A stretch of 59,169 bases of DNA, filler included, from Sphacelaria rigidula (taxonomy: Eukaryota), in the NCBI GenBank assembly GCA_964200075.2. It is 6 parts of 6 records of this genome, joined end to end, with 100 filler letters (N's around TTAATTAATTAA, not from the genome) between each part and the next. Parts side by side here need not be neighbours in the genome. Positions count along the whole stretch, not along the records: positions 49,392 to 59,169 come from CAXNAA020007786.1; 5 more parts are not named here. One strand, given 5' to 3'. Below the pieces are notes generated by a model that saw nothing but the letters and a program-made list of their open reading frames with translations, made no database searches and was not told the origin of the DNA. Position 1 is the first letter of the stretch. Every line of letters begins with the position of its first letter. A program made the position numbers and the translations under genes. Below are positions 1 to 59,169 of the stretch, piece after piece.

Positions 1-360
1 CCCCCTCTTTTTTGAGGGGGGTAATATCAGGGAAAATGATGGTTTCATTGGGCCGACAAAAACGTCCTTGGGCACCATCGCTGAAAGTGTGGGAAAAGCA
101 CTGTTTTAGGCTTGAACCTCATCTGGGAGTTGAACCTCAATTCGCACAATTTGTTGTTAATGATACATGTGAAACAACACATAGTAGACATCCGCGTCGA
201 AGTGACCAAAAACAGGGCGAAAAACAAAAAAATGTTCACGTACCACACACGTACTTATTGCCGATACACACCCGACAGACGCAAAAACTACCAGCAAATA
301 TCGAATGATCCACGTAACGCCGTGCATTTCCTTCATCTAGATCTTTCGCTCGTTTTTCAA

Positions 361-516
361 CCCTTCTGGGATCGGACTCTCACAAACATAGGATGTGCAC
401 GCAGGGGCCCTTTCGTGAATCGGCATCATTTTCAGTCGTTCAACAAATTATGATAATTAACAAAAAAATCCCTTGGGTGCAAACCACATGTTTCTGGGAC
501 TCCGGTCCCCAGAGGG
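361..516. mobile_element. piggyBac-like (TTAA-type) non-autonomous MITE, degenerate
   Basis: Termini CCCTTCTGGGA...TCCCCAGAGGG flanked by TCAA/TTAA. Internal GTGAATCGGCATCATTTT motif resembles that of the 6062 and 13764 copies. Confidence 0.55.
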
Positions 517-2463
517 TTAATCTTGTGCCCAACGAACGGATGAACAATCAGGGCGCGTCTGGGCCAGCACAGCAGCGCCAGATACCACCCAGGTACCGCT
601 TATTCCTGGAAACCAAGCACCCTCGTCGTAAGCAGTATAATCAAGATGTCACAGCGCAGAAGCGACTGCCGCTTCTGCTGCGGTCGTCGTTCGTTCACCG
701 CCATCGCGCACGGCCTCTGACGGCATACGATCAACGTCTTCTTCCAAGAATTTTGACAAACTTTCTCACGACCTTTAACGGAAAATGGAGAAAGGCAAAC
801 AACGCGCGGCGAAGTTCGTCGCCTGCAGGAGAACCCGGAAAATATTCCAAACACGGGGGTAGAAAATAATGATATTAATACCTCGCCCGATCCGTATATT
901 TATATTTTCTTCACTCCAACGTTGACAAGCCAGGGGGGGGGGGGGGGGGCTTGCACACAAGTACTGCCACCGCGTGAAAGAAACAAGAGCGAAAGCACAT
1001 ATAATCAAATTTTTGTCAGGACGCTATCCCTAGTTTATCTAGGGCTCTGCAGTTGTCAGACTGGGGGTTCTGCAACGGGAGCAAGCAGGCTCATACGTAG
1101 GGGATGATGACCGAAGCGATCAAACAAGCGAACGACAGTTGCGTACGTCTCCCGATCGATATTCCTGTGCCCGTGCACGGGTTCAAATTTCTCGCAGAGC
1201 CGGATGGAAATATCATGACGCCAACACACATCCATAAAGCACACATGAAAAAATAATGACGACCTGTCTGCGTAGCAAACGGCTTGCTAACGTGTTTCAC
1301 GTCCCCCTTCCCCCCAACTTCCCGCAAAAATTGCATGTAGACGAAAACATACGCGAGTAAAATTATCGTGCTCCCTATAGTAGCACTACTAATAGTCCAT
1401 CATCTATAATGAAGGAGGAGCGGTACGTGTTCCCAGGGCAAATGCTTATTCAACGTCCTGCTTACACAGCAAAATCGTTCCATACAACACACATCCCTCA
1501 ACAAAATAGGTGAAAACATCACTGAAACGTAAATCCCCTTGATGAACGCCCATAACACGAAAAAAATCACGTAAAAACTGCTTCATTCCTCGTATCCCCG
1601 CCCTATCCCCTAAAAAGAAAGCATTAATTAAAAAAAACGGTTTGGGAAAGCATCGCGTTTCTAGTACAGTAACCCGATCCCATTGTACGTTCTACTATTC
1701 CTCATTTTTTCTAGCTAAGGATCCCAACAAGAAGTAAGCACTACCGGTGGAAACACACACAAACAAATACAGAGCTTTTCAGCGCTTGCGTTTTTTTATA
1801 CACAACCACATCAACTATTGGGTAACCTGTCCGGATACTGGTAGATCGTAGGAAAGCAAGGAGGCACTGAGCACTTTTTATGCAGACACACTTACTCGTC
1901 AGTGTTCATGTATTTATATCTACTTCACAGCACACCGCTATGCCACCGTCAAGGAATCGTACCACAGTAAATACCACTCATCAGCCGAAAATCTTCACCA
2001 AAGCAACATCCAACAAAGGTTGGCGACACGATAACAACGAAAACAACTCACGAATGATTATCACCGCTGTTCATTTTGGAGGGTTATTTTTGTGTTCACC
2101 CTTGTTTCTCGCGTGTGCGTCCTGGTTCACCAAACAGCACCGTGCAAAAAAAATCACCCTAAATACTCCAACCTAAATAAAGCTGGCAGTCAGAACATAA
2201 CGGATAAACTGAAACCGGCATCTATAGTGTAGATATATTTATATGTTTTTAGCATCTTTCCCCCCCCAACCACTCACATATCTGCCCAGACTTCTCTTTT
2301 TACAAGAGATTGTGTTGCGTCTGTGGTGACGCAAGACGACGAGCAGGGGCAACACAGGAAAAACAACAACGGTACCAACAACAAGCACATCGCGCAAACC
2401 CACACACATCCGCGCTCAGCGGAATCAAGACACAACGAGGCAAAAGGCATGAATCGGGGGCCC

Positions 2464-2680
2464 AAATCGGGGGAGCTGCGGGAGTCTCACGATCTGAGCA
2501 GAAAGGTAATGAACCAGAAGTCAACGTTCAGAGAATCGGAAAAATTGTTCTGGTTTCCTCAGCAGATAGGCGAAGAACATTGCCCAACGAACTGGGGTCC
2601 GAAATAACAAACCACAGGAAAAAATCGCCTGTAGACGGGCTGAAATGCTCATATTTTTACAAATACGGATTGGTTGCCAT
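2464..2680. repeat. Half copy (one arm) of the palindromic element at 56864-57322
   Basis: AAATCGGGGGAGCTGCGGGA...AAAAATCGCCTGTAGACGGGCTGAAAT...GTTGCCAT aligns by eye to about 57095-57311. Confidence 0.75.
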
Positions 2681-3179
2681 ATATGGTCTTACACATGTGA
2701 ATAGTCAGTCGATTACGGTTAGTACGATCCCACAAACGGTAAACGACAAACAACAAACAACCGGACCGCGCCGCACCCAACAACGATGGAAACACACCCA
2801 CACAGAGGTAGTCCTTCTCGGGCGAGGAAGGGCAATCGCAAAATCTTGGCGTAACACACAAGAAACATCCAGAAAAAAAAACATAGCAAGAGGACAAAAA
2901 CAACCCACTTCCCGGGCCCACCCCGCTACAACTTCGCTCTAACCCCTGCGGCCGGCAGCCAGCTACCTGTACGTACATCGCGCGTATAACCTTCCTCCGA
3001 AGCTTTTGTGCTTTCTATTGGTATAGGCGCAAAAAAATATCAACCAGCAGCAGTACAGCTCGTACAGAGGTACCACATGTTAGGATACTTCTACGTCGAC
3101 AAGTCCGTCGCTCTCGCAAGAGGCCTTTAAAGAAAACAAAATCGCAAAAAAAAAGGATCCAAGGGAAGAGAAGGTATTC

Positions 3180-6100
3180 TCAGCTAGCTAGCCCTAGACC
3201 TCCGCAGCACGCAAACGGTCGCCAGTTGGCAAGCGCAGTTAAGACCTCCTGGACACCGGCACTATCGCCTCTGCCGCCCCTACCAACGCTGCTGCGACCG
3301 CCCGCGCCTTCATGATCACACGTACCCGAACCTTCATAATGTACACCGTCGAAGTGACCGCTGCCCCCCCTGCCCTCCTCCGAAACGCTACCTCTGTCGT
3401 CCACGGTACCGCGGGCATCGTCCGCACCCTCCGGTACCGACACATCGTTCCCCTCCTCTCCTGTCTGTGCCCCGTCGCATGTACCCCTAATCGCCCAAAC
3501 ACCGGCGGCCGCGCCACCGTCAGTGCGAAAGCACTGAGACGACTCCTGGTCGGTGACACGCGCAAACATAGACTCTGTCTCCAACAACTGGGGCGGGGGA
3601 CTGGCAACCGTACCAGCGCTTGATCTGCCACCACCACCACCACTAGTGCTAGCACGCGCAGTCCCTCCGCTGCAGACGGCACCTTGCCGTTTCTCTTCTC
3701 CTTCCACTTGTTGCCGCTGTTGCTGCAGCCGCCCGCCGCAATCACGTTCACTAAAGCTGACCCGGCAACCCGCGAGGATCTCGTGAGCGCTACCGCGGCT
3801 CCCGAGGGGTACGGAGGGCGCAGAGGCTCCGCCGGAGGCGGGGCAGAAGGATGGGGAAGGATGGGATGTTGCTGTCGAGTTGCTGTTGATGTTGTCGTGA
3901 TCGTCGTTGTTACACGCGCTGACGCCGAGGCCCCCGCAGCCCCAGCTCGGAGAGTGAAGCGGGGAGCAGTACGAATCAACGCCAGCTTCGTCGCTGCCAA
4001 CTGTGAAGGGGGCCGTGGTGGGGGTGGTGTTGGCGTTGAACACCTGGTCCGTTTCTGTGGCGCTGAGCCTGAGATGCCGCTGTAGTCGTTCCTGGAGACG
4101 GCTTGCTTCGTTCTACGCGGATGTCGGGGGACGGAGGCGGTCGGTCGGTTGGCCAGGGGGGAGGAGGGGGGGCGTCGACTTCATGACGTGTGTGCGTGTG
4201 GTTAGGAAAAGATATAAAGATTGCCCTCCCTCGGTATGTAAGATTTCAGTGTGTCACACACAAAACTTCTCCCTACGATGTCATCTGCTAGACGTGTACT
4301 TTTTAGGGGAGAAGCAGACGGACGCTGCAGCTGCAGTGCTACAGAGTAATGTATCGGTAACTGTTGCTTTCCGTTTCACATTACCCGGTAACCTCGTTCT
4401 TGCACCTCTGTAAAAACTGTAGGCCATGGTCACTCTTTTTGTCGTGATTTGGTATGCACCTGACGAAGCTCACTCGGTGGACATGTAGGGCCGACAAAAC
4501 TGTCGGGTAGCCTTCTCAAGCCCACCTGCTCAGCTCTCCCAGAAAAACAAGGCACTCGTTGAGCCTCGTTTTTGTCAAAGCCTGGAGGGGTCTACCCGTT
4601 CTTCAGCGAGTGCTCTCGAGGTAACGTACGCACTCTCACAGTGAACAAGCATATACTCTCCTGCGGCGATACTTTCCCGGGGGCAGAATAGCTGGTTGCA
4701 TTTTCCGCGCAATTGCTCGTCACCGAAACTAAACAGGGAGCCAAAAAGAATAGGTTAACGAAAGACTAGAACCCCCCACCTAGTCCCCCCACAATCTCTC
4801 GAACTTGTAATACACATATATTTGTATATGTTCACCAACCCCCCCAAAAAAAGTGCCCGCACCTCTTTCTTGAAGAACCCACGACTATTGACGAGAATCC
4901 CCGGGGGACTGGGCTCCAACAAAGACGACCCCTTGTCACGCGCCCCATCAGGCTCGGCTGCTGCCATCGTATCGTCGTCGCCGTGTCCTGCCCCGTTCCC
5001 ATCCCTCTTCCTCCAACCGCACCTGAGAATGTCGCGCTGCTGCTCCGGCGAGAACAGGTCGGCCTGACAATCCTCACTGTCCTTGTCGGTATAGGGCAAT
5101 GCCGTCGAGTACGGAGCCAATCGAAAAAAAGGTCGTACGTTTCTGTCGCTGCCGCCGCTCTCGCTGCCGCCGCCACCGCCGCCGCTACATCTGCCTGACG
5201 AAGGCAAACGATCACCGTTGCCCGTACTGCCGTCAGAGTGGCACATGAAGTTGCTACTTCTCCGATCCGTAAGCCCGCTGAGGTAGCCCCCCCTGCCGCC
5301 GCTACGGCTACCCCGGCTACCCGATAGCACGCGGAAACCGTTGCTCGTGCTGCCGTCAGAGTGGCACATGTAATGTCCGCTTCTTCGATCTGTAAATCCG
5401 CCGCAGAAGCCGCCGCCGCTGTAGGCGCTGCCGGGGCTTCTGCCGCGACCGGCACTCGGAATGCCCTTCGTGGGGCCCAGGAGAGCCTTCATCGGGGTGA
5501 GAAGTGCCAGCTCTGAGTGTGCTTCTTCGAGGTCTTCGTACAGGTGACGCTCCCTAGCCTGGCTGGATCGCTTTAGTTCTGCAACGATAACGATGATGAT
5601 GCATTTCCCAAGATAATGGAATACAAGCAGAGTGGCATAATAAATGATCGTGGGGCGGAGGAAGCGGCGGCGGCGGGAGGGGGGGATGGGGGGGGTGAGA
5701 GCTTGGACGTCCCCCTGGGTCTGATGGTGCTGGGCACATGTACGTGTCATGTGCCTATGATTGGCTGATTTTGGTCCAACACTTGCCATTTCCCGAGATT
5801 TTGAGCACCCCCAAATAAACTCTGAGCAGTTTCGTGCAGATGTTTGTGCACACTCGGTTCCAGTATATTCGGCATAACATCCCATCAGGAGCCAAAGACG
5901 ACTCATCACATGTCTCACGAAGGTGCAGACCATCCACGGCTAGCACGCACACTTGGAAGAGTCAGGAAAACATCATCACACAGAGCCAAGTCGAGTAATT
6001 TTTTCAAACATGATTACGAAGGCACCTGGTATAAAAGACCAAGAGACACCAGTAAAGTTAACCCTTTGGGAACCCACTGACGATTCTCGTTTTTGTGAGT

Positions 6101-9100
6101 CGGCATCATTTTGACCTGAAATGACTGAAATGATGCCTACTCACAAAAACAATAATCATCAATGGGTTCCAAAAGGGTTAAGACCGGTCGGAACATGGAA
6201 CCTCGACAACGATCTTCACGTTCGAGTGATCTCGCGTTTCTAGGACGAAGACATGGGCATCACGAATGCCTCGCGGGGACGTCCATCATCAACTCTACCT
6301 CGGCAGGAAAATGGAGAAAACACATGAAGAATAATCCCCTGCTGAGCCTCGCAAATATATTTTCATATTTTGCACGATATTTCCTCTCAGTGAAATTGAG
6401 TCACTGTGGTTCACAGTACTTGGTGTGGTGGGACCTCTCGTCTCGGCAAGGCGAGCAGACAGAACGGTCGGGTCCCTCAAACCATTTCCCCCTGTCGGCC
6501 CCTACAGTACCAACTCCCCTACTAATTCCACGTCATTTCGCGCCGCGAAAAAACGCCCTGATCACTGTTATGGGGGTGAATGGGGGGCAGTTTTGGGCGC
6601 TATATTTCGTGAAAGTGTAGATCGACACCCGTCTACTGAAGAAATGAAGCGTACATGAGCCAACCAGTATCATCACAAGTATACGCGTCACCTCGAAGTT
6701 ACGACCTGACCCAAATGAAATGTATTATAAAAATAGTACATTTCTGTAACAAGCAGTCACTGATGTTGCTGTACGTCTGTACATAGGGTCACGACAGGAC
6801 AGAAGCTGCTGCTCGTGCTGTTGTTGTGCCAATCTTTCACTTTTGATCAACAAAGCAGAGGATTGGGCCGCGGTTTCTAGCGCACGCTTGCCACGCACTC
6901 AAACTAGCCAAACGATCAAGTAAATCTCTTGACGCGTGACACAAACGCCACACCAAACCAAAATGTACAATAAAAGGGTGTGTTTAGTTTTCATTTTGTG
7001 GGGGGTTTCGGGTCCGCTGTGGCGAATTGAGCGAATCCCTGGCTTGATCCCCTGGCTTTTGCGGGCATGCAGGAGGCTGAGAAGTGCCACAGGTCGGCTT
7101 GCTTCCTGTGTCGAGAAAAACGCGATGGAAGTGCTCAGCTGTCGCATACCAAAACCCGGTTCATTAGGGATGGAGCGTGTGCCCTACTCGGAACAGCTGA
7201 TGACGCGTTTATTATTCCACCGCGTTTTCCCCTTTTTTTTTTCCTGCATGGGTCTGTTTGCTCGTCATGGCCCTCATTCACCTCCATAACTGTAGCTTGA
7301 AGTGACCTGAAGCAGAAATGTGTAAATTGTTTTTTTTCCTTTGGCCACATTCCAAATAAAATGGTAAGTAAACACCAACTCATCGAAAACAGGCGACGGT
7401 GTCGCCCCTCTGCCCCTCCCTGTACTCACCTTCTAGCTCCGTTTGGCTTATGGTGGCCAGCTCCATGCTCGTGTCAAGAGCTTCCCTGTTCGAGTACGCA
7501 CACAACACGCACACAAATCAGCAAATTGGGTACGAGTAACACCTTCACGCCCAGGTCACGGTTGGACGTGGGTTATAGGGCTCCGATGGGGGGTGGCGGA
7601 GGGGGAGGTTGGTGGGGGGTTGGAATACGAATTTGAACTGTATTTAGCAAATACCACAAATGTGCAAAAGCTAAGTCCTTACCCGCGTAGCAAATCAGTG
7701 GAACATGGCATGTAGAGGAAGCGTCATTGATTGAGTTGACGTCTGGCAAGTGCTTAGACTTACGCCACACACGACAACGCGCGTGAAGATGCGCATATCC
7801 CCATTGAGTCGAATCAACCGCGGTCAGCTACTACGCGCTGTGATCACAGGTGAGCGTACATGGTTGTGTCGGGGCTGTTCGACTGTGGTAACCAGCAGTA
7901 CGACTCAAGATATCAATCCGACCGTTCGACCGTGGCGACTCGTCGTGCGACTCAAGATATCACTCGAGACCGAGACTAAAGAACACATCGCCCGCCCCGA
8001 CATGCAGACAACAGCCGTGGTGGCGTGCCCCAGGGACCAGGGACCTTCACACGCGGAGTACACCTTCCATTTGACTTTGCAGAGTCCGTGACGAATGCAG
8101 ACCAGTATTCATAGCATGAACACTTTTACACGTATGGTTGCGGTATGCTCGGGTGTCACATGATTCAAGACCCCTGAGTGCCGGGCACAAAACAAGAAAT
8201 TCTAAACTGATATCAAGGGGTCAGAATCATGCAATTGCCGGAGTCGATCCTCTTCCGCCGGTATCTTTGAATAAACTCTTGTGAGCACCCACATTCAACT
8301 GAGTATCTATCTACGCCTTTTCAATGGATTTTGCTGGCGTGACTGCCAGCACCAAATACTCAGAAAAAATAGCTTGGGTGCTCGAAGGTATCAAGGGGTA
8401 CTTACGCAGAGCATTCTTTTTTACAGTCGCTCCAATTTCACTCACTCGCTATCGATGACGCAGTATCCTATACTGCACGCAACACATGGTGCGTACATAG
8501 CTGGGCTGGGTCATTTACTTCAAGCCTCGACAATCATGGCAGCACATCGAGCAAGTTCGAGTGGATGGTGCAGCGCTTGCACAGCTCTATTTCCCAGATT
8601 AAGCAGGGGAGCTACAGATGTCTCAGGGTCTGTACCTCGAAAGCTTCCAAATCGGGAAAAACGAGGGACGGAGGGGAGAGGTGCATCGCATGTTTCTCTT
8701 ATTTTTGACCATAACGCAAGTATATTGTGTATGGTATTATCCAGATGGGAAAAAAGGTGGCCCTGGGCTGCGAGAAATCTGTACAAAAACTGATTTGTGA
8801 TCCAGAGGCGTTGCCTGGAGCGTAAGGGATCCACATTGGTTTGGTCATTCAGAACCTACGTGCCACCTTACTCTTCTGTCCACGTCTTGATTTCGGAAAG
8901 TGTTTATTCGAAAATCAGAGAGGTTGGATGACAGCACGGATAAAAGTACCCGCCAACCACGCTTTCTGCGATTTTGTCGTGAAGAAACGCGCGCGCAAAA
9001 AAAAACGCAAAAGAGGAGTTCAGGCTTTGAAATATAACAATTTCGTCCCAAAAACAAAATTGTAAGTCACAGGAAGGTGTTGGCTCTTGAGGCCGAAGTC

Positions 9101-9426
9101 GTATTTTTCCAATGAACTGGGGAAGGGAGGAGAAGCGGATTGATCCCTCCACAACGCGGATTCGTCCCGAAGCAGGGTACAAGTTGAAAGTGTGACGAAA
9201 ACAGAGGGGGGTGGGGGAGCAGTAGCACGATGATGACCGGCAACTGTTCACGCTTTGGAAGCCCAAAAACTCAAACCACCGTATACCTGAGGGCGTCGAT
9301 TTCTGCCTGCGCTCGCCGTTCCTTCTCCTGAGTCTGCTCCAAAGCCTCTTCTTTGTCTCTTACCGCCTCCGATTTCCGTCGCCGATCCTCTTGAAGAAAT
9401 TCTAGTTCTCTTTGGGTCGCGAACAG
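3180..9426 (-). CDS. Coiled-coil protein with long Gly/Ser-rich low-complexity C-terminus, 5'-partial, function unknown
   Basis: Four GT-AG, phase-compatible exons: 9426-9287, 7485-7430, 5578-4863, 4112-3180 (stop). Joined reading LFATQRELEFLQEDRRRKSEAVRDKEEALEQTQEKERRAQAEIDALR-EALDTSMELATISQTELE-ELKRSSQARERHLYEDLEEAHSELALL...FFKKE-NEASRLQERLQRHL...FACCGGLGLAS*. Start codon not found before the contig end. Confidence 0.75.
6062..6177. mobile_element. piggyBac-like MITE (TTAA target duplication)
   Basis: TTAA|CCCTTTGGGAACCCA...TGGGTTCCAAAAGGG|TTAA, nearly palindromic throughout. Lies in an intron. Confidence 0.8.
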
Positions 9427-9779
9427 CTAGAATTGGCATGAACCAGGGGCAGCAGCATAAGTAGCAGCGCATCGAGTATTTTCGGATCATTTTTTGTGCA
9501 AAGTACATACTGTTCGTTTCAGCGAGCACCTTGAAATGCGTCGGGCAGGGTGCTTTGGATAGGGGAGGCGGGCTGAGTAACGGGGCGGAACCTTTTGATG
9601 AGGTTTCCCCACGTCAGCCGGAATATATGTTCACATTCAACAAGGTTTTCGTGAGATTGAGAGTTGGGTGCGGATTGAGAGTGGCTTTGATCCTTCGCTT
9701 TAACTTGGCCAATTTGTCATTTCGTGTATGCTTTTCGTCGTCTCATCACTGCCATGTGCTTACAGCTAGACGTTGATAT

Positions 9780-9879
9780 NNNNNNNNNNNNNNNNNNNNN
9801 NNNNNNNNNNNNNNNNNNNNNNNTTAATTAATTAANNNNNNNNNNNNNNNNNNNNNNNNNNNNNNNNNNNNNNNNNNNN
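9780..9879. other. Artificial contig-joining linker (N44-TTAATTAATTAA-N44)
   Basis: 100-nt spacer with stops in all six frames. Repeated every 9878 nt. Confidence 0.97.
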
Positions 9880-11612
9880 ACTGCAAGTCATCGGCAGAGG
9901 GATACGCAGAATTCATGACGGTAGTTCATTTTGTCTTTCCACGGCCATCCCATCGTTTGATTGTTTCTTTTTTTGTTTTATTTTATTTCATTTGCTTTGT
10001 GCTTTCCTCTTGTTTTCCTTCTTCTTACTTTAGGTCAGCCATTTCTTTCTGTGCTTTGCTTGTGTTGACTTTTTTTATTATTTTTTGTCACGACTTAGTC
10101 TGATATGTCGTTCCGTTCGACCACTCTCGTGTTTTATTCTTCTGTTTCTGTTTTTTATTTTTTTCTTGCAGCGTGTTTGAGTTTCGTTTTTCTTGGGTAC
10201 GTCTATCATGAGACCACAGCTGGACCCCGGGGGGATCAGTTCAAGTGCGACAACCAACCAATCAATCAATCAAACGGCCCACCTGGGTTTAGTGCTTCGT
10301 GAAAATGACCACATCGTAGCATGTACATTCCTTCCCGGTTTTTCCGGTTGACCCTTGGTGTAATTACTACGTTTTAGTATAAGATTGTGCCCCGAAAAAC
10401 CCACCGGAAAACTCGGGAACACTGTACTGAGTGCAAGTAATATCATATGACCACGTTCCGACCGCCCTGCTCTTGGAAACCTGGGAAGGCTTATCTGGGC
10501 CAGAGATGGGGCCCCCACACGATATTTGCGGTGGCATCACACTCGCCAACAACCCCCGCGCTGGTCGTTCGAGTCTGGTCGATAAATTTCGCCTCGCCGT
10601 GATTGGGCAGGTCGCTTCTTCACTTATTTTCAACTATTTCGCTAACGCAGGGTCAACCATGTGTTAGTGTGGGGTCGGTCCCAAAAGGGTTAACTCGCAT
10701 GCTCGTGACGTCAAAGACTGGAACGAACCCACGGCTATTCTCGCACTGGGCGATGATGATAATGATGATCATGATGATCATGATGATAATGATGCCATGT
10801 ATTATGAGTTTGACAACAGGTACTGCGCGTCGTCGTCGACAGGGTTTGGCGACGTGTAACATGTCGGTCAGCATTGCAGTGTACAGTAGTATGCCGCTTT
10901 CCCGGTTTTTCGCTGTTTGTTCGACCGCACGATAAATCAATCGTTTGGAGTCGACCGTGGACGCTTTTGCTAAAAACCTGTTTTTTTGGCAAGACCGCGG
11001 CCCTCCGCTCAGCCCCAAGAGGGTCACGTTCCGCCGCATGTCGCCACCAANNNNNNNNNNTTTTTCACTTTTTTTTTCCCCCCCACAAAATTTAATGTTT
11101 TTCAGTCGCCCCGCCCCCCCTTCTCCAAAAACCCTTTTTTTTTTCCCCCCCCCCCCCCCTCCACGTCATTCTGTAGTTATAACCGCTCCCCTTCTACTAT
11201 CGATCAATCGTGCGGCGTCCATCGTGAACGATCGTGCTTGAAACCTGGTTTGCTGCTTTCCTTTGTTTGCGTAATACGCGGGCCGTTTCCCATCAATTTG
11301 TTTTCGACTCGAAAACGTACGGTGGAATCGAATTTGCTCGTAGCTGATACGTCCACGGCATTCATGTTCTCAACCATCTGAGAAAATTAGTAGAGTTGAC
11401 GAATCAGAAATCGGTCGATTTAGCTGGCAGCCAGTTCTTCTGCTGCTACCGTAGTGTCTGCCCTCACGCGTGGGGGAGCATACGCTGCATATGAGGCTAG
11501 TTAACCGGCGTTGGGCTATAAATGTCCATTGTTGACACATTTTTTTACAAGTATCGCTACACCTAACCCCAACCCCAACCTGACGCATACCGAGAACCCT
11601 CGGGCAAGGGTG

Positions 11613-11750
11613 CACACCCTGGACAAGGGAATACACTATAAAAAAGTGTACTGTGTACAGTATTGACTATTGCGCCTATTGCAGAAGAAAATATGTTGCA
11701 TACTGTACGCAGTACATTCATTCATGATGAAATCTATTGTCCAGGGTGTG
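11613..11750. mobile_element. MITE, CACACCCTGGACAA-TIR family, 8-bp TSD (hAT/P-like)
   Basis: TIRs CACACCCTGGACAA / TTGTCCAGGGTGTG. Perfect TSD CAAGGGTG at 11605-11612 and 11751-11758. Confidence 0.85.
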
Positions 11751-12312
11751 CAAGGGTGGTACATGCATTACCTGGACAAAGTGCGGCCTTGGGACACCCC
11801 GAATTGGCGCCTGTCAACGAAAACGCGTTCTGCGTACGCGAGGAGCACACGGGACTGTCAGCCCTCCTAAACATCCGATTATCGTTGTATACACTCAAAT
11901 AAAGTAATGTGTCAACCATGAACATTTGTAGCCCAACGCCGGTTAGCTCTGCTGCTGCAAATCGCCGCTGCAGTGACATATTCATGCATCCTCTCGTCCC
12001 ACCAGGTAAATGAGTCAAGCTGGTATAGTGGGGGTCTGAATGAAAGATCTGTCTGATGCTACGGGGGAAAAAAAAAGAGAAGCAGCAAATCTTTCACACG
12101 TTCTATTCCTTTCAAATGACAACGCACTCATTACCTACCGTAACTGTATCTGGTATATTCTATACAGTTATCGTACGTGATGACAACCGAACAAATCTTT
12201 CATGGTACTCCGTGGGAAGTCACGCCGAAGTCTTCAACTTTTTCCACACGTCTGTTTCGCCTTTCCTGTTTCGCCTCCGGAACTGCATGCCCCCTGCGTA
12301 CACAAAATACAG

Positions 12313-15300
12313 GCCTGTGGACGAGACCCGCTGTCACTGACACGGTAGGATGGCGGTATGTACCGGAGCAACTCACGACAGGTGATGAGGCACCAGAGGC
12401 AGACTTGCACGCGCAGGATAATAGCCCCGCCGCTTACAATCTACGGAGAATACACAAGGGCAGCAACAGCGGCAACCCCGACGACACTGAATTGAGAGCC
12501 GAGCCACTAGGAACACCGCCAAAACACGCTGCCAATACGCCTACTGCGGAGGCTCTTCTCCAATTTCGACGGTTACATATAGACGCGCATGTACACGTTC
12601 AAGCATTTGAGGGGAAGTGGTCCGCCTGCTCGTCTGACTGTGTTCGCACGAGACCGGTCATGTGTACAACACTGGATCTACAGGTGGTACCCAGTGAATT
12701 ATGCGGGGACGAGCTGCCGCGTTCCTCGGAGTCGTGTTACACCGACCAGTGCACTGTGCCGCCCCCTCGAGCGGACGGTAACGGTGGACATGGTGGTGAG
12801 TCCTCAGGAAAAAGCGAAGAAAATACGAAAATGGAGGAAGACCATAGGAAGAAGAGATCAGGGAGTAGGGGAGTCGGAGGCGAGGAGGGTGTGGGAATTG
12901 GAAACGGAAAAGCCGGTGAAGGAGGTGAAGCAAAGGTGGATCTTGGGCGAAAAAAGAAGGGGCAACCGACGCCTTACGAAGGAGCGATGTCTACGCGGAC
13001 GGCACATGAGTATGCGCCGTCGGGGGTGTTGTCACATGAACAAGAAGAGAAGGGCGCTAGCGTGTCCGTTGCGTCTGGTGACGAAGAAACAGCTGGGAAA
13101 AAGGAGAGAGGAGTCGCGGAAGAGCAACCGAGCGGTGGTGTCGGTGTCGGCGGAGGGGCTGCGATGGAACATGACTATAGGTCAGCAGTTGCAGGATCGG
13201 CATCACCACCATCATCAACGACAACAACAGCAGCAGGAGCAGCAGCGGCAGCAGAGACCAAAGAGACGACGCCCCGAACGACAGGTGGTCGCTCTGCAAC
13301 AAACGGGTTCCCGGAGCAGTCGAGGACCGGTCCGCAGAAAGGAGCACCGGATGACGGTGCACCGATGTCGACAAGGGGAAAGGCGCCGGGCCCAAAGGAA
13401 GGACAAGGAGAAGACAAACGGACACCTGGTGTACCAGACGGCCGCTCTGCCGGGCGCCGCAGCGGTGCCAGTTGGAGGAATGCCGGCAGCGATGCTGGGA
13501 ATGTGGTAGCGCCGTCCGAGCGAAGCGGTGCTGATGACGGCCGAGGGGAATCAAAGGAAGACGTTCGTTCCGGCGAGGAGAAGGTATGATGAGGGAAACA
13601 AATGTGAATGCGCTGCTGGCTTGCACTTCTGATATTCTGGGGATGTGGAGGGGGAGAGAGGGGGCGGGTGGTGTACTAATAATATTGCGTGCCGTAGTGA
13701 TGATACATTGGAGAGAGGGCGGGGGGCGGGAGGGGTGAAAAAGGAAAATGAGTGTACGCTCAACTCTTTGGGAACCCGTTGACAATTTTTGTTATCGTGA
13801 ATGGGCATCTTGACTTGAAAATGAGTGGAAATGATGCCGATTCACACTAGTATCGTCAGTGGGTTTCAAAAGGGTTTAACAGGATGTGTAGTTTATACGG
13901 AGCGTCAAGTACATCCCGGTCATGGAACATGGAACTTTGTAACATGTTTCGTAAGTTGCAGTACAGTACAGTCCAGTATAACAAACTCTTGGGTTGTCTC
14001 CATAACCTCGAATTCTAGATGATGACTTGATGGCGGACGGAAAATGTTCTTGTACAGGAGTGAAGAAGCGGTATCAGATCGTTCACTCGCGCACTTCAAC
14101 ACACGCAAGGTGTTGGTGGGGACGTACTCCCGGTGGTAAAAATGAACAGTCGAGTCTCGACCCTTTCTCCCCCGACGTGTTGACAGTAGGAGCGTGCCTA
14201 CCTGCACAACAAACGCTCCGCGTCTAAATGCACACACTTCCACATTCGTCTTTTCCAAACACAAGAAGTGTCTGCTTTTGTCGACGTCGTCACGTTCCGT
14301 AACGTTGTGGCCGCCCCAAACCTTCTGTTTTATTTGTTTTTATGTTTTTGCTTTTAATTCACTCCCCTGAGCAGACATACACGCCCGCCCCCCACTCACC
14401 CACTCACCCCCACCCTTCCCTTGGCTTTGCTTTTTGTGCACCAGTACAACAAATCGCAAGTTCGGGGCGAAAATGTCAACCTTTCAGCGAGGTCCCGGAA
14501 CCGACCGCAGACGATGCAACGAATCGGGGGAGGACCGGGATCGGCCGGAGAACGACGGCGACGGTCGTGGACCGTTATCATGATCGGCTCCGCGGCGGTG
14601 GGATCGTTCCTCGTCGTGGTGTTCATCGCGGTGTCGCAGTATCGAAAAGTGAGAGCGAGAGGTCTGAAAAAGAAAAGAAAAATGTGAAACAGTTACAATT
14701 CGGGGGGCGGGGGGGGGGGGGGGGGATAAGAATTGCAATCATGTTTGTTGGTCCGGAAATGAGGTTGGGAGATATTGGTTGAGGCAGTGAAGAAGTACCG
14801 TGATTTCACCACCACCCCTTCCCCTTCCCCACAAGACTGATTTGAATGCTTTGTTTCGCTTCTCTCGTAAGTAGCCCTCATCCTGTCATGCGGGGAGGGG
14901 GGTGGTGATCCACTGGTCGAATCGCACCATTCTCGGACCAATGTCTTCATTTTTTTCCCCACGAACGCTGATCACACGTTGACATTGAAAGCAAAAGTCG
15001 GGCCTCAGCAACGGTGCATTTTTCACGGACAAGAAGGAGGACGTTACCTTTCCTTCTCGGCATGCTTTGTGTCAGGGTTTGGGATGGGGGGGTTTTGTCT
15101 AGCATGATTATTTTCTTGCTGTAAGTCAACACGTCGGCTGTATGATGAAAGGTCACATGTGTACTACTGTGCTGTACTATACGAGAAGGTGGCCGCGGTT
15201 GAAGTGGTCATGCGGCAATGCCCAGCCGCTCGCTTACACTGGCCATTATCCAAGGATATACCCAAGTTTGAGGCTATATCCAGATGTACATATAATTTGT

Positions 15301-15500
15301 GCAATTTTTGTTCACGACTTCTCCTGCAGCAAAGACCCGAAACTCTTCGTCATCGAAAGGTTGGAAGACTCACCTCTCCCCCCTTTCCCCCCTCCTTTGC
15401 AACCCCTGATTCTCCGTCCGGCGATCATGATCGGGGGTTTTGGTCAGGAGCAGCACCGTCTTCGGGGTATCATGGCTCTCAGCGAGTTTCCTGTGGATAA
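12313..15500 (+). CDS. Single-pass membrane protein with a thrombospondin type-1 (TSP1/ADAMTS-like) repeat, 5'-uncertain
   Basis: Exons 12313-13583, 14445-14648, 15330-15500 (stop), all phase-compatible. TSP1-like GKWSACSSDCVRTRPVMC...VPSELC...SSESCYTDQC at about 12612-12752, then a long low-complexity stalk and a TM segment WTVIMIGSAAVGSFLVVVFIAV followed by SQYRK. Tentative upstream exons: (?)-10610, 10820-10866, 11932/11974-12005. No signal peptide located. Confidence 0.7.
13764..13874. mobile_element. piggyBac-like MITE, degenerate copy of the 6062 family
   Basis: CTCTTTGGGAACCC...GGGTTTCAAAAGGG with TCAA/TTTA flanks. Internal AAATGATGCCGATTCAC. Intronic. Confidence 0.65.
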
Positions 15501-17146
15501 CTACATCAACCCCTTTTGTTCAGTGGAAATGACTCCCGAAGAACGATCTGCGTTCAAATTGTAGCGAAGGGTACCACTTGACTGGCTGTAGTCGCTTGCT
15601 TCCGTGGGGGTTCGAGCATAGCACCATTGACATCGGGCTGGGGTCGGTTGGGCTGCACAATAATTTTCACCGCGTTGTTGCGGGACCCCGCATTGCGGTT
15701 CAGAAGTGTAATAAAGGTGTTGTTTTACTGCACTATAGAGGGACCGTGCACTGTAGTGGGACCTTGCAGTGTATTTCGTATTTTTTGTGTGGCGCACCGT
15801 ACTGTAGTGCCGTGTGGATGCTTGCCGCAACATTTTCTTTTTTGTCATAGCTTGACGTTTGCCTTGTTGTTGGAGTAATTTTTCGCTTTTATTATACAGT
15901 TTGTTTCTTTTTTCTGTATTCTCAACGAGGCTTGTGGTACATACTGCAAGTACGTTTTTGTTGTTGGTGTTGTTGTGTGTAATGGAAGATGGCATTTGCG
16001 TTCTTTCCTTTCCATAGACTTTTGCTCGTGGATTGATATTGCGTGCTGTTTGGTCACATGGAGAATTGCGGTTCGTCCGGTTCGTCGAAGGACAATGGAA
16101 ACGATGAGTTTTGTGTTCGTGTGTTTTGTATATTCTGTGTGTATTCTTTTCACTCTCCCTTCAGCGCGGTGTCGCGTGCATGTGTGTGTCTCACATTTCG
16201 GACAGCAGTACCCCCCCCCTCCCCCGTCTCGGGCAGTTTGAGAAAAAACACTGTGACTTTTTTTCACGTGTAGCGTATTGTTCTGTCCGCCGTTGAGTGT
16301 GTGCATGTATTTGCTCAGTTTTTGAAGAAAAAAAAATCTACTGTAGCGTGAGTGGTCAATCAAACAGATTGTGGTTGACATTTTTTCGTGAAAAAGAGGC
16401 GAGAATACGATTGAGAGTGATAAGCGGTCGATTAGTGAATGAAATAGGTTCAGTATGAACATGCCCCTCCGGGCCTTGTACGACGCCCGATACACTTTAG
16501 GAGTAGGTTGCCACTGAAACCTATAGCAGGATATCGACGTGTAGCTGTAAGCACTCGACAGTATCATGGGGTAGAGAAGGGCACACACAAGATGGAAAAT
16601 CGGTCAAGTTGGAGCGAGAAATTAAATCTCACTCTCACTCATATCCTACCACCCCCCCACTCGTCTTCCGAAAAAGTGGTTGACTGTCGTCTGTGTGATG
16701 ATGCGAATATAGTAACCTGAAAGCGTGCAAGGCTTCTCCATCTCCATCGGTGCTTTTTTCCTTCCTTTTTTTTCCCTTCTCTTTTTATGTCCCGGGATTG
16801 GTTGGTGACCAATAGAAGAAAACTGTCCCTCTTGCTTCTGGCTGTTGTACAGTTAGTACACCGCAGTAGAAGGTTTCACACCCGTCGGACATCTGACGAG
16901 CTACCTAAATGTTACTTCTTATTAGTGTGCACTGATCCGGATCACGAACTAGCTCATCTGGCCGCTTTTCCATATCTGCCCCCTGCAGTGCTGGACATCG
17001 AGCACGCGAAGTGGCGTAAAGGTAGCGTCTTGGCTTCTCAGACCCTGCTGTCACGTGATTTGTGTTTTTGGCGAAGGCATCTGAGAGAGTCCCCTTCGAT
17101 TAGTTATTTTGGGCAGCTCATGAGCTGTCCGACTTGTGGAAGGTTT

Positions 17147-17352
17147 CAAGGGTAGGTTGAGTAGAGTATACTCAATCGCGGAGTATTTCGAAAGTCGTAC
17201 TTAATGTAACACAAATTTGGGGTAGAATTTCAGGAATCGCTTCCCACCTATTTTTTGGGCACGACTCCCAACACCCTACCCTAACTTGAGTACCCCAAGT
17301 AAGTCTTTCAGAATACCCCGCAATTGAGTTTGCTATACTCGACCTGCCCTTG
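17147..17352. mobile_element. MITE, CAAGGG(C/T)AGGT-TIR family, 8-bp TSD
   Basis: TIRs CAAGGGTAGGTTGAGTA / TACTCGACCTGCCCTTG. Flanks GAAGGTTT / GAAGGCTT (1 mismatch). Confidence 0.8.
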
Positions 17353-18753
17353 GAAGGCTTCCATTTCTTTCGGTCCAGTGCGAGTGGTCCGTTTTTTTCC
17401 CCTTTGCTCCTGATCTATAAAATGTTTTTCTTCTTTCCTTTCTGGTCAGTGGGTGTACTGATGGTGTTGACAGTATGATTTTTGTGTATGCTTTGCGCCA
17501 TGAAAGCCCCCACTTGACTAGTAAATATTCCGGGGGATGCGCGCTTTTTCCAAGCGCAGTATCATTGGCCAGGGTGTTCGAGTGGTTTTGTTCATATTGT
17601 CTGACGACTTTTTTTTTTTCAGGGTTTGCTGGGCAGACGCATCTTGATGGGTTTGGCGTTGTGTTGACGAAGTGAACGTCGCTGATGCACCGTGTTCAAG
17701 GACAGCCGCGACAAATGGATGGGGAGCTTCCCCCTGCATGTACGAGCTGGGTCAGCTTGAGGCATCTTTTGGCGCTCAACTAGCTTGCACGGCTCGCTTT
17801 CAAGACTTGAAAGCTGAAATTTTTACACGAGTTTTATTTCGAGACACACCATGACATACTGCTTTGCCCAAAATAATGAAAGAAACGACAAGCTTGGGGA
17901 AGAATGGAAAATTAGAGTCACTCGAAGATGCTGATGAAATTTTCATGTGGCATGAATGAAGATACATACTCATCTTTAATTTGTATTGTTGGCAAATGAG
18001 GGGAAACGTTGTTTCGCATTGAAGTGACGGTACGCGTAAGATTTTAGCTATGTTCAGACGGGCCGTGAACCCCCCCGAGATGGACTCATAAACCATGCTA
18101 CATTTGGGATTCAGAATAATTGTTTTCTACTAGACAAGGTGCCTTCGCTTGAGTACTTTACAGTTTTCGTGGGAATATGTTTTTTATGGTTTGCGATCAT
18201 GCACGGAGGCAGCGGCCACTGCTGCGGTATATGCCAACATTTCACACTTTCTCCCCTCCTGTCCATATGCTTTCGCAACAGTCCTGGTACTTGTGGGGCA
18301 GCGCCCCCCTCCCCGTCCTTGCCTTCGCCATGTTTGCTATGAACAGAAAATCCTCGAAAATGGACCTAACACAACAATGAGGTTCAAGTGGCATAACTAA
18401 ATTGCAGCTTTATGCCCAACGGTTATGCCAAGGAAAATTACCTTTGTTGTACACTTTAGCGTAGCAGTTAGGAACGTGTGCCTAGGTGCACCGAATGAAC
18501 GCGGTATACACGCGTGATTGATGACGATACAACCGGAGGAGCAATGGCGGAGAGGGAGCTCCTCGCCCGTCCTTCGTGTGCCCAAGTTCGGCGATTCCCG
18601 ATAGCTGTAGAGATTTACATCATGTTACCAGCACATGTACACAAATCGCGATGGTGTACGGGCAAGGCGGTTTATTGCTGCACAGCCCCCCAAACATCCA
18701 GGTGCCGAGGGGTGTCGCTTCTTGACTGATACAATCTTCTCTCGTCTGTGGCG

Positions 18754-18891
18754 ATGGCCGATGCAAAGTCCTCTCTGCCTCCCGTTTTGGATAGGACGCG
18801 CCTAATAATGGTTGAGGAGCAGATCGGACTGAGAGTCAACAACTCATTCGAACGTCGGTCACATGCACCTTTCGAATTGTTGCAGGGCACG
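18754..18891 (+). CDS. Possible first coding exon of an unidentified gene, cut off by the contig end
   Basis: ATG-initiated 46 codons (MADAKSSLPPVLDRTRLIMVEEQIG...ELLQGT) ending at a consensus donor G|GTGAGT. No family recognised. Confidence 0.3.
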
Positions 18892-19000
18892 GTGAGTCGA
18901 GGTCTTATCAGAAGTGATTATCACTTTTCAAGAAATCACTTTTGTGAAAAACGACCGATGATTGGTTGCTGCGATACCACCCCCCCCCGAGAAGTGCCAA

Positions 19001-19472
19001 AAAATCACTTTTAACACGGCATCTTATAAATTGGGGATGGATCTTATATTGGGGATGAGAAACCCGGAGAAAAAAAGTCTTCGTATCCACACCAAATTTT
19101 CGGAATATGGTTCCATTTCTTGACCTACTGATAGCTATTGACAACTGCTACACGCCATAGAAATTTGGGTTTCGATCGCCGAAATGTTAGGGTCCTAGGT
19201 GCAAAACCAATTTTGGGGAATTCCGGGTGTCCGAACGGACGCCAAAATGGTTCCGAAATTGATTTTTCACGTAGGACCCGAACATTTCGGTTATCGAAAT
19301 CCAAATTTATATGGCGTGTAGCAGTTGTCAACAGCCATCAGTAGGTGAAGAAATGGAACCATTGTTCGAAGATTTGGTGTGGATACGAAGATTTTAATTT
19401 TCCGGGTTTCTCATCCCCAATATAAGATCCATCCCCAATTTGTTAGGTCTCGTGTTTTGTGCAAAAGTGATT
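19001..19472. repeat. Long imperfect palindrome (foldback/MITE-like)
   Basis: Arms about 19001-19215 and 19255-19472 are reverse complements (AATTGGGGATGGATCTTATATTGGGGATGAGAAACCCGGA exact). The ORF track gives near-identical peptides on both strands. Extra AAATCACTTTT/AAAAGTGATTT copies flank it. Confidence 0.9.
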
Positions 19473-19657
19473 TCAGGAAGTAAAAAAACACTTACTTCCT
19501 GAAATCACTTTTGTAAAAGTGATTTTGTGACACCTCGAACGGGAACATAAAACATCCCGTTGACAGGGGCATAACCGAAGTCTTGACAGACAAGTCAAGA
19601 CAATCATATACGTGAACATGAGGATCGCATTGCCAAAACAAAAAAAAAAACACCACT

Positions 19658-19757
19658 NNNNNNNNNNNNNNNNNNNNNNNNNNNNNNNNNNNNNNNNNNN
19701 NTTAATTAATTAANNNNNNNNNNNNNNNNNNNNNNNNNNNNNNNNNNNNNNNNNNNN
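19658..19757. other. Artificial contig-joining linker
   Basis: N44-TTAATTAATTAA-N44. Confidence 0.97.
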
Positions 19758-19833
19758 CGCTCCGGGAATCGAACCCCACAACTCAACTATCAGAAGGTTA
19801 CGAGGTTACCAACTAAGCCACCGGGGCGGCCGG
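19758..19833 (-). mobile_element. tRNA-derived SINE head (or tRNA pseudogene), truncated at the contig edge
   Basis: Minus strand GCCCCGGTGGCTTAGTTGG (Pol III A box)...GGTTCGATTCC (B box). The anticodon arm does not pair as in a canonical tRNA. Confidence 0.65.
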
Positions 19834-20408
19834 CTGAAGAATAAAAACATATACTAATGTGCTTTCATTTAATTTACGCATGCGGAGAGGTGTGCACTGT
19901 TCGAGGTCATTGCTCATTGATCCGAGCTGCAGTAACACGTTTTCATTCTCCTCGGGTACGCCAGGTTGTAGCTGTAGCAAATGCTGTAGCTCATGTGATC
20001 CATCGAAACTCAATTTCATGGATGTATGATGTAATCTCGAGAGACATCTCTTTCGATCTGGCGTTGCGAAAATATCGTAGCCTCAGACCAAGCCTGGATA
20101 CTGTCAATTTTTTCGGACAAGTTCGTCCCCATATACGAACGCTTTTGGGTTGCCTCAACGTTGAGACTATGTTTCGGCGTGTTACATGTCTGAACACTTT
20201 TCACGACAATTATTTCGAGGCTAAGGTCCTCAACTTTCGATCAACACCACGATAAAGACGTGGATCTCAACGACAATCTCACATGACCTACTGAAGTGTC
20301 TGGAGAAAATGTACGCCACGTTTTCAGGGTTTGACCTAAGTAATCTAGCAACTTGGGTACAGCAATCAAAATCTGTGGTCCAGACGCAATTTTTTTCTTG
20401 CGCACCAG

Positions 20409-22714
20409 GCGTATACACTCGGCGCGTATGACATCACCGACTTATTCCACCCCAGTCCAGGAAAAAAGAGCAGAATCCCGAATCCGAGAAAACACGCCAT
20501 CGGAAGTGTTTGCGGCGTGTGCCTCTACGAGCATAGCGTGCTCTACTTTAGGAACAGAGCAAGAGCAAGCACGGAAATGTACCACAGAAGGTTAGCAACA
20601 CTTGACTGGTCCAGCAGTATTAGAATGTAACTTCTGATGTCACTTTTTGGGCCGAGAATTGGATATTTATTTCAAGCTCAGCGGTTACTGGTGGTACGTG
20701 CTCAACCATCACCTCCTGACGTAGCCTGTATTGCTGTGCTGTGATTCGTCCGTTTGCCTCCCGTCATCCCGGGACGCTGATTAATCAATTGCAGCTGGCT
20801 CGCCAACGCGCCTTCCTCCGAGAGGAGCGAAGTCGGGCGCGCATGTAAGCCGTAAGGCGTAACAGTCGTATTACGTGCCCTATATGAGATAATAGTGCTG
20901 CAAGGAGTCTGCACAGTAGAGCGCAGCAAGGGAGTGCGGTACGTGAACACTTATTATGCGGTACACAGCTTTCTCCCTACAATATCCGTTCCAATACAGC
21001 ATCGCGCTGTACTGTACTGTTTACTCTTGTTGCGCAAAAAATACAACAGGGAGGAAGAAATACTTCGTCAGGAAACAGCGGATCTTGGTATGGTCAACAA
21101 GGAAGACTTCGTCCCCATCCAGTGCGTGCCGAATCCACACGAAAAACGACTACGACTCAATGTGGGCGGGCAGGTGCGCAGAGTTCACGGTGACACAATG
21201 TCATTGTCCAGAAAAGCGGCAGCAAGAACACTGCCGTCACTCACTTGCAACGATTGGTTCACCGTCGGTTGGAGGTAGGGGATACATAATGACCGCCCTC
21301 GACCGTCGATACTCCAGAACTTCAGGGACATCAGAGGGACATTACAAGCCCACTTGAGAACAGCAAGGTTATTTTGAAACAGTTATTGGTGCCAACATCG
21401 AACCGCGCTCTCCTTGGGAATTTCACACGCAGCCATGTGGCTAGATGCGCGGCCCTCCAGAGGCAAAACAAGCCTCCGAAGGCCTTTGATCCCTCTGGAG
21501 GGAACCAAACACTACCGCTCTGGAGGGTCCCGCACCCCTCCGGAGGAGTTTGGGAGTAGCAAAATGCCTCCGGAGGGGTGCGCGGCCCTCCGAGGCAAAA
21601 ACAAGCCTCCGGAGGCGTTTCATCCTTCTGGAGGGAACCAAAAACTAGCGCTCTGGAGGCGTTCAATTCCTCTGGAGGCGTCTAAACCCTCAGGAGGATC
21701 GAAAATTGGCCGCTCTGGAAGAATTTTGGGGGTAGCCAAATGTCCGCGTGTGTTGCGTCTTTCGTGACGCGCCGTTGTGACAACCGTAATTGTGAAAAGG
21801 CAATTGTCCTAGACAGGCACTGGCGGTTCTTTCGTTTGCCCTTCTATTTGCTAGTATCCACATCATCTCCCTCTTCTATGAGCCTCTTCCTACGTCCTTT
21901 GACGAGTAGACGTTTGTAGAGGGAATGTAACCTTCTTCGTCGGCTAGCGGTGAGGGTATTTGTGTTGGGTTGCCAAGTTGAAAATTTCTGCGGTTGATTT
22001 TTCCGTGAGTGTATGAAGCGTGCTTGCTACTCATCCATCAGAAAGGCAGGCGGTGGAACCCACTAGAAGCCTCTATCAACTATCGCCTGATTTGTTGTGA
22101 AACGTTTTGGTCCACCAGCCAGTTGTCTCAAATTTCTTGGTGTCCATGACGATGATCTCGCTCGAAGCCACCCCACCCCGTCTGATTAACTCGGTCGCTC
22201 GTCATCCCCGCTACCTTGCGCTGTCCCCAGATGTTCGAGTCTTCTGAGACAATCTTTCGACGAGACCCCACCTCTCTTCTTGCTGCTCTCTGTGACGAGG
22301 CTGGACCACTCAAGCTTGACGACCGTGGAACAGCGTACGTGGACAGAGACTGGTAATCACCGTCGCGTACAAGCACCGTGCACCCTACACCCTGCTGCGG
22401 GCATTCCTGACATTTTACGTGCGCAGCGATGTGGAATACGTGTCAAAATACAGAAGCATGGCGTCGAGACACATGAGTGCTCGCCGACATTTTCACCCTC
22501 AGGAACCTCTCGTGGTACCTCGCGTCATACTATACCGGACACTCTTATAAGATAACTACAGTACCGGGGCCCAAATGCTAAACAGGTGGATACCATATAC
22601 AGTACCTCTACAGTAAGTTTTTGTGTGTCTGTTCCTGTCAGGTGGATGTTCCGGTTCATCATCAAATTTCTGCGGGACGGGGTTTTGCCTAGTGATTCCA
22701 CGGTGCTGACACAG
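20409..22714 (+). CDS. BTB/POZ (K+-channel tetramerisation, KCTD-type) domain protein, partial
   Basis: Phase-compatible exons 20409-20590, 21050-21173, 22231-22352, 22642-22714 give ...RLRLNVGGQ-MFESSETIFRRDPTSLLAAL...AYVDRDW-WMFRFIIKFLRDGVLP, the BTB_2 signature. Tentative first exon 20022-20120. The expected next exon (L..EA.FY-like) was not found in this contig. Confidence 0.88.
21446..21735. repeat. Array of about 13 palindromic CCTC(C/T)GGAGG cores with a ~133-nt higher-order duplication
   Basis: Cores spaced about 18-30 nt apart. TGCGCGGCCCTCC...GGCAAAACAAGCCTCCG occurs at 21446 and 21579. Intronic. Confidence 0.85.
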
Positions 22715-23788
22715 GTAAGGACAGCGCTACACGTGGTCTGCTCAATACTTCCACTGATATTCGAAGACCGTGCAGGCGATGGAACTCCCACGGTACACTT
22801 CAACGATACGGTTGTATACGGACAGAGATGCACACGTACACAATCACGATGTACGTCCTGGAGGCTTTCATAACACCGATAAAATTCCCCCTCCTCGCGG
22901 AGTATGGTAGTATAATTGCTCACCCGACGATAATCGCTTCTGCTATTTTCGATTGTGCTTGAAAATACGACACGTTTCAGACTGACACGGCTAACACGGC
23001 TAACACGCTAATGGGGCGAGCGATGAACATCTCATCGTGCATGTAGTCGAACCCCACTATTGGTGCCTGGATCCAGAAATGCTTGAGTTCAACTCTAAAA
23101 AAACTAAGGTAGTCGTGTAAAATATGCGATGTTGTCGTTGGGATGGCTACTCGTGCGTTATCGACGAGATGGCTTAGGTAGGATTGTTTTGCCAACGCCA
23201 TATTGCAACGAGCCCAACGAGAAGCTGAATCGCCAAAGTGCATTGTAGTCCTCAACACAGCCTACGTACACCTGTCGCGGATTGAAATGCCACGATGAAA
23301 GATAGCTATAATGCCCTCTGTACAGCACGTGTTCCTTTCTTGCGCTGTACCGTTGTACCATTATTCCGCGAAACGGATGTCACCATGAGACCATGCGATC
23401 GCACGTGATAGTATATATATTTTCCGGCACAAACATTCGAGGGGATGATAGCATAGAGCGGAGTGATCTGGTAATTCGTACCCTGCTTGTTTGGAACAAA
23501 CGAGTAGACGTGGCGTGTCTTGATCATGTGCAATTTCACTCGTCGCGAACACGTTGGGATATAGCATATTGTTCCTGTATCTCAGGCAAGGATTCAAGAA
23601 ATTGATACGAGCTGGGGCCAGCTGACAGTAATTTTGAACGTTTCGGGCCAGGCGGTTGGTAATTCGAAGAGTTGGGAGCTGAAAATTTGACACGGCATGT
23701 TTATAATCACGCGTAACTTGTGAAAAGATGCAAAGAAACAGAAGCAGAAAGGTACAGCTATTTAAATTTTTAGCAAAACAGGAAAAAC

Positions 23789-24205
23789 TTGAGCTCGGAA
23801 ATGGTACCAGTTACAACTGGCCATTATCATTACAATGGTGGTGATGGTAATGATACTATGAAATTTTTGGATAATGGTTTCAAACCATTGTTTACCGTTA
23901 CCGGCTTGATAATCCATTACCAGCTACGTAGGCTACATACAGCCCTTGAAAATTAGTCCAAATTTCACGTATTTGTTTTGCTCCAGTGAAGCCAAATCGC
24001 GTAAAAATGTGCCTCCGGCATGGCACCTCCAGCGGGGCCCTCCGGGGACACCTCGGGCAGGGCCCCCTCTGCCGGGGAGGGCTTTTTGACTTGCAGTTGC
24101 GCCGCTCGATGACCAAACCACTATGTATCATTTTACTGGTTAATGAGTGCGTTACGCGTAACCGTTGAACTGGTTCATGCTTAGACGAACCATTTCCGAG
24201 CTCTA
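23789..24205. mobile_element. hAT-like non-autonomous element
   Basis: TIRs GAGCTCGGAAATGG / CCATTTCCGAGCTC. 8-bp flanks GGAAAAAC / GGAAAAAT. Confidence 0.75.
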
Positions 24206-24323
24206 GGAAAAATGCTATAACTCCGTGAAAATCAAGAAATACGGCGGAACCTTCTTACACGTCGTGGGCACTCACGTGTAGGAGATCCTGGGGAAAAATC
24301 GGCCGAAAATACCTCATATTGGG

Positions 24324-24392
24324 CGCCCCTTCAATCCAAGTGATACAGGAGACGCCAGTTGTGGAGGTCATGAGCTCGAATCCCGACAGATT
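24324..24392 (+). mobile_element. Degenerate tRNA-like SINE head
   Basis: A-box-like TCCAAGTGAT and B-box-like GAGCTCGAATCCC at tRNA-like spacing, followed by a T-run. Confidence 0.35.
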
Positions 24393-24583
24393 CTATTTTT
24401 TTCGTTCCGTCGTTAAGGTAATATATTTGCAGTACATTTTGTTTTTTTTCATTCAGCGGCGGTGCCGTGCGTAAGCAGGTTGGCCTGCAATTCACAGCGA
24501 TATGCTCAAGTCGGACTGCTTTGGTAAACTTGATGAGTGGTGGTGGGACATACAAATGCGGGGTGTACTGCTGGCCCAGCTCG

Positions 24584-25824
24584 TGGTTGGGTACCAATTT
24601 CATGTATGCTGTACTTTGAAGATGCAAGATAAGGTACGGTACGGCTAGATGATTTGGGATACGATCTTTTCGTTTAGGGGACAGCAGATTGGCTGCCGTA
24701 CTCACCGGTTTGCCTTCCCACCTCGATCAGTGTGTGTTCTCTCCCCACTTGTGCTGCTGCGCTGGGTTCAATAATCAAGAAAAAGCTACGCTACTTTGCT
24801 TGAGTGACGACCGACTCGTTAGCAGGTGCTGCGTGAGTCTATCTTTATACGTGTTGGTCAAACAGACGGTCCTGTTTGGACCAAGGGTGCCCAAGACGTC
24901 GATCACGCTAGCGACCATTGATATAGCTGGGCTAGAGCGTAGGAAGATTTTACTATGAATAGTGAAGGTGTTGGATCTCAAGCAGAGCTGGGTTTGGGTG
25001 CGGGGCACGAATCTTGTACCCGTTCTGTATTAGTATAGTAATACCAGAGCAGTATATTAATAACAGGTTTCTGCAATGGCAGGCGCGACCGTTTCCAGGC
25101 TTGTCGGGTACACAGTAGGACAATAGGAGGCTACATCGATGGAACATCGGTTTCGGGGGAAACACCACTCGGTGGGTGGGCCAGTGTGTGATCTGGTCTC
25201 CCAGAAGGAGGAGCAGCTGTGGCTACGAGCGTGGGTGGATCAGGTGCTGTAGCCCCAGGCGATAATATAGGCTTGATGACCGGACTAGGTTGCCCTAGTG
25301 CAGATACCAGTACTGAGAGTGGACAGATACGAGTGGGTTTGCAAGGTTCATCTACGTTGGCTGTTGTAGAAAGCAGGACCCTGGAGGCTAAGCACAAGGG
25401 TGACGCATGGGTTTCATCTGAAAGGGAGATATAACAACATATATTTTGTTCAGGAAGCGAACAGCTCACTCATTGAATCAGTGGGCGAGATATGCTACAG
25501 CGTGATTGATGGCTTGGGCACCTTTGGTCCAAACAGGTCCATCTGTTTGACCAACACGCATAAAGGGAGACTCGCGCAGGCACATACTGCCTGGTCGGTA
25601 GACTAGTCATTCAAGCAAAGTAGGCACATTTCCCTTGATTATTAAACCCAGTGCAGCAACACAAGTGGAGAGGGAACACACACTGATCAAGATGGGGAGG
25701 CAAATGGGTGGGTGCGGCCAAACTGGTGTCCCCTAAACAAGATCATCTCCCAAATCATCCAGCCGTACCGTACCCTATCTTGCAATCTGCAAAGTACAGC
25801 ATATCTGAAACGGGTACACAACTA
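24584..25824. mobile_element. Long-inverted-repeat (foldback-like) non-coding element
   Basis: About 325-nt arms 24584-24910 and 25499-25824 are diverged reverse complements (e.g. GTGTTGGTCAAACAGA / TCTGTTTGACCAACAC), separated by about 590 nt. Confidence 0.8.
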
Positions 25825-26176
25825 TCAATTTCCTCACTCCTTTTCTGCAATATCGAAACAATATCTTATATCCGAACGTGTTCGCGACAAGTGAAATTAC
25901 ACATGATCAACAACCTTCCTAGTTTCGCGCATAGGGAACTCAAACGCCCACAGAAGTATGCATCATCATCAACGTTGTGTTTCACAAAGATCATAAACCT
26001 TAACTTTAAACCTAACCCTAACCCTAACCCTAGTTCGGACTCGGGTATGACACGGATCTCACGAGGATGCACTTCGCCCCCAAATGGAACAGACTAAGCT
26101 GATCCTCGCGGCGGCATATCATTCGATCATACCATGATGTAAAAAACAGGGTCTGAGAATCTTACGATAGCCAAAA

Positions 26177-29100
26177 TCACTTGATGTTCATCAACGCGTT
26201 CCTGTGGTATCGAAAACTGTCCGCAGGCGAAGGCTTTGTCAGCACGTTAGCATGCTGTTCAGCTGACGAAACGTACTCCACACGAATGACGTGCTCGGAC
26301 ACCAACTCCCTCAAGGATGGTGCCATGTATTTATGTGATTGCTTTCGTGGGAGGTTCGCGGATTATTAGCGAACTGAATGGCTCCCTGGTTATTCTCATA
26401 GAGCTACACTGTCACCGGGATGTATAACACCTCCTGCGGCGGTCGCATGAAGTGGAGCACCGTCTTCCGAAAAGTGCATCCTTCACCACATCTCTCATGG
26501 CTACGTACGCGCCCTGCGTAATAGAAAGCGTTACGTTCTTCTGAGTCCTGGAAAAAAAATCTGATAACAGCTAGACAAAAAAATTCCGTACTGCACCTCC
26601 CGACACAGAACGTCGATCGTCGAATTTCGCGTAATCTGCATCGGCATACGCCAACAACACCTCGCTCGAAACCCTGACATACGTCATGCCCATTTCTAAA
26701 GTACTGTTGAGGTGCTCGAATATCCGCAACACTTTTCGCTAGTCCTCAGGAGTCGGGTTCTCGTTGTGCCTCACCGGCGATGGTCAGACGAGTGTTCGAG
26801 AGTCACATCAACGATCCCACCCCTTCTCGGTATCTTCCTTTGAGGTCCTCTCCTTCTTCAACCTTGCTGAAGGTCGGGAATACACGGCTCGTGACGTTTC
26901 TGCTGCAAAAGTCGTGTGTGCTGCCTAGTACGTCCCAGGGTCGACTCAACCGGATCCGGTTGCTTCGCGGTGTCCGCGCTGCCGACGGATGACGTTCCTG
27001 ACGACTGGTGGGTGGATGTGGATGATGACGATATAGTCAGAATCAGACGACACAGGCGATGCTGGCGACTGTCCTGCGGTGATGCCGTCGCCGTCGCCGG
27101 GCATAGGTTTTGGCCCTCCATCTCCATCAAGATCATCCTTCTCCGTCACTGTTCCGCCCGGAAATTTCCCCCCCTCATGGAGGTCCGACTCATCAGAATC
27201 AGAGTCCTCGACATCGCCCTCCCTGCTCTCTGTATACCTTGAGAATTCCCCTCTCCACATGGAGAACGGAACCGCTGGTGTTCTTGTGTTGGTACACATA
27301 GGCATAGGCTTTCACAGCCCCTTGGCCATTGAGCACCCCCTGTAGTCCATCAGAACCCCCATCAAAGTCACCCCCTACTGTTTCGCGGTCTCCCGCAACA
27401 AACTCTCGTGCAGGTGGCCATGGGACTGGTGGAAAAGATTGATGTTCACCTGGTCGGGGTTGATGAGCATCTTGCCAGGAGCAGAACAGCACTGGCGGAT
27501 TCTGCGGGGTTGGACTGTACAACGATTGATGAATCAGATGCACTGGAGCCACGTGCGTCACGACCACAGCATCAAATCTCCCAGCTTTCCTATGAAATAT
27601 ATCCTCGCCACGGGGCAATAAATGGCGGTCCCCTCCCTGCTGAGTCGAACCGGGTAGTCACGCTCAATCACTACACTCTGCGAGGAAACTAGATTCGCGT
27701 CTAGATCGGGTACATGCGCAATTCTACTAATAGTAAAAGTCAGTTGCCCGTCAGGTCCAGCCGTCGATACCAGTAATTTCCCGTAGCCTAGCATGGGTAC
27801 CTGATGACTGTTGGCGACTGCGGCAGATGAATTTATGCAAGTTTCGTACTCGCGCATGAGCCCTTCGGGAACTCTCCCCTTCCATCCCCGCCTCAGACGC
27901 CTCATTATTTCAAGCCCTGGCACAGAAGAAAGATGGCAACGGAAGAGACCGGCGGCAACTATTTCAACGGCGGAAGGCCACAGAGGGATCCGCCAGCATA
28001 CGTCATGCGTGCACCAAAAATGTCACCGCGGTGCGGTCGGATTAGTATTGTCCAGTGAGGAGACGCAACGAGTCAAGTGACAGCCGAAATTTGCACCTGC
28101 GTGTCTGAAGTATATACAAACAAAAATCGGCACCACCTATCTATATTCTATATCCTGAGTCCCGTGCTGCACTTGGGCACATTTTACACGCGTCTGAAAA
28201 AAACGCCTCGGGCTAACAGTTTTGCGTGAAAGCTGTAAAAGCTCAACCTTCGTGTCGTTCGAAAACAGCACCTCGAAATCCACACTTTTCCATCGCCAAT
28301 TCCAAAAGGGTTAAATCGCTCGAGGAAGTAACACAGCACGTTGCTGCACTATCGACTATCCAGACTTCCCTCCCCCCAATCGTTCACCTCAGGGCAATCA
28401 TCCCAACCCATCGACACTGCCGACGTGAACTCGCCGTCTTTGCATTCTTTCGCCATGAACCCACCGTCAACGGAATCCCGAAATCCGTCAGGCGAAATCA
28501 TTGCAGAAGTACTATGTATACTATTCCCGTGATCCTTCACCACCACGTACCTCACAAATACGCTCGGGGCATCTACTTCGGCAACACCCAGGTTTACCGC
28601 CCCCTAAATATGTCACATTCGTCTTTCTTCTTCTCTCCGGACTCTTGTGTACCAGGCAAATCGTTACCCGTAGACATACCATCAATGTTTTTTTTTTCAT
28701 ATTTTGTTTCTGTCGCGGGTTTCTGCGACTTACTTTAACCTCCCTTACCGTTACCCGCGGGGCTGCACCCTTATTTCCCGCGAAGAGAGCACGGTTGTGA
28801 TCCGTGCGCTTTGAACGGCCAGCATTCTTCAGTGATGAATACTTGTCCCTATTTTGGCCCGCCCGTCTTGTCGGGCAACAAAACGAGCGCCATTCGTAGA
28901 TTATCTCTTACAGTTTTGTATTCTGCGGGGAGATATGAAAGAAACGCATCCACAACTTTTTCATTGGCGATCTCCGTATCAAGTGAACGATGTTTTGTCT
29001 GTGTCTTCTGGTTTTAACCCTCACAGTATCCAAAGCTGTTAAACTCGGCCAAAACATCAAAACTTGGCTCCCGAGGTTGTCGGAGAGAAATGCTCGTCCA

Positions 29101-29200
29101 GTGCATGATGGTCCGACTGTCGTCATTAGGGTGAAGAAAACAAGGGTTCGATTCGCGATGCGTTGGTTTTTTTCTTCGTAGTATCTGATTTCCACCGTGG
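26177..29200 (-). mobile_element. Decayed Ty1/copia LTR-retrotransposon gag-pol remnant
   Basis: Minus-strand motifs in copia order: gag VVDAFLSYLPAEYKTVRDNL; protease WIVDSAAT (about 28340-28365); GYGKL...IAHVPDLDANLVS; pre-integrase NLFHQSHGHLHESLLRETAK...GCSMAKG; RT tail; RNase H AYADADYA..DDRRSVSG, SRTQKNVTLS, YENNQGAI, EQHANVLTKP ending at stop 26177. Many stops and frameshifts. Integrase core and most of RT are absent. LTRs not identified. Confidence 0.92.
27861..28310. mobile_element. piggyBac-like insertion nested in the copia protease region
   Basis: Termini CCCTTCGGGAA / TTCCAAAAGGG, with TTAA at 28311-28314 and a degenerate copy at 27857-27860. Removing it restores ...VTSSSDL-MREYE. 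Confidence 0.7.
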
Positions 29201-29535
29201 AAAGCGTGAGAACGTGAGAAAACGAAGTAGTCGACTAAGTTTATTTGACGTGAGTTGACGTGGTGCGGGAGTGCTGATAGTCATGACCCAATCCGCGACA
29301 CCAAAACGCGAGGCGTTTACCGGGGAGAGATGGGTTGATCCCTTGAGACCACCAACTCATTCCGAGGAAGGGGAGGGATTCAAAGTGCAACAAATAAAAG
29401 TATATAAATAGTGCACGCCATGCCACAGCCGGTGACCTTGATCTGAGATAATATACCTCCCTACACCACCATTTGTGGGAGATATCCTTTGCAGTGACAT
29501 ATCAGAGACTGATGTCACACATGTATACAGACCCA

Positions 29536-29635
29536 NNNNNNNNNNNNNNNNNNNNNNNNNNNNNNNNNNNNNNNNNNNNTTAATTAATTAANNNNNNNNN
29601 NNNNNNNNNNNNNNNNNNNNNNNNNNNNNNNNNNN
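29536..29635. other. Artificial contig-joining linker
   Basis: N44-TTAATTAATTAA-N44. Confidence 0.97.
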
Positions 29636-30037
29636 AGGGCTTCTCATAATGAGGCGTCTGGCCCGGGGACGGGGGGGGAGGGTACCCAAAGGGTTAACGG
29701 GGCCCGGGTTATACATATGCGGGTCGGGTCAATTGAGGTGGCGATCATATATATTGATCAGCAGGTATCCTTGGAACGGGCCTACTTCATTTACCGCGCT
29801 TCAGAAGAACCCTAACCGCAGGAAAATGATTGCGGGGAGAGGACTCCACGGGTAGCACACAAAGTATAGTTCCCAGTTAGGTCGGCACATCAAGCACAGT
29901 AGCGTCGCAGGCTGAGGGACTGACCGGCCGTAAGTGGCGAGTTTTCAGTACCGTACTGCAGGAACAGAGCAAAGATTCTATTTCGCGGCAGAACCCTCGG
30001 CCCTCAAAGCACGTGCGCAGAAAAAGTGCGAGCTCAC

Positions 30038-30571
30038 CAACGAATATGGTCCTCTTTTCTTTCCTCTCCGAGCAGTAGATTCGCTTTTGGAGCTCCTCTA
30101 CAAGAGATTGGGTGGACGCCTGTTCCGTGGGCGTAGCAACAAAGTCGCGCAATGTCGAGGTTGTGGTGAAGGAGCATGGGGAGCGACCACAGCCGATCAC
30201 AAAGACTGCGACGGCGCAACACCGAGACCATTTTACCCGCGGTCACCATGCATGCGATGCATATGCTGGCACTGCTTCCTTTTCAAACTGCATACAACGC
30301 GTGGCAAACGTAGCTACCACGCACATCCCATCCTACACAAATCTTGAATGGAGGGCTCAGTCAACTCGTATGGTGACGAGGAGGGTGTGGTAATAACGGC
30401 CGCACGATATGTGAGGCACTTACTGTGCCGTGTCGAACATTATCGAACACATGACCTCTGCCTACGAAGTTCCAATCACTATAAGAGAAGGAGCAAATGT
30501 GCACACTTGCATTGATCGGTGCACAACTTCACGCACAAAAAGACACTCACCTTGGCGAGACTAACCGACAT
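30038..30571 (-). CDS. ADK: Adenylate kinase, first two exons (3'-partial)
   Basis: Exons 30571-30551 (MSVSLAK|GTGAGT) and 30119-30038 give MSVSLAKASTQSLVEELQKRIYCSERKEKRTIFVG. This matches the plant/algal ADK N-terminus pattern (L..EL.RR..C..K..KR.I.IG) that leads into the GPPGxGKGT P-loop. The P-loop exon is not in this contig. Confidence 0.75.
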
Positions 30572-30830
30572 GGCAACTATTGCTTGATGGGATACGACAG
30601 TCAACCGACAGCGTCCAGCAGGCTAGCTCCACACACCCACACCTGCTTCGATACGGTACGGTTGTCTGCCCATGTCCGAAAACTCCAAGGCATTTGGCAT
30701 CTTCCACACAACCCCCTACCCCCCTTGCCAACGGAGGCGTTATCTCCATTCACGAACCCGCTTACTTGCGTTGCTGGTTGAACAGGGCAAACACATTCTA
30801 CTTCCGACACGAGTCATCGAGAGCACCAGT

Positions 30831-33800
30831 ATGACGATCAAGCAGCTCATGGCGGTTATTCCAGTAGTCATCGTATGCCTGCTTTCCAGCGCTTCGGCGT
30901 TCGTTACATCCCTCTCGCCCGTCGCGGCGGGTTTCCGAGGCCCGGCGTCCGTCAGCTCTCGCACAACCTCAGGTATCGAAGCTGCTGCTGAACATGTTGC
31001 GTGTGTGCATGCTACGGCATGAGTAGGGGCGGCAGGACGTTTAGAGTAAGATGAGATGTACGACGGGGCTAGGGTATGCCGTATATCTCGTCTGTGCGTG
31101 GATGTTGTGCTGCTGTTGATGTGCGCTGTCGTTGTGAACGTTTGTATTTTGATTTGCCTGTTGACACGCGGATGCTTGCATACCGCATAGACGAAACAAC
31201 TGAAAAACTGACTGAGGGGCAAACATGCTCACTGCTCTTATGCAATTCAGTATTTTGGTACTGTACGAGGACTGCGCTGTAAAGTTATATTCGTAACATT
31301 TACCACTCGACGGTAGCTGCGTCGCGTGCGTTTCGCCGACAACTGGTCATCCCCCCTCTCCCATTGTGTACGGCTTTGCTTTTCATTGAAATGCTGTTGA
31401 AGTTTGCCGTATATCACTGCTGGAACTGTATCACTTCAGCTTTATACTATGCTTGACATGTTGGATTACAGTTGATCAGTGCGCGATACGCGTGTTCCTG
31501 CTGTCTCCCGTGCTTATGACCGTCTGCCACGATACGGTACCGGTTACCCTGCTGTTCAGGGGCCAAGGGCATGCTCATGGGGTGCAGGGTAAACGCCAAA
31601 AAAGAAAAGGTGCGTACAATTTTTATCGGCTAGTGTTCACTACTCTGCAACAGCAAGTGACGGTATTCGGCGGTAGACTAACCATGACAGCCAGGAGGAT
31701 ATCTTGAGGGGGAGAGAGTTGTGTGACCACGAAAAGACGAAACGTGGGGTCGGGACCGCTACAGAGCAGTACTAGGATGATACAGTAGTTCATCATGAGT
31801 GAGCTCAGGCCGATTTTTGTTGCATGAAGAAACCTTGACCTTCTGCAAGAAATGCCTATTTCGGCGAGTCAGCGCCGATTTTCGCCGGAATTGGCGGCCT
31901 AGCAGATCGTGCCACTTCGCAAATAATAACGCTCTCCGAAGAGATTCTAGGATACTTGAAACTTTTTTCATTTTCGGGAGCTGTGATCACTGGATTCAGT
32001 AGGTTGCTACACCACACACCGGAATAAGGTATACTCCTATGGTGGGAAGACACGAATAGTTCGTGTTACAGAGCATTTTTCTGTTCAGAGTGCCTCGAAA
32101 GCTGGAAAACCCATCCTTGATATTGGGCCAATTACGGCTAGCCTGTAAGGTATTGCGCCGAATTGGGTACCTTGTCGGGAATGTTGGTGTGTTTGCCGAA
32201 GGTAACTGGTGGTGGAACACCCCAACAATATTCCTCAGAAATCATATGCCCCTTACCAGGAATAGGGCACCGGACCGTTCGTCGCGGCAGCACTGTCTGT
32301 GAGTACATGGCGCGCCGAAAAGTTGCCAGTCGACCAGCCCTTGGACAGCTCGAAATAAGAGGACCGTTCCTGTAATCTCAGCAGTGCACAATATGCGTCA
32401 CAATTCCGATTTTCTCTCGCGTGGATATAGTCATCGGTGCAGGGTGGTGTGTCGTTTGTCTTTTACGGTAATTCGAGATGATGAGGCCGTGGATCTAAGC
32501 GGCGATATCAAAGTAGGGAGAATGGGCGCATTTCGATAATCAAAAGTGCATCCTCTCTTGGAAATCCTGGCCACCCGTTAGCTACAAGCGAAACAGACGG
32601 AAATAAGTCAGATAATTTTTCGTCCCCATGAGGAGTTGTCTGAGCTGCTCACCACGCCGCACGCTGCTTCTCTCGAATCGGTGTATAACCTTTTAAAATG
32701 GTGGACTGCTGGCTGAGATTCGGTGCTCAAGCTCCGCTCTACCATTTCTGGCATTCAGTGCACTGTGTGCACGAGCAAACGTCGAGGTCCCCTCTGTCCG
32801 GTCGTATGGTGTTGGCCCAACCATGAAAAGGCAACCCGAAGATTCTAACTTCGGTCTATTCCGATCATTCAATCCATCAGGCACGAAGCTGCGCAAGAGT
32901 CCGACAAATGACGGCTTATCTGAAACTTGCTTTAAGAGAGTGTATTTGATTCGTGTCCCATGAATCTATCCCCGGGGTTCGTTTTCAGCGTTTCACGCCA
33001 GGTACGCACCCAGGCACATGGAATATCGCATTAAAGGCATCAAGACTTTTTTGAGCCAAAATCACATTTTTCCCTCTTTCGAGCAATCACGCCTAAGAAG
33101 TCGTAGATTTGGTGAATCGAACTAGGGATGATTCGTCCGACCCTTGAAACTTGTGCTCATGAATTCTATCCGAAGTAGGAGGCGGTATCGGCTCATGGAG
33201 ATGGGCTTATTACACGGAACCAAGAAGTCCAGCCCAACTTGTTCGGCCCGTCTTAACACAACACACCATGTAAAAATGCGATTGCCCACCCCCACCCCCC
33301 TTTGTTCGGCGTGTTCTATCCCCCTTTTTCTCTTGGGAGTTGCGCGAGTGGTTCTCTTGGGGCTTGATGGGTTGACCAGCATATTAATGCCACGTACCGC
33401 TTGTGCCACAAATAACCGGAGCTGCGTATCCATTTTGACCGTCACGTTGCGGTTATATCTGTGATACGGTGCCATGAGATGCCGTGACCACGCAAGAAAC
33501 TGACCCCTGGTTGTTTCGTGATTGCACCCTTCGTCTTGTGTTCCGTTGTGTCTGTCGCCCCTGCATCCCCCCAATGTTCTGTCACGACTATGTCTTTCAC
33601 GATTCCTTCTGTTTCCGGGAGCAGAGGCAGCGTAACCGCGACAACATGCGCAAGTTCAACAAGAGGGTAAGGGGGGATCCAGTCCCTGCTTAGCTCGTTT
33701 GCATGTAGTTGGCCAGTTTACATTTTCCCACGGTGGAGTGATGAAGAAACTCTTGGTAGTCGGGGGCAAACGTAAGTAAATAGCAATGATGGGTATTTTT

Positions 33801-34348
33801 GGTCGTGTTCGGCACTTTGATGAGAGTGCGGGTCAAACTATCGGAGCATTCATGGGACGACGTTGAAGGCGTGCGTCTTCCTGCCCCAGCGGGGACTTTC
33901 AAAAGAAGATGCAACAGGATGTCGGCTCACATGCCGGGTCTGTATCGCATTTCCCCGTTATTCATCTCGGCTCTGGAAACGGAAACCCGATACTGTAATA
34001 CGTGAGCACTATCAGATTGAAACCCACCTCTTCCCCACGTATTTCAAGTCTACCTCGAGCATCCATCCCGGTTACTGTTGCCTGAGAGCTGCTGTGGGTA
34101 TGTGCCTTGTGACGCTGTGACACTGGCTATTCTTGCCAATCTCATGGTTTTTCAATCTCGATTCGACATCCCGGATCGTTATCACCGCGTCGTCTGATTT
34201 GCTGCCTGCTGTACAGGGTGTGTCGCGAAAGAAAGTGATGCGCGTGGAGCGCCAGCAAAAAGCTGCCGAGGCAGAGGCAGAGTATGTGGCTCAGATTTTC
34301 CACAGCGGGATGGATGACTGGGTGCAGGAGGACATCTTGAACGAGTAA
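30831..34348 (+). CDS. 121-aa plastid-targeted small basic protein of unknown function (complete)
   Basis: Exons 30831-30972, 31560-31609, 33625-33666, 34217-34348 (366 nt, all GT-AG and in phase): MTIKQLMAVIPVVIVCLLSSASA-FVTSLSP...RTTSGAKGMLMGCRVNAKKEKRQRNRDNMRKFNKRGVSRKKVMRVERQQKAAEAEAEYVAQIFHSGMDDWVQEDILNE*. Signal peptide, ASA-F motif and Ser/Arg-rich transit peptide. Confidence 0.85.
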
Positions 34349-36872
34349 ACATTGCCAGAAGCTTGAGATAGATTGATGAACCCTGCAAAGCTGAGAAAAA
34401 ACTTGTTTAATTTTTGTTGTGACGGGCAACGATTGTGTTGTGGTCAGGGCGAACCGTTCGCGGGGAATGGCTAGGATTGTCTTCGAAGATATGGGTCGAG
34501 GGCACCCTGAGCCTAGCGCTCCGTAGTGTAAACGGTGGGGTGGTAGGTTGGGGCCCGTTTTACCAGCTCGAGTTGGGGTGGTGATCGTTGAGTGTCCCAT
34601 GGTTTGTTCATTGACAGCCCCCCCGCCCATCGATTGGGATTTCGTCAAAATCCGTTGACTTTAACGGATGGACTTGTGGTACTTTGAGAAAATGTTCCCC
34701 CCCTAGACGGCGAGTGTGACCCTGGCTTTTTTTCGCCATGTCAACTCCGCCCTCACTATCCCGTAAAGGGGCACCCTCGTTGGATTCTCGTTGGAGAGAT
34801 CTGTTTTCAAGTTGTTGGGTGTCGGAAGAACTGAGGGTACTTGACAGCAGCAGTCAGCTGCGGGGTCCTTTCGAGAGCCGAAAATAGGTCGAGTCACATA
34901 TCGTCTGGCATGAGCGTCTTACTTTAGCGCCACGTTTGTTCCTTGTTTCGTGCCCGTATCCGAAGAAGAGGTGGCATCCTGAGATGGCGTTGGTTTCCAC
35001 GTGTCTGATTTCTTTTGTACGATTCAATTTGTCACGTAGTTGTTCAGAATTGATCAAGGACACGGTTTGAATGGCATTGCCTTGTGTGAGTGGGGTGATG
35101 ACCATACGTGCATCGCCGTTCTCACGACTGTACGAGCTGACCGGTCCTAGGGGGTCTCTCGAGTGCAATCATAGGTTTTGGATCCATTATTCTCTTTGAA
35201 TGGACCCAATCCCGATCGCTCTCGAAAAAAATGTACAACAAAACACTTTTCCTGGATATCTGATACGGGTTTTCACAAACTGAGCATTATTTTTATCTAG
35301 GATGATCATTGAGAACCTCTCAAGATAGTCATGAGAATTCAAATATTCTCGGGATGAAAATGCGGGTGTACTTTCCGACCATGATGTAAGGAATCGCTCA
35401 TCTTCAAAAGAGTCCAGCCGCAGTTTTATTAAATCCCATGTCTGTGCCGAACAACTCGACCTCCCTTCATTCCCGTTCAAATACTGTTCTTGTTTGTCTG
35501 CATCCCCTGTTGAAGGGACTTACATATTGCGGATCTATTATTTTTAGTATGAGCAAGGCCACACACCACGGCCGGGGAGTGAGTGCATTTGCGTTCATTT
35601 TCCGAAATATTCGACGCCTATGAAAATTTCCAGGGCTCAACCAGGAGTGCCAACAATACACTCCGAGACCTTATGTACCCTCCCCTCCTTCCCTCCGGCG
35701 GTCGCAGGAGTTCTTTACACACCATGAATCACCTGATGGACGGGGTCTTCACCGCGTGTCTGCCCGATAGTAAGAGAATTAACTTGGGAATTGGGAATCC
35801 TGTCCCGAGCACGATCTGCCTCTTCCCCCAATATCTTCGGACTGTGGGCGCTTCCGAATGCTGTTAAAAGAACAGCATGTGAAAACATTCCAAAAATACC
35901 CGACGACGAAGATTTAGGGGGCTGCTACCCAAGATTTTCGATAAAAAAAACACAGAATCCGCGAAATCAAATTGCAAGGATTGTATCGGGCAGGCAGAAC
36001 AAGGTCTTGAGACCAGCACGGATCCATCCCGAGGAAGAGCAGGGGTAATTCAAAACGCAACGGGGGGAAAAAAAGCGCCGACTTTCATATCTGTTGAAGC
36101 GGCATTATCTATTTTCACTTGAAAAATGGATGTAGCAATTCAACGAAGTTGACCTCCGTTGGTTTTCAATGAACCGGGTTAACCCTTTTGACCCCGCGGC
36201 AAAACTCATCTGTTGGACCGGCACAGATTTCATCTGAGATGAACTCCCATCGCGGTCGAACGGTCAACTCCTATTCGTTGGTTGAAGCTTGGACGATGAA
36301 TTAGTCCGTTAGCTGCAACTAAAGCCTAGCTCCCGACCGCAACGAATGTTCATCACTTCTTAGCGCACAGTAGTAGACCATCACTTCACGACTCGTATTA
36401 CTTCAATATTGTCGACGACATCGTGATCATACAACAAAACTACGAATAGTTGCATATACGTGAATGGATCCACACGTGCGCGACTTTTGCGCGCCCTTGA
36501 TCGTATACTGTGATGGAAACTACCAAGTGAAGAACAAACCGCTCCCAGCTTGTTGTCTTTCATCTCTTCCACAATAACGGGGCTCTTTGGGTCCCTGACA
36601 AGTGGGTTAGTTAATGTCACACCCATTGCCCTGAGACTGGTGGGAGGGGCTCAAAAAGGATTCCGAAGCCATTTCTCATTTTTCCCGAAGTGGTGGAAGA
36701 GACCGACCAACCACATCGCTCGATAAAACTCCATTTTTTTTCTTCACCTCCAACAACATCCGTTCCGAGAATCATCTCCCAGGATTATCCGCGCCTGCCA
36801 AGCTGGATCACACTTTTCGTCCGCTTCTAGGAGTTCACTACACAACCTACAGGTCGATTTTCAAAGCACGCG

Positions 36873-38706
36873 ATGGGGGTCACCGTAGAAACTACACAGC
36901 CTGGAGATGGGCAGACGTATCCGAAGCCCGGTGACAACGTTACCATGGACTACACGGGCACGTTGCTGGATGGGACGGTAAGGGTTCATTCACCCACATA
37001 GCGTCATGATTTAAACCGAAGGTTGGTTATGTGCAAACGCACAACCCTCGAGATTGCATTTTCCCATCACTGACTAGGCTACCCCCACCCGCGGAAGTCG
37101 CCATCTTGATAACCAACAATACCTACGGTGGCAGTAACGACGGAAGGCATGTCGTCGTGGAGGTCTTGCGCAACACATGGAAATTGGCATATCTCTACCA
37201 AACAGCAGTGCCGTGGAACGCGGTGGTTACATTTCAAGCGCACCGCACTTGCAAGTATATACCGCTGCACCACTTCACAACCGTTATACCTCACTGTTGT
37301 TGTACCGCCTGTACCGACGATACAAGAGCTGCACGCCCATGCTCGAGCTCCCGCTTCGTGCGGCTTCGCGGGTCAGACCCACGATAAAACGCTCTAAGAG
37401 CTACGAGGACTCTGTTCCTAAGGAACGAAAAGCTGTTCAAGAATGGCCGAGGATCCAACTCGAGTTTGTGCTTGTACTGTTGTACGGATATCTGAGAAGT
37501 GTGGTCATTTCACATTAGACATTTGCCGCCCACTACCAAATATCATATCCCACAACACTACAACAGTAGTCCTACACACCGTTGCGTGTACTTTCCACAC
37601 CACCGCGTTGGCTGATGTGCCGCTCCGCCGATTTACCTTTTGTGCGTACAACACACAGGTTTTTGACAGCAGCATAAGGAAAGGCCGCAGATTTAACTGC
37701 AAGATCGGCGTGGGACAAGTTATTCAGGTGCGGGCCGCAGCCCCGTAACTCGGGACGGGGTGTACAATGTCCTGCTAGCAGAGGAGCGGCTATACCTAAA
37801 CTATATCCTTTTTCTATGGGCGGGTCGGTATTTTGCCGGAGCGGAAGATCTACGTACTCGTTTGGTTCTGTAGAGCCCAACAGTATGATGGTTCTATCCC
37901 AACAGTTGAACAGCAAACGCGAAGATGGGGGAGAAAATCAGACCAGAAGCGCACGACATGACCCCTCTTTTCAACCATCTGTACTCGAGGAAATTGATCC
38001 ACCCATGAAGGAAACAAATAGCCAGCGAAATACCCCGTAGGGAGGGGGGGGAAGAAATGAGCGAGACATCCTCGTGATGTAGTATGTAGAAAACGTATGT
38101 ACTTGCCGACATCGGAGTGCTCCTGTTGTACTTTACGCGAAAAATATTCAAATGTTTGTTACGACAAGTAACAAGCTTGAAAATTTCGTCTTGGTTTTCA
38201 GAACGAAAGTACATTCCGTAACGGTTCACTCACTCATTTGAAATGTATCACACCTTGGACAAAATATATGGTAAATAGTTGCAATAGAAAAGAAACGTAT
38301 TGCATACAGTATAGGCCTATTGCGACTGTTGTCGGCGATAGTTGTAATAGGCCTATACTTTATGCAGTTCACTTTTCGTCTATTGCATCTATTGACCATA
38401 TATTGTCCAGGGTGTGAAATGAATATACCCCCGCGCCGCCAACCCAAGCACGTGCGTCTAGTGGTTTTTGTCTTGAACCCCTGTCACAGAACAGTGTGAG
38501 CAATTTTCCTCTGCGCGCCTGCGGCGATTTTTATAACGGCAAGATTTCAGTTTCCATCTTTTGCCCTCGGTCTTTCCGTGAATTTTGGCAGGGATGGGAT
38601 GAAGGTGTACCACGAATGTCCCTCGGAGAGAAGGCTATCCTCAGGTGTTCTTCTGACTACGCCTATGGGCCAGAGGGAGCAGGGGGTGTCATCCCACCGA
38701 ATGCCG
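36873..38706 (+). CDS. FKBP12: FKBP12-type peptidyl-prolyl cis-trans isomerase (last exon missing)
   Basis: Exons 36873-36977, 37659-37727, 38592-38706: [96 protein letters not shown]. The terminal L.F.VELL exon was not found before the contig end. Confidence 0.96.
38249..38416. mobile_element. MITE, CACACCCTGGACAA-TIR family, in FKBP12 intron 2
   Basis: TIRs CACACCTTGGACAA / TTGTCCAGGGTGTG. TSD AAATGTAT / AAATGAAT. Confidence 0.8.
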
Positions 38707-39413
38707 GTGAGAGACGAGAAGGAACAGATGGCGGAGAAAAGGTCACCGTATCAGTATGACCGCCCTTGTCCACCTGGTGGGAACGTTCTTTGAAAGCGAT
38801 TCACCAGGCCAACAAACAGCACGCAATCGTTATGGATTACATGAGACGTGTATTACAAGTAGTTCGTGTGTCGGCCTGACATGATGAACCGCTATATGTG
38901 GAAATGATGCTCTCACGTGTCAAAATACCATCTTAGATATACTGCCTTTGCCACTAGTAAAAATCGGAAATATTTTCATTAGATACCTGTACAGAGTTTG
39001 TGATAATCATCCAAACGTGCCATGGAGCTATCGTTTTACTGAATCGAAGTATAGGAGGAGAGCATGATCGTGGTAGGTCATCCTCTACTGTTCATATTTT
39101 AGTGGACAGGGCCAAAACGCTTGGGCTCATGTATTTCGAGCTTCTGAACCATGCTGAAGTAGACTGGCTACACCGCGGGAAAATGCGCCTCAAGCTGGCC
39201 AGGAATACCGACCATTCAACGTTCAATTATCATGAAACAACTTATCAAGACCAAAAAAAGCAAGTCTATGGTTGCCGAGACTAATCGACATGCTCCTTTT
39301 GATCGCTTGTTCCTCTTCCCGTTTTTTTTTTGTCTCGATAAGATCTTGCCTCAGACCGTGTTGTTGTTGTCTTCACATTAAAAACCGTTCCGATATGTTC
39401 GGGTCACCTTAGT

Positions 39414-39513
39414 NNNNNNNNNNNNNNNNNNNNNNNNNNNNNNNNNNNNNNNNNNNNTTAATTAATTAANNNNNNNNNNNNNNNNNNNNNNNNNNNNNNN
39501 NNNNNNNNNNNNN
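39414..39513. other. Artificial contig-joining linker
   Basis: N44-TTAATTAATTAA-N44. Confidence 0.97.
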
Positions 39514-40499
39514 ATGAGGCGCTTCATGCAGCCTCAACCCGAACATTAGGCGCTTTATGGTCATTTTTTTCGTCACACTTTTAGCTGGTTTTGGGGGGGG
39601 GCTACCGCAGAAAGTGTCGCAACTTGTTGTCATGGAACCGTTCTCGTGTTCCGGGTATCGTCGATCACGAGGGAGGTATATCGTACTACTTATCAGGGTA
39701 TCACAGGTTGTCACTGGCGTTTCGAGTACACCCGATTCGGATTACACAGGTGTGCCCAAGGAGGTAATGCACGGATAAATAGTATACAAATCACTCACGC
39801 AAGCCTCGGTACGAATACTCGGGTAATGGAGATCGTCAAGCGGACTTGAACGAATCACACGGGTCATACGGATTGTACATCAGGGCATGTGTACAGAGCA
39901 ACAGGGTTCTTCGGGTCACCAGCCGAGAAATGCACATAGATCAAACGGGTCATACCGGTATCAGATCAACCTCAGATCGCGAACGTCACACGGCTGATCG
40001 GCAGGTGGGCTTGCGGGAGCCACCCGTGCTTCATCAACGCCGGTAATGTACGCGTTGATGACTTGTCCCCGGAGAGTTTTGTCAGGCGCTGGCCGAACAG
40101 CGTCATGATGAATCAATTGAGCATAGAGCTATATCTTGCTTCTCCCTTTTCTCGCGGCGCACGAGTGCGCACCCTTAAGGAGGAAATACGAAAACAGTCG
40201 TCCATACTGCCGCTGACACAGCTGTTGTTGATATTATTGCATAAAAAGTGCCTCAACGGTAGTCAGTGCTAATGCTTAGACGCCGCTGCTGTTGTTACTA
40301 TTCGAGTGCGAACTAGGTGGACCTTACTATCAGCAAAGCGGTGTGTGTTGTGCGGGATGACCTCGCTCCCTAGGCCCATGATATTTCCCGTATCTTCCAT
40401 AAGTCTACACTCTGTTGAGCATGCGAGCAGATCAAAAATCCACAGTGATAACTCGATCGTACACTCCACCAGATAGTCCTGCGAATGAACATACTGTAC

Positions 40500-40682
40500 C
40501 AAGGGCAGGTCGAATAGAGTATGTACTTTTGAGTACTCGAGTAAAATGCCCGAGTATTCACTGAACTCAATTTTTGAGTAGGTCGAGGACGGCCTCAAAT
40601 ACTCTACTCAAAAATTGAGTACTTACAGCATGACTCTTCGAAAATACTGAGTATTGATTATACTCTACTTGACCTGCCCTTG
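40500..40682. mobile_element. MITE, CAAGGGCAGGT-TIR family (relative of the 17147 copy)
   Basis: TIRs CAAGGGCAGGTCGAATAGAGTAT / ATACTCTACTTGACCTGCCCTTG. Internally palindromic. No clear TSD. Confidence 0.75.
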
Positions 40683-41493
40683 AAATATACGTACTCCATG
40701 TTTCATGATCCCGGGATATTACGGTGAACCTACGGGCTTGTAAACATGCACAATGTACCCGGGCCATATAGGCCAGCAGACGAGGAATACTGAATACTGT
40801 TTCTTGTATACTAGATTCGTATCCCACGGGTAGGGGGTAGCTTTTGGTATACGTGGGATTCACGTCGCACCAGTCGACGAGATTCTGCTGTGTTTGCCCG
40901 AGCCGAGTTGTAAAGATGACACAGTTCTGCAGATCAGTTGTACACAAAAGCGTTTGTGAAGCGGGTCGTACAGCTCGTCGTTCGGCAAATATGTACGGGT
41001 CAAGTGCGTCCTAGATATCACCATCGGACAGATCATGATCCATGTCCCGAACGAACGGACCTAGATCTGTCACGAGCTGATATATCCAACGTGTGAATCA
41101 TGTATTTGGCTGTTGTTTCCAACTTTTCCTTGTACCCCTGATCTTTAAGGTCTGGCTTTTACACAAAGATCGTTTCGAAAACGCTTTGCGTGCATCTTAC
41201 GTATGGAGGCGTTCTGGCGTTTTATCATCAAAATTATATACAAGAGTCGTCCCATCGCCCTGTCATTTTTCTCGTATTCAGGTGGTAATGGAAACTTCTT
41301 CAAACAGTACGCTTTTTCTTATCGTCCATCGCCTCCCTTTTAGATGTACGTACGTTCCTGGAGAAACTGAAAGTGTTTGAAACTCTTAGCCTAATTGCTG
41401 ATTTTTTTGTCTTCAAAGTTTGTGAACATTCGTCTCTCGAAAATCTAGTTGTTCACATGTCTGCTATCCGCTCCTCTGTGGTGTTCTCCTCAG

Positions 41494-43217
41494 AGTTGGA
41501 CGCTAGTTTGTCCTACACGACAGACCCGGCAATGGCCACCAAAGGTTCACGGGCGCTTCCGGCACAGGGAGGCTTTTTGCTCGTCAAGCCAGACATGGAG
41601 ATATACGACAGACTCTGTGACGTCATTAGAGAGGTGAGTAGATATGTGGCTTTTACCTAGTGTTCGTGATGAGCAATTTTTCGATTTTTGTGCACTCTGA
41701 CCTGCAGAGACATGTTTGGTACCCCCCCTCCCCCCCCAATGTTTTTCGCACGTATCTGGTCTCACATGTGTTTCCTACTGACATGCACACTTCCTTGCTC
41801 ACTTATACCACGTGCTCACATGACGTTTCTTCTTATAGGGCGACTGGAAAGCAGGGGTCGGGTGGGGAGGCAGCAAGATCGGGTGGTTTTACGGCGGTCC
41901 CACAATTCAGGGAGTGCTGCCGTACTTTTACCATATCCTCGCGCCCGGTACGGCAGTCCAAATAAACAGGTGGGCATGAGGGTGAGACCGAAATGTTGAG
42001 GAAAAAGGGGAATCCGACGATGTGGCTCAGGGTGGTGGCACTGTTTTATGGGGGCGGGATGACGCAAGTTCGTTGAGATCATTCACCGTCGAAATATTTC
42101 TGAACTTTGGAACCCGAAGCAAACAACCCTTGGGAACGGAGGGCTCCACAGTGCACCGTAGGCAAAGTGTGGATTGTTATAACTCAAACCGGCAGAGGTT
42201 CGAGCAGTAACGCGTTCTGCCCACGTTGTCGAGCTAATGTAATGCTCGGCCTCTTGACATGCGACTAATAGCGTACACACTTTACCCTACTGAATTATTC
42301 CTCTCTAATACCCTTCTGATGTCGGGACCCGCGCGGGTTGCGGGAGCACATAATGCGCCCTCGTGCGGCGTCGGACTTCACGATACACCGAGTCGCCCAT
42401 AGCACCCCATCCAGAACCTCGATGTTGTAGGGGTGCGGAAATGCTTACCTGCATGTAGTATGGGACCGAGTTTCATGCATGACCTACCGGTGTACTTCGA
42501 TGTGCCCTGTCTCCAAAGTAGATGTCATCGATCTTGAGGCTACAGGAGGGTTGTCTCGGTGTTCTTGAAGCAAGACACGTTTCGGCACAGGTTTACACAT
42601 CACACTGCTCGTATTCTATTCGGAATACTCTTATCGTGGCCTCTATCTTAGCTGAAACGCTCTATCTGTTCCTCCCACGGCTGCCGGCACTTCACGTCCG
42701 CCGCCGGGCGTGCATGGAATATCCAAACCGTTACACTCGTCCTCAACTCTCCTTCCTCCACAGGTGTATCTACAACCACATGTGCGACAGTGATGAGTGC
42801 CGGGCGCCGCAGTACGCTGTAACGGCAGAATTACAACAGCCGCACCACGAGGAAGAACCAGTCGTGACCATCGTAAATCCCGCCGACACTGAGGTCGGCG
42901 GCGGGGAAGAAGAGGCCATCAGTAGGGCTGATGGACGAAACTCCTCGATGGACAACCATATCCATGACGGTGCCGTGGCTGATGGTGATGTCAGGATATC
43001 GCCCATAAAGAGCGTTCATTTCACACAGAGTTGTATGAAACCATGGACGTGCTACGGTGGCAAAGGTAGACCGGAAAGCGGGTGTGCCGAGCTGCAGCAG
43101 GCGTGGTTCGATGGCCGGAAAGAAATGTTCGCCGCACGAGGTGTACCGTATACCGAGCCCTGCGCGAAACGTGAGTATTCGCCGATGCCCCGAGACTCTG
43201 TCGAAAGTCGCACGTGA
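41494..43217 (+). CDS. GT-A fold, GT8-like glycosyltransferase, 3' half
   Basis: Exons 41494-41633, 41839-41969, 42764-43217 (stop), in phase: ...LPAQGGFLLVKPDMEIYDRLCDVIRE-GDWKAGVGWGGSKIGWFYGGPTIQGVLPYFY...INR-CIYNHM...IKSVHFTQSCMKPW. Resembles the GT8 motifs NxGxxvxxP, DQGxL, YN and HFxxxxKPW. The DxD exon was not found. Confidence 0.78.
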
Positions 43218-44525
43218 GCTGTACCGGTACTTGTCGCTCTAAGATATTCTTTCGGAGCGAGGAAAAGACAACGTGCGTCTTGTCGAACGGAGTGGCGTCT
43301 ATGCGGGAATTATCCTTCAATGGTTTTGCCCCGGTCGGGGTACCAAGGTGCCTCGCAGGGCTTGAGAGTAGGAATACGGCGTTAAAATCATTTTTCTCGT
43401 ACGCGTTTTCCAGTAAAATGATTTTGTGTGGGGGCGCTATTCCCAACTCGTTTGCTTGCACCCTATCAAGGCGCCTTGAGCGCTTCACGGTTCTGCTCCG
43501 AAAGTGCATCCTCCGATGTAAAGGAAAAGCAACGATTCAATGGTTCACCGCAGATGCGTGCACTAAGAGTCGGCTGATTTCCGGTATTTGCCAGTTGTTC
43601 GAGAAAAACTTGCGCAAAACTGCTTCATCGTACTTGACATTCAAACCCCGATACTGTGATGATAGATGAAGGCGTTACCCCGAAATCATGGGATGCATTC
43701 GAACGCTGTTGTCGTCCTGAATCGACATGACAGATACTACTGTAGTTTCCGTTTCCATCGGGGTCGTTCGTGCTGTGCCCGTACGCGTTGCAGCTACGTT
43801 TGGTGGATGTTATTCGAGAGTATCTGTATCTCTCCCCTATCTTGGTGCACTTCTACTGCCACTGTTGTCTCGGTACCCATCTCGTAATTTCCCACTCCTT
43901 TTCTTGTGTGAGGTTTGCGCTCCTTCGTGGGGTATTCGGTGGCCTCGGGAAACGTGTATCTTTGTACTGTGTTGCACCCTTCGTCAACTGAGTTCGTGGG
44001 GTGTTCTCGTTCGTTTCACTAGAGCAAGTGCCTTGGAGTGTTTGGCGTAAATTTATCGCTTCCTTTTTCTGTGCAAGCGCTGTTGAAAAGTTGATTGCCG
44101 AATCGTTGAAAGATGTCCGAGCGTGTAATGGATTTTTAGGTATGAGCCGGTAATGGATTTTTAGGGCATGACCGTGATGGTCGAGCGTGGTGTTTCGGGC
44201 TGAGGGCTGCGCTCCCATCGAAGTCAGTCGTCAGCTTGTCATCAAGTAATCAAATCTTTTGGACTTCCAGTCTTTCCCGCAGTTGTCCAAGGTGAAGGTA
44301 CCTTGAGTCTGCCGTGTGAGGGATACGTCACGGTAGTGTCCGTGTATGATTGCATAGTCCTATTCGAGCGATGTGCCTTGAGTCCATGATACCTTGAAAG
44401 ATACATGTACATGCTTTGCTGCAGGATGCAGCTGGTTCTGTATACGTGTCTTTGACCTGGACTCGTGCGGTGGATTCTGCACGAGTAACTAACTAGCTTT
44501 GTCAGTTTAGCCCAGATTTATATGG

Positions 44526-44788
44526 GACACTTTCTACGATAGCCCCCCCCCTCCCTCCCCCCCAAATGGCTTGTTTGCGGAGGGAAAATCTGCACGTAAA
44601 TCGAAATGAAGAAACGAAGCACAATGAGCAGCTGGGAATTGCCATGCTTCGCTTCGTTTCCGCCAATGTCACCCGTAGTAGGCGCTTCATGCAGCCTGAA
44701 ACCACGCATCCCTTTCGAGACGGAGCATCGTTCCTACTCCTCGGTTTTGGGGGGGTGGGGGGAGGTGCTAATATAGTAGAAAGTGTCA
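44526..44788. mobile_element. MITE with GACACTTTCTAC TIRs
   Basis: GACACTTTCTAC / GTAGAAAGTGTC. Internal segments recur at 39517-39619 (AGGCGCTTCATGCAGCCT) and 57903-57943 (ACCACGCATCCCTTTCGAGACGGAGCA). Confidence 0.7.
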
Positions 44789-45689
44789 CGGCGGATTATG
44801 TGTGAGTAACTGACTAGTAGTGGTGTCAGAGTGGCTACTGTGATGTCTAGACTTCCTGGTGGCCTGTGCTTACCCGGTGTTGAGTTTGAGTTGCTAGTCA
44901 GTAGATCATGTTTGTGTGCCGAGGCCAGAGGCTCATACAAACAAACTAATGTTGCAGCGTGGAATTCAAGCCCACTGTATATGACTTCATGTTGTCCGGA
45001 GAGGATAGACCAGAAGAGAAGGACGCCAAGATTGGTTCTTTATCCGGGGAACGGGTGAACGTTACGGGAGAGACGGTAGGGGTATTAGTCTCTCGCTTGA
45101 AGAAGATCGTGGGATAGTTGGACGAGAGCAGTGAATGATATGCAGCATAATCCTTGGTTTCGATAACGCAGACGTCAACAGACAGGCGGGATGACACAGG
45201 GCGGGCCTTTTGATTTCTCAAATAAATTTGCAAGGTACTCGGAATAAGGTCAAGGAAAGGCATTGCTCATGGGTATGTTTGACAAGTATGATGGCGCACG
45301 AGTTTCGGATGGGCCAGTACACGGGCGTACGGGGGTACGGACAAGTCGGTAAGGATGAAGCCTTGCATGGTGTCTCACGAGATGGACAGGAGCGGAGGAT
45401 GTAGACGACCTGTTTGTTCCATAACAGAGCGCTCATTTCGTGTTGATGAGAGGGGCAAAAGTATTCGGATACAAGCGCTTTCAAAACGTGCCTTACGTTC
45501 TATATTATTCTCAATAGTGACGCATCATTCACTTTCCCGCAAGGTAGATGCGACAAGATGAACCGCATGATGAGTGTTATGGAAATGCCAGGAGACGGTA
45601 ATAATATGATTGACTGTCGATACGCCAGGTAGGCGGGTATGCCTTGCCGAGCATGGAAAGGTCGCGTATTTGGGTGATCGCGATCACCT

Positions 45690-46380
45690 GCTGCCACCAT
45701 GTTGGCTGAAATCTGGTCGATGATATGGATGACAGAGTGGTCGAGTGTAGGTGGGGTTGCGTTCAAAAGCATTTCAAACCACTTCTTCAACCATTCGTTA
45801 TAGGATGACGTATTTGTCCAGCATCAACTTGCTAGTCGCGCTCCTGATGTAGGTTGCGCCGCACCTCTTGTTTCCTTCCGATTCCAAGGACTTCATGTGT
45901 TGACACTGCCCTGCTTGGTTCTTCTTGCGAGCAAACTCTGCTGTCCGGACGGTGACGAGGGCACAGGGTCCTTGAGGTTGGTGCGTAGTTTTCCCCATCA
46001 CTCACGTTCCCTGATATTCTACATCTCTTTGAGGCGATCTCGAGCCTGCTGTGGCGACTCACTGAAACCTCTTGATGTGGGGTTCTTCGGGTAGCGTGGG
46101 AGAGAACCCGAGGCCGTCAGTCGCGTGGCATTCGCGAAGGTCGATGCCATCTCGTTGACGTCCAGAACTGCGGTGGAATTGGTGGCATCCGGGTGCCTGG
46201 TGGCAATGGCCCGCGCAACAATCACCCTACTGTACATCGTCAGGCAGATGTGGAAGCGCACTCCGCTATCCCCACCTCTCGGTTGTGGGCGGTAGTTGGG
46301 TGCGCTCCGTCCGAGGAGATGAAGATGGATGGTGGCTGAGGTCACTCGATGGTCCGAGTTCATCATGCGGTGCACGGTGA
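45690..46380 (-). mobile_element. Degenerate LINE (APE-type non-LTR retrotransposon) ORF2 fragment
   Basis: Endonuclease C-terminal NSDHRVTSATIHL..GRSAPN, then the EN-RT linker pattern NQAG..QHMKSL..EG...YIR.....L.D...I..KWFEMLLNA..PTLD, split over several frames. RT core not recognisable. Confidence 0.7.
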
Positions 46381-46820
46381 CTGTTCGTACGTGTCTTCTG
46401 TCTTGTTGACGTGTCAGGCACTAAGACCAAATAGTTGGGGTGCTCACGTTAAACTCAAGTGACGAAACGCACTACAATAACACAAATACTTATTACCGAC
46501 CTATCTCCGACCTGAACCCCTCCCCCCGCCCGCCTCTTGATTTAATATGATGACTTATCCATGTACAAGACGTTTTACTGTCATTTCTCTTCTAATCTCA
46601 CCTTGGATGAATTGGTACGGTATTGAATGGTTCGACCAAACACCATGTACTACTCTCTATACCGCGCTTTTGTTTTCTGGATAACCCTTATGTTGGTTAG
46701 ATGTAGCTCTTTCTCAGTTTAGGGTGTAAGCGCTCACCGAAGTGTCCCTACTTTAGTTCTAGTTCTTGCATCTGTTCTCAAACTTGCTACTTGTATTGGC
46801 TTACCACATTTAGTTTTATT

Positions 46821-47046
46821 GGGACTATGGGAGTGTTGTCGTGGTGTCGAGATTGAGTTTTGGGTGGTTTGGGCCTGGCACGGGCACCTCCGGCGGTCAT
46901 GTTTCCCTGTTGTATCCTGTTTTGGCTGAAAAGCCGATGAGTATACTCACTGTTATCTAGTGTCCTTTAGTGTGACTTCATTATAGGTTTGATTGCTCTG
47001 ATGAAAATCTGCGTTAGTTCATGTTGTGTTCATGTTGTCTTCAACA
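46821..47046 (+). mobile_element. Probable 3' LTR with upstream polypurine tract
   Basis: GGGACTATGGGAG directly followed by TGTTG (46834)...CAACA (47046). No partner LTR or TSD seen. Confidence 0.45.
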
Positions 47047-49291
47047 GGCTTTGGGGGGGGGGGGGGTCATTAGGGGTCTCGGGAAAACTCATTCAAGATA
47101 ATTATTGCTTAGTAACAACTGGGACCAGCGCCTACATACATGTGCTCGACCTAGGATCAAATACAATTTAACTTTCTCTATTTTTTCACCAACACCAATA
47201 AGATCGCAGGAACCCAAGAACATGGTTGAGTCGCTCAGTCATTGAGGGGCGCGAAATCACCATTTATATTTTTCAACTGGCGGTAAGAGATTTTTTCAGT
47301 TGTGCCCATTGTGACAAAAGTGGTAGACACAACCTGGTGTCCGAGAGGGCATTTCGTCCTGTCCTCCGACTCAACACACCTCCATGATCTTCCGCGAGTT
47401 TCTTGCACGAAGCAACCACGACCTTAACGTAGTACGATCAGGGACAGCGGCACGGCGGGTATGATGCTGCAACGTTCCCCCCCACCCCCCCCCTCTCCGA
47501 GCTTTACCACGCTTCGCGTTGGGTGATTGGGAGCATGCTCTTGCGAAAATCATTCGTGCTCCGGCCCGGCTCTGTAGGGATGCGGGGTCAATGGTCTTGT
47601 TCTACGGCACGCAAGATCATGGTGGGTACTTTCCCATCCCCCCTCTCCTTCTATCGTTGATCGATTCGACTGATCTGCCAAGTTGTGGTTTTGCCGCAGT
47701 CAAGCTTGTGTTTGTGCAACGCTCGAAGCGAACTGGATGGCTGCGCCCTGTACACCTGCGTATCACGCTAGCGGTCCCGTTCCTGATTACAACAGGCAGT
47801 GGAGATGAGATGCATACTCGATTTCAGAGCAGCCACCATGGTGGAGTGTAAACATTCCCGAGAATGAGCGTGAGCTACCAGTTATGAAAAGCAGAAGCTT
47901 GGGCCGGCGGGTACATACATGCCCGTGCGTCAACAACAAAATATCATTCCGTGCCAATCGAACCAGCCTTGTCGACAAATACGTTGGACGAGATGAGCGC
48001 CGCGGCATCCATTCAATTCAAGGAATTTCTACTTGTGCAAAGCAAAAACATTTACCCGAAGGTAACTATGAGCCCTGAGGCCGTTCTAGCCTTCCCGCCA
48101 CAGCGTCTGCATGATCTTGGGCAATCTCTCCGAAGAGACGTGACAACGTCTTCGGCATCGCGTTCGGGACAGCCTTGGCAAATGCAGCTCGTACCCCGGT
48201 CAACTGCCGAAACCTGCGAGCAATGTTAGCACGACAGCACACAAGAAAGATACAGCAAGTTGGTCAACGACAAAGCACTGCAACTCGCCTAGGGGAAAGC
48301 TGCACCCACGTAGGGTCTCAGTGACTCAAGGTCGCCCTGTCAATCGCGCTGCATTGTTCCAGGAAATCGGAATGGATACGTGATGGGTAATCACAATCAT
48401 GGTGCTCAACACCGTTGATATCAAGTGCAATGGAACACGGCGTGTGAGGACGCAGCCTTGTAGCACATGTTTACGCGACAAAGCGGAGACACGCACCCAC
48501 GTGGCACGCATAGCGGCAACATGCCTGGAGACAACATCCCTGGAGAAGTGTCGTTCAAAAGCTGTGCCTCACCGGGTGGCGACACCTCGAACTTGAGAGT
48601 TGGTAAAGCCACTAAAAAGAACAGTAGGTGACACAAGCGGTAGGGCCTCCACGCCAGCTTGTTCGTCCGCTGGTTGGGGTTCCTGAATCGACGGCGAAGG
48701 GCAAGAGAAAACAAAAAAATAAATAACATGGGCACATCATATGGCACGCTGAGCGATCAGTCTCAGCTCAGCCTATGATGTTTGGCGACGCGAGGAAATT
48801 TGCCAAGTAAGGTACAGGTCACAAGTGCCAGGAGTCACCTCGCCAGGAGAGCACGTGGCTTGGACGTGAGACTTGAAAATGATGTCAACATAGTCTCTAC
48901 TGAGCTGTTGACTATTCTTCACTCTCATGAAACACGATAACGACCTTATTTTCCCACAACTGCTGACCACGCCCCCGATCGTCTTCGTGGAATATCACAG
49001 AAGTGAAATAGTAATGGCGCTTTAGAGATCTAAACCCGCATTTCACTTATTCCTTAGCGTGGAGAGAAATTCCCAGGTCTAGACGCTGAGTATCAGGCCG
49101 TAGGAAGAGAGAATCCAAAACTGGATGAATTTCCCTATGACGTGGTGTTCCCCTAGGTCAATTACACGCAAGAAATTCGGTCAATAAGATCCCGAGACGT
49201 CACAATCTTGCCCTCCCCTCTTTTCTTTTTTTTCCTCACACTTTGAACCCCTCCCCTTCCTCGGGATGAGTCCGTGGCCTCAAGGGATCAA

Positions 49292-49391
49292 NNNNNNNNN
49301 NNNNNNNNNNNNNNNNNNNNNNNNNNNNNNNNNNNTTAATTAATTAANNNNNNNNNNNNNNNNNNNNNNNNNNNNNNNNNNNNNNNNNNNN
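49292..49391. other. Artificial contig-joining linker
   Basis: N44-TTAATTAATTAA-N44. Confidence 0.97.
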
Positions 49392-51542
49392 AATCCTCCG
49401 GGTTCTCATCCTCAATCAAAAGCACCATCCTCAACATAGATGATTGGCTGTTTGAAGAAAACTTGCGGTATTGATGAGTGTACCACTTCCGCTTGAATGC
49501 GAGTGCAACATTTTAATCTCTTATCGAATATTTTCAAGTTTAAATCGCTCAACGCATAGGCATGGTCGAATACAATAAAGAGACGACCCATCTGTCCGAA
49601 CATGAAGATCTACCCCTGTTTGTACCACCGTGCCTCGGAAGAACTGCATTAGCATCCCTGTTGTCGACCGTTTATCAAGAAGAATAAACCACACCAGTAC
49701 GAACTCGCAAGCTTGGATACTTCCAGTGCAGCGTTCTTCACGTATAGTATGGTACGGTAGAGTGTATTTCTCGAATGTCGTGATGACTGGAGTAAAAACA
49801 GTGTTTACTGTGCATTCATTTGTGATTTTACTTTGTCCCAAGAGTGTTACACACGTATCTGTTTGTGTTGTGTTGAGAATTTCCCGCCCCCCCTTCCTTC
49901 CGTTGAATCAGTTTCGATCGAACAAATTTGGGTAGATCTATCACATGAACGATACCTGCTCCCACCTGACCATCACAGACCAGCAATTTCCCGCGACCAA
50001 GCACCCGGTGCACGAGGCTTTTTATTACCCATGATGCAGCATTTCGGCACGCGAAAACAGCGCATGCACAGAGTCGATTTGTACTACAAGCATTCGATCG
50101 GGTATACCTTGGACAGAATCATTCGTATTCCTCCCCGACGTTATGATCCAGTCTTGATGTCCGATCCTGGAGCGTAAATGTACACGATCAAGTGTAGCAA
50201 GAGGTATACAGGCGAGGTACTACGGTCGCCAGCAGTATAGCAACACGGCTGCGTATCTCTCCTCGTACAGCGCCGGCGCCCTGCATACACTAGGGAGGCT
50301 TTGCGGGAGGTTGGCTGCCGTCCCATTCGAACGCGGCAGTGCTCGTCGAAGTCGACACTCTCTAGTCAACACTAGTATGGATCGTGTCACGTGGGCTGTA
50401 ATAGAAAGCCTCATGCACCGGGTGCGTTGTCGGGGGAAGTTGTAGGCCTGTCGTGGCCAGTTGAGACCAGATATCTTTTATATAATCAGTGTACCCATAT
50501 TTTCCTACTCTCATATATCACACATATGCTGAAACCACCATCGAATTAGATCCGACACATAATGCCGCACACCAACTCACGGAACACATACCTAAACCAC
50601 TGAATGAAGTGGGGTACTGATGCCTGGGAAAAACGCTCATACAAAATGACATGTCATAATCCCAGATTTTCGGCACGCAAAAAGGCGTGTGCCGCCCCAG
50701 CAGATATGCACTGCAACCACTACACAGGGTGTACCTTAAATAACAGAATGATCTCTTATTCGTATTTCCCCTGCACGTCATGATCCAATCTCCATATCTA
50801 TTTCCTTCGTATCCAGGCAGATCCTGGAGCGGAAGTATAATCGATTAGGCTGGTCACAAGACGAAAATGGTGTGACTTGTTGATTACATCCGATTATTTT
50901 CTACCGTACAAGTTGTTCGATGACGACAACGGCCATGGTTTACGTCATGCCCGACGCATCATCCGGCGCGCCCGTAGGCGACGGTTTAGTCCGGAGAAAC
51001 GACAACGTCTCGTCATACGCCATACAACGCATCATGTGCACACTCGGGGACTACTGCGACGGGGTTCGGAGAGAGTTCATGACGATCCCTCATCGAACAC
51101 ATTTCGTCGGTTATGATCTCACAAGTTGCACCGTGACGGCAATTCCAGTATCTTACGTTACACAAGCTACCATCTACACTAGCGACCACCACCCGTGCAG
51201 TAAAAGTATGTCTTCCTATTCACACATATGTACACTTGGAGAACTCTCTACCGAAAGGCAGGGCAACACCATCCCGAAACATATTCCCGACCAAATCTCT
51301 TCAGGTTGGGGCCAACATGCAACACCGAATTCTCGTCTCCCGGACGTGACGTGTACCGTCACCCAAGCCCGCCGGTCAGGGACAAACATCTACCCTCGCC
51401 CATGAAGCACTAGAACCCGGGGAAACGTACAGGGGAGCCTCCAGAGCAATCAAACCGTGAGCGCTTGCCGAAGGGGTCGACCTTCCTAGGGAAACCTACT
51501 GCCGTACTACTGCTCGAAGTGAAGAGAGTTATTCGGGACAGT

Positions 51543-54021
51543 TCATGACCCCGTGTTCTTGGTCGCTGGCGACGGCATTGGCGTCGGACTCGGCGCCGAG
51601 GTTGGTGCTGGCGTAGGATCCGCGTTGAAAATAAGCACCTGAACAGCACAAATGCTCGGGTTACTGCAGATAACGGCGAAACTCTCCGGCGGGTTCCACA
51701 AGGGGGCGAAAGTGCCAAATCTGACCGGGGTGCGACCGGCGACAACGCCGTTGACGACCGCGACCACGAAGGGATTCGTTTCGGCAACCCGCAAAGCCCG
51801 GCGGAAGATCGTCACGTCAACGATCTGCACCCTCACCTGCGATCCGTGGACAACAACAGCGTTCGGATCAATGGCAAGTCGTGAGCGGTCGGGAAGCAGT
51901 CGGGGTTTGTATCATCTTCCCTCCTCACCACTCCGTCGGGCGTGCTCGACACAGGGGTCACCCCATCATAGTTCATACAAGGCAGTTCGACAGCTACGCC
52001 TATCCCCAATCGCCAACTATGCGCAGGAACAAGCACAGCCCCTCACCGTGTCCTGCTCTTCGGGAACGGGGTCATGTTGTGCGTCTTGACATCAAGATTA
52101 TTACAAAAGAAGTCGACACCGCGGCGTACCATGCGACGCACCACGTCCACGACGAGGACATCGGCGACAGGAATACCAGACGCTGTGGACACCTCCCCGC
52201 CAAGATGGCCTCGACCCATGCCCGAAGGCTACAGTATGTGCTTCGGTGGAGCGGGACACGACATCGAAGTATCTCACTTGTGTGGTGAGCCCTAGGTGGG
52301 CAATACGTTTCTCACATTAATTCCTCCTCCCAGCTGAAGACCGCGGGACGCCTCACTCTCCGCCGACATGGCGGCTCGCTCTCCTTCGATCGTTTCCGTC
52401 AGTCTCCGATTCGAGAACACCACGAATATGATCTGTCCAACCACCGTTCCATTCACGTCGACAAGGACGAGAACAATTCTCCGGCCGACTACCAGATCTA
52501 TGATCTGAATAATTCCGCCGCCAATCGCGAGGCCGGGAATTCCTACCGTGCGAATGGATATGCGCAAGGACAACAGGGTCGACGCAGATCAAGCGAGGTT
52601 TTTTCTTCACCGGGGCAGATGTGTGAAACGAGCACGCGCACCGACTTGGCGGTGCCTCAACTACTGCACCCCTGACCGGCTGAGCAGAAGGAAGTCGGCT
52701 GACACGGAGGCATCTCGCGGGAGGAATCTCACCCAGGCCGAGTTGACGATCGAGGGTGACGTTGCACAGTTTTCTCTGGCACCCCTGCGAATTTCACGCT
52801 GGTCTTCACAACACGTGGCAACACCATGGGACCCTTAATTCGGCACTCATCTCACCAGGGATCGGAAAGATGATGGCCAGCACTGGGGCTGGCGTTGGCT
52901 GCGGTGTCGCAGTCGGCGCCGGCGTCGCTGTCGGCGCCACCGTAGCGGTTGGTGCCGGTGTGGCGGTCGGGGTCGCTGTCGGTGCCGGAGTAAACTTCCG
53001 GCTTCCTGCAAGCGAAATGAACGTAGTACCCATGCACGAAGCGGTACCACCATGGCGCAAGGTCGAAGTGGGTGCAACGAACGCGGGTCAGACGACCCCA
53101 GGGATTTCGGTGTGATTCTACAGCGGCAGGGATGGTACAGGTTAGTCGACCTACCGCTGCTTTTCGGCATCTTCGACACTGTCGGGCGCTCGTCTCGTCT
53201 CTACACGCGCCGCTACGGCATGGCTCACAGGATATTGACCCTGTACGCGGTGCACTCACCACGGAATCTCCGCCCTCTGCGCCCGCGACGACGTCTCCTG
53301 CCTCCTCTTCTCCTCCTCCTCCTGCCCCTACCCCTCCTGCGGCGTCTTCTTTTGAGGCTCCTGGGATACTCCTCACCTGGAGGTGCGGTGTAACAACCAA
53401 GGCGGAGCCGGGTGACCTCAGCGAGGGACACAGTACGGGTGGCCCTCGTCAGCGGCAGCACCCACATTGGGTAGGTTTTTTGACCACGCCAGGTGCAGGG
53501 CTGCCCCACCGATACCCGTCTACAAGGGCAACGACTAGATTTTCCATCGAAACTCCTCACCCTCCCGAGCGCTCACCTTGCCCTGATGCGCGTGTGACGG
53601 AGCCTCCGGCAACAGACGTCGGAGCCAAGTCTGTCGGTCTCCCTTCTTCCCGCAGTGCCACCGCCTCAGCCATTGGTCCTGACGCGAAAGTTCGAAAACA
53701 CGGTGGTTCGGGCGATGAGACCCCCTCGGCCATGCGGCGGCAGAACCACACGACATACCCGAAGACCACAACGAACGCGCCAGAGGAGTCAACGCCGCAC
53801 AGTTCTACACCAAACAAGCGCCGGGATCAACGTCCAAGATCTGTCGTAGACATCCGACTCATGTGTACCGTTTCCGATCCGCCAACGTCAGCAGTAGGCG
53901 GAAGGCCGTGATATTCGCAACAAAAGGTGTGCCACCTACCTGCTGCAGCTGAACGTGCGAAGAGAGCCAAGCAGAAGATGATCCCAATCACGCATCCGAA
54001 CAGCTTCTTCGTCGACAACAT
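51543..54021 (-). CDS. 289-aa secreted protein: signal peptide, poly-Arg/Gly tract, Pro/Thr stalk, apparently circularly permuted C2-like domain (complete)
   Basis: Five GT-AG exons 54021-53940, 53376-53260, 53005-52856, 52542-52316, 51836-51543. Intron phases 1,1,1,0 are all compatible (870 nt). MLSTKKLFGCVIGIIFCLALFARSAAA-GEEYPRSLKRRRRRRGRGRRRRRRGGRRRRRGRRGRRFR-GSRKFTPAPTATP...PVLAIIFPIP-GIPGLAIGGGIIQIIDLVVGRRIVLVLVDVNGTVVGQIIFVVFSNRRL...RGLQLGGGIN-VRVQIVDV...ETNPFVVAVVNGVVAGRTPVRFGTFAPLWNPPESFAV...VQVLIFNADPTPAPT...GS*. Confidence 0.82.
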
Positions 54022-54695
54022 CCTGTCCACCCGGTGGATCCCCTACGAGACGATCGCTCCCTGTGGGTCAATCAATACCAACAGGGTGGGTAAACTCTGG
54101 GGTTGAAGTCAACAGCACGGTCCTTGCAGGTACAAACTAAACTGAAAGGTGTAAAAAATCGTATATCCCGGTGTGTTCAAGCTACGATGCGGTGGAGAAA
54201 GCACGCGGTACTCCCACGCATCACAGGCTCAACACTCACTATTGATCTGCAAAACTCGACCTATACATCGGGTGGGGGTCAGATCCTCCGCCACCTACTC
54301 CGAGATGACTCGAACGGGTCGACATATGACGCCAGTACCGCTCCCGCACGTTCCGAGCTCAATTCTCAGGCCAAGCACCTTTTAAGGGGAGGTCTCCATT
54401 GATTCCGCAAAGACACAGTACCTGTCCTGTTCCGCCGCGCGACAAGTCACACCTGATACCCCTCACCACTTTCTTCGGAAAATGGACACGTGAACATAAC
54501 TCCTTCGTAGACTCAAACGAAACAGGATATGTGTCTTCTTTCGCGTCAACAGACTCTCAACTGAAGGAATGGCGTTCATGTAGTCCATGCCATGAGCGGA
54601 CAGAGGCGGTCGCCAAGCAAAAACCTGCGAAGACCGGGGACTTGGCTGCGCGTGAAGTCACACTAAAAATCACTCCTGTCGAGGATGCAGAACAT

Positions 54696-54738
<43 letters not shown>
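54696..54738. repeat. (CA)n microsatellite
   Basis: About 19 uninterrupted CA units from 54701. Confidence 0.97.
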
Positions 54739-54739
<1 letters not shown>

Positions 54740-55469
54740 CGCGTGGCAGGACAGCACTAACTCTGCACTCTCACCGTCACGAGTATCCCCAATAGTGCTG
54801 TAGTCCAGGGGTAAATCGAACGACCGGGCGATGGACACTTGTAATGGGGATGGCGAGGGAGGGGGGGAGGGGGGGGGAAGGGCGGCTACGACAACAAACG
54901 ATAGCGTGACGGCCCGTGTACCATTCTCCTGCGAGCACCTGTCCTCTCACCTGCCGAACGACTTCCGCCTGAAGAAACCATTGGTACATGTTCCCCATCC
55001 CCCCTTTACACCCCACGGATCAAAGGTACATGTTTCCCACAGCTTCATGCGGCCTAAATCATACGCAGATTATATCCTAGTTCTGCCCTAATTGTGCATC
55101 AGCGCCGAGATTGGAACGATCGAGGACCTGGCAGTCTCATACCATCCACAGCGCACGTACAACGAGTTCCCGGTAAAATGTTCGCCTCAGGTCCCGATTT
55201 GAGCCCCCAAAGCGCATCTCCTTTCTTCTAGGACACATCATTCACATGTTTCCCGCTCCCGACCAAATGCGGTGCATGTATTGTATGCAGTCGGACGCCG
55301 TAGCGGAACTCGGGCTACAATACGACGCTGAAAAAGCCAAAATTACAGCGTTCAACTTCGCATCTACGTTCATTGCAGAGAGCGCACAGGTCAATCCGGG
55401 TGGGCCCGAGCATCACGGTCTGTCTAGCAAGCACGGAGACACTGTGGGCGCTGCACCCTGCTTGGGTGT

Positions 55470-56748
55470 TGTAATGCATGAGCGGACCGCGTGCTCAGGG
55501 GATCGCATGGTTGTTCGAAACACCTCAGGATCGGCCTTTTTCAAAACAAATCGGCTTAGTCCCTGCAAGGACCACACCTCTGACGCTAACCCCAACACTG
55601 ACCGTAACCCCAGTACTATTCCTAACCCTAACCACAAGGATGTTCAAATTCCGATGCGATCACCTACGGTCCTCTCATGCATTACAGGCATTCCGGACCT
55701 TGGGAGCCGTCACAGAACAAACCAGGCACTGGGGGAATCCTAGAAATCGCCGGGACCAATTTGTATTCGAAACAAAAAAGGAAGCGTGCACACATGCACA
55801 CTGGCCCAAAAAAACTCGCAAATCGCAGGTGAAAAGAGCAAAACGTGAAACCACTGCACACCATACGCACACTATGTTACGGTGTAGTAGTGCACCATGC
55901 CGACATTGCAGTCGTCTCAGCGAACCCTACATCCATACACAGTGAATATATTATATACACTACAATAGCGAAGGGGAGCCCGTTTTTGCCCCGAGCTTGA
56001 CTGATGACTACGACCCGTATTTCGCCCAGTATCGTCAAACACCAAATTTCGTTCCGAGCCCTGCACATCAGTATTTCGGCTGTCGTGAGTCTCTCGACGA
56101 CGCCGTCTTGTTTCATGCCATGGACTGTCTTATCCAAACCAACACATCGTCAGGTTGCCGTGAACAAGCCAAACTATGATATTGAAGCGAGCACCATTGA
56201 GACTACATACCTCATACGCATTCAGTAGTTCGCAGCTGAAATACGAGATCGTGTGTGATGCTTGAGAGGACCGCGTGCGTAGAGGACCGCATCGGAATTT
56301 GAATATCCCAATGGTTAGGGTTGGGGTTAGAGTTAGGGTTAGTGGTGGGGTTAGTGGTGGGGTTAGGGTCAGGGGCGTGGTAACTGCAGGGACTGGCCCG
56401 ATTTATTTTGAAAAACGTTGATCCTGAGGTATTTTGAACAACGGCGCGGTCCTCTAAGCACGCGGTCCTCTTACGCATTACAATGCCGACCAAAACGTAC
56501 CTGCGCTGCAGAAAATTCGAGCGCTGACCGTCCAACCATTGTAATGCGTGAGAGGACCGCGTGCTTCGAGGACCGCATCGGAATTTGAACACCCCTAGGG
56601 TTTGGGTTAGGGTTAGGGTTGGTGTTGGGGTTAGGGTCAGGGGCGTGGTACCTGCAGGGACTGGCCCCATTGGTTTTGAAAAACGTCGATCCTGAGGTGT
56701 TTTGAACTACGGCACGGTCGTCTAGGCACGCGGTTCTCTCACGCATTA
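55470..56748. mobile_element. Cluster of three ~210-230-nt TIR elements carrying telomere-like repeats
   Basis: Copies at 55470-55686 (+), 56254-56482 (-) and 56540-56748 (-). TIR TGTAATGC.TGAG.GGACCG. Internal degenerate (CCCTAA/TTAGGG)n. Confidence 0.85.
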
Positions 56749-56863
56749 AGAGAGGGGTGTGCCAGATCAAGAAAACCTCTCTTAAACCCGACCTTCTACT
56801 GAATCGGTTCAAGAGAGGTTTTCTACTAAACCGAACAGTCGGTTCAAGAGAAAACCTCTCTTC

Positions 56864-57322
56864 GACTCACTTTCATGGCAACGAATCCCGATTTTTACAA
56901 ATAGGAGGATTTCAGCCCGTCTACCAGTGATTTTCTCCCGTGGATTAATTTTTCGGACCCCAGTCCGTTGGGCAATGTTTTTCGGCTAGCTGTGAGCAAA
57001 CCAGATCAATTCTCCGATATCCAGGGCGTTGACTTTCGATATATCACCGCTCTGCTGAACTCGGGACACCCCCGCATCTCCCCCGATTTTTTTGAAAAAT
57101 CGGGGAGATGCGGGATTGCCCCGATTTGGGCCGAAATGTGATAAACCAAAAGTCAACGTCCATAGAATCGGAGAAATGATATGGTTTGCTCACAGCTACC
57201 TAAAAAAATATTGTCCAATGGACTGGGGTCTGAAAAATCAATCCATGGGAAAAAATCGCCTGTAGATGGGCTGAAATCCTTATATTTGTAAAAATCGGGA
57301 CTCGTTGCCATAAAAGTGGGTC
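56864..57322. repeat. ~460-nt palindrome (foldback/MITE-like)
   Basis: Centre CCCGCATCTCCCCCGATTTTT-TTG-AAAAATCGGGGAGATGCGGG at about 57092. Arms pair out to ATGGCAACGA / TCGTTGCCAT. A half copy lies at 2464-2680. Confidence 0.9.
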
Positions 57323-58079
57323 TTAAACCGAATTATTATAATTATAAGTAGTATTATTATTTCCGCACAATATCCGATCTCGCGAACCCGTGGTCACAGA
57401 CGTAGGCTCGCCTTTCCAATACCGTCCCTGCTATTATTCCTTACCAGACACATTACCAAAATATAGAAAATAAATAAATAAGAAGAGCGACGCCACGAAA
57501 ACCGGTGAGAAGTAGCTCCCCGAGTTCAACGGAGAGAGCAAAGAAAGAAAAACAAAACAAACGAACAAACAAACAACATTGGGCCGTGCAAATATGTTTT
57601 CATCCCTATCCCCTCTCCCAACCCCCCGTATATCTCCAGGTGTTCTTCCTCGTCTATTTCGCGTCGATCTCATACCCTGCGTGTTCACTATGGACAGTAT
57701 TTCGTCTTGGTTTCCTCCTACCTCCTTTCATGCTTTCTCGACTTTTCTATCCAACTTTATTCCAGCCTGCCATCTCGTACTTTTCTTCCACACAGCCTTA
57801 TATCAACTATAGCTGTTTGCTTCAGACCAAGGTTTCGGAGAGAAGGAGGGGGGGGGGGGGGGGCGTACTCATTCGTTGCTTGCCGTAGTTGTTTGACTAT
57901 TCACCACGCATCCCTTTCGAGACGGAGCACCGTTCCTACTCCTAACAGAGACACCTCCAACATTTGAGTGCTCATTACATTTCTTCCATGCATTACACAA
58001 AAACCGTTTTCATATCTTATCCCCGTCCTGTTTCACCGTCTGTGGCCACCATATATCTCCTAGTATAGCCATCGTTAGC

Positions 58080-58503
58080 AGGGGGGAGGGGGAGGAACCC
58101 AGATACATAGCAGCACATGAGCAGGGGATAAAGCGGCACCCCCCTTTCAGGATAGGGGTGGGTGCTACACTCCTCCCCCCGTCATCCCTAGTGAAGGGCA
58201 AGGCGTGCCACTCTGTGAATCATTTTCATCTTGGACTTTTTGCGGGTCGTTCCTGCTGCTGTCTCGCCAGCTGTGGTGGCTCTCCCGGTCGGCGGCTCTC
58301 CTTGTGACGTGGGTGAGATTGACGGAGGTGTTGGTATGGTCACGTCTGCCCGGACTCCTCCACCCTTTTGTCGATCCGTAGGTTGGTATCATTCCTTTTC
58401 CTCGGCACACTTTGGGCCCTCACCATCCCTCGGGACGAGTCCGTGTTATCCAGAAATCGACCCATCTCTCTCCCGGTACACGCCTTGATTGATTGATTGA
58501 TTG
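58080..58503 (+). mobile_element. Possible non-LTR retroelement 3' end with (TTGA)n tail
   Basis: Ends in TTGATTGATTGATTGATTG. The CCTCGGGA(C/T)GAGTCCGTG motif is shared with about 49259-49277. A reverse-complement tail (CAAT)n occurs at about 10258-10273. The 5' boundary is a guess. Confidence 0.4.
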
Positions 58504-58856
58504 TCGCACTTTAGCTGACCCCCCAGGAGTCATGATCCAGCCGTGGTCTCATGATGGACGTACGTACCCAAGGAAAAAGAAACTGAAACACGCTTTGAAG
58601 GAAATAAGTGACAGAGAAAAAAAAAATCATTTTGGATATCGCGGTTTGGATCAGCACTCCCATGCACATCGCGTCGGCTTTGAAATAAACTCCTGTGCTG
58701 CCATTCACGTTTCATGTTTTCAACGACAGAAATCAGAAACTCCTAAGGGAAAAGCATGAGAGTCTATTTGCCGGAAATCAAACCCGTATTTTCCCGATCC
58801 GAAGCCTTTCAGTTGTACCCTAAGACCAGCTTGGCTCGGCGGCGTTGGTAGGATAC

Positions 58857-58985
58857 CACACCGTGGGCAATAAATTATATTGTCAAAAAATGTACTGCGT
58901 ACAGTATGGAATTATTGTCTCTTGCAATAGGCGCAATAGTCGATACTGTACGCGGCACACTGTGTATTCTGTTGTCCAGGGTATG
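58857..58985. mobile_element. MITE, CACACCCTGGACAA-TIR family
   Basis: TIRs CACACCGTGGGCAA / TTGTCCAGGGTATG. Perfect 8-bp TSD TAGGATAC. Confidence 0.82.
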
Positions 58986-59169
58986 TAGGATACCGTAAAA
59001 CCCGCGGTTTTCGCACTCTTCACGGTCGTGGCGTACCCCCCCCCCCCCCTTGATATCCCATGGTCCAGCTGTCGCGAACGAATTTTCGAGGTCTCACAAG
59101 ACCCCCCCCCCCGGTTGGCGATGACGCTGTAAAACACGTGACTCACTGCGTAAGCTAGGCAACCAGGTT

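Follow-up and report, generated by a model that had tools for sequence, protein, structure and literature searches.

A polyarginine tract encoded behind a signal-peptide-like N-terminus in a spliced gene of the brown alga Sphacelaria rigidula

Exons and splicing of the gene

Using spliced contigs from three RNA-like public sequencing runs, six exons joined by GT..AG introns have been identified on the minus strand of the window (the whole stretch of Sphacelaria rigidula DNA that was analysed, 59,169 nucleotides long). None of the eight public runs is recorded as RNA, and spliced contigs were present in three of the four that were examined; these RNA-like runs are X1, X2 and X8, two of which may be one data set, and the fourth, X5, is DNA-like. 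All five intron joints are seen in the RNA-like contigs, four of them in all three runs and the other in two of the three; in X5 none of the five is found and the introns are evenly covered. The spliced coding sequence is 972 nt long, with 323 codons and a single terminal stop.

The coding part of exon 1 (53940..54021, minus strand, as for all features below) starts with the ATG at 54021-54019 and encodes residues 1-27, ending one base into codon 28; the 5' UTR reaches a few tens of bases farther upstream, and an in-frame TAG lies 21 nt ahead of the ATG. A preliminary description of the locus had joined position 53940 to 53376, a junction that was not seen. In contigs of X1, X2 and X8 the donor 53940|GT is instead spliced to 53678, and 53577 in turn to 53376, and the earlier gene model had thus missed a 102-nt, phase 1-1 exon (exon 2, 53577..53678) that encodes residues 28-61, between the signal peptide and the arginine tract. 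Its contig joints, 53677->53939 and 53371->53572, occur in all three RNA-like runs and are absent from DNA-like X5; the joint ends read CT..AC on the plus strand, which is GT..AG on the minus strand, and the reading frame is preserved.

Exon 3, the arginine exon (53260..53376, 117 nt, phase 1-1), encodes eight residues ending in R-S-L-K and then most of the tract. Its other junction, 53260/53005, had been correctly predicted, with spliced contigs in all three RNA-like runs, and a 306-letter contig present in X1, X2 and X8 covers exon 2, the whole arginine exon and 91 letters of exon 4 with zero differences. Exon 4 (the PT exon, 52856..53005, 150 nt, phase 1-1) contributes the last four residues of the tract, a Pro/Thr/Ala stalk and the start of an apolar Gly/Pro-rich stretch; its joints, 53004->53259 and 52541->52855, are again found in all three RNA-like runs. 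The first half of a conserved domain, consisting of the apolar Gly/Pro-rich stretch, predicted strands and a loop that bears the conserved motif N-R-R-L-T-E-T, is encoded by exon 5 (52316..52542, 227 nt), and the coding part of exon 6 (51543..51836) supplies C2-like strands 1-5 with a cysteine pair and a Pro/Thr/Ser tail before the stop TGA at 51545-51543. The joint leading into exon 6, 51831->52311 (cut +5), is the one seen in two of the three RNA-like runs, X2 and X8. The 3' UTR extends to at least about 51113, with an RNA contig spanning 51113-51594.

None of the contig joints skips the arginine exon or exon 2, though the contigs leave room for a minor or rare skipped isoform. In the spliced mRNA the two remaining frames have 7 stops apiece, so that the arginine frame alone is open, as had been proposed; neither skipping of the exon nor translation in an alternative Gly/Ala/Glu frame, two of the objections raised in the preliminary description, finds support, the exon being included. 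The arginine tract is both spliced and transcribed as part of a small modular protein that is predicted to enter the secretory route.

A few additional joints are likely to come from transcripts of near-identical paralogues or from alignment variants: 52543->52858 (TA..CA, with one letter between), found in the three RNA-like runs; 51816->52311 (15 letters between), in X8 alone; and 52999->53180 (GG..AC, side 25), in DNA-like X5 alone. RNA contigs with the look of near-identical paralogues accumulate on exons 1, 4 and 6 and not on the arginine exon, which may be private to this gene copy; summed contig depth is no measure of copy number and gives a hint only. No second copy of any exon was detected inside the 59 kb window.

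The predicted protein and its relatives

In order, the protein has a signal-peptide-like N-terminus, a 42-residue region ending in R-S-L-K, an Arg/Gly tract with a charge of +26, a stalk, a half-C2-like domain and a Pro/Thr/Ser tail. The N-terminus contains two Lys, a 16-residue apolar core (residues 7-22) and Ala at -3 and -1, and residues 7-22 are the sole segment with a favourable membrane-insertion sum. From these features the signal peptide is predicted to be cut after Ala-Ala-Ala at residue 27, with entry into the ER. The 42 residues that lie between the predicted cleavage site and the tract are slightly acidic, with a net charge of -2; a signal peptide had indeed been placed ahead of the tract, but the tract does not follow directly after it, as had been thought. 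Two other identities were considered and rejected. In a plastid bipartite presequence of an ochrophyte an aromatic residue follows the cleavage site, and here the residue after Ala-Ala-Ala is Gly. A nuclear RGG protein does not fit a first ATG which, with A at -3 and an in-frame stop before it, encodes a signal-peptide-like product.

R-S-L-K occupies residues 67-70, directly ahead of the arginine run. In diatoms, the RXL domain consists of a signal peptide and then about 30 residues ending in RRL, and is removed by an unknown protease (PMC5525289). Residues 28-69, a short region after the signal peptide that ends in R-S-L, have this layout, the likeness being a weak one that involves a short motif. 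Site-1 protease (S1P) has been shown to cleave at RSLK (PMC8310232). The protein contains six instances of R-x-[L/I/V], of which four are R-x-L, and for this reason R-S-L-K alone is weak evidence. The RXL-type motif before the tract and the C2-like domain had both been overlooked in the preliminary description.

The polycationic tract itself, residues 70-104, lies at 52995..53353, being encoded by 53353-53260 plus 53005-52995 and interrupted by intron 3 (53259-53006). Its 35 residues include 24 Arg, 2 Lys and 7 Gly, for a net charge of +26; there is no acidic residue among them, and the run is broken by Gly alone. The coordinates, the count of Arg and Lys and the location of almost all of the tract in a phase 1-1 exon of its own agree with what had been described. 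The 25 Arg codons of residues 62-104 (the 24 of the tract and that of the preceding R-S-L-K motif) comprise 9 AGG, 7 AGA, 4 CGC, 3 CGT and 2 CGG, with AGG and AGA making up 16 of the 25, a share that elsewhere in the gene is 5 of 16; the AGR and CGY codons form islands, both within the arginine frame. No other stop-free window of 35 residues, in six frames over the 59 kb, has as many as 24 Arg; the runner-up, an off-frame reading of the PT exon, has 16. Tandem Repeats Finder reports a weak period-3 array at 53295-53338, with 69% matches, which takes in 44 of the tract's 105 nt. Consistent with the five different codons noted previously, the tract is not a single clean slipped triplet. Its core is nevertheless an imperfect repeat of (AGG)n type, and this, with the enrichment in AGG and AGA, indicates that repeat expansion contributed. 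The tract is the same in RNA-like and DNA-like runs, and no length variants are listed. It also contains eighteen overlapping dibasic pairs, which could make it a protease substrate instead of a stable module.

The Pro/Thr stalk reported to follow the tract is indeed there: residues 105-150 are 80% Pro, Ala, Ser and Thr, with 5 AP and 6 TP dipeptides and no PP. The tail, residues 300-323, is 83% Pro, Ala, Ser and Thr, and the two together contain 7 AP, 8 TP and 2 SP dipeptides, again without PP. Exon 4 includes an 18-nt tandem repeat at 52902-52970. Arabinogalactan-protein backbones are recognized by a signal peptide, segments with > 50% Pro/Ala/Ser/Thr, and AP, TP and SP dipeptides, all of which are found or, for the signal peptide, predicted here. 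The C-terminus has neither an apolar tail nor a hydrophobic signal of GPI type.

Pfam C2 (PF00168) matches the open reading frame of the last exon at E=0.0031 and 18.1 bits, below the gathering score of 22, and exon 5 has no Pfam match. With phmmer, the last exon matches multi-C2 proteins at E=1.1e-13 (P0003, which has 9 Pfam C2 stretches) and 1.3e-9, and BLASTP to C2 repeats gives 1e-6. Against genuine C2 repeats it aligns over strands 1-5 and, in a custom profile of 47 such repeats, over positions 4-76 of 133; strands 6-8 (profile positions 77-133) have no counterpart, exon 5 being unmatched in both native and swapped order. Swapping the halves, as a test for a circularly permuted domain, gave no gain. 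In all four family sequences Asn stands in place of the calcium-binding Asp of the S-D-P-F motif, and the D-x-D of loop 3 is lost. The mature part of the protein has exactly two Cys, six residues apart, and this pair is kept in all four family sequences. The nearest ESM Atlas clusters are all C2 (score 0.81), which is a lead only; an AlphaFold2 model of the related protein P0001 has eight strands, but with a mean pLDDT of 47.4 and a pTM of 0.31 it is too poor for a fold search, and a profile search of PDB sequences gave nothing at E<=10. These similarities point to a divergent, half-C2-like beta domain at the C-terminal end. C2 domains are typically cytosolic and mostly bind lipids; perforin is a rare secreted case.

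P0001, a partial Sphacelaria rigidula protein without its N-terminus, is 69% identical over exon 5 and is the sole relative in the representative library that spans both domain exons. Since it lacks an N-terminus, the comparison covers the domain exons. The best kept part of the family is the apolar Gly/Pro-rich stretch, with 13 identical residues in a row between this protein and P0001. The library gave 20 matches at E<=0.001: besides P0001 there are the last-exon fragments P0004 and P0014, and most of the others are long proteins, 13 of them matching the family profile at repeated sites. Pfam C2 was confirmed in both of the long proteins checked, P0003 and P0007, and P0002, a HYR-repeat protein, probably matches through its Pro/Thr composition. 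P0001 has no Pfam family at E<=0.01 and carries a different, long low-complexity tail, a Gly/Asn/Pro repeat. As a whole-length query it gave 73 matches; those other than P0001 are all from sources named as bacteria, archaea or metagenomes, cover little of the query and appear to be hits to the repeat tail; with residues 22-186 as the query it matched itself alone among 779 candidates. Of 222 longer proteins that were candidates for the last exon none scored, and scans of metagenomes with two alignments gave 599 and 87 pattern matches, none of them confirmed by tblastn. The family is probably restricted to the brown-algal lineage.

Possible roles of the tract

The reading we favour, while putting it somewhat short of an even chance, is that the protein is secreted into the matrix and holds on to alginate or sulfated fucans through its polycation, an RXL-type propeptide perhaps being removed beforehand, as in the diatom silaffins. 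The protein would enter the ER and lose its signal peptide after residue 27, and its stalk would be O-glycosylated in the manner of arabinogalactan-protein backbones. Once the tract is outside the cell, its guanidinium groups would bind the carboxylates of alginate and the sulfates of fucose-containing polysaccharides, and this contact would pin the protein to the matrix or cross-link the polymers; the C2-like domain, stapled by a disulfide and without the calcium-binding Asp, would bind a second partner. More speculatively, the 42-residue region may be a propeptide of the 'RXL domain' type found in diatom matrix proteins, with removal at R-S-L(-K) in the Golgi, so that a polycation would become the mature N-terminus only past the early secretory pathway. 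Fucoidan and protamine self-assemble into particles (PMC11510590), and alginates and sulfated fucans predominate in the matrix of brown algae (PMC8307928). Binding of the tract to polyanions is therefore chemically plausible. The ionic strength of seawater weakens purely electrostatic binding. Wall-polymer binding, adhesion and release of an antimicrobial peptide are all conceivable functions for a sequence of this kind.

Somewhat unlikely, in our estimate, is a tolerated low-complexity expansion: a purine-rich triplet repeat that grew within an exon for a disordered linker, in a secreted family that evolves fast, and that is translated but provides spacing only. It would account for the period-3 array at 53295-53338, for the excess of AGG and AGA among the Arg codons of residues 62-104 and for the likewise repetitive character of the adjoining PT exon, with its 18-nt units; the different low-complexity tail of the homologue P0001 shows that such tracts come and go in the family, and the arginine exon's want of paralogue-like contigs is a hint, though only that, in the same direction. 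Such an expansion sits less easily with the use of two codon families, AGR and CGY, both in the arginine frame, and with Gly as the sole interruption and no acidic residue in 35, though an all-purine tract could equally encode Glu; nor, with identical tracts in RNA-like and DNA-like runs and no length variants listed, is there any sign of variation. Quite improbable is a processing region, in which Golgi or extracellular subtilases would cut at the dibasic and RXL-type sites and free either the mature stalk-plus-domain or arginine peptides with antimicrobial or membrane-penetrating activity. In precursors of antimicrobial peptides a cationic peptide commonly comes after a signal peptide and an anionic propiece, a layout to which the present one can be likened, but the region ahead of the tract, at -2 against +26, would make a poor neutralising propiece. 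The eighteen overlapping dibasic pairs and the R-S-L-K directly before the tract would suit processing, as would the RXL propeptide removal known in diatoms (PMC5525289) and cleavage by S1P at RSLK (PMC8310232); however, a single site would be enough.

A membrane-anchored topology that leaves the C2-like domain in the cytosol is likewise unlikely. It could take either of two forms: the N-terminal apolar segment might stay uncleaved and the polybasic tract lie on acidic lipids, as in proteins of the synaptotagmin type, or residues 141-164 might be a type I transmembrane segment, with the tract and stalk outside and the C2-like domain inside, acting as a wall-to-membrane tether or sensor. The generally cytosolic, lipid-binding nature of C2 domains favours such an arrangement, residues 139-162 are above the classical Kyte-Doolittle threshold of 1.6, and it is the internal apolar stretch, with its 13 identical residues in a row relative to P0001, that is best conserved. 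Against the synaptotagmin-like form, in which an uncleaved span directly precedes the polybasic stretch, the N-terminal core spans just 16 residues, is followed by an Ala-x-Ala site (Ala at -3 and -1) and is separated from the tract by 42 residues. The internal stretch, for its part, contains three Pro, five Gly and one Gln, has an insertion energy of +3.7 to +6.4 kcal/mol as against -3.3 for the N-terminal core (Hessa-type scale) and has no helix in the AlphaFold2 model, at very low confidence there. Either form would also put the conserved Cys pair and the Pro/Thr tail in the cytosol, and the Asp of the calcium site is Asn in four of four family members.

Searches of the literature on arginine-rich proteins that brown algae secrete or place in the cell wall turned up nothing relevant, those for arginine-rich signal peptide proteins of Phaeophyceae found none, and those for polyarginine and ER translocation found only reviews of cell-penetrating peptides and delivery. 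The terms 'C2 domain' and 'arginine' are absent from the main text of a brown-algal genomics preprint, whose supplementary tables may list the family. Models of the brown-algal wall list polyanionic polysaccharides, phlorotannins, iodine and a few protein classes, and the word 'cationic' is absent from the main text of the review that presents them (PMC8307928). If the protein is secreted, its +26 arginine module would be a candidate for organising or anchoring the brown-algal matrix, or for an adhesive role in it, and tags that bind alginate or fucoidan could naturally be modelled on the tract. So long a polyarginine run downstream of a signal-peptide-like N-terminus, in an mRNA that is spliced normally, would also bear, if translated and secreted, on how cells cope with polybasic stretches; if it is a tolerated repeat only, it amounts to an unremarkable low-complexity expansion within a family of orphan genes. 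The matrix-binding reading can be extended, at a low probability, to a general scheme in which the polyanionic matrix of brown algae is supplied with a polycation in the form of a protein: S1P- or RXL-type cleavage would unmask the arginine tract, which would cross-link or coacervate alginate and sulfated fucans, and the glycosylated stalk and calcium-independent C2-like domain would tie the complex to the cell surface. The order of signal peptide, RXL region and polycation, if shared with the diatom silaffins, would point to protein polycations as an old ochrophyte means of building extracellular matrices.

Comparison with known systems

The tract resembles protamines and protamine-like sperm nuclear basic proteins in composition only, with about 69% Arg over 35 residues and small residues breaking the clusters. 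Protamines are small, stand-alone nuclear proteins that pack DNA, consist mostly of Arg and have no signal peptide, whereas here protamine-like Arg density is confined to the tract, and the exon that carries most of it is part of a protein of 323 residues in which a signal-peptide-like N-terminus, a stalk and a beta domain are also present. Silaffins are Lys/Ser-rich, heavily modified and associated with silica; in the present protein the tract is Arg/Gly, silica plays no part, and there is no sequence homology to them. With the diatom RXL biosilica precursors as a group (silaffins, cingulins and silicanin-1) it nonetheless shares an ochrophyte origin, a signal peptide, an R-x-L region and a low-complexity, often polycationic part (PMC5525289). 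In those precursors the RXL region is removed proteolytically (PMC5525289), and a corresponding cleavage may occur here, where R-S-L adjoins the polycation.

Backbones like those of arabinogalactan-proteins have been reported in brown algae (PMC8307928), and the chimeric wall proteins of that kind resemble this one in having a signal peptide, > 50% Pro/Ala/Ser/Thr and non-contiguous AP, TP and SP; they differ in that a GPI-type signal is absent here and that polyarginine and C2-like partners are not described for them in the literature consulted. The last exon can be aligned with strands 1-5 of C2 domains (PF00168), yet it falls below the Pfam cut-off, leaves strands 6-8 unmatched, replaces Asp with Asn and adds a Cys pair. 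The glycosaminoglycan-binding tails of animal proteins, such as the heparin-binding tails of VEGF, semaphorin-3 and PDGF-B, offer a parallel in which a basic tail, often beside convertase sites, keeps a secreted protein attached to glycans that are sulfated or carboxylated; those tails are shorter, mix Lys with Arg and lie at the C-terminus, while the tract described here has 24 Arg, is near the N-terminus and belongs to an unrelated lineage.

Transcription and splicing of the Arg-tract gene

The Arg tract is transcribed, spliced into the mRNA and lies in its sole open frame. Logan contigs from four public sequencing runs were aligned to positions 51000-54400. Run X5 is DNA-like, with long contigs at a depth of 24-33 that cross every intron, and no GT..AG joints were found in its contigs over this interval. 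Runs X1, X2 and X8 are RNA-like, a class judged by contig behavior (no run is labelled RNA in its record): exons are covered, introns have a depth of 0-7, and the skipped parts end CT..AC on the plus strand, equivalent to GT..AG on the minus strand, where the gene lies. Four joints were seen in all three of these runs and the final one, 51831 to 52311, in two. X1 and X8 give near-identical figures and may be a single data set filed twice, and X1 and X2 come from the same study, so the three represent about two independent RNA data sets.

With exon coordinates taken from these joints after the stated shifts of the cuts, the gene comprises the coding part of exon 1 (54021-53940), exon 2 (53678-53577), exon 3, the Arg exon (53376-53260), exon 4, encoding a Pro/Thr stalk (53005-52856), exon 5, encoding the first half of a domain (52542-52316), and exon 6, ending in TGA (51836-51543). 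Joined, they give 972 nt, a frame of 323 codons closed by a single stop. Every internal splice site is GT/AG. The start ATG carries A at position -3, and an in-frame TAG precedes it by 21 nt. A 306-letter contig with zero differences, present in X1, X2 and X8, runs from exon 2 through the entire Arg exon into exon 4. The preliminary description had overlooked exon 2, joining 53940 directly to 53376 and placing the tract directly after the signal peptide. The 102-nt phase 1-1 exon in between leaves the reading frame unchanged, and because of it the tract starts 42 residues past the predicted cleavage site. The other junction proposed there, 53260/53005, is confirmed by spliced contigs, and its account of an Arg-rich composition, five Arg codons and a single usable frame holds, the remaining two mRNA frames having 7 stops each.

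Exons 2, 3 and 4 share phase 1-1, and phase 1 also closes the signal-peptide exon (52316-53940, exons 2-5), a symmetric layout in which modules could be gained or lost without frameshift. A single X5 contig joins 52999 to 53180, skipping 180 letters bounded by GG..AC with a shorter side of 25 letters; this join, which would delete the start of exon 4 and its acceptor, may reflect a paralogue or a structural variant.

Direct and inverted repeats cluster immediately upstream of the gene (55469-56748 and 56864-57322). The inverted arms measure 165 nt (77% complementarity) and 119 nt (87%), and the direct copies, 153 nt long, are 88% identical; translated, the repeats give Pro/Asn and Thr/Leu/Pro runs, and the arms of one pair include (GGTTAG/GGGTTA)-like units. 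A (CA)n microsatellite lies near 54680-54710. Runs of N at about 49340-49390 and about 11050 mark assembly gaps (450 N in the window). Elsewhere, a long open frame at 12144-13589 (plus strand) resembles a thrombospondin type 1 repeat over part of its length (PF19030, E=3.6e-4, below cut-off), with a Gly/Glu/Lys-rich low-complexity region after it; it may belong, as an exon, to a different gene for an extracellular protein. The open frame at 27558-28022 (minus strand) matches a retroelement Pol polyprotein beta-barrel domain (PF22936, E=7.3e-7, above cut-off) and is a transposable-element remnant.

Architecture of the protein and its C2-like domain

The host protein is built like a modular secretory protein. 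Residues 1-27 have two Lys, an apolar core of 16 residues, and Ala at -3 and -1; on the Hessa scale this core is the sole segment with a negative insertion sum. Residues 28-69 are slightly acidic (net -2) and end R-S-L, the next Lys opening the tract, which in residues 70-104 holds 24 Arg, 2 Lys and 7 Gly for a net charge of +26; among stop-free 35-residue windows in all frames of the 59 kb, none besides the tract has >16 Arg. The 25 Arg codons of residues 62-104 (24 of the tract and that of the preceding R-S-L-K motif) are divided among AGG (9), AGA (7), CGC (4), CGT (3) and CGG (2), and Tandem Repeats Finder returned only a 44-nt imperfect period-3 array. Pro, Ala, Ser and Thr make up 80% of residues 105-150, C-terminal to the tract, where AP and TP dipeptides occur, and 83% of the C-terminal tail (residues 300-323).

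Residues 151-299 are the only conserved part. The last-exon half matches Pfam C2 below threshold (E=0.0031, 18.1 bits; cut-off 22), and phmmer against 1.84 billion representatives relates it to the multi-C2 proteins P0003 (1.1e-13) and P0007 (1.3e-9), which carry nine and four Pfam C2 stretches; in BLASTP it aligns with the C2 repeats of P0003. A custom C2 profile built from 47 repeats of such proteins (133 positions) aligns to this half at positions 4-76, and no match was found for its remaining strands, in native order or with the domain halves swapped. In the ESM Atlas every neighbor is a C2 cluster, the score of 0.81 being one that the tool treats as a lead only, and an AlphaFold2 model of a homologue has eight strands, but at pLDDT 47. 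The calcium-loop Asp is replaced by Asn in all four family sequences, which also keep a Cys pair six residues apart, the sole Cys of the mature protein. Across the exon 4/5 junction lies an apolar Gly/Pro-rich stretch, residues 141-164 (52470-52580 and 52856-52885), which is more strongly conserved than any other part of the family and has 13 consecutive identities to the partial protein P0001; no membrane-helix insertion is predicted for it on the Hessa scale.

P0001, from the brown alga Sphacelaria rigidula, is the sole relative spanning both domain exons (69% identity to exon 5, 60% to exon 6); it is uninformative on the Arg tract because it begins within the Pro/Thr stalk. Two Logan fragments match the last exon only, and further homology searches found no additional relatives. 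In the RNA-like runs many contigs (61 of 106 in X1) show only 95-99% likeness, and two variants, a 1-nt deletion at 54044 and a synonymous G>A at 51750, are deeper than the reference form, the DNA-like run included. Summed contig depth, which the tool cautions is no copy number, is very high on exon 1 with its 5' UTR (53940-54060), exon 4 (52856-52940) and the last exon (51684-51800), far above the gene's own contigs, but at the Arg exon it is the same as for the gene's own contig. The pattern suggests a multi-copy family with near-identical, more strongly expressed paralogues sharing the signal-peptide and outer exons, and hints that, at the level of 95% likeness, they do not share the Arg exon.

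Proposed function and comparison with known systems

With the signal peptide cleaved and the Pro/Thr segments O-glycosylated, the protein would reside outside the cell, where the polycation could bind alginate and sulfated fucans. These polymers dominate the brown-algal matrix, which also contains arabinogalactan-protein-like proteins (PMC8307928), and in vitro fucoidan assembles spontaneously with protamine (PMC11510590). Such polyanion binding is the favored reading, though a tentative one, rated somewhat short of an even chance.

Other readings must be set beside it. The tract might be a tolerated expansion of a triplet repeat. In a membrane-anchored topology the C2-like domain would be cytosolic. 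Alternatively, the tract might serve as a processing array or be released as Arg-rich peptides.

A maturation step may also belong to the polyanion-binding reading. In many diatom matrix proteins the signal peptide leads into about 30 residues with R-x-L at their end, the "RXL domain", which is cut off by an unknown protease (PMC5525289), and site-1 protease has been proven to cut at RSLK (PMC8310232). Diatoms are ochrophytes too, and this region of their proteins can be likened to the R-S-L-K here; since that motif immediately precedes the Arg run, the polycation may, by analogy, be unmasked by propeptide removal. Such processing stays a lead because the protein holds four R-x-L motifs. The segment N-R-R-L-T-E-T (residues 195-201; 52437-52457, minus strand), which includes the second motif, R-R-L, sits in a loop predicted to separate the domain halves and is shared without change by the Sphacelaria rigidula homologue; it fits R-x-L and site-1-protease-type sites, and the protein may be processed internally there.

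The literature searched, which included the main text of a brown-algal genomics preprint, gave no account of a secreted, arginine-rich brown-algal protein. Polybasic glycan-binding modules and RXL-type precursors are already known in principle; the new elements are how extreme the Arg content is, the lineage in which it occurs and its combination with a C2-like domain.
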